Assembly (NCBI GenBank): GCA_964036045.1
Contig: OZ038378.1
Coordinates: 178,808,001 to 178,872,000 of the forward strand
Length of the DNA: 64,000 bases
Origin: Eutreptiella sp. 'Long Island Sound 2002'
Taxonomy: Eukaryota; Protista; Euglenida
Reading direction: 5' to 3'
The translations under genes and the position numbers were made by a program. Position 1 is the stretch's first letter. Each line of letters starts with the position of its first letter. Below the pieces are notes generated by a model, which did not search any database, had not been told where the DNA came from, and saw only the letters and a program-made list of their open reading frames with translations. Below, in pieces: positions 1 to 64,000 of this stretch.

Positions 1-595
1 GGCCTGCAAGCGTGAAGGGGGGGCATTGGCCCAGGGGAAGAGAGTGTGTGTGTGGGGGGGGGGGACACTGGCCTCACTCCACAGCGCAGGGAGTGTGCAG
101 GCCTGTGCCTTTCCCAATCACATACCCTCTGCCGTACGGCGTGGCGTGGGGCACCGGAGGCTCGGGGCATTGACCTACCCACACCATCTTGGAACGGGGA
201 GGGCCCAGAGGGAGGCGGGGTCAGGCAGTAGGCATGACTGACATTTTCTGTGGCCAGAAACGCAAACAAAGAAGCATGTATGGGGCAGGAGACTGCATGC
301 ATTGGGGGAAATCCCTGAAGCCCCGGTGGAAAAAAGCCGCATGAGGTGAGTGTTGCACAATGCAGGGGTTCCATGCAGAGGTTTGCTTATCCACTGGGGG
401 GGGGGGGGGCATTTTGGGGCTGCCTCAGGACTGGCCAACCCACCCACCCACCCACCCAAGCTGACCTACCCCCCCACCCACCCAGAACCCCCCCTACTCC
501 CCCAGTAGGGGGGGAGGGTTATTTCATCCCGCATCGTATGTCCATTGCATACTGAAAATTTTGACAAAAGATCAGCGACCTAAAGTTCAAAAATG

Positions 596-667
596 CAGGA
601 ATCAAGGTTTGAACCCACATCTGCACATCTGCACCGCAGGATATTAACCATTGGACTACCAGCCGTC
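596..667 (-). other. Degenerate tRNA-like sequence (SINE head or tRNA pseudogene)
   Basis: A-box-like TAGTCCAATGG and B-box-like GGTTCAAACC at tRNA spacing; stems do not pair fully. Confidence 0.45.
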
Positions 668-2904
668 ACAGCAGCACATTGCTAAAGTACTGTGTAGAGC
701 CTGCCATCTGATTTTTTTGGTTTGGGAGAGTCACGCCCTACCCAGCCCCTACCCAGTTGCCCACCCACCCACCCACCCACCCACCTAGCCCCCCCCCCCC
801 AGGGGGGGGGGGGGAGTAGGCATCGAGACGACATCAGGTATCAACAGGGCTGACGGGATATATCTCAGTGCGAGGGGTGACTCCCATGCTCACAGGTGTA
901 CCCAAATCTGTACTTGCACCCGCAGCAACGGCTACATCTGCACCTGCATGTGCACCCAAAACCCACACCCATGTGCAAAGCTATCAACAACACCTGCCCT
1001 ACACTGTAGCCCAACTCAAACCCACACCCATGCCCACGCCCACGCAGATACCCAGCATCATTCCTGCAGCCACACCTGCAGCGCCTACGCCCACACTCAC
1101 ACCCACGCTCAGCCCCCAAATTGCACACCCAGTTGCAGAGGACAGAGGAAGCAGTGCAAATGCGATATTGTGTGGCCACAATTTCATCCCTTTGCACTGG
1201 CTGCACAATTGTCACTGTTTTAGCAGCAAGGCTCGTGACTGTCCACATCCGAAACAGGGGACTGGGGCGGCATCACGGGTAGTGGTGGTCATGATCGAGG
1301 TTAAGAGGTTCGATAATCAAAACGGGGACACACAAGCGAAGCGCTAAGCGTTGTTGCAACAGCACTGGGGCATACGCCTGGGTTTGTAAGTCTCGTGGTT
1401 CAACAGTGGTTACTGCCACTTGCCATCATTGTTTGGACCAGATTTTTCCGTCACCAGTCATCCAGTTTGATGTGCAATACTTGGCAGTGGGGGTCTACGT
1501 CGGAGTTCAGGAGGATCCCTGTCCCTCCCTTTACCTGAGGCCACCACGGCCCGACCCCTTCCTGAGCAATGAGCTGAAGGGCAGCGGTGCTTGTGCACAC
1601 GCTGCATGCACACGCGTTACCCCTGCATCCATTGCCAACAGGGATGCGCCGGCCCTTTCCAAACCGCCCCCGCCCCTCCCTCTGTGTCAGCAAAGGGGGA
1701 TGAGAGGCAGGCCAGGAGGTGGCGGCACCCACGGACTCCCCCCATTTCCCGTCAGTTCCCTTCTGCAGCCCCACCCGTGCTATGGGCCTTTGAATACAGG
1801 CGGCTTAGTCATTGACTCTGATCCAGACACAATGCGTCTGCAAGTGACGGAAGCATCCGAACCCGATCCGTACCTCTATGTACACCTCTACGCCATGGGC
1901 CATCGCTTCTAGGCTTCAAGTCTGAGTCGCTGTCTTGCAGTCGGACGTCCGAGAGGCAGGGGGATGAATAGTGGTTTGCCAGAGCCCAGTGCAAAAGAGT
2001 GCAAGAGCCATTGTGTAAGAACCCCGGTCCGTTTGATGCCAACCTCAGCCGACCGACCGACAACAGTTTCCTTGGGGGGAAGAAATGAAACTTGTGAAAC
2101 GGGCCCCAAACGGGAGGCCAAATTTGGGCACCCCCCCCCCATCCCCTCCCCCATAGGGGAGGACGGTTTTTTGCCAATGGTCTGGTCATGGGGGGTGCTG
2201 GTGTGTGGGGTGTGGCGTGAGGTTGGTGGGTACGTTTGGGCACGTTTGGGGGTCCGTGGAAGGCCCCCTGTCAAGCCAAATGAAGGACCTGAGGCCCGGG
2301 GTTGGGGATCCCAGGGCGGGGGGGGGGGGGGGGGGAACTTCGTGTCCTTCACCCATTTGTGAATTCTACACACCTGGCGGTGAAAGAGGCTGTTACCCCT
2401 CACCGTGGGCTCCCCCAAAAAAGTTTTCCAGCGCCGAAATCGCCACTTTCACATACACACCGACCACATCATTTCGGGTTCCACAGAGGACCCCCCTCCC
2501 CCAGCCGCCCGCCTCAGTGTCGGGTCCCACACACCAACGGCCCCCGTGGGCCTGGTCTAACACCGCAGGCCGCGTCCCAAAAGCGATTCAGCATGTGCTT
2601 TTGCAAACAATTGGTGCGGCAGAGGGACTGATAGCGGGAGGAACAGTCAGCCACCGCTGCCTCGCCGAAGTGCAGGCCCGGCCCACTGCAGCATTGCACA
2701 GCCACGAAGGCCCCGGGCCCATGTGCAGTGCGCAGTTCCCTCAGTGAGAGGAATGGGCCTCGTTCCACGGAACTCCCTCATCCCCCGACGGCGCACTCCT
2801 CCTCGTGCTGCTGCACGGCCGCACTCCAGAAGCACGTGACATCAGTTAGCCTGGGTCTTCTGCAGACGTGCCACCAGTGTCCGGCAGAGAAACTGGGTCT
2901 CGTT

Positions 2905-3038
2905 AGGAACCAGCCCCCGTACCCGTACCGTGTGCCACTCATCAGTGCCCGCTCTTGTCGCGCACGCAACTCAGTAGGAACCAGCTGCATTCCCTGTCCG
3001 ACTCAGTAGGGCCCAACTCCTTCTGATCACGTGTGACC
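2905..3038 (-). repeat. ~130-bp dispersed element, homologous to 55358-55485
   Basis: Both copies read GGTCASACGYGATCAGAA..GGGCCCTACT..GCAGCTGGTTCCTRCTGAGTT..AGCGGGCAC..GGCACAC.GG..GGGGCTGGTTCCT on the minus strand. Confidence 0.75.
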
Positions 3039-3290
3039 TGCCGGACGCTCGTGCCAAGACGGGTCCTCTGCATCATCGGCGTTATCGTCCGCCTTGTCAT
3101 CCGTCGGCCTGTGCTCCGGCCCCTGTCCCCCGGAGTCAGGCTCGGGGGGGAGGCCCAGGAGGGCATCCACCCACTGCTGCCAGTGGGCCTTGAAGTGTTC
3201 ACCGGGGAAAACATCCAACTCACTTTCTTTGGCGTTTTGAATGGGATCCAGATACTCCCGTTTGTTGAAGGCGCATAGGAGCTTCGACAA
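3027..3290 (-). CDS. STRIP1: STRIP homolog terminal exon
   Basis: tctcccacag|TTG. LSKLLCAFNKREY..FPGEHFKAHWQQWV resembles the family C-terminal FN.RRY..F..NY..W. Stop TGA at 3027-3029. Confidence 0.8.
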   Translation of the reverse strand: MSKLLCAFNKREYLDPIQNAKESELDVFPGEHFKAHWQQWVDALLGLPPEPDSGGQGPEHRPTDDKADDNADDAEDPSWHERPAGHT

Positions 3291-6200
3291 CTGTGGGAGA
3301 CAGGGCGTCTGCCAGGGAGGTATCAGAAGAGAGGAGGGGGGGAGGCTTGCCACCCACAAGTGTGTGTACCAAAAATGGCCCGACAAGATCCTCCTACTGG
3401 TACATTTTGTGTTTTCGCAATATGGTCACTTTGGTCTGGGGGCGGGTCCAGGGGGGGGGGGGGGGACCCCATCCTCCTACGGTGTACGGCCATTCTAATA
3501 CGTCCCTGGCGTCTGCCTAACGTTGTGCTGTGCCACATGCACAGGTCACCACCCATGACAATGCCCATGCCCAAGCCCGTACCAACGCTCATGCCCATGG
3601 GCACGCCAATGCCCACGCAGATGCCTATGCACATCCCCACATTCACGCGCATGCCAGGCCCACGAAATACCTACGTTTGCGCATGCATGGCCACATCCTG
3701 TCCAGGTGAAGCCCAGAGCACCAATCCCCCCCCAAACATTTTAGCCCCCTGAAGTTGGGGGGTGGGGGTGGGGGTAGGGGACGCCAGGCTGGGGTCCTGG
3801 GTGCCCCAATATACATACCTCAAAATGATCCCCTCGTTGCACTGACCATTTAGAACACATTTATGTGGGGTTTTTGAAAAGAAAAACATTTTTTAACCCC
3901 TAGGGGTCCGGTCCCCCAAACCTGGCGGGGGAGGTCAGGGGTCCGAAAAAATTTTCCTGTTTTGCATACATATTTCGATTCCCCATGAATGCTGAGCATT
4001 TTGAGTATAGACACCTGGAGTAAAAACGAAATTGTATCCCCCACCATATGCTAAAAAAAAAACTCCTTCGGCGCCAAATTGAGACCAGACCTTCTCAACA
4101 TTTTGGCCTTTTTCAGGGGGGTGGGGGTGGGTGGGGGTGGGGGTGTCAAGGCCTGCAGTTGGGCAGCCCCCATGACCCACTGTCACAGATTCTTGCAGAA
4201 TATTCAATTCAAAACAACCCTGATATCAATCCGAATCCCATGTAAATCAGACACGACAACTAAAAACCAAGCAAGTAGGAGGTGGAAGCAAAAAGAGCCC
4301 CCCCCCCCCCCGTCCCGAGCACCCAAGTCGTTGCAGGTCCCCGTAGCAACGGGGTCCTTTGTAGCCCCTGAATCCCTTAAAGCACCACAATGCCACTGCA
4401 TACCACAACCCGCATTTTTGGGTCAGGTTGCGCCGGATCTCGTGCGCAAGACAAGTGCCTGTGAGCGATCAGCACCGGGGGGTCGGGGGGCGGGGGGCAA
4501 ACGGGGGCACAACCCCGTTGCCGATTTGGCCACAGCGCACGAAGCGTGCCAGTCAGCGTATCTACCTGCCGCCCGTACCCAGCGCCCTCTATCCCCCCTT
4601 ACCCCAACACACACCACTGGCAATCGGGAGCCATGACCGCCGACCAATGATGTGCTAGAGGGGGGGAAGGGAGGGAGGGGGGTCGGGGGGAGGTGGGAGA
4701 GGGGCCTGATGGGAGCAGGCCTCCTTCTTCCAATTTTTCAAGCACAAGATTGCCGCTGACCCACAACGCATTCGGAGGGAGACATAGGCGGACGGCGCGA
4801 GTCAGCAACGAACCTGGCCGTCGGTCACATGCCCCGGTGGCAGAGGCAAATACTGAGGGTCAACGGTGTCGGCGCCCGTCTCCAAATAAAGATTGCAGTC
4901 ACAAAGATCATGGCGCACTTTCTGAGGGCACAAAAGCCGAAGGACGTAGACTGCATTGCCTGGTGGCCTCTTGCGGGGCCTTGGCCCTGGGTCCCCGATG
5001 GCGATGGCCCATCCACGCCCCACCAAACAGGCACACCCCTCCTCCCTTCCAAATGGACCAAAAAAGTCCCGAACGAGCAACACCATGGACAACAAGCAGC
5101 ATCTCAGAGAGTCTTCATGAGCAACAAAGGAGGAGGTCAACGGCAGGGCGAGTGGCATGCTCCTGCAGTGTTCTCCAACGCTCCTTAAAGGGCAGCCCTG
5201 CCCCATGGGGGTCTTGGCGAGGAATGTTTGGGACCCGGGCACGCTTTGGGAAAGGGGGTGAGGGGAGTGTTGTCTTTGCTGATGTGCAGCCCTTCACCAC
5301 GGGGGTCGGTGGCAGCCAAATGTTGATTTGATTTGATTTGAGGGCCGATCTTGAGGCTCACAGGCCGTCTGGGGGGCGCACGAGGGCTTCCCGGCGACTC
5401 TGCATATTGGCCGGCCATGCGTATGATGCACGCCCCGTCCGCCCACGCGGGCCTTGGGAGGGCAGGCCACACCGCCATGCCCTGGGCAGGGGGGGGGAGG
5501 ACTCCTTGCGGCTTCCCACCGGGGGGCGTCATGCATGTCAGCAGAGGGTGGAGTCCTCCAGCTCGCCCGAGTGTGTTCGGCAGGTGTGAGCTTCTTCAGA
5601 CCTGCAGACACCATTGATGTAATGTGATATCTCTTCACAACCCTCTGGTGCGTGTGTTCCATTTTCCGTGGGATTACCATTTCAATTCATCTTTTGCTAT
5701 GTTGCTGCATCCTCAGCCTACCCAGGGACACTGAGCAGTCGCGTGGGCACCAGGAGGCTCGGAACCACCGACAGGTGGTGACAATCTCCGCAGTGTGGTT
5801 GGGACGCCATTGCGCATAGTGGGGTGCAATTTAAGGGGGGGGTGTTAAGGGGTCTGCTTGTAATGTACGTCGGCGTTTTCATTAAGCATATGATTGTGAT
5901 TGTAACCATGAACTATTAACAACTTCCCCTTTTTACGGACTCCCTGCTTTTCGTGTTTGTGGGATTTCCTTTTAACGACTTCAGAAAGGTAATGCTCTTC
6001 TTGATGTTGCTTCTTGGGCGTGGCAGCGTCTACTGCAATCTGCTGCAATTTTCGTTTACTAAGTAAATTACTTAGTAGAAAAAAAAAGTAAAATACTTGA
6101 TAGAAAATATTTTTTCATTACTAAGTTTCATTTCTGACTGCTGACACTTCTGATTCTGCCCCCCGCTTTGAAGCGGTGGGGACCCCCCCCGGCGGCAGGG

Positions 6201-9200
6201 GTTATGTAGCCACCTTGCCCACTTGTGGGCCACTTTTGATTCTGCCCCCCGCTCTGAAGCGGTGGGAACCCCCCAGGCGGCACGGGTTATGTAGCCACCT
6301 TGCCCACTTGTGGGTATGGCCACCACCCTTGTGCATTCAGCATAGGGCGGAGGGACCGTTCTCCACCCATGTGCATGCCAGCATAAGGTGGAAGGATTGG
6401 GTCTCCACCCCTGTGCATGTCAATACAGGTACGGTACAGGTACGGGTACGCTGGGTTTTGTGCCACTGCAGCCAACTTGCGCCACGTTACCATTCGAGGG
6501 GTTATGGGGGTGCTGCAATAGTTGCATCCGGGCTGCAGCGCACGTACTGCAGCTGTTGTAGCCTGTGTCTTGCTGCCACGGTGGCATTGCAGCCCTACTT
6601 CAGCCCACCACCATCCCGTTACCATTGAGGGGCTATGGGGGTGCTGCAACAACCGCACTCAAGCTGCAGCGGACGCACGGCAGCAGCTAGCAGCTGCAAC
6701 CCATGTCTTGCAGCAGTTCTGGCACAGCATCTGCACTGCAGCCAAGCACGCCCCTTTACCAATCGAGTGGCCACGGGAGTGCTGCAATAGCCGCACTCTG
6801 GCAGCAGCTCCCGTACTGCAGCTGCCGCAGCCGGTGTCTTGCCGCACTGTTGGTACTACAGCTGCACCGCAACCCACCCCCACCCTGTTACCAACCGAGG
6901 GGCTGAGGGGTAGGGAGGGGCGGAGCGGGGGGGGGGGGGGGGGGCGGAGCGGGGTTAGGGGGGGAGTCACTTCAGCGCATGGCGGAGGGTATTGTTCTCC
7001 ACCCCTGAGCTTGCCAGCACAGGGTGGAGGGTACGGCTCTCCGACCCTGCGCACTACAGCACAGCACAGGGTGGAGGGAGTGGTTCGCAACCTCTGTGCA
7101 CATCAGCACAAGGCGGTGGGTGTGCACTCCACTCCTATGCACATTAGCACAGGGGGACAGATCTCTCCCCTTGTGCTCGTTAGCACAGGTTGCGAGGTAG
7201 AGGTCCCTTCCCTTGTGCACATCAGCGCCGTGCGGAGGGAAAAGCAGCCAATGTGTGACCCCGAGGGGTGTGCAACCGTTTTGGGGGTTATACCTCCCCC
7301 CTTCGTTGACCCAAACCTAGGGGGTCGGCAGGTCGGGCAGTCTGCCCGACCCGCCGGGCTCCCCTGGGGGGGGGGGGGGGGGGTACCCCAACATACATAC
7401 CTCAAAATAATCCCCATGACACGCTGATCATTTTAAATATACACAAGTGGGGTAAAAATTTTCTTCAGAAAAAAATTTCCCCATCAACTCGGGCTCCCAT
7501 CAGCCAAATCTGACCCGGAGGTCAGTTCGGGGTCAAAGTCCTTTTATGTGTTTTTCATCCATGTTTGAATTTTCCACAAAATTCTGAGTATTTTGAGTAC
7601 AGACACATAGGGTCCAACAAAAAAATCCCCCCGTGCCATATGCCTAAAACAAAATCTCCGGCGCCTCTGGCACCCACAGGCCCCATTGTTCCGTGCAACC
7701 ATTCTGGGGTCCGTAGAGCCCCCCCCCCTCCCCCTTTGGGGTCGGGTCCTGACAAGGAGCAACCCCCGTGCCCTTCACAAAGCTTGGCAGACTTCACTCA
7801 GTCTTCTCTTGCTTTGCCTTCACTCCATCTTCCCACCAATCCAGACCTCAAGCGGCTGAGCCCCGCCTCCCTGAAGCCAGCGTTGCGGTCCCTGCGGAGT
7901 CTCCCTGAGCGTCCTCTCGGCCATTCAACCAATATCATGGTTTGAATTTGCCCCTCTTCAACAGAGCATCCCTCTTTCCCTGCAGATGTGCGCTCCTCCC
8001 CGGCATCCACCCCAGGCAATGGGTCTGTGGACTGCTAAGCATGTTGTTCCAACCTCCGTCAATTTCTGTCTAAGCTGTGGGGCTCGGAAAATGGAGGGGG
8101 GGGGATTACCACCTCTGCAATCTCTAGCCACATGTAGAACGGCTTTCCTCAGCCTCATGGCCCACCATGAAGGATATCGATCTGCTTTTGTACCACCCAC
8201 TGCTGCGTGTATTATTTAGTGACACTCCCACTGTCATTGCATTCGCACACGCCACAGAGCTCCGGCCATGTCACATGGTCGGTTTGCTGCAATGTGTCTC
8301 CCTGCAAGCAAAACTCCGGTGGGTATGCACCAAGGTGGGCAACACACAGCCATCAGGGTTTTGCACGTACTCACTGGGTACCATCCCCCCGCCATGCCAA
8401 TAGCCCAGGCCATGATCTTACTTCCAGGAGGGGGGTCCATTGACAACTGGGGCCATGTTTGTTCGATCTGTGTGGCGGTTCCGTTGACGTGCGCGTAAGG
8501 GGGACCAACGACTCGACACACGGTCAAATCTGTGCAGAATGTGCTCATCACTGTGCTCATCGCCAGCAGGTGTGTGCAACTGGGCATGTTTTGCAGCCCC
8601 TAGTGCTGCCTAGGACCAACCATGGCCATTCCAAGGACGCGAAATTACGTTTGCACTGCAAATGGCCTTTTTTTGCGAAGATCAGTGCCAAAAGTGTTAT
8701 TGGTGGCCTCAGTCACCTATTGGTACATTCCTAAAGGGTTTGCATTGGGGATGCCGTGACAGGGATGCAAAAAGACATGGCCACGTTTGTGCTATCTTGT
8801 CGTGACCCATTCTCTGCGAGGTGGACTTGCTGAAGGCACTTTTCCAGCGCCTTTGGACACCTCATGTGGGCTTTCTTGGTCGCTACGTGGCAACTAACTG
8901 TCAAAAAGGAGGGCTGAGGGGGTTGAGGGGTTGTGGGGGTGTTAGGGTCACGGACTGGGACACCCCTCAGCATCTGCGGCTGAGGATGGAGAGCAACTAA
9001 CAAACAATTGAATGCGTTGGACACATAGGGTGATGGGGTTGCTGGTTGAACAAGGCGGACTTTGATGTTAGTGTTGCTACTGTCACGGTCTCCACACAAC
9101 CAGTTTCCTCCCTTGTTCTGACCTGACCCGAAAGCAGGCAGTGCACACTTTGTAGACGAGGGAGTACATCTTCATGTTGGAGGACCGCCACTTGCGTCCC

Positions 9201-12200
9201 ACGGCGCGGAGGATGCTCTTCAGGATCTTAGCCACGTACAGAACGAGGTCATCCTGCTGCAGCTTTAGGATACGCTTCATCATCACGTGCACCCGATAAC
9301 TGATGATCACTGACAGGCGTGTGACATTGCCCTTTGTGAGTTTGTGCAGCAGCCGCACGAAATTGATGCAGCCGTAGAGGCACCGGTTCATGATATACAT
9401 GGTCTTACCACCTTCAATCGGGATGCTGTTGCAGAGAGGAAGGGAGGGAAGGGGGCAGACCCGACTCCCCAGCCTCCCTCTCCATAACGTTTCCCTTTCG
9501 CAGTGCAGTGGCAGCCTGCACCAACTAGGGTATCCCAGGGAGGGGTACTGTTGCGTTGCATGGCCAGGGTGCCTCTGTTTCGGTGCTGGATCGGGATGCC
9601 CCCCCCTGCACGAGACCAGTCCCAGCCACCAATGATAGAAGGGTCTGGCTACACCAGTGTGTCCTCTCACCGTAGCCTGGGCATGTACAATTTTGCAGCA
9701 CATCATTCTCAGGTGCACGGTTTCAAGTCCTGGCCTGATGCTGGTTACGCTGGTAACACGTCCTTTGATTCAAGAAAGAATTTGCCCTATTGGTTGTAGG
9801 CTGAGCACAAATAATGCTTGGCTGCACCCTGGTGGGGCGAAAAAATCTGAAATTGTGGAGTGTTTTGGGAATCTATGCGGCTCCATGTGTACTTGGTTCA
9901 GGGGCATCTGCTCTGGCCATTCCTAGTCTTTTGCGGCCTATTGCTCCTACCCCCCCCCCTCACACAGTATGTACATGGCCCTGGAAAGATACAGGGGGGT
10001 GCACCATGCTCTTGATTTGCATGCGCTGTGGTGAAGCATGTATTGTGGAATGACAGTCTGCATCAAAGTCCAGAGTGCAGAGTCATGCCCAGTGCGGAAG
10101 TGTGCAACACCTGCAGGTGCACAATTGAATCCCATACTGCGGACTTAACCCCCATCGGGCATCATAGTGGCGTATGATGCAGCAACACCCCCTTTTTTGA
10201 TGGGCTGAGGCAAGATGCTGCTGTGGAAAAGTACGCACATGCACTCCTCGAAAACCCTGGGATCATATCAAACATGGGGGGAAGTTGTTGCACTGTGTGC
10301 GCACTGCAAGCGCACTGTGTGCACACTGCATGCACAGATGCCGGGATATTCACCCAAGATTACCTATCACCTGTCTGATGGCACAGCGAAGCAACAAAGC
10401 CCAACGAAACTTCCTTCAAATTGGTGCTCCGATGTCCCTATGAACCAACCACTCAGCCTTGTAAGGTACAACTATGCAGGGGCATGCAAGATGCACACAT
10501 GTTCAAGTGGCAAGTGCCACACTCGGATATATCACTAGGACGGTGGCCACACAATTGGCAACAAACACTATCATCATTTTCCTCTGCGAATACAAAAGTG
10601 AGTGAGGTGGAGCAAAATACGCACATGGCCATGCAACTCTGTTGCAGAGCCTGTCCAAACATTGCGGACAATCCTCCATTGCCACAACTGTGCAAAGAGG
10701 TGCTCCACCCTTGCATGATAGAAGCCATGGACATCGTGAAACTCTTGTTGGTCTTCACTCAAAGTTTTCCGACCAATATAAGGTACAGCAGTGTGCAAGC
10801 GGCCCTCATAGGCGCAGTCATGCGCGCCCACTTCAAAATCGAGGGTGGGGGGTTAGAAAAAAATTCTTGGTACTGGCGTACAGCCCTTCCGGGGGTACCC
10901 CCGGAGGAGAGGGGGTGGGGTACGAAAAAAAAATCACGCGAAATTTTTTTCCACACCCCAAAACCTGAAATTTCCTCAACTCTTCCCCACCTCTTTGGGT
11001 TTGGAAGGTGCAAGGAGGATATGTTTCAAGGTGACCATTGATGTTTCAACCGATATGGGTGGTATTTGTGTTTCAGGGCACAAAAACCCCCGGTCTGTTC
11101 CGGCTGCAATGCAGCGCCCACCCTGGCCTCTTATCGGTAGGCCCAAAAGTGGGCGGAAATGTTTCATAACCCCTGCATTCTAGGGGGTCCCCAACAGAGG
11201 GGACAAGATCAAAGCACAAAAAAGCAACAAAAGCAAAAAAAATAAATAATTTCCACTGTGTCCCACATCCTACCTGCAAACATGGAGATTGCTAGCCCTA
11301 GGAATTGAACCAGAGACCTTCCCATCATAGAGGCAATATTTACCCACTAGGGTACAGGCCATCTGTGACAGATGTCTGCACAGAGATGGTGTTTGGTCCA
11401 ATATGGTTTTAATCCATTATTGAGTTCTCATGAAAAATCTGAGTATTTTGAGTATAGACACATGGGGTGAAAACCCAATTTTTCACCCTGTGCCAGATGA
11501 AGCAAATTCTCCTTATGGCGCACAATGTAGCAAAGTGAAGGTTACATGCAAATCCCCTTGCGAAAAACAATTCCTACACGGGGTGCTAGTTTTTTGGGGG
11601 GTACCCCCGGAGGAGAGGAGGGGGGGGGGGGGGCGAAAAAAATTCGCGCGAATTTTTTTCCACCCCCCCCCCTGCGCGAAGGACCATGTTGGTTGCAAAT
11701 CATAACATCCACGGAGGTTCCCAGCATAAGGTCGCATATCCATACTATATTCCCAAAATTGTCCACGGCCACGATTATCTTATAAACACGGCCTGCGTAC
11801 TTGGGATTGAAAAGGACATCTGACAATTTGGGGATAGATCAATATGGCTACATCACCCCTGCCTTCTCAGGGTCCCCATGATGGGGAGAGTTCAATACGG
11901 GGGATGGAAAATGGGTAAAAATGGTTGAAATGGGCCTAAATGGGTGACAAATCAAATGTGCCACGTCCCAAATGCATAGGAAGCTAAAAGAAAACCCCAC
12001 TGTGGAAACAAAACTTGTCAAAAGAGGCCAAAAGAGGGTCCGAGTATTCGCCGACATCCAAAACTTGTGTGTGCAGGGCATTCCCATGGGATGTGTTGGG
12101 CTGCCGCACGTTAACCCCTCTATCTGCTTACATGCTGCGCATCTTTTCCACTGTCCCTTGTACATTCATCCACCAGCAGGATTTGTTCTGTCCCCCCAAT

Positions 12201-15200
12201 CGTGTCCACTCTCCATCTCCAGCCCCCTGTTCTCCTAGAAATATCCATAGCTATCAGCTGGAGCTATTGCTTTTGGGGACAGGTTGTGAGCCTTTCTTGC
12301 ATGGGAGTATGTTGTCACGACATACAATGGACGTCAGGTCCATCCTCCACACACCTTGACGTCGCCAGCCCCCCACTAGACTGCAAAATGTAGTCCCTCA
12401 AGCCATCGGCATCCACCAACAACGCAATGGGTGCGTGCTGCACGTCCAGCAGGTCATCGGCCACGGGCTCGCGATGGGGGCAGGCCACGAAGGGCAGCAT
12501 GTCCTTCTGATTCAGGTACTTGAGGATCAGGAGGATACCATTGGCATCAACGATGAGGTGCAGGAAATGCGCGGCCTGAAATGGGTGATTGCGGTGGAAG
12601 TACTTCGCCAACAGCAGCAGAACGTACGACACCGCCTTCAGCACCACTTCTTTGTGCCGCCGCAGCTCTGCAACACGGAATGGAGGTCCTGGTGTCGCAC
12701 GCCCTTCCATCTGATCAGTCAAACCTCATGCACAGCTCTGAGTCCCCATGCGGTGGTACAGGGCCCCCAAACAGACATGCACGTTCAGGGGGCAATCAGT
12801 GGGTTTGGCAGTTAATGCAGCTGGATGGATAATTTTGTCTGTGCGTAATCCCGCATTACCAGCCCAGCTGAAAAATGGGCGCCAGGGAGAGGGTGGGCAT
12901 AAATTCAGGAAAAATGGACTGATGGTAGCATGCACTGGTCCCTCCAAATTGTTGGTGACCGAATGGGGGCTACGGCTGGATATGTGTAGTGGGGAATTGA
13001 AATGTTCCCGACGCCTTTGGCACACAGAACTTCTTTCAGCTTGAGAAAAGGGGTTAATCCGCACATAAAATAGTGCTTTGTGTCCACCACCATTGCCATG
13101 CTGGCAGGGCTGGCCTTGAGGGCCTCCACTGTTGGGTGTGCATGCAACACACACACACATATCACACGTTGCATGCCCTCATCCTATAACATGCAGACAG
13201 AACACGTGCATGCCCGCATGCCTGACATACACACAACACACCTGCATCTCGCTCAACTCCAACGTACACCAGCACACATGCACCTGCCTAGCCTGCACCA
13301 TACACAAAGCACACCTGCATCTGTCGCATCTCCAAAATATACACAGTACACCCACATCTGCCTCACCTCCAAAACACAAACGGCACACGACACATTTTTG
13401 TGCAGACCCACTCTAACTGTGCAACACGGCATGATGCCCGAAATTCAAGGGATGGAAAACACCCTTGGGCGAATAATTGGGCACTGGATGGGAGCCGGAT
13501 TGAATGGGGATTGAATGGCAAAGAATGGGGCTTTGGATGAATGGTTGATGCAGAGATGGATGGGGACCATGGAGAGAGGGGGCGGGGGGGTGGTCAGATA
13601 TTGCCCCACAGTATGGCAGACGTGGCTATTTGGTGTGTATTAACTGGCAGGTGACAATCACTAGCGGCAGTGGCAGCGGCCAGGGAAATTGCTGGGGATA
13701 TTGGTCGCATTTTTGGTGGGGGGGTTGCAAGGGCTGAAAGTTGTTGTGATTTGACTCTCAGCCTTCCATACAAAAATGCCCATGCTTCAGGTGGCAAGAA
13801 TAGCACCTGGAATGAACCCTGAGTCAGTAAACCATCAGACATCTGTGTTGTTCTCCCAAACTCAGAGCTGGCTGAGGAAGAATGGAGGCGTGGTTCAACT
13901 CCCCAATTTCTGGATGTCAGCAACAGCTTTGGTTTCAAGCATGCAACACCGTTGGTCGACACAATGGCCATCGGCTTAAGCCACACGTACTGCCTACGGT
14001 GGTATGGAGCACTCTTTGATGGAGGTTGATGGGAACTGCCTGAAAATTGAAGGCCTACTGGGCCTTAGCTGAGCAAAGACCAGTCTAACTAACTGCTGAT
14101 AGCGTGGAAGAGGTCAAGCATACGCACAACACATGACCCAGTGTACCACCGGGATGGCCACAGCGCAAGGCGCTTTACAAATATGTGCAGATCAACGAAA
14201 TGGCATCCGCTGTTTGCGTCACCACATGGGAGATCTGTTCTTGATATATCTTGCAGAGCATTGGATCCAGAGTGCTGTCATGCATATCAGCCGCTGTATC
14301 AGCTGCAGGGCACGGCAGGACCATCTCCCCCGGGAGGCATAAGGGGAGCAATTGTAAAGGCTCATGCAGGCATGCGGGAACCATGTAATACGGTCTTTGT
14401 GCGTGCATTCCAGTCATCTCAAAGGGGGCTGTGAGTGGAGCTGTTGTACTGTGGCACACGTTCCCAACCCAGAACAGTCCCGAACCCACCCTTCCAACGG
14501 ACTCACTTTCTCACCCATTCCATTCAGAGAGCAGTAAGTTGAGGCCATGCTCACTTCAGGAGCGATCCCCGGTTGGTGGTGGGTGCTTGCAGAACTCTAG
14601 CTCCCTGCCATTTCCAGCTTTGGACCGCGTACGATTGCTTGCGCTCCCATTTGGAGACGTGCCTAAGGCTAAATTGACAACAGCATGTTGACTACGGTCA
14701 ATTCCTTGGTCACAACAGCACAAACACTCAATGACAAAAAGAGGGAAAACAGGGCACACACCCGCCTGCAACTGCCCCTCCAGCTCCGGATTCTGCTCTT
14801 CAAAGCCCTCCATACCACCCACGAGGTCCGACCAAAGGTCAATGTGCACCGAAGTGGCGTTGGGCAGGGCTGCAAGAAACAGCTTTAAGAGGCTCAGGAC
14901 AACAGGGGTCATGATCGGCAGCAGGGCCTCATACAGCACCTCCACGGGGCCCTTATCCGGCTGCAGTACACGGGGCGTGGTGTGCTGCTTCCGCACACCC
15001 GCGCCCGGGTCCTCTTCCTCCTCCTCTTCCTCCTCCTCGTCGTCGTCTTCATCTTCGTCTCGCAGCGGCGGAGGTTTTGGGGGCGTGACGTCACTGGGCT
15101 GCAGCGCACCAATCTGCACCACCACAGCGTTGCAGAGCCAGAGCAAAGCAGTTAAAGCAGGGGCGATGGGATGGGATGGGATGGGATGCAACCACCTTTC

Positions 15201-17214
15201 TGCAGGCTGCAGATTCCCACTCCCTGACACCCCATGCCTTGTGATGTTTTTAGCCTCACATGTTGCAAGTCATGGAGGATAGGCGCCCTTGTGCAATGCA
15301 ACGGCACAAAAGCTGGGCATTTGGTGAAACCTAGTATGCACGTGACAAAACCTAGTAAAATGTGGTGAAACCTAGTAAAAAAAATTTTTTAAAAAATTTT
15401 TTTGAAAAAGTTTTTTTTTTACTAGGTAAAAAAATTTTTGAAAAATTTTTTCCTTACTAGGTCAATTCCCGGCCGGGGACAAGATCAGAAGTGGCCAACA
15501 AGTGGCCCGAAAGTTCTACAGCCTGGTTCTTTTGTTTTTGGCGGTTTTGAAACCTAGTAAGAAAAAAAAGTTTTTTTTACTAGGTTCTGAAACCTAGTAA
15601 AAAAAAAATTTTTTTACTAGGTTCCCGATACCTAGTAAAAAACTAGTGAACCTAGTAAACTGTTACCTAGTAAAAAAAAAACTTATTTTAAAAAACTTTT
15701 TTTTACTAGGTTTAACTACAGACCCACAAAAGCTACAGCTGGTGGGGCAGTCCACTTGTGGCGACCCCTACGCACCGGGGGCTAAGGAGAGCAGGCAGGA
15801 GGAGCACGAGTCAGCCAACACCGAATCCCATGCCGTGCAGACCTACCACCACTTTGCAATTTCCTGCCCTTGGTATCCAACGACGAACAAACCTGCAAAC
15901 TGTAAAGCAAAAGAAAAGCGCTCAAGGCCCAAACGCTACTAGTGGCAACATTATCAGTACTGATGGTAGTTGCGCAAAGCCAAGGGCTGCTGTTGCGGTT
16001 ACCACGTCGTGTGGGACATGTGGAAATCTTTGCACCATGCCCTGCAGGGGGTTCCTTCAGGGAAAAGAAAATAAGAAACTGCCTGCGGTATCAGTGTGTC
16101 CGGACTGCCTACGGATCGACGTCGGTTGGCGGTTCAACAACGGGGGTTGGCAGTTAATGGACGGCGGGTGGTGGTTAACTGACGGCGGTTGGGGTCAACC
16201 GTCGGCGGTTGGCAGTTAAACGACGGTGGTTGGCGGATAACCGACGGCGATTGGTGGGTCACAACGGACAAGCGGGGATGGGGGGTCCTTAAGGGGGGGA
16301 AAGGACCTAAAGGACCCCCCCCCCATGCCCTGCTATGCCATCAGGGGAGGAAGCCTCAGGGTGGTGCCACTAGGTACCACGTGGAATATGAGCTCCCTTA
16401 GCAATATGCTTCGTGGAAAATGAGCTCCCTTTGCAATATGCTTGTCCCTTGGCTAAGTGGCAGCACGTGGGAAGGGGGAAGAACCCGCACTCACATGTGG
16501 ACTGGACATATGCGGCAGTCCAATCTCACTGGTGAAATGTGAATGCTGTTGTATGCCACCGTATGGCATTGCATGCTGCCACTCAAGGGGGGGGGGATTA
16601 CCGGCTACGTCATCGGTCAGATACTGTAGGAGGCGGGTCATACACCATGCAGAGGGACCGTTTCTTTATCAACGGTCCTGGCATAGCACATATTCCACAC
16701 CACAGCCATGATCCCTTGGCAAGACTCTAGGCCTTGCCCAGGAGGAGGAGGAGGAGATGCGGTCCCCGTAGGGTGCCCCTGCGCACCAGCCCCCACGGAC
16801 TTGGGACGCGGTCGTCGGTGGGGTGACCCTCTTGGGCCTGAACCGACTCAGCATCATGGCGGAGGCCCTCCTCTTTGTCTCTTCTGTAAGGGTACCCGAC
16901 CCATTGTCACCCTGGTTATCCATGTCGTGGGTTCCAGAAAGTATAGCCCAGAAAGTATAGGGAGCACGCATGTACACACGCCCGTAAAGCAGACAAACAG
17001 ACACACACACACACACACACACACTCTTGGTGAGGGAAACCGAGAACCAACCACCAAGAAACCCAGTGTGGACGATGAATGACACAGCAGGGCAATGTGG
17101 TCACAGGGCTCTGGTCTCCAAACACATCTTCAGGCCATGCAGAACAATGAAATTGTGATGAGGCTAGGCCCCTTTCGAAAAGAAAAAAAAGGACTTTGAG
17201 AGAGAGAGAGACAG

Positions 17215-17245
<31 letters not shown>

Positions 17246-20200
17246 GGACATGCACAGCACATGCACACGCCGCACATTGCACACCTTGTGGCCACACTCC
17301 ATGGCCGCCTCGTGCTGTGCCTCATGCTGCCGGGCCAGGACTGCGAGAGCCTCTCGAATTGGGAAAGGAATGGCCATGTGATCAAACTCTTTGCAGTCCT
17401 CGCGGGCATAGGGCCTGAATGGCGGGTGCAGGTCCTCGCGGAAGCACCCAAAATAATACATGAGCAGGTACTCTTCGCTGAGGTGTGCAAAGCGAGGGTT
17501 TTGACAGACGCCGTTGATGTACTGCATGACGTCCTCCGAGTATGTCTTCACTCCGCTTCTGCCTTGGGGCACAAATCCTGCACAACGCCAAACGCAGAGG
17601 CAGACCGGCCCTGAAATAAGAATCGCAACACTTTACCCACCCTGTCCCCCTTGCACAAGCAGGGCCGAGGTCACAACAACGAGCAGGCAGGGACATGGGG
17701 GGGGGGGGGGGCGACTACAACCGGTCCTGATGCGACACTCCCCCCCAGCTATCGGTCAAAACTTGGGGGGGGGGGGGGGGGCTGGGGAGGGGGCAGTTGG
17801 GGGGGGGGGGGGGTCCGCTGGAGGATTTGATTTGATTTGATTTGATTTGATTTGATTTGATTTGATTTGATTTGGGGCCGATCTTGAGGCTCACAGGCCG
17901 CACAGGGCGCACGATGGCTTCCCGACGACTCTGCATATCAGCCGGCCATGCGTGTGATGCACACCCCGTCCGCCCACGCGGGCCAAGGGGGGGGCAGGCC
18001 AACCGGCGTGCCCTGGGCTGGGAGGGGGGGGGGGGGGGGCTGGGCGCGCCTGTGGGGGGGGGGGGGGAGCCTCCACCTGCCCCGTCATGGGGGACTCCTC
18101 GCGGCTACCCGCGGGGGGGCCCCATGCATGTCAGCAGAGGGTGGAGGGTATGGCCCCCACCCTTGTGCATTCAGCACAGGGCGGAGGGACGTTCTCCATC
18201 CATGTGCATGCCAGCACAGGGTGGAAGGATTGGGCCTCCACCCCTGTGCACGCCAGCACAGGGTGGAGGGTACGGTGGGTGTTGCGCCACTGCAGCCAAC
18301 CCCCGCCCCTTTACCAATCGAGGGGCTATGAGAGTGCTGCAATAGCTGCACCCGGGCCGCAGTGCACGTACCGCTGCTGGTGCACCCGGTGTATGGTTGC
18401 AGCTCTGGCTCTGCTGCTACATTGCAGCCAACCCCCGCCCCGTTACCACCGAGGGGCTATGGGGGTGCTGCTACAGCCGCACTCAAGCTGTAGCGCACGC
18501 ACGGCAGCAACCGCAGCCCGTGTCTCGCTGCAGTTCTGGTGCTGCATCCGCACCGTAGCCAAGCCCGCTACATTACCAATCGAGGGGCCACGGGGTGCTG
18601 CAGGAGCCGCACTCTTGCGGCTACCCACGTACTGCAGCGCCGCAGCCGGTGTCGTGCCGCACCGGTGGTACTGCAGCTGCACTGCAGCCCACCCCTGCCC
18701 TAATACCAACCGAGGGGCTGAGGGGGGGGAGGGGCAGAGGGGGAGGGGGGCACGGGGGGGGGGGGGGCACTTCAGTGCAGGGTGGAGGGTATTATTCTCC
18801 ACCCCTGTGTACACCAGCACAGGGCGGAGGGTGTGCGCTCCACTCCTGTGCACGTCAGAGCAGGGGGACAGATCTCTACTCTTGTGCGCGTCAGCACAGG
18901 GTGCGAGGTAGAGGTCCCTTCCCCTGTGCACATCAGCGCTATGCGGGGGGAAAGCACACGGGGGGGGGGGGGCAGCACAGACTTGAGGGTCTGGCGCCCC
19001 GCCCCGGCGCTCTTCACCACAGGGCGGCGGGACTGGGTTCCTCGCCTGGGCACTAGTGCGCTAGGCGGAGGGACAGGGCTCCCCACCCCTGTGCACCACG
19101 GCACAGGGTGGAGGGTCTGGGTTCCCCTCCCCTGTGCACCACAGCACAGGGCGGAGGGAAAGGTTCCCCACCCCTGTGCACATCAGCACAGGGTGAAGGG
19201 ACAGGTCCCGCCGCCCATATGCACATCAGCACAGGGCGGCGGGACAGGCTCTCCTCCCCTGTGCACCACAGCACAGGGCGGACGGACAGGCTCTCCTCCC
19301 CTGTGCACCACAACACAGGTCTGAGGCGGGTTTGGGGAAGCTACTAGTGGGTGTTGTGAAGCAGGGGCTGCAGATTGGCAGGTGTGTCCACAGTGGTTGT
19401 GGTGATCTTCACTTCGCAACAAACGGGATTTGTTTAGCGCCTCGTCTTTCTAATTTGGCGCTCAAAACATGGATGGTTTGATGAAAGGGAAGCATGCACA
19501 AAAAACTTTGGCGCCGTTGGCGCCATGGCCCTGACACCACTATGTCTCAAAGGCCCGGGGGGGGGGGGGGGGGCTGGGGGGTGTCGCATACAAGGACCGG
19601 GCCCGGCCGCCCCCCCCGTGGGCAGGGATCTCGTGCCTAGATAAGGCCCTTGTCCCTTACAGCTCTGGGTCAAGACAATTGGAACCACTAGGCAGCACAC
19701 AGACACCAGCAAACCCCCCCCCTCCCATCAGCGAAGAAATCCCAACAAATCGGTGGAACAAAATGGGGGACCGATTTTTCCGCAAAGCAGCTTCCCAGTG
19801 GCCTGGATCTCGGCCCCAGGCCCCAAACACCCCTTGCTTTGGTTGCTGTGTAATTAGAGTCATGTGGAAACCCAAAATGTCTCTCAATTTTCGACAAAAA
19901 AGTTTCATCCCTCAGTCTGTACATGGTCCTTGAGCAGCGGTTTTCAGTCCCTTTCCATGCGGTACAACCCGACGTGCAAAGCGAAATTCCACTGCCAGCC
20001 CAGTAGGCTACGGACTTGGAAAGTGCATGTGTGACCGCAAAAGAGGTTCTTTGGTAACCAGAAGGGCCCATGGTTGAGCCATGATCACAGACCAGCTAAA
20101 AAGGAGCCCGCCAGGGCACCTGGCCTCCCCAGTCAGACAATTTCCCCCAGCAATCTGCACAAGAGCATATGATGATACGGGCGGACCGCTAATTTAAGCC

Positions 20201-23200
20201 ATTTGGCGATCACATCAGCAACAAATGGAGTGGTGGGGGCGCTTTTGGGGGGCCCCACTTGCTACCGAAGCCTACGTCTCCCCTAACCACATGCAGTTAC
20301 CTGATCTGGTACTGCTGGGGCTAAACAACGTTTATTGCTTAACATTAGTTCAACGCCCATAGCAACAATTTTCGTCGCATGTCCTGCGGTAGTCAATGTG
20401 ATGAGAAAATTGTTTTTTTCATGCATAAACAAGCCTACCGAAAGAAGACGAATGCACACAGGCTTCCCATTACAATATCGCTGGCCTTGGAGTGGTCAAT
20501 TTGATGGGAAAATTGTTTTTCATGCACAAACAAAGGCTGCCACAACAAGACAAATGCACATAGGAATCCCATACACATCACATCTTAGAGTGATGCCTCC
20601 GAATCAAGTGTCCCAGGATCCAACAAGTCGGCAGAACGAATTGGCAAAATCCCAGAAATCCAACCAAGCAGCAGAACAAATCGGCGAAATTCAGAAACCC
20701 AACAAATCGGCGGACCAGATCGGCGAAGTTGGCCAAATTCGGCCGCCGACTTGGGGGGGGGGGGGGGGGGTTGCACCAGGCACCAGATGAAGGACCCGGG
20801 TTTGATGATGATCTTGTGAGGAACTAGAGGCAGCATCCCGGGACTGTGCATCAGACGACGTCCGTGATTGGGTTTGCTTTTCCTTATGTACCATCTTTGT
20901 TGTTGTGCTGTGCAGTGTGTCTCTACACAAAGCCCAGTGGTGTTTGAGGTGTTTGGAGCCCATTACTGTCAATGCAATTCATCCAAACAAACAGAAGTGG
21001 GGTGCAGTCTCAAACAGAATGTTGTTGTGAGCACAAGTCTTCACAGGCATGACCGAGACCCTTTCTCGCTGCACTCAATCCTGGTCACAAAACCTGCAGC
21101 GAAAGTTGGAATGTCTGCTTTGGGCTATATACACTTTGCACAATGCAGGTGTTCGGCTGCAAGCAGGTTTAAAAGACACCATCGTGTGCGGTCATTGTCC
21201 GACTGCTGTGGCGCTTTCGATTGAGGTGGACAGTAGTGCAAACCCAACCAAGGGCAAGGCAACAGCTTCGTATAGCCTTATGGAACGAACAGAGTGTTTC
21301 CGACAAGACAGTTTGGAAGAGTCAGCGCGCCGCTGCAACAGCTGCTCTGCTGATTGCTCCTGCAATCAATGGGACACACGATCCGGGTCTGACTAGGCCA
21401 CCCAACACATACCCCACTCCCTGGCAGCCCCCTCCTCATATTGCTCCCCACTCTGATTTGGAATCTTAGGAACTTGAGACCCGGCGTGGCCAAATGAGTG
21501 CCAGCATCAGCTCCCAGGTGCTATGGCTAGCGGCCACCCCACCCCAACCCAAACCGGTGGCCAATTTTCACAGACCACTAGGGTACTGGCTGTGTCTGAC
21601 ATACCACTGCTCAAGGACCATACACAGGCCAAGTGGTGAATTTTTTTTCGAAAATTCAGAGACATTTTGGATTTCCACAAACCAAAGGAAGGTGTGTTTG
21701 GGGCAAACGAGATCCAGGTCAGTGGCAAGCTGCTTTGGTGAAAAATGGGTCCGCCGAATTGTTCCACTGATTTATTGGGATTTCTTCGCTGATTCTTTTT
21801 TGAGGGGGGGGGGGGGGGTCGATCTAGGGGTCGTTACAATATGAGCACAGGGGTATAAGGCATGAGGCATGGGTATCAGATGGGGCCAGGACCACCGGCT
21901 CCGGAGATGGAGTGGCCCAAAAGCCCAAATCCACCGTTTTGCCTACTAAGGATGTGTACCATGCTGGTGAATGGTGCTGTTCAGTGTGTTGCCGCTTGTG
22001 GCGTGGTATGGAGTTCATCGTGTGTGCAATCTGACAGGGGGCTTGTTTAATTAAGTTGTTGCGATGCGACATGTTTCCCATTCTAGCCAAGTAGTCCGCC
22101 GGTTCATTGACAGGGATCGGTACATGTGATGGGGAGCTTGACCCAATGAATGGTCGTCGATCTTTGGTCGGTTTTCTGTGATGAGTTGTCCCCAAAAATC
22201 CCACAGTGCCACAATCCCAGACTGCCATAATGCCACACCACTACAGTGCCGCAGTGCCACACACCCCCACAATGCCACAGTGCCACAGTGCCACGGTGGG
22301 ACTGTGGGGGTGTGGCACTGTGCCACTGGGGGACCGTGGGACTTTGGGACTTTGGGATTGTGGCACTGTGACATTCTGAGACTGTGGCAGTGTGGCGTAG
22401 TGTGGGTGTATGGCACTGTGGCACTGTGGGGGTGTGGGACTGTGGGACTGTGGGGGTGTGGGACTGTGGGACTGTGGGACTTTGATACTGTCCCACAGTT
22501 CCACAGTGCCACACCTCCACAGTCCCACAGTCCCACAGTCCCACAGTCCCACAGCCCAAATCCCCACGGTGCCACGTTCCCAAAACCTTGAAAGCCCGTA
22601 AGCCCCTGTTCCCACAGTCCCAGAGTCAGACCACAAGTAAAGGTGGTGCTAAGCCCTGGGGTGCCACAGGGACCCGCTACTGACCAGGCAGTGCTGCAGA
22701 AGGCGGAAGAGGTATACCATTGCGAAAGGGCAGCGGCATCGGGGCTCGAAGAAAGCCCAAAGGCCCTAGGCCACAGAGCATCAGTTTCCAAAGCAGGAGC
22801 AAAATCTTTTTCATGGGCAAAAAGTTCTGGAGACCGGTGCCGTTGATATACCCCGTCAAATCCCTCACCACGTAGAAGAAGAAGACCAGGATATCTTGCC
22901 CGTGGTACCTGCGGTCAAGGACACACACACACACGAGGGAGTGGAATGCAGAGAGGCCCCAAGTGGCCTCAGGGGTCAAGGGAGGGCAGCCGTGCTGCTG
23001 CTGATGCCGCCATGAGGGGCCGGGCGCCGGGTAAATGGGGCAACCGGATGTGATGAGGAGAACAACGTCAATGTGGCGTGGTCCTCACCGGAAACGGGGG
23101 TTGGTTCGTGGGGGACTACAAGGGGGGGGGGGGAGGATTTAGTACGGGAAAATTTTTGTCCGGAAAAATTTTTAGTGCGGGAAAAATTCCGCCACACTTT

Positions 23201-26200
23201 TCCATGGTGAAGGGCAAGGCCTAAGGTCAGCTCTCCTTACTGAGGGGGACACCACTTGGGGAAAAGGTGTGATGAGGGTCTAGTTTGCTGAGGTCCACAC
23301 AGTTCCCCGCACTGCAAGTGGCATCCAAATTACTGATTGCACCCAGCCGCTGACCCTGGTCGTAACTCCCCAATTTGGAGTCCTCGGGCCTTGCTCTTTA
23401 TCTTTTTGCCATTCCTTTTGGGTATTTTTTGCTGTGGCCCCCCAACATTTTCCTTGAAACATCGTTGTCAGGCAGTTCGCAGAAAACAAATTGCCCCAGC
23501 TCTGTACCTACAGACACAGATAATCAGCCCCCCAAGCACAGGGTACAAATGTTGAACTTGATGACCAAAACAAAGTATGGGAAAAATTCCGCCACAATTG
23601 TTAAAAGTGATGGGGAAAATTGCGCCAGAATTGGGCGTACTAAATTTTTCCAGACAGGTTTCGTCAGCTAAACCCCCCCCCCCCTTAAAAGCCGGCGCGT
23701 GCTTTTATTTTATTGCGTGCTTTTATTCTTTGCTGGCTTTTATTTTTACCATTCATGCTTTTGCTATGTTCTGAAGATGCTTAGTATGGATGCTTCTCTT
23801 GCAACTGTTGCTGAGGCTCGAGAATATGATGCCTGCGTTGTTGATGATGCCTGGGCTGCAGAAACTGATCCAGGGGAATCAGATGAATCCTGCGGATGTA
23901 AAGCTGCGGGTCCCATTTCAGTTTGTGCCACCGGTTGAGGTGGTGCAGCCTGCTGCTGCACCAAAGCCTAAACCAAAGGCTGCACCTAAGCAGCTGTCTA
24001 TGGCTGCTTTTCTGAAGGAAAACTAAACAACGAGGTGGATAAACTGCATGTGTTTGGCAAGCAATTTCACGTTCTTGAATCTTTCATTTGAGGGATGGTG
24101 AGGCTGGGATGTTGCTGCGTGCTTTTATTGTGATGCATTTAATAAACGCCGGCTTGCGTGCTTTTATTTCAGTTGCGTGCTTTTAAAGGGGGGGGGGGTT
24201 TACTAAATTCCCCCCCCCCTGTGCCACGACGTGGTCGTAGCACGTGACAACAGGTACCACAAAGCGCTTGGTGGGTCACTCAGCGCAGATTAGTGTATGC
24301 AGCCACCCTTGTTGGTCATATCATAGGCAAACTCCAAGCTAATGCCCAACTTTTGCAACCAAACATTCAATAGACATTCCGTTTGTTTTTTCACATTTTG
24401 GAGCGCATTAGATATTTGCATTGCAAAAACAAATGCAACATTGGGTGGGACACAAACAGCCCTGCAAGCAAACAGGTTCACACCATCTGTGTCGCACAGT
24501 TCGTAGCACCAATGCGTTTGCAATTCCCTGGAGGCGTGGTTATATTGTTCGCCTGTTGTGGAAAGGTCGCCGTTGTCGTCGTTGAATGGTTGCCACCCAT
24601 TTTCCTTTACAGTGGTGATATACGAACATGCCAGATCGCACGAGCGGCTGGAAGTCGGTGATTATCTTCTCGTACCTGTGCGCCCTACCCTCTGCGATAC
24701 ACGAATGCCGCCTGTGCCCCTGGAGTCTACTGTTTGTCGTGTCCATCGTGCACACAAGGAGCGTTTTTTGGTCCTCCGGTTACTGTATGCCGGTGATGAT
24801 TTCCGTGTAGGCTTTGCCTGGGGGCGGTGAATCAACCGTAGGACACCCAGCGCTTACCTATGCATCCACGCATGGGCATGGCACCATGCATACAAGGACC
24901 ACAGCACATGAACCACAGGTGACACCCTCAGGTGGTGGTGATGCCCCAGAACAATTTCATTCATGCTCAAACTGGTCCGACACCTAATCTCCTACGTGCA
25001 TCAGCATAGCAGGTTTGCAGAAACCCCCGGCACACTGATTCACAGCTTCTTAACCACAAGGGAACATGGTTGATTCAGCCTCTGAACGGGGCTCCGAAAT
25101 GGGATAAAATATCGTCAGGGACATTTTGTGGAAGGCATAGAATTTTCCTTCTGGCGCCTTTGGCACCAATGACAGGCCCAAGCCTGCAACTGTGGCCGCA
25201 TATCACTCGCTCATATCACGCACATCAAACGAAAGATGCACACCACAACACACCTGAACTGCATTAGAGAGGCGCGGAAAGCCTCGTGCTCAAATAATGT
25301 GATCAACAAACAATACAAAATATTGCAGCAGCACTTCACGATATAGGACTTGGGATGCGTGGTTTGGACTGCTGGGGTACTCGGCGGCGTCCCCCACGCA
25401 TCCAAATCCTCTTTGTAACTTGTCACAATGGAGCAAAAAAGGGATAAGATGGGGTATAGAACGCCCCCGTCCCACAGAAACATGACATTGGACTGCACTG
25501 CGTTGACGTAAGCGTTGGGGCAAGGGAACGGGTCATCACCCGCCCCAATCGCAATCGCTGTGATCCATCCCAATGACTGCATCTGCTGCTGGCAGTCGAC
25601 CACCAACGCTGGGGTGTAGGGAGTGTCGAAGGGAATCGGTTCCCCAAACTCTAACTTGTTGACCCAATCCTGAGTGAAGGGGGCCAGGGATACACATGGC
25701 CAGACGTGCAGTGTTGTGAGTTGCACCGCACTTGCACGCCACAGTCTCACAATCACACAGCCCCTGAGCTCTCACCGTTGCTGCCATCGCCTAAGTGTCT
25801 GAGTGTGTGCATATGTGAGGAGCGGGAAGGGAAATCGCGGAGGAGGGCAGGGCGGTAGTTTTGTGCGTGAGCATCCATTCCCCTGCTCACAAATGCCGTC
25901 TGTTCCCTTAAGCTCTTGCTTCTAAGTGCAGGCTGGCTGGAGCCCTTTCCATCTTGATTGGTGTGTGCGGATCCTCCGCAGCGCCGAGGATCTCCGCATA
26001 CGTCCACATACGGCACCTGGGCTGGGGTTGGGGGGAATTAGTGGGCCGAACATTTTGATCCCACAGCTGCTGTATGCCCTTGTAAACGTTGGCGTTGGAG
26101 TGCAACAGTCCCTGTGGGTTTTCCACTCTGCAGTCCTCCAAATGATGGAACACACAAAATGCAGTTTGAGTGCAGCTCACCACCCTTCCGCAACCTTCTG

Positions 26201-29200
26201 AACCACTTCCCCTTGGCCAAGTCTAGTTCACCTGCAGGAGCTCCTGCTGCTTATCGCAGGCGATGTCTTTCCAAATCCCAATGGACTCATGGAAGGCATC
26301 AAGGATCCGTTTGATGTCAGTTTGGACTTCGACAGCGCTGAAGAATTCGCCCAGTTCCGTCACAAACTGGTCCCCACTTTCACAGTACTTGAAGGTGCAG
26401 CCCTCCTTGACAGGGCTGTGCGGGGGTGATGCATGACCAGTGGTGGGCGATGCAACAGGAGGCGTGGGAGAGCGCTTCTTCATGGAGTCATGGCGCCCAG
26501 CAAAAAGGGGGCCTCACATGGTCCCTCACATCAGAACAAAGTGCAATGTTGATACTGAAGCAGACGTGGGTGGCAGTGGATGACTTTGAAGTAAACGAAG
26601 GCGTGGAAGATGAGATGGGATGTCATGCGGCACACACAACACAACTTCCAACGTGAATGTTCCACTATTTTAGCCGCTTACCTACACCAGGGAGCCTAAA
26701 AAGGTGGATGCATACACGGCATTTCCTCGCCCGTCGATTTTCATCAACAGTGGTAGTGATCTACCATCCATCAGGCTGGATAAACTGGGACTTGGTCGCT
26801 TCTTCAACAACAGGAGTGTTGCACAGATCCATGGCGCAGAAAGATTTGCACTCAGTGAATTTGCTCGCCAAAGGCCAGCCACGTGCAGCATTGTTTGGCA
26901 TGGGGACTGTGTATGTCAGCTTTTCAAAGAACATGTGTGATGGTTGCCACCGATAGGGATGGCGGCCAGGTCATAATGTCCCTGAAACACTACCTCCAGA
27001 AGCAAACAAATAAAATGCATGTACACCGTACAGGACGCACGGTCTATGACTACCCAGACCCATTCAATGATGATAGTAAACAAAGATGGACAGAGCAGGC
27101 CAAGGAGTCGAAAAGCACTTGTTTGAACGATGAGTGCCACTACTCCTCTCAATGTTTTACATGCAAGCAAAAACACACAAATGCAAACGCAGATCCACCC
27201 AAATGGGATCGTGGCCACCACAGGCAATCAGTGTGCTACTGTGTTGGTTCACAACTCCCCTATCTAAGATACCCGCTGTGTTGGGATCCCTGTTGCTTGC
27301 CATAGCAGACTTGTGCAGGCTCCACGTCACTAATTTGTGTCGCCTACTGTCGCCACCATGCCCCTGGCAAGGGCTAATCTCCATGCATGAGCAGCACTGA
27401 GTGGCATAGCCCCTGAGGTGGCCTACCATGTGCTCACCTGTGCGATGGTCCGTCTGAAACTCTAAGTAGCTAAACAGCGACCGCACCAACAGCCCCTCAG
27501 CACTCCAACGTCTGCGGCACTAGCACCGTATGCTTGCCGCAGTCACTGGGGGCTCGTCAGGGTTGGTCCATATGCCGACTCCCTCCCACTTTCCTGCCAC
27601 TTTCAGGGAGGGGGGGGGGGGCTGGGTCGGGGGGGGGGGGGGTCTGGGAGCCGTCCGGAGGGGGGAAGCTCCCGAACCCCAATACATATGGCTTAAAATG
27701 ACTGCCTCGTTGCGCTGATCATTCTGAGGTATGCATGTTGGGGTAAAAAAAACTTTCAAAAAAGTATTTTTTCACCCCTGACACGGAGGTCCCAGTCACC
27801 GGGATGGGGCTAGAGGTTGGGGAGGGCCCCCCGTGGCCCCAGTAGTAACTTGTCGCAGAGGCCAGCACGCGCAACTGGTCCTGCTTTAGTTGCCCACCCT
27901 TTTTCTTTCGGGCCAGGCGTGCGTTTGGTAACCCCAAGAAAACAAAGCTCACCCTCAGTAACAATGGGGGAGTGTTTGCACCTCCCGCACACAGTGCGCT
28001 ACTTTCATGGACCGGCCTGATTTCCACACCCTCAAAAAATGGCCCAGAGGGAGAGGAAACCCATTGGCCACAGGAGTTGGACTCCTCCTTCCCATGTTTG
28101 GGTGCTCAAACAACACCTCAATTGCAAGAGACAGTTCAAAAAACGCAATCAGAAGTGGCTACAAGCTAAAATAAGGGTGCTTGGTCACACCAGACTGCCA
28201 AATCCCCATGCCGCGCACGCCCGCACTGCGCAGGCTGCGTCAGGTGCTTCAACAATGTAGACTTTCCTATTCCCCGCCACACCGATAGATGCAATGGCTG
28301 CCAGTAGCTGTGCCATGTTATTGGTCTGTGGCGTGCGGAATGGTACAACGGAGCAAGCTCTCATACATCTTTGTTTTGTTAACATCAAGCCTGTGCTGAA
28401 AAGCAGATTGGCTCTTGGGCAGACAGCCCGGTCTGCGCCAGGGCTGCCAGTCCAAATATATTGCCACGTGATTACTCGTGCGCCCATGAGCAAGGCTCCC
28501 ACACAACGGGCAACAGACGGAGCAACTTGTTTCCCTTGGGCCCACTTTGGCGCACTTGATGAACCTATTTTTTGCAAACAAATTCACCGAAGGGTTCCGA
28601 AAAAAAAAACAAAGATACGTGAGGTATACCATACTCGGATGAACCCATACCTGAGCACAACACATCAAGTAGAACTGCAAAAAAAAAATTGCGGGCAGCC
28701 TCAACTCCCCTGCAGTTCCCACACAATCCACATTTCTGCACTGACATCTGATGAGCTTCAAGCATCCACTGAGCTCCATTAGATTCTCAGAGCTGTCAAA
28801 TCAGAGTCAGCCTTCAAAGAAGACCAACCCAACATATTACTATGATCACTGGACCTGCTGACAGTCAGCTTCAGTGGGGGAGGGGGGCATGAGGGCACAC
28901 CACCCGGCTGGCCCCTCCTGAGCTTGAGGGGGGGGATTTGGCACAAGGCCTCGGTATCAGCTTGAGCGGGGGGGCTGGGTTGGCACAAGGCCTGGGGGGG
29001 GGGGGCGGTATGCATCATAGGCCACCGGTTTGTGAGCCCTACGGGGAGAGGGTCACATAGGGCCCTATCCAATGCCCAACCGACGAGCTGAGGCTGGGGC
29101 AGGGGCGGCCAGGAATTGAATTTCGTCAAGGTAAAGAGTAGATGCATGAACCTTCAACCCTGGCCAGTGACTGCCAGCGATTGGCCGTTAAATGCTGGCG

Positions 29201-29821
29201 GTTGGCGGTTAACCGGGAGCCCAAATGTCAGTAGTTAAGGGACTGTCCTTGGTGAAAATATCAAAGAAAAATCTCGTTTGCGAAGAGCAGCCCTGGTTGC
29301 AACATCCTCGTCACAGAGTTAATGCATCTTCCTCAGGATGGGTGGTCAGTGAGGGGTCAGGTGTCATCTCTTAAGCCAGCAAAATCAAGCTCCATCGGCC
29401 ACTGCTTGTCCCTGTTCTTGAGTTGGTTGCCACACCTGAGTTGTCTTCACACCTCGGAGGTTTGGGCTTTGGGGGCGGGGAGAGGGGAGATGCAGGACCT
29501 TAAGCCGGGGGTCAAAAAAAAGGGCTAGAGCAAGGATTAGATTACCTACAGTTTGGTGTCATGTCAGCAGCTCATGCCAGGTGGGACAAAGGTGAGTTGA
29601 GGTTGCCTGGGCGATCTCCAGAAGCCAGCGTAACATTATCCTTTATCCCTTCTGCCTTGCAGGGTCACTGACAACCCAGCGTGTAGGACAGCAGTGCGTT
29701 CCTGCTTACTGAGTTGGAACCAGGTATCTTCAGCTCAGGCATCAGGTGCATGACAGCTAAGCTACACGACCTCTGAGCAGTGGGATAAAGGGGTCAGAGG
29801 GTATACACAGCAAATGGTAGT

Positions 29822-29865
<44 letters not shown>

Positions 29866-29908
29866 TTGTTGTTGTGGTCGTCGTTATTGGTGGTGGTGGT
29901 GGTGTTTC

Positions 29909-29962
<54 letters not shown>

Positions 29963-32900
29963 CCTTGTTCTTGTTTTTGTTGCTCGCAAGACACAAGGGG
30001 AGAGGGCCAATCCACCAATCCACCTCCTCCATGCCGCAAGCAAGGCTCCGTGCACAAGGATGACACTGCACATCCCTGCACATCGGCCAAGATATGGCCA
30101 GGGCAATGTCTTGGCCTATGCGGCTCAAAATCCAATTCCGAAAGCATGTCCCACAATCCCCCCTTTTTGTCATTTCCAACCCTCAGAATTGCCCAAATGG
30201 ACGCATGCCAGGGTGCACTAGGACCTGCTACAGTAGCACACAAAGCTGTAAGCTACCGGGGCCAAAAAAAAAAGGCCCAACAGGGGTCTCCGGGGGTTCA
30301 AAAATCACCTTTCCCAGAATTGTTCCCAGGCAACTTGGGGTGCTCAGACAAGTGTTTTTAGCCCTTTTTGAAGCCCATGGTGACCCACCTAAACCCTCCG
30401 ACATGCTCAAAAACCTTGAAAAATGGCCATTTCGGGACCCAATAGGGTCACAAAGTGGTCTACAACGTGCCACCCCCCCCCCCCAAAAAAAATAACAGTA
30501 CACCATTTGGGACGCTGACACAAGTATTTTTAGCGTATTTTGAGCCGATTTTGGGTCGTTTTAGAGTTCCAAAAGTTCCAACAAGCCATGAGAACGGGTC
30601 ATTTTGAGACCAAAAGAGGGTCAAACGTGGTTGGACACACATTTTTGCAAGAATGACACACACGAATCAATCACATCTGACGATACCACGTACGTATGAC
30701 GTATCATTTGATGTATGGTAACAACCCGTGAATATACCACGTACATATGGGCTATAGCAATGCCATGTACGCAAGATGTGTGGCAAACCACGTGTGCATC
30801 CATGATGTATGGCCATACCTACAAACGACGGATGGCTGTGTATGATGAAAAATCCACCTTTCACAAGGTCACCAGGTGCTGAAAAGGGTCACAGAAAATT
30901 ATGAAGCGGAGGGACAACACTGATGTTGCTGTTACTGTTGCTGTTGCTCCTGCTGCCATGCCAGTGCTGTTCATATTGTAGGCAGCGCTTGTACGCCAGC
31001 AGCGGCTACAATACCGTCTTCCTTGGCACTTCCTCCACTAATCCCAATTGCACCAACAATCTCCCCATTCATTTCCAAAGGCATGCCGCCTTCCACAGGC
31101 ACGACGCTGTCCATCCCTAATATTCGGAGTGTCCCATTTGCAATGCGGTCCTCGAAATCTTTTGTCGGCTTCTTGAACCCGACTGAACATTTGGCCTTGT
31201 CGATGGCCATCTGCAAACTTGCAATTTGGGTCCCCTCTTCCCTTTCAAAGTAAATGAGGTGGCCGCCGGTGTCCACAACTGCGATGGCCATGGCCCATCC
31301 GTTTGCCAGAGCCTCCTGACTGCAGATGTGGGCCAGTCCCTTAGCCTTCGAGAGAGAAATGGATTTGCCGTAGGGCTTCACTTTGGTTGGTACCAACCTT
31401 CGTGGACTGGAGTGAAAAGAAGATATGGGCATGGGTGTGTGTGTTTGCATGCGTAGGTGCGTGTGCACGCTTCTCTGACTCCCCAGGATTTCTAGGGCGT
31501 AAAAGCTAGGACGTGCACACACCAGCGCACACATACCTCCCATGCCTGCGTTCATAGGACCAACACTACACAATGCGCTAACAATGCCAATTCTTCTTCA
31601 CACTCTGGTACTTTCCATTTACATACACTCCATAAGCCTCGCTTTGTTCAGGCCATGTACACTGACAAGAGGATACAGCTCCTACATTCCCCCACACCCC
31701 AGCACCCTATACACACACACGCGCATGTGCCCCGCAGTGCGCTACCTGCCCACCCCAGATAGCACGGGGCTGGTTCATGTGACTACGAAGGCTCTGCTTA
31801 TGACCAGGGGGCTCCGCGACCGGGTGGGCGTGCCAGCAGCCACACACACAGCACACCACCAAGGCCTCGCAAGGACGTTTACATGACGTGTGTAAGAACC
31901 GGATGACCAACGGCCAGACAGCAGCCAGGCAGCATGACAAGTAGAAGGAGGACGCCGAGGAGAAGAAGGAGCACGGTCACCGCACAACAGCCAGGGCCGA
32001 AGGGGGGGGGGGACCAGCCCCCACTCACCTCCGTGGGACGCCAGACACACGAAGGCGGGGGGGGGGGGGGGATGTATTAGAAGAGAGGGGGGCGGGGGGG
32101 GAGGATGGAGGGATGGAGGGAGAGCGTAAGGAATCAGGGCATGACTCTCAAGGACATGGTGCACGGGAGCACTGGAGAGCCCCCGCCCCGGGATGTCCAG
32201 CCCTTTCGGCTGACCCTGCAGAGAACTCTGATGAGGACGTTGCTCAGTTTGTCATGTGACTTCATGTCAGAAGGTGAAGTGGAAGTGTGAATCTCTCAGC
32301 CGGGTTGTGCTCTGTGTATTGTGTCCGCTGCATCTACCCCCCCAGACTGAACCAGGGTTCAAACCCATGACCTTGGTCACGAGTCCTGTGTGTTGCCCAA
32401 CTCATCTAACGGGGATAATCGGGGAGATTAAGGAGGGACACCAGCAGGGGTGTGCAGAGTCGGTACACATATGGAATCACTGGCAATACTGAGTCCAGCA
32501 GCCAGGCTGCCAGAAGACGACGATCCCTAAACCTGGCCCTTCACCTTGGCGAGAATCTCCCTTGGTGGAGGGTCAAGTAGCCTCCGTCCTGGCGCGTCTG
32601 TGCCACACCTGGATTGTGTCCACTGCTGCCCTACACTTTGGCCTGAGCGCTTGCTCAGCGCCTCCCAGTTCTGCAGGAGCTGCTTTACCCTTGGCCGTCT
32701 CCCGACAATTGTGGGCCTGCCACGGCTTGGTGCTCTTGGCAGCCAGTGTGTGTCCTGGTGTCTTGTGACTGGCCAACTGGCGCTGTGCGGCCGTGCGCCT
32801 GACCCGCGGATGACTAGTATACGCAAGTGAGTAACAGTGCCAGGGTTCTCAGCAAGAAGGGGGGGGGGGGTTGCTCGCCCTTGCCACCCCCCCCCCGTCA

Positions 32901-35900
32901 CAGGTCAGGCGTCATGCGTCCACGGGTTCACAGATCCACGGGTGTGACAATGAAAGTGACCATCCTGTGCCGGTGCCAGTGACAGTCACAGTCACAATGA
33001 CTGTGACTGTGACTGTCAGCCTCAATAAAGCCAGGAGGGACATCCCACCGGTGACAGTGGTAGCTAACCCCCTCACCCCGCCCCCCAAATGGCGCGATTC
33101 TCATTGAGAAGCCTGAACAGTGCCGGGCTCCCCATCCGGCAACTACACATCCTGTGCACTGCGGCCTGGCGTGTTGCTCACACGTCGGTCTACGCTGTTT
33201 TCTGACGCGCGACCTGCACTGCCTCTCTGGGCCCGATGCGGGAGAAGACCACCACTCCGTTCCCCACTCCCTCACAGCACACGCTCTCCCACCAGCGCTG
33301 GGTCCGCACACGGTTCCGCAGCAAACCACTTCGCCGACCTCCCCTTTTTCCAGGCATTTTTCGACTACTCGGTCCGCCTGTGCAGAAATGTGTACGTGTT
33401 CTTGGACCTTCTTCGCGGTACACAAAGCACATGAACCCCAAAAGCATCTGCAAACAAATGCGTGCGCAGGGGCAAACCTTCCGGTCAGCGTTTGCACCAA
33501 GTCCTGGGCAGTGCGCCGTGCTTGAGCACGCTGCTGGGCCGTCAGCAGGTCCTTTCCTTGCTCAGCTTGCAGCGTGTCTCCCAACATTTTCAATACCGTG
33601 ACAACAATATTCCCAGCATCCTTCCTCTCCAGGAATCGCTGCCATTGCTCTTGTAAGCTTTTTGGGTCGGGAACATCGTCGGATCCATGCTGCACAAGGG
33701 AACGGCATCTCAGCATTGGGCTTGGTGGTTGCATTTCTGGCACATATCAGGTCTGCTTGCTGCTGAGCGAGTGGTGTTGTGCAGTGCCCCACACACTCCG
33801 CTCCTGCCTTTCAAGCCGCAGGTCACCCAACCCAGCGACTCCCCCAGCAGCAGTGGTGCAGGGCTTCCCTGCCCCACTGCCGGAACCGGGAGCACTGGAC
33901 ACACACAACCGCCGGTGATGAACTATTCCCTTTTTGCCTGTTTTGGCTCTCTTGCTACCTTTGTGTCATGCTGTATGTGTGTTTGTTTAGCGAAGCCAAC
34001 TTTTTTTTAGCCAAGTGGTAGTTGGCGCGCCAAGTCTTGACTTGGCGCGCGCCAAATCCGGACTTGGCGCGCGCCAAGTTGTTCATTTTCTTGCTGTTGA
34101 ACCCCTTTACCCCCCCATACCTCCCGCAATTTCTTGTTCCCTGTTGCCATAGACCTCATTTCTATCATGCCTCCAAAAAGCAAGGCTGGCAAGAAGGTCA
34201 TGGTCCAGACTGGGGCTGCACCCAATCCCTCCTGCCCGATGAGGGTGTCCAGCGCGTCATGGACGAGCACGTTGCTTGCTCCCGCGCTGAGCATATCCCC
34301 ACGGGGTGATCACCTGGAAAGGGGGTGTTGGGTTGGGTTGGGTTGGTTTGGGCTGGGTCTCAGCTTGCGCCAAAGGTGGGTCCCACAGCCTGTGCGTCCT
34401 TACCTCTCCTGCACACTTGCCGCCCCCCCCCCACCCCCCCGTTGAAATCTCCCCCCTTTTGTCGGGCCGGTTCCCCCCCCCACAGTGACGGTTCCCCCCC
34501 TGGCGGAGGGGGGACCGCACCACAAATCTGTGCCATCGTATCATAGTGTAAATCAGCTTCGGCGCCTTATAAAAATTTTCTTTGGCGCCTAGTATTTTCT
34601 ATGCTTTCTACGCCAAGGTGACGGTTCCCCCCCTTATGGGGGGGGGGGGTTTCAAGAGGGGGGGGGGGGTCCCGACCTCCGGTTGTAGGGGGGGAGCATG
34701 GGCGTGCCGGGCAGCTTTTTGGGCCACTTGTAATACGGAGCCCTAATCCATGCTTTTTGAATGGCCCCTTTCCGGTTGGGGATATGGACTGACTAACAGG
34801 TTGAATCCTTTCAACCATTGTCCCCATTTTCCGTTCTTTATGACACAATTCACGGACTCCATGCCCATCAGTTCCATTGGTGGCATAACCCCCCCCCCCC
34901 CCCCTATTTAGTCCTCCGCCCAAATTTATTCCTCCCCCATATTTAGTCCTCCCCTGGCCCTATTGAGCAGTCTGCTGAAATTAGTCCTCCTTTGAGCCTC
35001 TCAAGCAAACGGAACATGAGAAACCGACGGTACACTCTTCAGAGCTGCAAGCGTCACTTGAAGAAAGCAGTCAATTTCAATTGCTTTTTTGTGTTAGAAA
35101 CACCAGCAGAGGCAGATTCTGAATGTTCCATGCAGCCAATAGAATGGAAAACTGCACAAACAGGAAGATCACAAGCGACACTCACCCGCCCAAAATTAGT
35201 CCTCCCCCCATAATTAGTCCTCCCCTGGCCTTATTGAGCATTCTGCTAAAATTAGTCCTCTAGGACTAAATATGGGGGGGGGGGGTATGGAGTGCTGACT
35301 TGTGGAATTCTAAGTATGCGTTGCATGTTCACAAGGTAACTATTGCCCCCCCCCCCCCCCTTGCGCTAGCAGGAGGACCGCAGCCCGGTGGAGAAGAACA
35401 AAAGTGTGCCACTGTGCCCAAACGCTGTGCCCTGAAGCCCCCCACAGGCCCCCCCGGCATGTGCAAAATACATACAGGCACCGCGGTATCTCCCTCCCAC
35501 TAGCGCGTTGGTGGGGTTTGGGGACTGTCAGCAATCTATGCAGTCTATGTATCTGTGAGACCAGGGGGGGCGGGGGGGTTTGCCCGGTGCATGCCCGGCG
35601 TGCTACTTTTGTATTAACTATCCCTGGCATATCACCATTCGCATGCCGTATCCCATTTGGTGACACAAAACCAACCCAATCAGCAATGGGTTTTGGGTTG
35701 TGGACGCCCAGACCCTCCCGGTGCCAAAACTTGGTTCGCCGATGGCAGCACACCACAAAGACCACAAAACGCTCCCTGGTTTGAACCCACGGGGGGATGG
35801 ATCTCGGTCACATGGAGACAGCCCCCATCACTGCTCACAGTTGGATTGCGTGTTTTGCGTGGACACGCATTGCAAGCTCTGCCAGCACTGGCCCCCCACA

Positions 35901-37676
35901 CAAGGACCACTTTCGGCCTCTGCAACGTGGAATTGCCCAAGGGCAATGGAATACTCCTCCCATTTCTGCAAAATCGACCGCCCTTGTCAGGCGGTCTGCC
36001 ACATTTCCCTTTCATCTACTCTATTGCTACCCAGACCCTTAGAAGCAGAGGAGTTCCCATTGTGCAGAGGCACGTGTCTCGCACTGCCCTCTGTTGCGGG
36101 AGTTCACAAACCGCGCACGCACCGTGCGCACACCGTGTCAGGCATTTGAACAACTTCTCCAGCAAATAGACTACCTTTGAATCCCTTGTAAATTGTCCCT
36201 TGGTGGTAGTTGCTGGGGGAAGAGTGATGGCAGGGTGTGAGGGCCCTCCGGGCGAGCTCACATGCAACCGGTGCAGCAACAGGCTGAAAGATGACAAATT
36301 ATTGCACACCAATCCCGATTTTGCATGTGGCTACACTGCCCAGGTTCCTTCTGAAGTGTGAGATACAGCTTTTGAGGGGGCAAAAGCATAGGATCCAACA
36401 GCACATAGCCTCTAGGTTAGCTGAAACAGTCCACTTAACCACCCAAGCACCGCCTGTGCACCGCGCGCACAGACCACGTCTGATACCCCCCCCCCCCCCC
36501 CTGGGAAAGAGGCTCTTGAGCAGCTGCTGCGCACCGCTCAGGTCATCCGCAAACGACTTCTTCGGCCCGACCGAAGCTGTTGCCGCCGGCCCTTGTCACA
36601 TTTTCTCTTTCTGATCAAAAGTGATTGTGTCGGGTGTCTTACACCCTGCCCCCCCTTCTCAATCCACCAGCTCAGCACCTCATGTGAGGCAAAAGGGGCC
36701 GTGGTCGTCCTGTGTGCCCCCCTGCTCTCCCGGACTCTCCGCAGTGCTTCATTTTTTTCGGACTTCAGATATTTCAGATCACCTTCGTGTTGCTTCTGTG
36801 TTAGCATGTGTGGTTAGGGTCAGGCAGCAGGTGTGCAGGACGCCTACCTGATGCTTGATGTCGGAGGTGTACTTTGCGCACTGCTCTCTATCGCTGATTG
36901 CGCCTGCACAGAGTGCGTGCGAACACTCGATATCTTGTGCTCATGGTTTCTGCGAAGCTGCCAAGGTCATGCTTGTGCGTCTGCCGTGCCGTAGGATGTG
37001 ACCGGCATTGCAAAACCCAAGAGCCGAAAACGAAGGACTGACAGGGGCCCCGTGCTTGGCCACAGGCGATGGTCACTACCATCTGCACTGTGTCAAACAT
37101 TCATCTCATTCGACACGCCAGGCCGCAAAAAACTATCGCATCCTGCTCGACAGAGCGCGGGATAAGACGCACCCCCATACCATCATGACAATCACTACTC
37201 CCTAACAGTCAGGAGAGACGGACAATCCCAAACTCAGGACAGGCACTACCCCCCGCCCGCGAAGTGGCATCCCACCGAAGAGCACGGAACTGCTGCATCA
37301 ACATGTTGATGTTGGTCACCATCGATTAGCGCTTTTCGCCCTCGTCGACAAGTCCAATACACACGGCTGTTGGGCCACACAACCATCAACAACGCATACT
37401 TGCGGATGTTGTCGAGGGCTGACCAATATTCGCTGGTTCGGTTGACGCTGAACATTTTGGCGCCGCGTTCTGCACCACGCTCTCCTTTTGCTCACCCCAA
37501 CTGTACCTGGGTCTGAGAAATCGGGACCGCCAGGCAGACATGTCCGCCTCCAAATCTGCGTCTAGGCTGTTCATCACTTCAATGTACATTTCACTGTCAT
37601 CGCCATGGACTATGCGGCCCCTCAGCGGACTTCCGCACGCATTCTTTGTGCCCGTAGCCTCAGAACTATGATTCAT
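3027..37676 (-). CDS. STRIP1: STRIP1/2 (FAM40)/Far11 homolog, STRIPAK complex subunit; multi-exon gene envelope, about 920-960 aa (N1221 + DUF3402 domains)
   Basis: Exon peptides match family motifs in colinear order: DADLEADMSAW..YSW, FLPMKKILLLLWK, IPFPIREALAVL, PVEVLYEALLP, RRHKEVVLKAVSYVLLLLAKYF, ANGILLILKYLNQ, CINFVRLLHKLTK, GRKWRSSNMKMYSLVYKKVRHDL, LCAFNKREY. GT-AG boundaries have compatible phases at every junction except one, which needs a micro-exon. Confidence 0.9.
4814..4921 (-). CDS. STRIP1: STRIP homolog exon 12
   Basis: ttttgtgccctcag|AAA GTG CGC CAT gives YK|KVRHDLCD, equivalent to the family YQKVRHRLND. Donor CAG|gttcgt; 108 nt, phase 0-0. Confidence 0.8.
5324..7250. repeat. 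Dispersed ~1.2-kb element, copy 1 (interrupted by a 759-bp insertion at 5554-6312)
   Basis: (GATTT)n head followed by GGGCCGATCTTGAGGCTCACAGGCCG; GCAGC-rich middle; degenerate CAGCACAGGGYGGAGGG repeats. Colinear with 17824-18960. Confidence 0.85.
7384..7770. repeat. Dispersed hairpin-headed repeat family (other copies at about 3800-4030, 11430-11480, 27673-27770, 49298-49600)
   Basis: Shared CCCCAACATACATACCTCAAAATGATCCCC..CGCTGATCATT motif and TGAGTATTTTGAGTA(T/C)AGACAC block. Confidence 0.8.
9149..9425 (-). CDS. STRIP1: STRIP homolog exon 11
   Basis: Long pyrimidine tract, then caacag|C. CINFVRLLHKLTKG..MKRILKLQQDDLVLYVAKILKSILRAVGRKWRSSNMKMYSLVYK. Donor AAA|gtgtgc. Confidence 0.92.
11293..11360 (-). 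other. Degenerate tRNA-like sequence
   Basis: TACCCTAGTGG ... GGTTCAATTCC; anticodon arm is unpaired. Confidence 0.45.
11698..11826 (-). pseudogene. PIF/Harbinger-type (DDE_Tnp_4-like) transposase fragment
   Basis: LFNPKYAGRVYKIIVAVDNFGNIVWICDLMLGTSVDVMI matches the Y..K....K.....D..G.I......G...D segment of Harbinger/IS5-like nucleases. Confidence 0.55.
12355..12667 (-). CDS. STRIP1: STRIP homolog exon 10
   Basis: ccgtgttgcag|AG. LRRHKEVVLKAVSYVLLLLAKYFHRNHPFQ..IVDANGILLILKYLNQ. Donor TCA AG|gtgtgt, phase 2. Confidence 0.92.
14762..15113 (-). CDS. STRIP1: STRIP homolog exon 9 (acidic linker + start of DUF3402)
   Basis: gtggtgcag|ATT. Poly-E tract, then PVEVLYEALLPIMTPVVLSLLKLFLAALP. Donor GCG G|gtgtgt, phase 1. 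Confidence 0.88.
15324..15714. repeat. AT-rich foldback built from direct and inverted ACCTAGTAA(A)n motifs
   Basis: More than 10 copies of CCTAGTA/TACTAGG separated by A/T runs. A related ACTTAGTAA block lies at 6055-6125. Confidence 0.75.
16801..16911 (-). CDS. Optional STRIP exon in the variable linker
   Basis: aaccag|GGT ... CAA|gtccgt; 111 nt, phase 0-0, open frame. Can be skipped without frameshift; no homology support. Confidence 0.35.
17285..17577 (-). CDS. STRIP1: STRIP homolog exon 8
   Basis: gcgttgtgcag|GA, phase 1. MAIPFPIREALAVLARQH matches the family LP.PI.E....L..H motif. Donor AAG|gtgtgc. Confidence 0.85.
17824..19325. repeat. Dispersed element, copy 2 (uninterrupted), with an expanded ~40-bp degenerate tandem tail
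   Basis: (GATTT)10 followed by the same head. Repeats of CAGCACAGGGCGG..CCCCTGTGCAC continue to about 19325. Confidence 0.85.
19711..21818. repeat. Pair of ~190-bp inverted repeats (19711-19905 and 21635-21818)
   Basis: CAGCGAAGAAATCCCAA..GCAGCTT..CTGGATCTCG..CCCCAAACAC..GGAAA(C)CCAAAATGTCTCT on the left appears reverse-complemented on the right. Confidence 0.75.
22200..22622. repeat. Degenerate 8-bp (CACTGTGG/GGGACTGT) minisatellite in alternating orientation; second copy at 62510-62712
   Basis: Runs of ccacagtg, then ctgtggca/ctgtggga, then cccacagt. Confidence 0.85.
22685..22908 (-). CDS. STRIP1: STRIP homolog exon 7
   Basis: ccttgaccgcag|G TAC, phase 2. Contains LQNFLPMKKILLLLWKLMLCGLG. 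Donor CCT G|gtcagt, phase 1. Confidence 0.9.
23671..24200 (+). mobile_element. Tc1/mariner (pogo-like) non-autonomous element with a remnant transposase C-terminus
   Basis: TIRs AA(C)12TTAAAAGC / GCTTTTAAA(G)11TT, flanked by TA on both sides (23669-70, 24201-02). Internal frame ends PKQLSMAAFLKEN*. Confidence 0.75.
29822..29961. repeat. Compound microsatellite (GCT)n-(GGT)n-(GTT)n
   Basis: Directly visible trinucleotide runs. Confidence 0.95.
30971..31432 (-). CDS. GlcG/HbpS-family heme-binding protein (DUF336), nested in a STRIP intron
   Basis: Open frame with ISLSKAK..GWAMAIAVVDTGGHLIYFER..A..SLQMAIDKAKCSV..GGMPLEMNGEIVGAIGISGGSAKEDGIVAAAG, the full GlcG/HbpS signature. Stop at 30971. The 5' end is either ATG 31432 or a splice acceptor at 31406. 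Confidence 0.9.
   Translation of the reverse strand: MPISSFHSSPRRLVPTKVKPYGKSISLSKAKGLAHICSQEALANGWAMAIAVVDTGGHLIYFEREEGTQIASLQMAIDKAKCSVGFKKPTKDFEDRIANGTLRILGMDSVVPVEGGMPLEMNGEIVGAIGISGGSAKEDGIVAAAGVQALPTI
31537..31565 (-). CDS. Candidate 29-nt micro-exon (phase 0 in, phase 2 out)
   Basis: attgtgtag|TGTTGGTCCTATGAACGCAGGCATGGGAG|gtatgt. Strong donor. Supplies the phase change needed between exon 6 and the 22908 exon. Confidence 0.4.
31746..31865 (-). CDS. STRIP1: STRIP homolog exon 6
   Basis: ccttgcgag|GCC ... CAG|gtagcg; 120 nt. KQSLRSHMNQP resembles the RQTFRAELGSP segment that precedes the PMKK motif. Confidence 0.55.
32215..32259 (-). CDS. STRIP1: STRIP homolog probable exon 5
   Basis: cttctgacatgaag|TCA...AGG|gtcagc. 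SHDKLSNVLIRVLCR resembles the conserved LRVLLN segment. Confidence 0.5.
32350..32412 (-). other. Degenerate tRNA-like sequence
   Basis: TAGATGAGTTGG ... GACTCGTGA ... GGTCATGGGTTTGAACCC; broken anticodon stem. Confidence 0.45.
32609..32716 (-). CDS. STRIP1: STRIP homolog probable exon 4
   Basis: gtggcag|GCC ... CAG|gtgtgg; 108 nt, phase 0-0, open frame. Weak homology; an alternative frame (RVKQLLQNWEALS) also looks plausible. Confidence 0.45.
33339..33689 (-). CDS. STRIP1: STRIP homolog exon 3
   Basis: cccttgtgcag|CAT, phase 0. QWQRFLE..VLKMLGDTLQ..RAQARRTAQDLVQTLTG..QEHVHISAQADRVVEKCLEKG aligns with the N1221 helices. Donor GAG|gtcggc. Confidence 0.7.
34888..35285. mobile_element. TA-flanked MITE with poly-C/TATTTAGTCCT termini
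   Basis: Left TA-A(C)n-TATTTAGTCCT; right AGGACTAAATAT(G)12-TA. Internal direct repeats of TTAGTCCTCCCC and of a ~45-bp block. Confidence 0.65.
36175..36212 (-). CDS. STRIP1: STRIP homolog probable small exon 2
   Basis: ctccccccag|CA...AAG|gtagtc; 38 nt; bridges phase 1 to phase 0 exactly as needed. No homology support. Confidence 0.45.
37424..37676 (-). CDS. STRIP1: STRIP homolog exon 1 (start codon)
   Basis: ccatctttcag|G-ATG start. Peptide YIEVMNSLDADLEADMSAW..RYSWGEQKESVVQN resembles the start of the N1221 domain. Donor ATT G|gtcagc, phase 1. Confidence 0.65.
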
Positions 37677-38369
37677 CCTGAAAGATGGGACCGAACGGGC
37701 TACAAAGAAACTTTAGATGTGCTGAGGCAGGAGCAAATGTAGCCCCATCGACAACCTGCACCGTGTAACCCTCCTTCATCTCAGCAACGTTGGCCTCTTC
37801 GCTGGAGCCGCTGCCCCCTCCCTGGTGCCCCCACTTTCCTGTAGTGCAGAAATACCCCCATTCGAGACAAGAGCCCACACAGCAGCAACCGCCCAGGTCA
37901 AGCATACCAAATGGACTACGTGCCCTTTTGAGTCAAGTGATTGGGAACTCTCCTTCTTCAATCTCAGTGGGACGCAGTGACTCAAACCACGAGTGGTGTA
38001 CGATACTGTATGACCATTTTGCAGGTTGCTACAATAGCCTGCTGTATAGGAATGTGGCAAAGACAGGGCTGTCCTTAACGCAAAAAAAAAAAAAATCCCG
38101 TCCGGTACGGGGTAATTTCAAAAGAGCCCGCGGACAGTACATGTCTTCACCCCGGTGTTCCCAATTGTTCAACCATGAGTCCCTAGCCCCAAATTGGTCT
38201 CAGCACATAACCATATGATCCTTGCCCCACATGTGTTGCATGACCCTACCTCACACCCTGCACAATTCAACATGAAGAAGAGCAATACTTTTTTTGAATC
38301 AAATATAGTGATGCAGCGTTCGACCACCCGAATGTTCCATCGCCGGTGGCACAGCTGGAAACAAACTCC

Positions 38370-40517
38370 CTACTGCTGGTACAACCTGTGGAAGTGCACC
38401 CTGACACGCTCCATAAGCTCACCCTTCCCCCCTCTCACACTCAAACCATGCTTCCTACAAATGGCCTGAAACTCAACCTTAGTCCACTCATGCAACCTCC
38501 CCCTCTCCATTGCACTCAACACCGCCTCATCCACATCATACCGAAACACCAACTGCGTGCCAGGGTTAGAAGAGGTGGAGGGGACAGCTGAGGGGTTAGG
38601 AAGGTCAGAAGAGGAGCTACTGGCAACTGCATCTGCCTGCTCCATATCCTCGTCCTCACTGTCTTCGTCCTCACCCTCCAACTCAACCCCATACACATCG
38701 CCAATGTCGGCGTCACGTGTCGCCCTCTTGGGGACAACCCACAAATCTCGAATGTCCAACGGAACCTCCGCCTCAACATCCTCTTCCAAAGAAACTGCCA
38801 AATCCTTGAAAGCCGCAAACCCAAGCAAACCACCATCTTCCACCTCAACCGCATGCCCTTGCTTCCGTTTGCGCGGGCGGAAAGGGGCCTTCCGAAGGTC
38901 CTCAAAAACCTCAAAGGGCCCCCAATCCTCTGGTGCCTCCCCATTGCACCTTACCCACAGCGTCTCACACATGCGCTCCGTGGTTTGGCCAAAGTCCGTA
39001 GCCGTCACGTAGCTAAAAACTCTCTCACACGAACACGAGCTTGCCTCAACCCAATCCTCCAGGTTAGCACTGCCATCCCACTCAGCTCGCTTGAATCGTG
39101 CTTGTACGTCCTCAATCAAACTACGAAGAAACTTCATCCGGCTACCCTTGATGACGCTACTCCCTACGTCAACACCCAACGATTCCTCCCACCCCCCTGG
39201 AATGACATGACGCATGGTGTGCAACAGCTGTGTGCACATCACGTTCATCAAACCCTGGACGGCGGCGACCCGTGCCCCCCTGGTCACTTGAACTTTCTTG
39301 CTTGTGGCACAAACCACAGCAAAAACATCGCAAAAAAAGGCTGCCGTCAACTTGAAGAGGGGGTGTGAAAGTGCATCGAACAAGCCCTGGGCCTTCTCCC
39401 TCCGCCCCAGGTCAGCCTCATGACTAATGTACTCGGGCAAGTGTTCCACAACAGCAGGCAAATTCTCTAGCACAATATCAAGCTCGTGGAACATTGCTTC
39501 CACCCAACGCACACCAGTGCGGCGGGAGAAACAAAACTTCCCCCCCTTGCGCCACAACCCCCGCATGCGCTTCGAGCTGGTCCTGTAGAAGCAGGCCAGG
39601 AAGGACACCAGATCATCCAGTGCATCGTACCACAGCTTGACCTTTCCCTTTGCAGTGCTGATCGCTCGCATCAGGCTATGTGCCGCATCCTTCACCCAAG
39701 CAATGAGTTCCCTCCCCCCTTTCTCCCTTACATTGTTCAGCAGACCCACATAGGCACCCATAGTGCCGGCACCATCCGAGACCACTGCGATGATGCGCTC
39801 CTCAATCACCTTCCACTCAATGCCCAGCTGGTCAAACACCTTCCGGACGGTGTCATCATACAGCTGAGCATTTGCCGCATCAGGGTCACCATCGGCCGTT
39901 TCACTCCCTTCCCCCCCCTCCCTCCCCTGGGCTCGCACCATGTAAGCAAGGCCGACAAAAATTTCCTCTTCTGGAGTGCGCACAAAAACTGCAAGTGGCT
40001 CACTCTTGGCCCCCCTTCGAGCGCCAGCATCCAGCACAATTGCAACCTTCCGTGCTCTCAACACACGGTTCCTTGTTCGCCGGCGACCTTGTCCGACGAT
40101 CAAGGCACGTAGTCGTTGGTAGGCCGACCCGCTGCTGTAGTTGCGCTGGCCATCTTTGGCCTTGATGCCATCTAGGTGGCACAACCGGCTGTAAAAGGCT
40201 CGGCCTTTGCCTGCGTGCAACGTCGCATAGCAGTTCACCGTGGCCCTTTGCACGGGCGCTGGGATGCAACGTGGGGGGTCTTGGGCAGGGGAATTGTCTG
40301 CGCGTGCAACAGGGTCAGCGGGGGGCAACCAGCGCTGATGCGTGGCACTTGCCGCGTGGGCGGCAATGACATGCCGCTCTTTTGGGGCGGAGCCTGCGCA
40401 CCAGGGACGACCCCATTCTAAGGGGGGTGCCAATTGGCGGCGCATATTGCACACTTGGACCCGGAAATGGTGGTCCGGTGCCATGGGTGGATAGCAGCTA
40501 TGGGAAGTAGATGGCAA
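38370..40517 (-). CDS. hAT transposase (ZNF862/DUF4371-like) with C-terminal SAP-like domain; N-terminal zinc finger frameshifted
   Basis: 715-codon ORF. Catalytic-like AIVLDAG, AVVSDGAGTM, KDAAHSL (CxxH position), FSRRTGVRW and SSCSCERVFS. Acidic tract, then LHEWTKVEFQAICRKHGLSVRGGKGELMERV. The true start is uncertain. Confidence 0.85.
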   Translation of the reverse strand: MPSTSHSCYPPMAPDHHFRVQVCNMRRQLAPPLEWGRPWCAGSAPKERHVIAAHAASATHQRWLPPADPVARADNSPAQDPPRCIPAPVQRATVNCYATLHAGKGRAFYSRLCHLDGIKAKDGQRNYSSGSAYQRLRALIVGQGRRRTRNRVLRARKVAIVLDAGARRGAKSEPLAVFVRTPEEEIFVGLAYMVRAQGREGGEGSETADGDPDAANAQLYDDTVRKVFDQLGIEWKVIEERIIAVVSDGAGTMGAYVGLLNNVREKGGRELIAWVKDAAHSLMRAISTAKGKVKLWYDALDDLVSFLACFYRTSSKRMRGLWRKGGKFCFSRRTGVRWVEAMFHELDIVLENLPAVVEHLPEYISHEADLGRREKAQGLFDALSHPLFKLTAAFFCDVFAVVCATSKKVQVTRGARVAAVQGLMNVMCTQLLHTMRHVIPGGWEESLGVDVGSSVIKGSRMKFLRSLIEDVQARFKRAEWDGSANLEDWVEASSCSCERVFSYVTATDFGQTTERMCETLWVRCNGEAPEDWGPFEVFEDLRKAPFRPRKRKQGHAVEVEDGGLLGFAAFKDLAVSLEEDVEAEVPLDIRDLWVVPKRATRDADIGDVYGVELEGEDEDSEDEDMEQADAVASSSSSDLPNPSAVPSTSSNPGTQLVFRYDVDEAVLSAMERGRLHEWTKVEFQAICRKHGLSVRGGKGELMERVRVHFHRLYQQ

Positions 40518-43303
40518 TTGGCTACCTCACCCCTGCCGTATCGGGGAGCCCCACCGCCTCAGAGCGGGGGCAAACAGAAGTGGCCCACAAGTGGGCAAAT
40601 TCGGCTACCTCACCCCTGCCGTATCGGGGAGCCCCACCGCCTCAGAGCGGGGGGCAAAATCAGAAGTGGCCCACAAGTGGGCAAATTGGCTACCTCACCC
40701 CTGCCGTATCGGGGAGCCCACCGCCTCAGAGCGGGGGGCAAAATCAGAAGTGGCCCACAAGTGGGCAAATTGGCTACCTCACCCCTGCCGTATCGGGGAG
40801 CCCCCACCGCTTCAGAGCGGGGGCAAAATCAGAAGTGGCCCACAAGTGGGCAAATTTTCTACCTCACCCCTGCCGTATCGGGGAGCCCCACCGCTTCAGA
40901 GCGGGGGGCAAAATCAGAAGTGGCCCACAAGTGGGCAAATTGGCTACCTCACCCCTGCCGTATCGGGGAGCCCCACCGCTTCAGAGCGGGGGGCAAAATC
41001 AGAAGTGGCCCACAAGTGGGCAAATTGGCTACCTCACCCCTGCCGTATCGGGGAGCCCCACCGCCTCAGAGCGGGGGGCAAAATCAGAAGTGGCCCACAA
41101 GTGGGCAAATTGGCTACCTCACCCCTGCCGTATCGGGGAGCCCCACCGCCTCAGAGCGGGGGGCAAAATCAGAAGTGGCCCACAAGTGGGCAAATTGGCT
41201 ACCTCACCCCTGCCGTATCGGGGAGCCCCACCGCTCAGAGCGGGGGGCAAAATCAGAAGTGGCCCACAAGTGGGCAAATTTCTACCTCACCCCTGCCGTA
41301 TCGGGGAGCCCCCCACCGCCTCAGAGCGGGGGGCAAAATCAGAAGTGGCCCACAAGTGGGCAAATTGGCTACCTCACCCCTGCCGTATCGGGGAGCCCCA
41401 CCGCCTCAGAGCGGGGGGCAAAATCAGAAGTGGCCCACAAGTGGGCAAATTGGCTACCTCACCCCTGCCGTATCGGGGAGCCCCACCGCCTCAGAGCGGG
41501 GGGCAAAATCAGAAGTGGCCCACAAGTGGGCAAATTGGCTACCTCACCCCTGCCGTATCGGGGAGCCCCACCGCCTCAGAGCGGGGGGCAAAATCAGAAG
41601 TGGCCCACAAGTGGGCAAATTGGCTACCTCACCCCTGCCGTATCGGGGAGCCCCACCGCCTCAGAGCGGGGGGCAAAATCAGAAGTGGCCCACAAGTGGG
41701 CAAATTGGCTACCTCACCCCTGCCGTATCGGGGAGCCCCACCGCCTCAGAGCGGGGGGCAAAATCAGAAGTGGCCCACAAGTGGGCAAATTGGCTACCTC
41801 ACCCCTGCCGTATCGGGGAGCCCACCGCCTCAGAGCGGGGGGCAAAATCAGAAGTGGCCCACAAGTGGGCAAATTGGCTACCTCACCCCTGCCGTATCGG
41901 GGAGCCCCACCGCTTCAGAGCGGGGGGCAAAATCAGAAGTGGCCCACAAGTGGGCAAATTGGCTACCTCACCCCTGCCGTATCGGGGAGCCCCACCGCCT
42001 CAGAGCGGGGGGCAAAAATCAGAAGTGGCCCACAAGTGGGCAAATTGGCTACCTCACCCCTGCCGTATCGGGGAGCCCCACCGCTTCAGAGCGGGGGGCA
42101 AAATCAGAAGTGGCCCACAAGTGGGCAAATTGGCTACCTCACCCCTGCCGTATCGGGGAGCCCCACCGCCTCAGAGCGGGGGGCAAAATCAGAAGTGGCC
42201 CACAAGTGGGCAAATTGGCTACCTCACCCCTGCCGTATCGGGGAGCCCCACCGCCTCAGAGCGGGGGGCAAAATCAGAAGTGGCCCACAAGTGGGCAAAT
42301 TGGCTACCTCACCCCTGCCGTATCGGGGAGCCCCACCGCCTCAGAGCGGGGGGCAAAATCAGAAGTGGCCCACAAGTGGGCAAATTGGCTACCTCACCCC
42401 TGCCGTATCGGGGAGCCCCACCGCCTCAGAGCGGGGGGCAAAATCAGAAGTGGCCCACAAGTGGGCAAATTGGCTACCTCACCCCTGCCGTATCGGGGAG
42501 CCCCACCGCCTCAGAGCGGGGGGCAAAATCAGAAGTGGCCCACAAGTGGGCAAATTGGCTACCTCACCCCTGCCGTATCGGGGAGCCCCACCGCCTCAGA
42601 GCGGGGGGCAAAATCAGAAGTGGCCCACAAGTGGGCAAATTGGCTACCTCACCCCTGCCGTATCGGGGAGCCCCACCGCCTCAGAGCGGGGGGCAAAATC
42701 AGAAGTGGCCCACAAGTGGGCAAATTGGCTACCTCACCCGTGCCGTATCGGGGAGCCCCACCGCTTCAGAGCGGGGGGCAAAATCAGAAGTGGCCCACAA
42801 GTGGGCAAATTGGCTACCTCACCCCTGCCGTATCGGGGAGCCCCACCGCTTCAGAGCGGGGGGCAAAATCAGAAGTGGCCCACAAGTGGGCAAATTGGCT
42901 ACCTCACCCCTGCCGTATCGGGGAGCCCCACCGCCTCAGAGCGGGGGGCAAAATCAGAAGTGGCCCACAAGTGGGCAAATTGGCTACCTCACCCCTGCCG
43001 TATCGGGGAGCCCCACCGCCTCAGAGCGGGGGGCAAAATCAGAAGTGGCCCACAAGTGGGCAAATTGGCTACCTCACCCCTGCCGTATCGGGGAGCCCCA
43101 CCGCTTCAGAGCGGGGGGCAAAATCAGAAGTGGCCCACAAGTGGGCAAATTGGCTACCTCACCCCTGCCGTATCGGGGAGCCCCACCGCTTCAGAGCGGG
43201 GGGCAAAATCAGAAGTGGCCCACAAGTGGGCAAATTGGCTACCTCACCCCTGCCGTATCGGGGAGCCCCACCGCCTCAGAGCGGGGGGCAAAATCAGAAG
43301 TGG
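40513..43303. repeat. 85-bp tandem array, about 33 near-identical copies, inside the hAT element
   Basis: Unit CGGGGAGCCCCACCGCYTCAGAGCGGGGGGCAAAATCAGAAGTGGCCCACAAGTGGGCAAATTGGCTACCTCACCCCTGCCGTAT. Period checked (41041 vs 41126). Variants are mostly one C/T site and 1-bp indels. Confidence 0.98.
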
Positions 43304-46300
43304 TGCCCAAAAGAGGGCGGCGGGGGGGGTAGACATGGCCCACGTTTGGCCGGGGGAAAAAGGCCTCTAGGGGCTGTCCTTAAGGGCTGTCCTTAACAAA
43401 AAACAAAAAAAATCTCGTCCCTTAAGGACAGCCCTGGGCAAAGACACTTAAGAACAACCCAATGCTGGGTGGCGACGAGAATAACTGACGAAGCCAACCA
43501 ACAGCTCTTTCCCAAAAGCCCAGTAGCTATGACATTCCATTCCATGTGATGCAGAGCACATGACCATGGCTGCCCACATCCCTAGACATGTCGGGCGATT
43601 TCTGCCACCTTCCTGCTTGATATGGGGTGGCAGGGCAAAGGCAACAGAAATGCACGTTTTTCAAGGTGACTGGGCCAGACTTTGGAACGGGGAGTGAGAG
43701 ACAATGGCAGAATGCTCAGCAACAATGGGCCATTTCACATGCAGTGCACTATCTGTCAGGTGCTGAACTGGGAGATTGTGGCACTTGTGTTTCTGTCAGA
43801 AGCTCACCCCAGAGTTAGTGAGGCCAGCATAGTCCACATTGAAGGCAGCAACGTCATTCATGCACACAAAGTCAAGAGTGGGGGCTGTCATCAAGCCCTG
43901 CATGGATACAGGGCAGATCCTCTGTGTTAGCAGTACACTGAGGTAAATATCTAGTGTAGTCTCCAAAGAATGCGAGACAGTCTGGAAGGATCATTCCAAT
44001 ACATCCACTGCGCTCTTTTGGGACAATGCAGTTGCACTGCGTGGGCACCACATAGGCACCGCATGCGCAAAGAAAGCCGCATAACGGGCACCGCTTGCAT
44101 ATTTGGCAATATCCACCAAGTTGGAAACCCTCTAAAACCGCCCACCATCTGTGTACTGTGTACTTCAAATGTGCAACAAGGTTATCCACCCTTGCATGAT
44201 CCCTTGATATCTGGATGTACATCCTTATAGCGGACATCCATGCCTGCCGAAGGACCAATGTTCAAATGAGAGTTGTTGGCGTTCACCAACTGCCTTAGGC
44301 ATGAACACTGCGCATGAGCAAACCACAGAGGGTACGTTTGCCCGGCGCGCCCAGCATCCAAATGAATGTTCCGGCCATCTGCTTTACCCCCCAAACATCA
44401 CCCCCTCCTCAAGCCGAGGAACCCAAAGCACAAGCACATTGTATGACTGTTGGCAATCAAATAACTTCCCAGTTTTTCGCCCAACAAATGGGACGATCAC
44501 ATGCACCCTACCCTTGTAGGCCCCATCATGGCCACCCACCTCAAAATCAAAGAATCCCCCTCTTGTGCATGACGGACCACTCAAGTGGCCACACCGAAGA
44601 GTGGGAGTCCTGAACCCCAATTCGAGGGGCCACACCAAAGCGTGGGAAAACTTTGCCCGGCGCGCCCGGCGCGCTAACGTACATCCACAGACCGCAGGCC
44701 TGGGGTAGCAAATACTTTCTTGATATTTGCAAAGATTAGAGTTCACTTGTTGATAACGTCAACCATTGTCACACAAAGGGCAGACAGTCCTAAATTACAC
44801 ATTCCCAGCCCATGGAAAAGTTTAACGAAAAATTTCCTACCCTCTGGGCACCAAAGGCTCGTTGTTGTCTCATGAGTGGCGCTTTAACCCCAAGCAGTCC
44901 CATTGCAAGGCCATTTCACTTTTCTCCAAGATGGCAGGGGTTATGCAGCAATTTCACTGTTTCTCTGAGATGGCAATGTTTATGTCGCCATATCACTTTT
45001 CCTCGAGAGGGCAAGGGTTTTGTGACACACTACACTCATAGCATGCCCATATGCTCAGTGGGGTCTTTGTCTGAGTACTGTGCAATCCCAAGCACACAGG
45101 CCGTGTTTATAAAATGACCATTGCTTTGGACAACCTTGGGAATATAATACAGATTCATGACCTCATGCCGGGAACTTCGGCAGATGTTGTGATTTGAGAT
45201 CAATGTGGTCCTTTGGAAAGCACGGGCAATTCCTTGATTATTTGATCCTTTATTATGAAGCGGGTGCTCATGATGGTGTATACAAGGGTTGTGCCTACCC
45301 AATGGTGCCTTGACTTGGGCATGAGACTTTGATGGAAACCCAACAGGCCTATAATGATGTGCATGGCTTGTATCGTGCAAGGCTGGAGCACCTTTTTGCC
45401 TGCTGTAGCAATGGAGGAGGAATGGAGCATCAGCCCTTCAATGTTCTCATTTATGCAAGTGAGGGATAACAATGGTCAACGGGGATCCCATGCTTGGATA
45501 AGGCTGTGCTTTTGTGCCACTACTAGGTATTCTGCCAAACAATACAAGCAAGCCGCACCGCCACTATAACTGCCATTGTCACTGCCACTGTCATTGTCAC
45601 TGCCACGCTCCGTATCCACATGCCTTTTGTGCATCCATTGTCTCCATTGCTTTACAATTGCGCCTACTCATGCACGTTACCCTGGACCAAGAGAATCAAC
45701 AAAAACCATGACAGCATATGAGAAAAAGGAAGGGGTTGGTCAGGGAAGGGATTGGGCCACAATATATATTACCTGATGGGTACAGGATACTGTGACTATC
45801 CACTGCCAGAGAAGAAGAGAACGGCCCACATGGTTCCAAACCAGTGATGGAGTACCTTGCGCTCTTGGACAGAGCGCCCATTGCTCTTTTCACTTAAATG
45901 TGCTCAAGCTCCACCAGAATGTGGCATCGGAAACCTCTCTCCCCAGCCACCACGAGAACGTGGTTACTTCAGAATGGCATAGCTTCAGGCAACACATGTG
46001 CCTTTTGGAGCCCTGTGGTAAGGGCCAGGAGACGGAAGCTATGGTTGAAAGGGTTAGCATATGGTCACTGCAGAGGCGCTGACAAGACTGATGCAGACAC
46101 CCCGCTGCAAGGCACTGCGACTGTGCAAGGTGGCAGGGCTCTCTGGTGTGCTGATCATAGGGCCCTAAACCGACACACGTTGTAAGTGCACCCACCCCAA
46201 GCCGTTGCAGGGCAAAGCGCAGCAAAGAAAGGGGGGGGGGACCCCTCATTCCATCCCGACCACAGGTGTCCACTTCAGGGGTTCAAGGGTGCCCGAGGGG

Positions 46301-47703
46301 CAGGGGCAGCAGGGCAGAGAGGCAAAGGGAGGGGCATCACAGAAACCTCAAACATCCACGCATGCTTATGCAAGTCTGGGAAACGACGCCATAGGCAGAA
46401 TGTTTGGATACACAGCGCACCACAGATGTGTGAAATTTGGTGATTTAGAAGTCGCTGGCCGTGGGGTAGAACTCCCCACATCTGGTATGGTGGAGAGCAC
46501 CTTCCAAACTTCACAGTCTGATGATGACTGAATGTGAAACCTGTCAGCGCTGGCACGGGATGGGGCGCCACAGGGGCAGAAAACTGCAGCTATGAACAGC
46601 AGGACAGACATTCTCACTCCCTCTCCATCCTTCCCCACGGACATATCCCCCCCAGAACTACACACCATACCACAAAACAACACCAAATGCTATCAACCCA
46701 GAAAACTTACTCCAAACGTACTCAACCTTCATGGGCACCCTCCCTTCCCCACCGCGAAATAGTGACATACACATCTGGCGCAATTTCCTACGCCCCCTCC
46801 CCCCTGTCTTCCCCGCCTGCTGACCCTCGTTCAGGTTGTACCCTGTGTGCACGTGTGTATGTGTACAAAGGGCCCGCGTCAACGACACAAAACAATGCTG
46901 GCCCGTTCCGCCTCGCAAATAACAAAAACAGGTCCTGACTGCCGCAGACTGACAACAGTTGGTGGCCAACCGCCGGGGGGTTGGCGGTGAACCGCCGGCC
47001 CAGACAGGGGTACTCCCGTAGCTCAGTGGTCAGAGGCGTAAAATCGTAGGTGTCGTGCCACATGCCCTGGCCCCAGCCTACCCCATTGAGTGACACGCGG
47101 AGGAGGTCCTGGGAAGGGTCCTGTTCGAAACCAGAGGGGTCGCCCAACCCCACCACTGGAGCAGGGGGCTCAGTGGTTCACACCCGTAATTCAGGAATGT
47201 TCGGCCCCGGCCACCTCCCAACTACCCTCCACTCCCTGGGGTTCGCCAAGGGGCACCCATACCCCCGCCCCCCCCCGCGCGCCTCAGGGGGCACAACAGC
47301 CTCGGGGGCAGCAGCCCCCCCCCACCGCCACCCGCAGGGACCGGCGGCTCGACGCGGTGTTCCCGTGGGGATCACGGCCGGGCTTCCAATGAGCAGACCT
47401 GACCACCTCATCGACGGTCCTTCTGTAGCGCTGTACACGCTACAGGGCCACGCCTGCGGCGACCGCCTGTGTACAGACCTTCCAGGGCCTTCAAAATGGA
47501 CACACCTAATCACCCTCCACCACCGGAGTACATCCATCGCACCCTCCCTCTCGCGTGCCACAGGGACCGCAGGCACAAGATTCCACATCGGCGTGCGTTG
47601 CCCAGTCCACAGCCGCCGGCTCAGGGGGCCTTCCTTAAAAACTGTCCCCGGGTCCCTCAAAGACAGCCCTGGTCACGCGTGCCCCCCCGCGGCCCTGCCC
47701 CCT

Positions 47704-48672
47704 TCACTCCGGCCCCTCCGACGCCATGAAGCTGCTGACGACGCCGTGCCGCCGCAGCACCGCCGGCGGCATCGCGTACACGGGGTCGATGGGCGCCAGG
47801 CGGTCGGGGTCGTGGCCCAGCAGCGACAGCCCCGCGAGCGCGAAGAACGTGTGGAAGACGTCGGACATGTTGCCGGGCTTGTCCGAGTAGCCGCCGTCCT
47901 CCTTGTCCTCGCACTCGGTGATGAAGCGCACCAGCCCGGCCTTGTCGATCCAGTCAAGCCGCCGCAGCATCGCCAGCGACGACAGCACCCACCACGAGTA
48001 GCACACGTCTGCCAGCTTCTCCGGGCGGCCGTTGAGCCCGCCGTTTCGGCACTGCCGCTCGCACATCCACCACGCGAGCGCGTCCACGTCCACGCTGCCC
48101 AGCGCCCCGGCGATGGCGAGGGCCCCCACGCAGCAGAAGATCTGGCCGCAGTGCGACTCCGCGTCCGGCACGACGCCAAACCCGCCGTCCCAGTTCTGAC
48201 ACCGCGCGACGAACGCGCCCGCCGCGGCCACGTCGACCCGGTCCAGGGCCCCGAGCAGCGACATGCAGGACAGCGCACAGTACGAGAAGCGCGTGTCGAC
48301 CTCGCCCCACTGGTCCCCGGCGAAGGAGCCGTCGGGCTGCTGTAGGGGCCGCACGAACTCGATGACGCGCTGCTTGTCCAGGCGGTCGAGGGCGTCCAGC
48401 AGCATGAGGATCTGCACGGCACTGAGGGTATACAGCAGATGCGAGTCGTGGCCGATACACCCACCGAACCCGCCGTCCTCGTTCTGGCAGTCAAGCACGA
48501 ATTGAATTAAACCGGGCTTGTCCATGACGTCCGACGTCTGCGTGATGCATAGCGCGCTGAGGCCCCAGTAGATGCCGCTCATGCGCAGGTGCTCTGTCAC
48601 CCAATACTCGAATGTGTCCTTCTTTTTGTCCAAGTTGAACACAAATTGCGTGTGTTTGTCAATTTGCACCAT
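47704..48672 (-). CDS. RABGGTB: Rab geranylgeranyltransferase (GGTase II) beta subunit, 322 aa, intronless
   Basis: [31 protein letters not shown], prenyltransferase repeats ([37 protein letters not shown]), and Zn ligands in [14 protein letters not shown] and [10 protein letters not shown] 4 nt after the acceptor ttttgcag. Confidence 0.97.
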
Positions 48673-50309
48673 GAGTCTGCAAAACCACGTCTGCAGAAGG
48701 TACAATCGCGGGTGTTCGAAATAGCCAAATCCGCGCACGTAGGTTCCACACAACAAACAAACAAACAAACAAACTCTTGTGGCACAAGGGCTCCTCTCCC
48801 TCAAGGGTCCCTCAAGGGTGACTTCCCTCATGCCTTGATCCCCTGGTGGGGCGTTTGTGCACAGCGCACGCACAGCGCGCACAGCGTGCACTTTACAGGC
48901 AGAAATTGGGGAACTTCAGGGCAATTAGCCATATTCTTGCCTATACAGACCATACTACACCCCCACAATTTTGGACAACCCAATGTTTCACCCCACCCCC
49001 AAGCCCCCAGGAGCATGCAAAAAAATGCAAGCAGCCTGTATATGCACCACCATGACACCCTATCTCAAAGTGCTTGAACAAACCCAACTTCCTTGGACCA
49101 CATTTGTCCCAAAGTATAACATCCAGTGCAGTGCCAGGCATGAGTGGACCAATCCAAACAATGTTCCCTATGAGGGAGGCGGCCTGTTCAAATTCTTGAC
49201 CCCAACCGGGTGCGAAAACTTTTGGGGGTCTGGAGGGGGGGGGGGGGATAGATGGGTCGGCTGGTCATGCGCCAGGCTCCCCAAGGGGGGTCGGTGGGTA
49301 CCCCAACATACATACCTCAAAATGATCCCCATGACGCGCTGATCATTTGGAACATACATAACTGGGGTAAAAAAATTTTCAGAAAAAAATTTCCCATTAG
49401 CTCAGGCTCCCATCAGCCAAGGTCCGACCCAAAGGTCAGGACAGGAGTCAAATTTTTTTTGTGTGTTTTTCACTCATTTGTGAATTCTCCACCAAATTCT
49501 AAGTATTTTGATAAAAAAAATTTGGTAGAAAAAAATACCCCGTCAGGAGGCCAAAAAAAATTTTCAGCGCCTTCTGCGCCAACACTTTCCCCCAAAATCT
49601 CAATGGTGATCTGCCGTGAGGCAACCAAACTTTACAGGGAGTACCGTGGTGTATTCCCTGCCTACCACCATACTTCATACGTTGCATCAATGCACAGGAG
49701 GGCGGGGCTTGTAGGGCCTCCGGTAGTATGGGTAACCACTGCCCATCCACAACTTTGGGCAGCCGCAACCCAGTTAACCTATCGGTGCACGTGGGCAGGA
49801 ACCAAACAATAGGAACCACGGTCCGTCAAAATCAATGACACTAATCTTAGTGTTTATGTTTGGACTGCCCCTCATGTGCATGGTATGCATGGTATGCCCA
49901 GGGTCACAGTGGCATGGGGCGGTGGGGGTTGATGGCGTCCTTGCACGGCTAGTGTGCCACACTTTTGCAGAAGTGGATGGCACAGCTGCGGCAGCAGTTT
50001 GGTGTTGCTCAAGGAGTAGTCCACCGAAGGAAGATGGAGGTCCTGTTGCTGCCGCGGAGCCACCATAGACCAACCTGCCCCAGGTTGGAGGCGATCTAGG
50101 ATTTGGTCAAACTGCACAGGCGCATTGTTTTCCTCCTCCCTCCTCCCTCTCCACCCCAGGTCACCCCTTGATGCGTGCGGCTGCCGCCGTTCGGCCCACG
50201 GGGTCCTCCATGCATCGCCTTTGGATCGCCGCTGTATCGCCCTTGCATCAGGCTTGGGGGGAGGGGGGGGGGGTCTGGAATTCGAACAGGCCGCCCTCCT
50301 CGGTTCCCA

Positions 50310-50385
50310 AGGTGGTCAACAACAACGGCCAGCTTCCGAATACAGCCGGCATACTTCGGATTAAATAAGGCATTGGACTTTATGC
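50310..50385 (-). pseudogene. Second PIF/Harbinger-type transposase fragment
   Basis: ALFNPKYAGCIRKLAVVVDHLGN, homologous to 11698-11826. Confidence 0.5.
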
Positions 50386-53300
50386 ACAGCGAACGCACAG
50401 CGTGCAATACGCCCCCCTCGCTACACCAAGCAGTGGAGAGAGATGAGTGTCCTACCTAGGAGTGCTTGCGCCGCCGGCCTGTTGCACACACTTTGTGAAC
50501 ATGGAACGGCCAGAACCCCCCCCACCACACAAAAGCACACACAGGGGCATAAAAAAAAAACACCACAGCCTCCCATCATCAGTATCCCAATACTGGTGGC
50601 ACTCCCTCCCATGCACGTGGAGCATTGCACAGGTTCATAGAACATGTTTTTGAGGCCTGGCAATGTTTATGGCACAACAAGCCACAACCGTCCAAAGGAG
50701 ATGTGCGCCTTTTGGCGACGAAAAGGGTGCCATAGGCATTGAAAAAAACATGCACGTGCACCATCACTCATCATCAGAATTTGATGCATCCAAATGCTAA
50801 ACCACGTTTCTTCTTGGCGCAACCCACGCTACCTTGGACTAAAACATGCTTATTGGGTGGAGAGAGAATGCTAATTGCAGAGGGTGGGCTAGCCTCCCCC
50901 TCCTCTGCAAATGTGTCAGCTTTTCCAAGATACCTACATAAGATGGGGGCAATAGAAAACTGCACTTTTCAACGACATGTAATCGCTGAATCCACAAGTC
51001 TGCGTGAAGGATAGGGCCTGTTTGGGCACACCGTCTTACAAGCGCCACTGATAGGGGCTTGTACTCCATCTACAAGATACTTTTGAGTCTCCAAATATTA
51101 TGGTTTTGTGCTTGACTTGTGTGTTTGATTGTATGGCAGCTTTTAGCTTTGCTCTGTTGTTTGTTTGCTTTCCATCCATGCTCACGTGTAAACTGAAATA
51201 CCAATCTTGAAGGTTGGCACTGACTACTATGACCCCCCCCTCACCCCGGAAAGTACCATCTTGATGGCACTTGGCTGATCCATAAAAAAAAAAACAGTAT
51301 GTCCCAGCCTTTGTAGTGGTAAGCTTGGATCAGGGCTGTCACTTGCTGTGGTGCCGTTGCCTCGCGCTCTTGCCTTCACTGAAGCTTTGGATTGCCAATT
51401 CTCTTGTGCAAATGAGGTCATCAGAGATTGGTAGTCTCATTAGGTGAGAGCCACTTCCATACAAGCTTCTTCAAATTTCAGTCAGCTTTGCTGCACTATC
51501 TGCAGCACAGTAAGTTCCCTGCAACACACACACCAGAGCCCCCAGCATTCCATCAGCGCGGCCTTTCGAAAATTGGTCCAGTGGGAGTGACCAAGCCAGT
51601 GGTCCCTCCATGTGCCACTCCTCAAAACACTTGCACACAAGGCATGCACTGTGATGAAACCCTGGCAAGCAGCCCTCCCAGACCGAGGGAATTGAGCAGT
51701 CATTTACTCACTTTACTTGTAAGCAACTAAATTTATTCCATCCTCCCATCTCGGGGGCGCGTGCTTCAGCATCTCTGTTTGAAATCTCTGTTCGCAGGGC
51801 AAGGCATTGTTTCCGCCAACGGAAGCGCAGTGGATCACTTGGGTAGACAACCGCAATAAACCCCAACAAAACACTTAACAACACGTAGCAGCAAACACTA
51901 GACACCGACAAACTACTACTGAACACCAAACAGTGCAAACAACGTGCCACCAGACCTGCCGCCAGCGTCTGGCCAGCAACCATGACCTGGGTGAGGGATT
52001 AACGCACGGGCCGAGCTTTAGTCGGAACTATCAGACCCCCACCACATCCTGAACGCAGTGGGACCGATATGCTTGACTCGGTGGGACCCAGTCCCACGCG
52101 ATGGCTTCCGTGTGCCCGGACGCTCACGTCAAGTATGCACGACCCCTGCTTGCAGCACACACATGGACAGCAGAAGCGTCAGTCGGGACAAACATTCAGC
52201 ATCGCATAAGTGAAACAAGACCGTTCACGATACAAAAGCGGCAGCTTTCAGGCTCGGGGTTAGGGTTAACGCTGCGGCCAGGAGCAGCGATCCGGTCGGG
52301 GGTGCAACAAAGTTTGCAACCCGAAACGGCAAAGTCTGCTGCTGGACCCGAGACATGGCTGGGACTTGGTAACGGACTGGCCTAGCGTCGTAGCATCCCC
52401 GTCGGCCACCAGGTGATCATCCAAGGGGCGCCCCAGACAAAGGCGTGCGCACCCGGGAGTGTCCTCAGTAAAAGGCAAAAACAACACGGACTCACCAACT
52501 GACGACAGCGCTCGCAGACCAGTACCGGCTGTCGATGCGGCGACCTGTTGTTCGCGTTGTCCATCGATCACCGTCGCTTGTTCGCCAAACGTTGTTGGTT
52601 GACCTTCTGTTGCTGTGAACCCCCCCATTGCAGTCCCCCAGGCTGTCCACAGTGAGAGAAAGACAGAGAGAGAAACAGTCCTGCGCACGCTGGAGACGCA
52701 CACACGGAACGTGGAGAGTGGTACTCGGTTGTGGGAGGGCGCACGTTTGTCAAGTGGTCCGCCAAAGGCGTCACTCGCAATGGCCCTCGCGTCAGTCATC
52801 ACTGATCATTTGGGCTGCCCTCTGGCTGTGCTGAAGGGCCCAGGTAAGGGACCCCTGAACGGATAACAAGATCCACCCCTTCCATCTTCAGCTCCGGGCA
52901 CCGCCGCCAGCAACCGTCTCTCCAACCACCAAACCCTCCGGGGAAACCGCCCTCTCAGCAGTCCGCAAGCGCAATGGCTTCCGGACACCTGAGAGGCACT
53001 GTGCTTTGCTGCGGGGGTGTTGCAGTACTGGAACATGCATTTTGCTTGTAATGGGGAAGGAGCAACGAATACACGGCAGACTTGAGGGCTGGCGGTGTCG
53101 GTGAAGATCGGGTCTCCAAAAGTGTAAAACAGCAAAGTGGCGATACATCCCAACTGTCTCAGGGGCTAAGTGTTTGCACTGCGTGCGCACTGCGTGCATA
53201 TTGCGCACGCAGAGGGGCTAGGATACTCACCCAAGAATACCTGTCACCTGTTTACTAGGGGGAAGACTGAAAGGTGTCAATACCATAGGGTTGGCCAGGT

Positions 53301-53859
53301 GTCCATCGATACTTCTGGTTGTAGTTATAACCAACAGCATCATCGAAGAAGAACTGTCCGGTCCTGGTGTCGACTCGCCACCATCGAGTATTGGCGATCG
53401 AGAGCCTTCGAGCGACGATGACCACGTTGACTTCTTTGCAGTTGTGGACGTGGCCATACCGATCGATGATCTTGAGCATCTCCGTTCGAGAATCACCTTG
53501 AAGTCGACCAAGGTTTTGGTGCACGTACTATCTGTCGGGAAGAGTACTCTGCAGGGCGAACCGAACCGCCTCTACGGAGGCTTGTGAAAAGGGGCCAAAA
53601 CTAGGGTTCGAGTATTTGCCGACATGCAAAACTTTGCACTGCGTGTGCACTGCGTGCGCACTGCGTGCGCACTGCGTGCATGGCATTCCCAGGAGCTCCA
53701 AAGCGGAGAGAAGGGAACTGGGTGCATGAAGTGTCCTCATACGAGAGGAACATACAACACTACTGGCCCCCCTTAAAACCCCATTCGCTCAAGTAGTTTC
53801 CAGGTGCGCGACCTGCGTCCACGAGCGCTCAATGTAGGGGACAACGACGTACTGTGCGA

Positions 53860-54025
53860 CACCACACCGCACCGCATCACACTGCACCGCCCCACCCCAC
53901 CACGCAGTATCACAACGATCCATGCCCCGCACCACACCACACTGCACCACATCATGCCACATTGTGCCGTGCCAATACACTACATCGCACCGTGCCACAA
54001 CACCACACTGCACCACACCACAAAG
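53860..54025. repeat. Degenerate pentanucleotide repeat (CACCA/CACTG)n
   Basis: Visible caccacaccacactgcaccac runs. Confidence 0.8.
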
Positions 54026-55676
54026 CATCGTACCGTAAACTACGTCGTACCATACCGCCGCCTGCTGTAGTACACCATCCGCCCAAGGTGGCAGACAAAG
54101 TTCCTATGTACAGCTCCACATGCCTCAGGGTCAACCAGGGAATCTTGCGACGGGCGCAATGTATGGGCGGGGGCTGACCCCCCACGCCTTGCAGGCAATC
54201 ATGCCAATGCAGCAGCGTTCCATGTGCCCTGCAAACTACAGCGCCTGCTCCCTAACAAACAGAGACCACCTCCGACACCGTCGAGCCCCATGCCCAATGG
54301 CATGCAGGGCTCTGCGCCCGACGCCTGCGCAATCCCACAACGGCGCATTCTCCAGCAACGAGGCAGTTGGAACGGGAAATGCCGTGCGTGCAGACTGCGC
54401 AAGTGACCTATCCATTGTCCCCTCTCTCTCTTAGATGCGCCTGAACTGGCCCGAGATCGTGGGGCATAAATTCGGCTCCAAAAGGGTCAAAAGGGTCAGA
54501 ACGAGGGATTTGTGACGAAACGCTCAAGGAGAGGGGGATACAAAGGCCGTAATGGGGGAGGGGGGGGCAGGGCGATCCATACGGCAACCAAACAAGAAAC
54601 CTGCGGAACTTCGTCACATTGCAGTATTAATATTCCAGTGGATAAGAGCCATTTTGTGGCACAGGCAGAATACGTGGTGAGAGATGACCGCCTTGTGCAG
54701 AGGAAGTGTGTGGGATAGAGAGTGTGCGTCGTAGCGCGAGCGGAGAGTCCGTGCGACCCGCGTCTTCTGAAACACCATCGACCCACTGCCGACCGCCCGT
54801 CGATCGCCTGCCGGACCGGCGTCGGCTGACTCTGGACGCCATGCGGCTGACTGCCAACCGCCAGTCCCGTAATCGTCAACCGCTGCCGACGGCGGTCAGT
54901 GCACCACCGAAAGCCAGCGATCGCCGAGCAGGTGCCGACGGACGCCAGCCAATCGTAAGCCACTTGGGGAGCGGCCGCTGGAAGGAAAACAAAAAGAAAA
55001 GCTACACATCCCGTGACTCACGGGGGTTTTGCTGCGGGTGCGACGGTGACTAGACCCCATTTGCCACCCGCAGAGCCCAATTTCAGTGATGGGGCCGCCG
55101 TCACTGGAAAATAAGGCGGATCACAGCCCGAATTGGATTGAACGGCCGAGCGCTCGCATGCACCGGGGGGAATCCAGGGAAGGAGGGCATGACACCACGC
55201 GTTGCGTGGGAGACGGGCCCCGCACCACGATGCACCGCCGGGGGCCCCATGCGGGACTGCCACGGCCATGCCCGGGGCGAAATGAACGGACGGGAGACGC
55301 ACGCCACGCATCCCTCAGACATGCCGCGGGTGTCCGGCAGGGGAAGTTAGTTTCACAAGGAACCAGCCCCTACCAGTGTGCCGGCCGGTGGTGCCCGCTG
55401 CTGCCGCTCCCGGAACTCAGCAGGAACCAGCTGCGCCCCGTGTCTGTCGGTAGTAGGGCCCGGCTCTTTCTGATCGCGTCTGACCCGGCGGACGCTAGTG
55501 GCCAGTCTGATCCCTTTCGATGCACACGACCCGCACGCACCGCACGTACTACGTACCACGAGACCCAACACGTGCTATGCGGGGCGCTGTCTCCCACACA
55601 CGCGTGCCCTCAGGTGCAGTTGCGGCAGAGTCACTAGCCCTGCCCGACGTGTGTCACAATCACCGGCCCTGCGGCT

Positions 55677-55854
55677 TCACGTACACGCCCCACACACGAT
55701 ACAGACTGCACCCGGGAGAACTCCATCGAGCGGGACTCTGTTGAACGCCGAGCTCCAGGTCTTCGACTTTTGCCGAAGGTCGTAACTTGCCAACTGCCGT
55801 TGAAGCGGATGCCAAATGCCATCAAAACTTGGACCACCACCGCAGCAAGTCTTG
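55677..55854 (-). CDS. Probable terminal exon of the same gene
   Basis: ctgttttgtag|C, phase 2, compatible with the 56010 donor. Open to TGA at 55677-55679. Confidence 0.5.
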
Positions 55855-56009
55855 CTACAAAACAGAGCCTGAGACCGACTCCCGCTTGATCACTCAGGCT
55901 GCGACCCAGAAAATGACCCAGGCACACGCGCGCGTTGCGGTCGGGCATCCCGCGCGCGTCGTAGTCGGGCATCCGCTCGGGCAGCGTGCGCGCACCGGTT
56001 GAGGCTCAC

Positions 56010-56288
56010 CAGGCGGTGGGGCTGCCTGAGCGGCTCAACGTCCTCTGCAGCGGGGGATTGCCGATGCTACGGACCTCCGCGTCCTGCTCGTTGATCAGCT
56101 CGCCGTAGTCGACCTTCTGCGAAAGCTGCCGGATTCGCGGGTCGTAGGAGTTGACCACGCGATCCAGCGCCAGATCGAGCCCCGTTGTTGCCCCAGAGGC
56201 TGAACGAGGGCGGCTGAATGAGGACGTTGGTCGGGAGGGAGTGCCCTTGGGGCTGGAGGCTGCCCGGGGGCTGCTGTAGGTTCGGGGC
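56010..56288 (-). CDS. Probable downstream exon of the SAM-domain gene (S/P/R-rich, then LDLALDRVVNSYDPRIRQLSQKVDYGELINEQDAEVRSIG)
   Basis: ctctgcag|G ... TG|gtgagc; 279 nt, open, phase 2-2, coding-like GC3. The exons linking it to 61665 are not resolved. Confidence 0.55.
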
Positions 56289-59200
56289 CTGCAGAGATAA
56301 CGGTATGTGATCTACAGTGCACATACCCCCCCCACCCACCCCCTCAGACAGGGGGTTTATGGCAAACACCCCTTCGGAGTTGGCCCCCGGGGAGGCAGTT
56401 CGGGCGGGCCCCACTGCAATCTACCCCCAAGGATCGGCTGAAAACTTCTGGGGGAGGTGGGGGCTGGCTGTTCTTGGGAAGTAGGGGGGGGGGGGGGCAG
56501 GTTGGAGATGGGTGGGCTGGGGCTGCCTGGAGGAGGGAGGAGGGCAAATGGCTGGGGCATGCATCTGAGACTCCGCACCACAAAATTCAGCAACGTGTTG
56601 TGGGTTAGGGTGAGGGTTCAGTTCTAGGTTAGGGTCACCGAGCTGGTGTACCCCCCATTCGGGTCATTAGGAGCCTAGATTGAGTATTGAAACCAAGCTG
56701 GCGAGGACTCAACATCGCGCACTATAAAGCACGCACTTCAGAGACAGCAAACTACGCACTTGATCCGTGCCCTGCCCCCCGTCCTTGTTTGTTTGTGCCC
56801 GTGTTTGCCTGCCCACACGTGGAGATGAATGCAATGTGTTGGTGCACCTAGGATCAAACAACAGGCCAAAGCTATAAAAGGGTAAATGTAGGCTCCAAAT
56901 AGGCCGGCCCACATTTTTTGCACAGCATGTCAAGTGGTCTAGGTTCACTTTTGGAGAAATGCATCTTTCAACCCTGTTTGTATCCTGAAATGGCGAGATT
57001 TTTTTGCGACGTTTGTGGGCCAAAATGGGTAACCGCGGGCAGAAAACACCTCTTTGAACACCCCTAAGTTTCAAGGATCAACTTGGGCAAAATGTGTTTT
57101 TGACCCCTTTTGGACCCTTTTTTGGTCTTAAATTGGCTGTAGTTCCACTCGTAGGTATCATCCGGCAAAATTCCGGCTAAATCCGAACCATCACAACAGA
57201 GTTTTTTCCCATTTTGTGCATGCTTGCTACTGCTGCTGCTGCTACAAAGGGTAGCTCCACCCGCCTACCACGCCAACCGTGGGATTAGGGGTCAGTGGCA
57301 GGCTTGTGGGGGAAGCAAAGCGGAACGGAGAAAGTCCAAAACGCAAGCCAATTTTTCCCTCGCTATGTACCAAGCGTGGTGTTCGCCGAGCCTGACCTCA
57401 ACATAGACCAACTCAGCTATCCTGAACATGCATGTTGAAATGTGACGTGTGCTTGAGATGTGTCTCTTCTGCCGTATCAACATTCCACATTAAATCCCGA
57501 GCATTTTGACAAGACACAAGTGTGACAAAGCAGAAAATTTATCCCTGCTGTACAGATGCAGAACAAACTGCTGGCACCATTGATACCTCGACTACCATCT
57601 GTCGAAACCGGCCCGGAAGGCGGGAGGGGAGGGGGGAAGGGGAAAAGGGGGGGAAGGGGGGGCTGAGGGGGACCGCATACACGGACTGGGCCCAGCCCCT
57701 GCCCCCATGGGATCCAGGGCGTCTCTGGAATTGGATTGCATATCACGTCGGTTCAAAGCCCTGACCCCCATCCCGCACCTCTGTACTGCCCGTGTCCAAG
57801 CTACGCCTTGTCCAAGCTACACTACCCAAAGAGATATAATATGTTTTGCAACAAAATTGCTTTGGTACCAATATTGGTGTCGCCATCAGAGGCCAGTTTC
57901 GTGTGGAACTCTCCCAATTGGCTGGATGTCGACTGTGTTTCACGGATCTGGCAAGCGCACTCGCGCGCTGGCCCCGTGGGCGCATGCGCAGGGGCCCTGT
58001 CAACCGCACGTGCCTGTCAGGACGTATTGCAAGGTCACGCAGATTCGGCGTCCTTCATGCAACCTGCGTGTCCCCCCCCTGCCCAGGTCCCTCCGCCCGT
58101 GCGCTTGCGGGGTCTTTGCACACATCGGCCCTTCACGCAAAACACTCCACAGGATCCACAGAGGCCTTGGAAGCAGTGGGCAGGGGCATACAGGGACTGC
58201 GGTGCGCCATTGGACTGGTGCGTGGCATACGCCTGCGTGGGAGACGCTGGCATGGCTTTGGGGGCTGCGGCGGGCTGCACGTAGGGAACGTCCACAACTG
58301 GGCTTGGGGCAGTGCTGGGCTGTACGACCGGCACCGCCACAGCTTGGGCTGCAGCGGCTGTGGCGTAGTTGCCTCTGCAATTTATTTCATTTTCGGCCTA
58401 AGGACAGGAATCAGGGAATGCGACACCAACAAAGGCACTGCGGGGACACGGGCGCACTGCATACGGCCTGTTGTATGCAGCCGGGGAATTCACCTCCTGC
58501 AACACCCTTTCGCGAGGATCTTCCCCTACGCTCGACCACCGCAGGTTAGCCCACTGAATTTTTGCGTGATGAAGGTATTGGCGCCCAGCGCAAGGTGCCA
58601 AGGTCGCCTGTGCAGCCCTAAGGCATCCAGCAGTACTGGTCTCCTGCTGCTGCCGTCGTCGTCGCTTTCTCGCCGTCACCATTGTTGTTGTTCTCCCAGC
58701 CCAATGGTCAGCCAACCCACTGTGGGCCGACAGCACTTGTGCACATCTGATAGGAAAATCGACCACAACTCCTCCAAGCAGCTACGGTTGCTACTAGCTG
58801 TAGGTAGAGGAAGAGTACCCGAGCGCAGGCCTCTCTCTCCCTCTACATTTGGGTGAGGGGCGGGCCTTTGCATAGTGGAGTGTTCACGTTGGGGGGGTGC
58901 CTGAATTTCTCGAGAAAGTGGGCGCCTCCTTCAGTTGGGGCCTGCCCCAGCCCCAGGCGTTAGGTCCTTCAACATCCAAATGTGGTATCCAGTGATTAAA
59001 ACACTGTTCACTGCGCAGATGGGTCGCAGGTGCACCCTTACTCCACAGCCAACTCTGACACCGAGAGCATCTCTACCAATCCCACTTCCTCCCACTTCTG
59101 CACCTTCCTTGGCCGGTTTGATAGGTCATTATGGGGGAGCGTGTACAAGCCTGGTCAGCCAACTCATCCACGTGGTGATTGCCCTCCACATCCAAATGTG

Positions 59201-61664
59201 AAGGAAACCAGGGATGAGCACCGAATCCCCAGCCACCGCCCCTCTCCATCATCAAAACTGCCTCTGTGCCCCACCTCCCGACTTGAGGCACCCCAGTCAT
59301 GGAGCTGCCACTAGGGGGACCACTCGACGATCCCCCTGTACCCCTGTCTGAAACGCATTCTGCATGAGATATGCAGCAGAAGATAAGAGTGCACTGTCAC
59401 ACTGTTCGATGTTGAACAAAGGTTCTTCGCAGGAACGATGATGAACAATGCATCGGCGGCAGCGAAGGTGATCATGAAATGTCACACATTGGAAGGTGTG
59501 CAAGTATTGTGGCACACAGCAAACTGGGGCGTATTGCAGCACCATAGGCTTTTCCCATGCTGTTTGGCTGGGGCATTCAAGGACAGCGCGTTTAGACTGG
59601 GGCATTGAAGAACAACAAGCATGCACTGTACCGCAAGTTGCCAGCACACATGGCTGCAACACCATTGGAAATGCTTTGTACTGCTTGCAAGGCAACCATC
59701 CAGTCATTTCGACAATCCATTTTGACCATTACCAGTGAGTTCCAACAATTGCTCAGTCTGCTGGAGCGTGGTCGGATACGTAGTATGGCCATGGCATTCA
59801 GCACAAGGTTGAGCCCAAAACATGCATTTCCATAGAAAACATGATGGTTCCGTGGAGACTGCACGTGACACAAATGGAATGGTCCACCCTGTGGGGCCTT
59901 GTCCCAGAGGGTGCTGATAGCAAGCAAATGCCCCAGACATACACAGGGAAAGTGCTTGCATGTAAACCGGGGAGGTGTTGCATGGGCACATGGGTCCTGT
60001 TCGGTTCGTTGCAGCCGTCAGACAGTATCCAAGCGTCCTGTGTGCCTCCGCTTGTTTGCCCATCAAGTGAAGATGCACCATGACACTGACACCCGTGAAG
60101 TCCCCAGTGAGGAGTAGTTGCAGTTCAGTATGGATGCGAGTGACAGGGCAAGGGGAAGGGCTGATGTGCTGCTAGGCTGATGTTTGGACTGTGGTGCAGA
60201 CATGAGTCAGCCCAGGAGGTGGAAACACGGATGGCTAATCAAGAGTGTAGGTGGAAGCCAGACTTGCTTACAACTGCTCGAACCTATGCCGGCACCTGAA
60301 TGCACCTTCCTGACCATTGTGTGGACCATATCCGTCGCCACAAGCACTCCGCTTGCCTAATTTTCCAGATAGGCATCATCGATGGTCTCGGTGGTCTACC
60401 TGCCCTAACCTACCATAAACTGTTTGCGAAAGAATCGGGAAGAGCCTGTGACCGCATGGAGCAAGTCAACAGATGCTTTACTAGGGTCTGTGTTTGGACT
60501 GCTCCATCAAGAACTCAGGGGCACATGCAATCACAACCAGCGTCATGCAGCCGGCAAGTGTCACCTGGCCCACCAATTCCCAGTGCCATGAATCTGCAGT
60601 TGACCTCTATGTGCACTGCTTCAGCTACCACTGCGGATCACCCAGTATCCAAACCCATGGACCAGCAGGCATGCAATGGTCAGCCAAAGCTTGCTAACCA
60701 AGATTCATCTCACCAAGAACCCCTACCAAAAGGTTATTCACCTTATTGGCGTCCAAGTGAATGACTCACCTGATGAATCAGAAGGCCGCCTGTGTTGCGT
60801 CCTTGTGTCAATGCCGATGCGCTGTTGTGGGGCCGATAGGCCGTGCCATTGGTTTCATGATTTACCCTCTCACCCTTGTGCGCACCCTCTCACATGTTGC
60901 ACATTTCGAGGAAAAATGTGGACGGGGTTTCTGACCTCCGCCTTGCGGATCCATGTGCAAACAGAACAAATGAAACACCTTTCCCCCCGCTCGCTGTTTA
61001 CCTCCCGGGCACGGCTCCCGAACTCCGCTAACTAACCAACCAGTGATTCGGACATCAATGGGCCCTTGGTTTGCGCCATACTCAACACGTAGCCAACTAC
61101 AACAGCGGTGCAGCCTCGCACTGCTAGCAAACCAATGGGCTCCGAAAGGACACCATAGCAGGGCGTCTGACGAAGCTAATTGGGCTAGCCAGCCCAGTTC
61201 CCTCTTATTGGAGGCATATTGCCACCCTGTCCTGTCCCTGCTCCCGTGCAGATGAAGCAGGACAGAGAGAATGACCGCGTGTGTGTGTGCGCGCGCGTGC
61301 GTGCGTGCGTGCGTGGGTCGTATCACGGAGGGCACGTGCCTATTAAGGTCCTCGACGCCCTTGTGAAAGGACGGTCCCGGAAGTTAGCAGGTTAGGGCTA
61401 GCTGAGCACCTGCTGCATCCCTCCCCTTCCCTTCGTAGTACTTGTATTATGTGCTCTTCGTATTACAGAGGGCACCTGCCTTTTAAAGTCCCAGTCGGGC
61501 TCTCTCGTATTACGGAGGGAGTCTCCAACAGGCTGGCGCTCCAAGGGGGGGCGGGTCCAATGCAATCCACTGTGTGTGGGCCGCAATTGGTCAGGTGTGG
61601 ACCCGCCACTGTCGCTCCAGCCGCGCCTGCCCCACGGTGTGTGCGCACGCGCGTGCGCGCATAC

Positions 61665-61930
61665 CTCATCATAGAGCTGTTTCAGAGCCGCTGTCTCTTT
61701 TTGGATTTCCCGGATCTGCTGCTCAATGCTGTCCTGCTCCATGGCTTTGGACAGCATTGGAAAGTTCGACGCAGACTGCCCCCACAACAGGTCGGTGTGA
61801 GGGCGCGTGCCTGCCTTGGGGGTGCTCCGCAGCGAGCCACTGCGGATGATGGAGTTTCTTCGGGAGCCGATCCCGAGGGACGTGTCCAAAAGGTCCATCT
61901 GGGCCTCGTGTAGGTCGGCGTAGGGGTTGT
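61665..61930 (-). CDS. SAM-domain protein, exon with a coiled-coil-like segment
   Basis: cttccacacag|AC, phase 1, matches the previous donor. SIEQQIREIQKETAALKQLYDE. Donor GAG|gtatgc. Confidence 0.75.
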
Positions 61931-62722
61931 CTGTGTGGAAGCGGGGCAACCAAAAAAACACGGGTTTGGTTTGGGTTTACATTATGATTTACAAACCCGA
62001 AGGGATCGGCATCGGGGTCAAGAGCGCCGTGAGTGGGAAGCAAAATGGCAACGGCTGTGGACCCCCAGGCTGTACCTGAGCCCAGCAGCTCGAGCCACGC
62101 CGCAAACAACACCTGGATGCTGGCCCACCAGAGCCCCATCAGAGAGCCTGGGAACACTGGAAGCGGTTGGAGAAGGCAGTTTTCAGGCCCCCATTCCGCA
62201 CCGTTGCCCACTGCCTCATGTGCAGCTCAAAAGGCCTAGCGTAGGTTTACGGGATGCGGCAGGGCAAGCGGCTACATAACCACTGCCATCCCCCCCCCCC
62301 CCCCGGAGCAAAGAGGCACTGGGAGAAGTATTTTAAACAAGTGTGCAGCAACTGCTCGACTGCCCACAGGTGCTGCTTCTGCCCCTTATCGTCCCTCCGA
62401 GGCCGGCGCCGGCATGCTTATAATCAGTCGTTCCCATGCCAGTGAAGTTTGGAGGGTGCTCGGCACCACATCTGATGTGGCAAATGTCACACACAGGTGG
62501 GGGGGCTGGGGGCACTGTGGCAATGCCATGTCTCCACAGTCTGGCAGTCCCACAGTGCCACAGCCCCACAGTACCACAGGTGCAGAGCAGTCCCACAGTC
62601 CCACAATTTCACACTCCCAGAATTCCACGCCTACATAGTCCCACAGTGCCACACCTCCGCCCTGGGACTTGGGGGTGGGGATGTTGGATCGTGGCACTAT
62701 GGCACTGTGGTTCAGGGCGCAC

Positions 62723-62957
62723 CTGCAAATGTGTCGAGGGGAGGCTTCTTGGCCGGCTCAAAGGTATGGAGGGCAGCCTCGAGTGGGTCCTGGGATATGT
62801 CGGAAATATCCGGATTCACGGCGTCCCGCAACAAATGAGGTGCATGGATCCGCAAGTCCTTTTCTCGTAATGCCTGGATCAAGCCCCAGAGCTGGTTCTG
62901 GTCTGCAGGGCTGGCGATGTCGAGCTCGTCGCACAAGTCCGAAAACTGCAAATCCAC
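62723..62957 (-). CDS. SAM-domain protein, exon (C-half of SAM)
   Basis: ttttgcag|GTG. VDLQFSDLCDELDIASPADQNQLWGLIQAL completes the SAM fold. Donor GCA G|gtgcgc, phase 1. Confidence 0.85.
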
Positions 62958-63434
62958 CTGCAAAAGGTAGCACCACAGAACTCCAATGGGCGTTGAGGAC
63001 GTTGCGATGCCACGTAGGCCAGAGAAGAATGACAGGGGAGGTGATGTGGGCACGCACAAAAGCGAACCCCGGAGCACTCTACCACAACCCCCAGGTACTC
63101 AGAACAAAGTGTTGGGCTCGTAGCACTGGCCGACCAGAGACTGCTGTTGGTAACAGACCACCGGCGTTGGTTGTCCATCATCCGCTGTCGTCGATTGACC
63201 GTCAATCTCCGTCGGTCGGTTCACCAGAATCCTGCCATGCAAAACCTCAGCTGTCTTACGATAATCCTCGGAGGATAGGAGGCACCTCTGACATTCCCCA
63301 GCCCACCGTCCCCCTCCCCCACTCAGCACAATTGCAAAACAGCATGCGCCATTCCCTTTTGTTCTGTTGCTGCACCCCCGTTTGTTGGTCAACACCATCG
63401 ATATGGCAAGCTCCACGGCGCGCACAATGCATAC

Positions 63435-63533
63435 CAACGCTCGTCCGTCCACTTGCTGCTCACGGAATATCGTCGCGTAGTTGCCCATGCCCTCTTGCGT
63501 GATCCACTTGCATACGTGCTCGGTGGTCCACTC
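63435..63533 (-). CDS. SAM-domain protein, exon (N-half of SAM)
   Basis: tcag|GAG TGG. EWTTEHVCKWITQEGMGNYATIFREQQVDGRAL. Donor TTG|gtatgc. Confidence 0.85.
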
Positions 63534-64000
63534 CTGACATGCGGTGGAAGATTGCATGTGGTAAGGGCGCTCAAGGCTTCTCCCACGGGGCAGGGTACAT
63601 ATGCACCAAAATTCTGCTTCCGTGGATAATGTTCAATGAGGCGAAACGCCCAATAAACAGGTGTTGAGTGTTGAGCTGATGGAGGTCTGGGCCCTAGGCA
63701 CGACGAAGGCCACCGGCACTTACTGTGTCGCCATCGACAAATGTGCTCGCGGATGCAACAAAACATGTGTTCTCTGTGAGATTAATACCTCCAGTCACAA
63801 AATCTTAAGAGCAACTTTGGGGACTGATTTCCATCCAAGCATCATGAACACCTCCCAAACATCATTTGACAATAAGTGACGGGAACGAACACGAAGTGCA
63901 AAGGATCCGTTTACTTGTGGGCCCAAGTATAACTGCTGCCATTAATTGTGGCGGACACCTCTCTTCAGTCTCCGTGTCAGAACACAGTGCCTTGGTAAAA

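Follow-up and report, generated by a model that had tools for sequence, protein, structure and literature searches.

The 64,000-nucleotide stretch of Eutreptiella sp. 'Long Island Sound 2002' DNA analyzed here (the window) most probably contains a copy, recently inserted and shortened by an internal deletion, of a very divergent, high-copy transposon of the hAT superfamily. In the full layout that we reconstruct for this family from the sequences of its copies, an 8-bp target-site duplication (TSD) and a 15-bp terminal inverted repeat (TIR) are followed by about 300 bp of left subterminal DNA and by an antisense gene predicted to encode a transposase of roughly 890 aa. From its N-terminus, this protein has a helix and two CxxC...H...H motifs, then an RNase-H-like DDE core into which a helical domain is inserted, and, after an acidic linker, a SAP domain at the C-terminus. 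Beyond the gene there appear to lie about 0.96 kb of upstream sequence, an array of 85-bp tandem repeats, and an invariant junction, and the right end would consist of about 130 bp of subterminal DNA holding two TIR-like 13-mers and of the right TIR.

The window copy measures 5,373 bp between its TSDs (38056-43444 from TSD to TSD, as read from the sequence), and its features are listed in table 1. The perfect 15-bp TIRs, the perfect 8-bp TSD, the long open reading frame, and the roughly 33 repeat units making up more than half of the element, all described in the initial annotation, were found in place. The open frame on the minus strand (38370-40517) encodes 715 aa without internal stops. The ends of the element are not due to chance, because the exact TIR 15-mer has 1,691 matches in the 2.28-Gb genome (880 + 811) against none for the reversed control, and because the alignments of other copies to the window start at the first TIR base of the element, end at the last TIR base on its other side, and go no further. 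The left subterminal region is 98-100% identical across the 40 best-scoring copies and contains a 41-bp invariant block, a 30-mer of which matches the genome 458 times with at most one mismatch; a 31-mer from the right subterminal region gives 369 matches at the same stringency.

Table 1. Features of the transposon copy, in coordinates of the window
Feature	Position	Strand	Evidence
Left TSD GGCAAAGA	38056-38063		Read directly; same letters as 43437-43444
Left TIR CAGGGCTGTCCTTAA	38064-38078	+	15/15 complementary to right TIR
Left subterminal region	38079-38369		Downstream of transposase stop codon
Truncated transposase frame, 704 aa from ATG at 40484	38370-40484	-	ORF list, tblastn, Foldseek
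Codons of C-terminal SAP domain	38391-38495	-	Pfam PF18953 SAP_new25
Frameshift relative to family	40421-40427	-	tblastn frames and DNA alignment
Deletion junction, transposase coding sequence fused directly to array	40513-40514		Homology to fuller copies ends
85-bp tandem array, 32.8 units	40516-43303	+	Tandem Repeats Finder
17-mer GGTGCCCAAAAGAGGGC at array-to-right-end junction	43302-43318	+	Copy alignment and genome count
Right subterminal region with two direct TIR-like 13-mers at 43371-43396	43304-43421		Repeat and inverted-repeat searches, copy alignment
Right TIR	43422-43436	-	Exact reverse complement of CAGGGCTGTCCTTAA
Right TSD GGCAAAGA	43437-43444		Read directly

A first look at the genome gave 928 candidate copies of the left end, 1,581 of the right end, 776 of the array-adjacent upstream region, and only 70 of the 5' part of the gene. 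On C1-C5, 43 pairs of ends are separated by 640 bp to 39.6 kb, with a median of 2.3 kb. Nine different full TSD pairs of 8 bp were read, that of the window and eight perfect or near-perfect ones in loci L001-L020, together with five further distinct flanks. Each flank of the window copy has a match of 81-84% identity within C10:11607481-11607914, where the two aligned blocks lie only about 21 bp apart; this paralogous site lacks the 5.4-kb insert. The perfect ends and TSD, the 98-100% identity to other copies, and this paralogous site all support the recent insertion proposed in the initial annotation. When the two flanks were joined in a script, no long coding frame ran across the insertion site.

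The initial annotation had also taken the element to be complete, and this view has to be given up. The window copy can be aligned to fuller copies as far as element position 2452, beyond which the latter run for another ~1,465 bp before the array. The missing segment comprises the first ~186 codons of the gene and ~0.96 kb of upstream sequence. Seven other copies read these ~186 further upstream codons in one frame, with two zinc-finger-like CxxC...H...H motifs, and the frame of the fuller copies opens with MGR(T/N)K, ~186 codons upstream of the window frame. In addition, the protein of a fuller copy aligns by tblastn with residues 216-806 at 40427-38628 of the window and with residues 187-217 in another frame. 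A DNA alignment of the window with four other copies accounts for the change of frame: at 40421-40427 the window has one nucleotide fewer in a run of C and, a few bases on, two nucleotides more. The first 21 residues of the window frame are therefore out of the ancestral frame. It is thus very improbable, in our judgment, that the window holds a complete, autonomous hAT element with the 715-aa frame as a working transposase. The uninterrupted frame with all its catalytic motifs, its 98% protein identity to other copies, and the perfect TIRs and TSD would fit such an element, but the loss of the codons for both CxxC...H...H motifs, that of the upstream DNA, and the frameshift argue against it.

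The genome contains the 24-mer across the deletion junction at 40513 only once, and other copies have array-to-gene deletion junctions of their own, many of them distinct and lying 40-940 bp from that of the window. The inner edge of the array is a recurrent site of internal deletion, and the window copy is one of the resulting derivatives. As in Ac/Ds, such deletions may come from faulty gap repair. The window copy is probably non-autonomous: because the likely DNA-binding N-terminus is missing, it would be unable to mobilize itself and would rely on full-length copies acting in trans. No copy with an intact gene and both ends was found among the fetched loci L001-L043. The locus should be annotated as a defective element and not as an active one.

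The assignment to the hAT superfamily rests on the TSD, the TIR, the catalytic motifs, and a Hermes-like predicted fold. The TIRs of hAT elements are short, with the consensus YARNG, and the TIR of the window family, opening with CAGGG, fits it. As in hobo, Ac, Tam3, and Hermes (PDB 2BW3, 4D1Q), a short TIR starting with CAG is combined with an 8-bp TSD, here at no fewer than 10 independent insertions. TIR-like motifs repeated in the subterminal DNA and many internally deleted, non-autonomous derivatives are further features in common with hAT elements. The transposase carries its motifs in the order D...D...DxxH...RW...SCERVFS. We take these to correspond to the hAT order D, D, (C/D)xxH, RW, and E within an S-x-E-R-x-F-S block, a match that carries no statistic. 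In the numbering of the L024 protein, they are IVLDAG, S431 D432 G433, D453-A-A-H456, R513 W514, and S672-x-E674 R675-x-F677 S678; all except IVLDAG are invariant in seven sequences down to 52% identity. The window protein retains all the catalytic motifs and shares 98% identity with the proteins of other copies.

An AlphaFold model of the family, built on 150 sequences, has a pLDDT of 70-95 in the core and a mean pLDDT of 56. Hermes chains fill the first 11 places among the Foldseek matches to this model (E 1e-4 to 2e-3, probability 0.94-1.0), and the next one is the P element transposase, with a probability of 0.12. VIA-align superimposes residues 306-665 of the model on residues 136-451 of Hermes (Z 7.2-8.5 over 218-235 residues), and none of its matches other than Hermes covers the insertion domain together with the RNase-H core. 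The global fit to Hermes is poor, with TM-scores of 0.13-0.22 and an rmsd of about 21 Å. The model is consistent with the architecture of Hermes and other hAT proteins, DDE transposases in which an all-helical domain is inserted into an RNase-H-like fold.

In contrast to known hAT transposases, the protein of the window family is too divergent for detection by Pfam or HMM searches, and it ends in a SAP domain. This domain (PF18953 SAP_new25, E 6.9e-8, 32.4 bits with the cut-off at 26.3, at residues 676-709 of the 715-aa frame) is the sole Pfam match of the transposase; the hAT dimerization domain PF05699 gave no match even at an E of 10, and the same model finds at least 1,760 candidates elsewhere in the genome. 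HMM searches of PDB sequences with the transposase returned nothing relevant. Profile comparison with the canonical hAT transposases of the same genome was not significant; phmmer and hhalign placed ASSCSCERVFS opposite ATSAGVERLFS at the expected position, also without significance. A word search for relatives of the transposase recovered only nine unnamed proteins, from ENA, and the 150 matches listed among the 255 of a large profile search were all short fragments of the same family. The target preference nTnnnnAn, typical of the Ac group and not defining for hAT, is also absent from the window family: T occupies position 2 in three of nine TSDs and A position 7 in one of nine. This absence and the lack of a hAT domain or significant profile match would fit a cut-and-paste element of some other superfamily that makes 8-bp TSDs, be it P, Mutator-like, Merlin, or one not yet described. 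We consider such an origin improbable, given the distance between the Hermes and P element matches in Foldseek, the VIA-align coverage of core and insertion domain, and the motif order invariant down to 52% identity. The nearest ESM Atlas clusters bearing a Pfam family, a lead only, also belong to hAT-type families (scores 0.83-0.87). We thus retain the hAT-type, cut-and-paste nature of the element that was first proposed, and the transposase would represent a hAT-like lineage missed by standard domain models.

Another difference from hAT elements is the array of 85-bp repeats, 6 to 33 or more in number, located between the upstream region of the gene and the right end. In the window it has 98% matches at a period of 85 (Tandem Repeats Finder score 5384 for 40516-43303) and accounts for 2,788 of the 5,373 bp of the element (52%). 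Its units are on average 98.5% identical to each other, with runs of five and of seven identical units. The initial annotation viewed the array as cargo carried by the element. We found it throughout the family, at a fixed position and with an invariant right-end junction: it has the matching position and orientation in each of the 13 other family loci that extend into the region (L013-15, L020, L022, L025-32), and the junction 17-mer, identical in eight of eight aligned copies, has 634 matches in the genome against a single control match. The same array is found within TIR-bounded copies at different sites, with both ends and differing 8-bp TSD pairs in the window, L013, L014/15, and L020, and with the right end followed by a right flank of its own in each of L025, L030, and L031; the anticipated arrays bounded by the same TIRs with different TSDs thus occur in many copies. 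Diverged versions adjoin the same TIR in two other elements. In L018, the array has at least 80.7 units (at least 6.9 kb), ~85% identical to those of the window, and L019 carries decayed 85/86-bp arrays with ~68% identity to the window units. Unit-like fragments are already present directly before the array in L020 and L023.

These comparisons leave hardly any credibility to the idea that the array is foreign cargo of a single copy, or that its adjacency to the transposase is an assembly error. The assembly has the exact 40513 junction only once, and runs of identical units are badly handled by assemblers, but the placement of the array is the same in every sequenced family member covering the region, its outer junction is invariant, diverged versions accompany the same TIR elsewhere, and other copies have array-to-gene deletion junctions close to that of the window. 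The array is instead built into the structure of the family as a whole; it is inherited and travels with the element at each transposition.

The length of the array varies between copies, as had been anticipated, with measured sizes of about 6, 6.5, 7.4, 7.5, 10, 18, 27, 33, and 33 units. The segmental duplicates L014 and L015, which have a common TSD and flanks 99.5% identical over 5.3 kb, contain 32.9 and 26.9 units, respectively. Array length changes in place as well as differing between copies, and the shifts could result from unequal exchange or replication slippage.

It is possible, though rather improbable, that the array is a cis-acting module selected by the element, for example a multimerized transposase-binding platform or a promoter/enhancer for the adjacent downstream gene. 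Such a role would account for the conservation of the position and of the 85-86-bp period in units that have diverged to ~68% identity, and for the retention of the array in the sampled non-autonomous derivatives. Nine 7-mers are common to the array and the left end for 2.7 expected (P about 0.01), weak evidence for common transposase-binding motifs; the shared-word comparison revealed no stretch of 10 nt or more common to the array and the subterminal DNA. Neither a tRNA nor a known RNA was found in the array with ARAGORN and Rfam. We also considered the array as a hairpin and rejected it, as two units, folded as single-stranded DNA, showed no gain in stability over shuffled sequences (z = -1.16).

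Satellite DNA is known to arise from transposons that harbor tandem repeats and disperse them, and the window family is an instance of this route. In the foldback DNA transposon Tetris of Drosophila virilis, internal tandem repeats were spread by transposition and have grown into satellite arrays (PMC4079207). The repeats of Tetris are part of its long TIRs (PMC4079207), whereas the window family has 15-bp TIRs and an internal, one-sided array. In the En/Spm-like Atenspm with ENSAT1 and in the MITE miDNA4 of Xenopus tropicalis, a satellite monomer was born inside a class II element, tandemly amplified, and dispersed with it; the monomer of Atenspm originates from the 5' UTR of the autonomous element (PMC9659126). 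Unlike the hAT-like window family, Atenspm is a CACTA and miDNA4 a Tc1/mariner element, and none of these hosts is a euglenid. The window family adds a well-resolved example from euglenids, whose mobile elements have barely been described so far. Repeat annotation of the host genome probably leaves it among the "unclassified" repeats.

The 20-mer core of the repeat occurs 67,793 times in the genome, corresponding to about 5.8 Mb. Of the 10 array loci that come first on C1 (0-22 Mb), only two have the exact junction 17-mer and none has an exact TIR 15-mer within 10 kb, so that a place inside an element is established for only a minority of the 67,793 core copies. The expected linkage of 85-mer arrays to these TIRs thus holds for the many TIR-bounded copies with an internal array and could be traced, by the right-end junction, in only 2 of the 10 arrays sampled by position. 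An exact 30-mer from the upstream region, with only 26 matches in the genome, left the unlinked arrays unexplained, and the end of the L018 type has only 68 genome copies, none near the sampled arrays. Two pairs of ends enclose array matches, one 17.1 kb apart at C5:3.1155-3.1326 Mb and one 39.6 kb apart at C1:168.086-168.126 Mb, and such matches are dense in a 103-kb interval of C7 (96.598-96.702 Mb); these three cases are known from coordinates only. With lengths of 17 and 40 kb, some elements would carry arrays far longer than the 6-33 units measured, and occasional runaway expansion may turn some arrays into satellite-scale blocks. Three stages would then coexist in one family, with short arrays where the copy is nearly full-length, tens of units where it is a deletion derivative, and probable blocks of many kilobases, and with a change of length also visible between two segmental duplicates.

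The element, in C1:178808001-178872000 of the 2.28-Gb assembly, is a real, well-defined feature of 5,373 bp, 52% of which is tandem array. The TSD, TIRs, array and ORF reported in the initial annotation are all correctly placed (see table; C numbers denote contigs and L numbers loci of the same genome).

Features of the window element (window positions) and array loci elsewhere in the genome (contig positions)
Feature	Position	Strand	Remarks
TSD GGCAAAGA	38056-38063 and 43437-43444		identical octamer on both sides
Left TIR CAGGGCTGTCCTTAA	38064-78		immediately inside left TSD
Right TIR	43422-36		exact reverse complement of CAGGGCTGTCCTTAA; immediately inside right TSD
Tandem array	40516-43303		Tandem Repeats Finder: period 85, 32.8 copies, 98% matches
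Open frame, 715 aa	38370-40517	minus
SAP domain, transposase C-terminus	38391-38495	minus	above Pfam cut-off
Array locus	C2:181.84 Mb		element of 2.9 kb
Array locus	C5:3.12 Mb		ends 17.1 kb apart
Array locus	C1:168.1 Mb		ends 39.6 kb apart
Array loci	C5:8.02 and 54.29 Mb		left end at 10-12 kb
Array locus	C20:0.53 Mb		family ends in the right orientation
Array locus	C10:48.7 Mb		further locus, matched via end search

The 8-bp TSD and the CAGGG-initial TIR are consistent with a hAT element. A Pfam search of the transposase returned the C-terminal SAP domain only (PF18953, E 6.9e-8), which is unusual in a hAT-type transposase. HMM searches of PDB sequences gave nothing relevant, a word search found nine unnamed ENA proteins and no more, and the 150 matches listed by a large profile search were all family fragments. 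Canonical hAT transposases are plentiful in this genome (at least 1,760 candidates for the hAT dimerisation domain PF05699), and comparing family profiles with theirs gave nothing significant. The motif order D, D, DxxH, RW, SCERVFS is invariant in family members down to 52% identity, and the nearest Pfam-carrying ESM Atlas clusters, a lead only, are hAT-type families (scores 0.83-0.87). With a structure predicted from 150 family sequences (core pLDDT 70-95) as query, Foldseek gave Hermes chains for each of the top 11 matches (E 1e-4 to 2e-3, probability 0.94-1.0), the P element transposase lying well below (probability 0.12). VIA-align to Hermes gave Z scores of 7.2-8.5 across 218-235 residues, and Hermes alone among the targets covered the insertion domain as well as the RNase-H core; global superposition on Hermes is poor (TM ≤0.22). 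Sequence searches thus do not point to hAT, whereas the other evidence does; we file the element as a divergent hAT-superfamily member, and consider another superfamily unlikely.

The element had also been described as complete, which is wrong, as the window copy misses a 5' stretch of the gene and the upstream region and carries a frameshift. Homology of eight other copies extends to element position 2452 (window 40515), beyond which they go on into sequence absent from the window. This sequence reaches 1,465 bp in the fullest copy, L023, and in L020 the array starts right at the end of that stretch. In L023 and L024, the reading frame opens with MGR(T/N)K, some 186 codons upstream of the point where the window copy breaks off. 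The last part of these codons, with the second of two CxxC...H...H motifs, is in the ancestral frame in seven copies (L022-L025, L028, L031, and L032), five of which also have the first motif in frame. By tblastn, residues 187-217 of the L024 protein match window 40513-40421 and residues 216-806 match 40427-38628, in different frames. Alignment with the DNA of four copies shows that the window is one C short in a run of C and, slightly further along, has two additional bases; because of these two indels, the frame switches at about 40421-40427. It follows that the ATG at window 40484 is internal and out of frame. The window product lacks what is probably a DNA-binding N-terminus, and the 0.96-kb region upstream of the gene is missing as well.

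A 24-mer spanning the window's deletion junction is unique in the assembly. Other copies have junctions of their own, keeping about 41, 200, 230, 290, 455, 650, or 940 bp of the stretch missing here, and thus the inner array edge is a recurrent deletion breakpoint. Such internal deletions presumably result from faulty gap repair, as for Ac/Ds. None of the copies read combines an intact gene with both termini. A copy on C14 (L024 and L043; C14:36650214-36653795) has an open 897-aa transposase frame with no stops, but upstream of the start codon it passes into single-copy DNA and has neither array nor right end. This copy may be immobilised or domesticated.

The two flanks of the window element have one other genome match, at C10:11607481-11607739 and 11607761-11607914 (84% and 81% identity, about 21 bp between the aligned blocks). 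This paralogue is without the 5.4-kb insert, which fits insertion of the element after duplication of the site. A script check of the joined flanks found no long reading frame across the rebuilt empty site. The proposed recent insertion agrees with the perfect ends and with 98-100% identity to other copies.

The exact 15-bp TIR has 1,691 genome matches and the control sequence none. The left 345 bp and right 149 bp gave 928 and 1,581 first-look candidates, respectively; the best 40 scored per end have 94-100% identity, and their alignments start precisely at the first TIR base and stop at about the last. Family-specific 30-31-mers with at most one mismatch identify 458 left and 369 right ends. 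As the 5' part of the transposase gene is present at about 70 loci only, most family copies are deletion derivatives. Pairing exact left and right ends on C1-C5 yielded 43 elements, the shortest 640 bp and the longest 39.6 kb, with a median of 2.3 kb. Nine different pairs of 8-bp TSDs were read, and five further copies have distinct flanks.

Among 20 TIR sites read in positional order on C1 (L001-L020), four are family loci (L013, L014, L015, and L020) and two more (L018 and L019) have diverged arrays adjoining the same TIR. The other 14 have in common with the family the TIR or short end sequences only, and eight of them are paired elements of 222-453 bp. At L001-L012 (C1, 2.4-27.7 Mb) the exact TIR bounds many unrelated short elements, the eight pairs there being flanked by 8-bp TSDs that are perfect or nearly so; several MITE families may therefore be mobilised by a single transposase lineage. 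At L004, L006, L008, and L012, other long tandem arrays occur within 10 kb of such short elements (47 bp x 55, 96 bp x 24, 49 bp x 14.5, 199 bp x 5.8, and 420 bp x 5). L013:3539-4847 holds another hAT-like coding remnant; it is decayed, has 32-56% identity to the family transposase, and lies about 1.1 kb from the family copy. Same-strand family pieces recur regularly every 16-33 kb on C7:73358802-73514721 (with one 3.3-kb gap), every 150-180 kb on C13:15.54-16.19 Mb, and every 3,891 bp on C19:40635111-40643342, which suggests tandem or segmental duplications including whole elements.

Rather than being cargo, as initially proposed, the array belongs to the whole family: all 13 further family loci reaching the region carry it in one and the same orientation, with the upstream region on one side and the right end on the other. 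At its outer junction, 8/8 copies have an identical 17-mer, which occurs 634 times in the genome. Array length varies among copies (about 6, 6.5, 7.4, 7.5, 10, 18, 27, 33, and 33 units measured); coordinates suggest about 33 also in L023. L014 and L015, which have the TSD GCACTAGT in common and flanks 99.5% identical across 5.3 kb, are, by this likeness, segmental duplicates; their unequal arrays (32.9 and 26.9 units) show that length changes in place. In the window array, the mutual identity of the units is 98.5%, and there are stretches of 5 and of 7 identical units; identity between arrays is 92-98.7%. Beside the same TIR, L018 has at least 80.7 units with about 85% identity to those of the window, and L019 has decayed 85/86-bp arrays with about 68%; the array is therefore older than the split of these elements. 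Unit-like fragments already present immediately before the array in L020 and L023 hint that the unit derives from the element's own DNA. Elsewhere in the window, 15322-16267 holds a 21-bp repeat of the CGACGGCGGTTGGCGGTT type along with A/T-rich repeats of 20-40 bp; they resemble the DNA between TIR and array in L018, and partial matches to the unit lie at 15472-15519.

The genome contains 67,793 copies of a 20-mer taken from the unit (control, 0), so that the unit makes up at least 5.8 Mb (0.25%) of it. Of the best-scoring array loci, seven lie where the end list or end search could reveal a neighbouring end, and six of these seven have correctly oriented family ends (see table). On C7, a 103-kb interval (96.598-96.702 Mb) is crowded with same-strand unit matches. 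The idea that the element seeds arrays is supported for several hundred loci, and it might explain most of the satellite; an unbiased positional sample is less favourable, as among the 10 array loci that come first on C1 (0-22 Mb) two adjoin the junction 17-mer and none has an exact TIR within 10 kb. The L018-type end (68 genome copies) does not account for the remaining arrays. In window 6145-6314, a diverged variant of the 85-bp unit (84-86% identity to the array) occurs twice, oriented opposite to the array and beside A/T-rich ACTAAGTA-type repeats, with neither a family junction nor a good TIR nearby. Copies of the 17-mer that marks the passage from array to right end are spaced by multiples of 103 bp on C1:55255053-55255998 and number nine in 9.4 kb on C2:24224848-24234204; other element parts therefore also occur in tandem arrays.

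The array is most likely carried passively and turned over by unequal exchange. A cis-acting role is unlikely; some room is left for it because the position of the array, directly upstream of the leader of the gene, is fixed, its 85/86-bp period is conserved across diverged elements, and sampled small derivatives retain it. Words common to the array and the left subterminal DNA are short ones only. The array matches no known RNA or tRNA, nor does it form an unusually stable hairpin.

Transposon-borne tandem repeats turning into satellites are well documented, as for Tetris of D. virilis (PMC4079207) and, further, Atenspm/ENSAT1, the miDNA4 MITE, and Helentron arrays (PMC9659126). In the Euglena genome paper, neither DNA transposons nor satellites are described at the level of families (PMC11252322). 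The satellite-bearing transposon is ordinary in kind and new as to host and lineage. Separately, a 25-nt Euglena spliced-leader sequence has 5,161 dispersed matches with at most one mismatch (control, 0).
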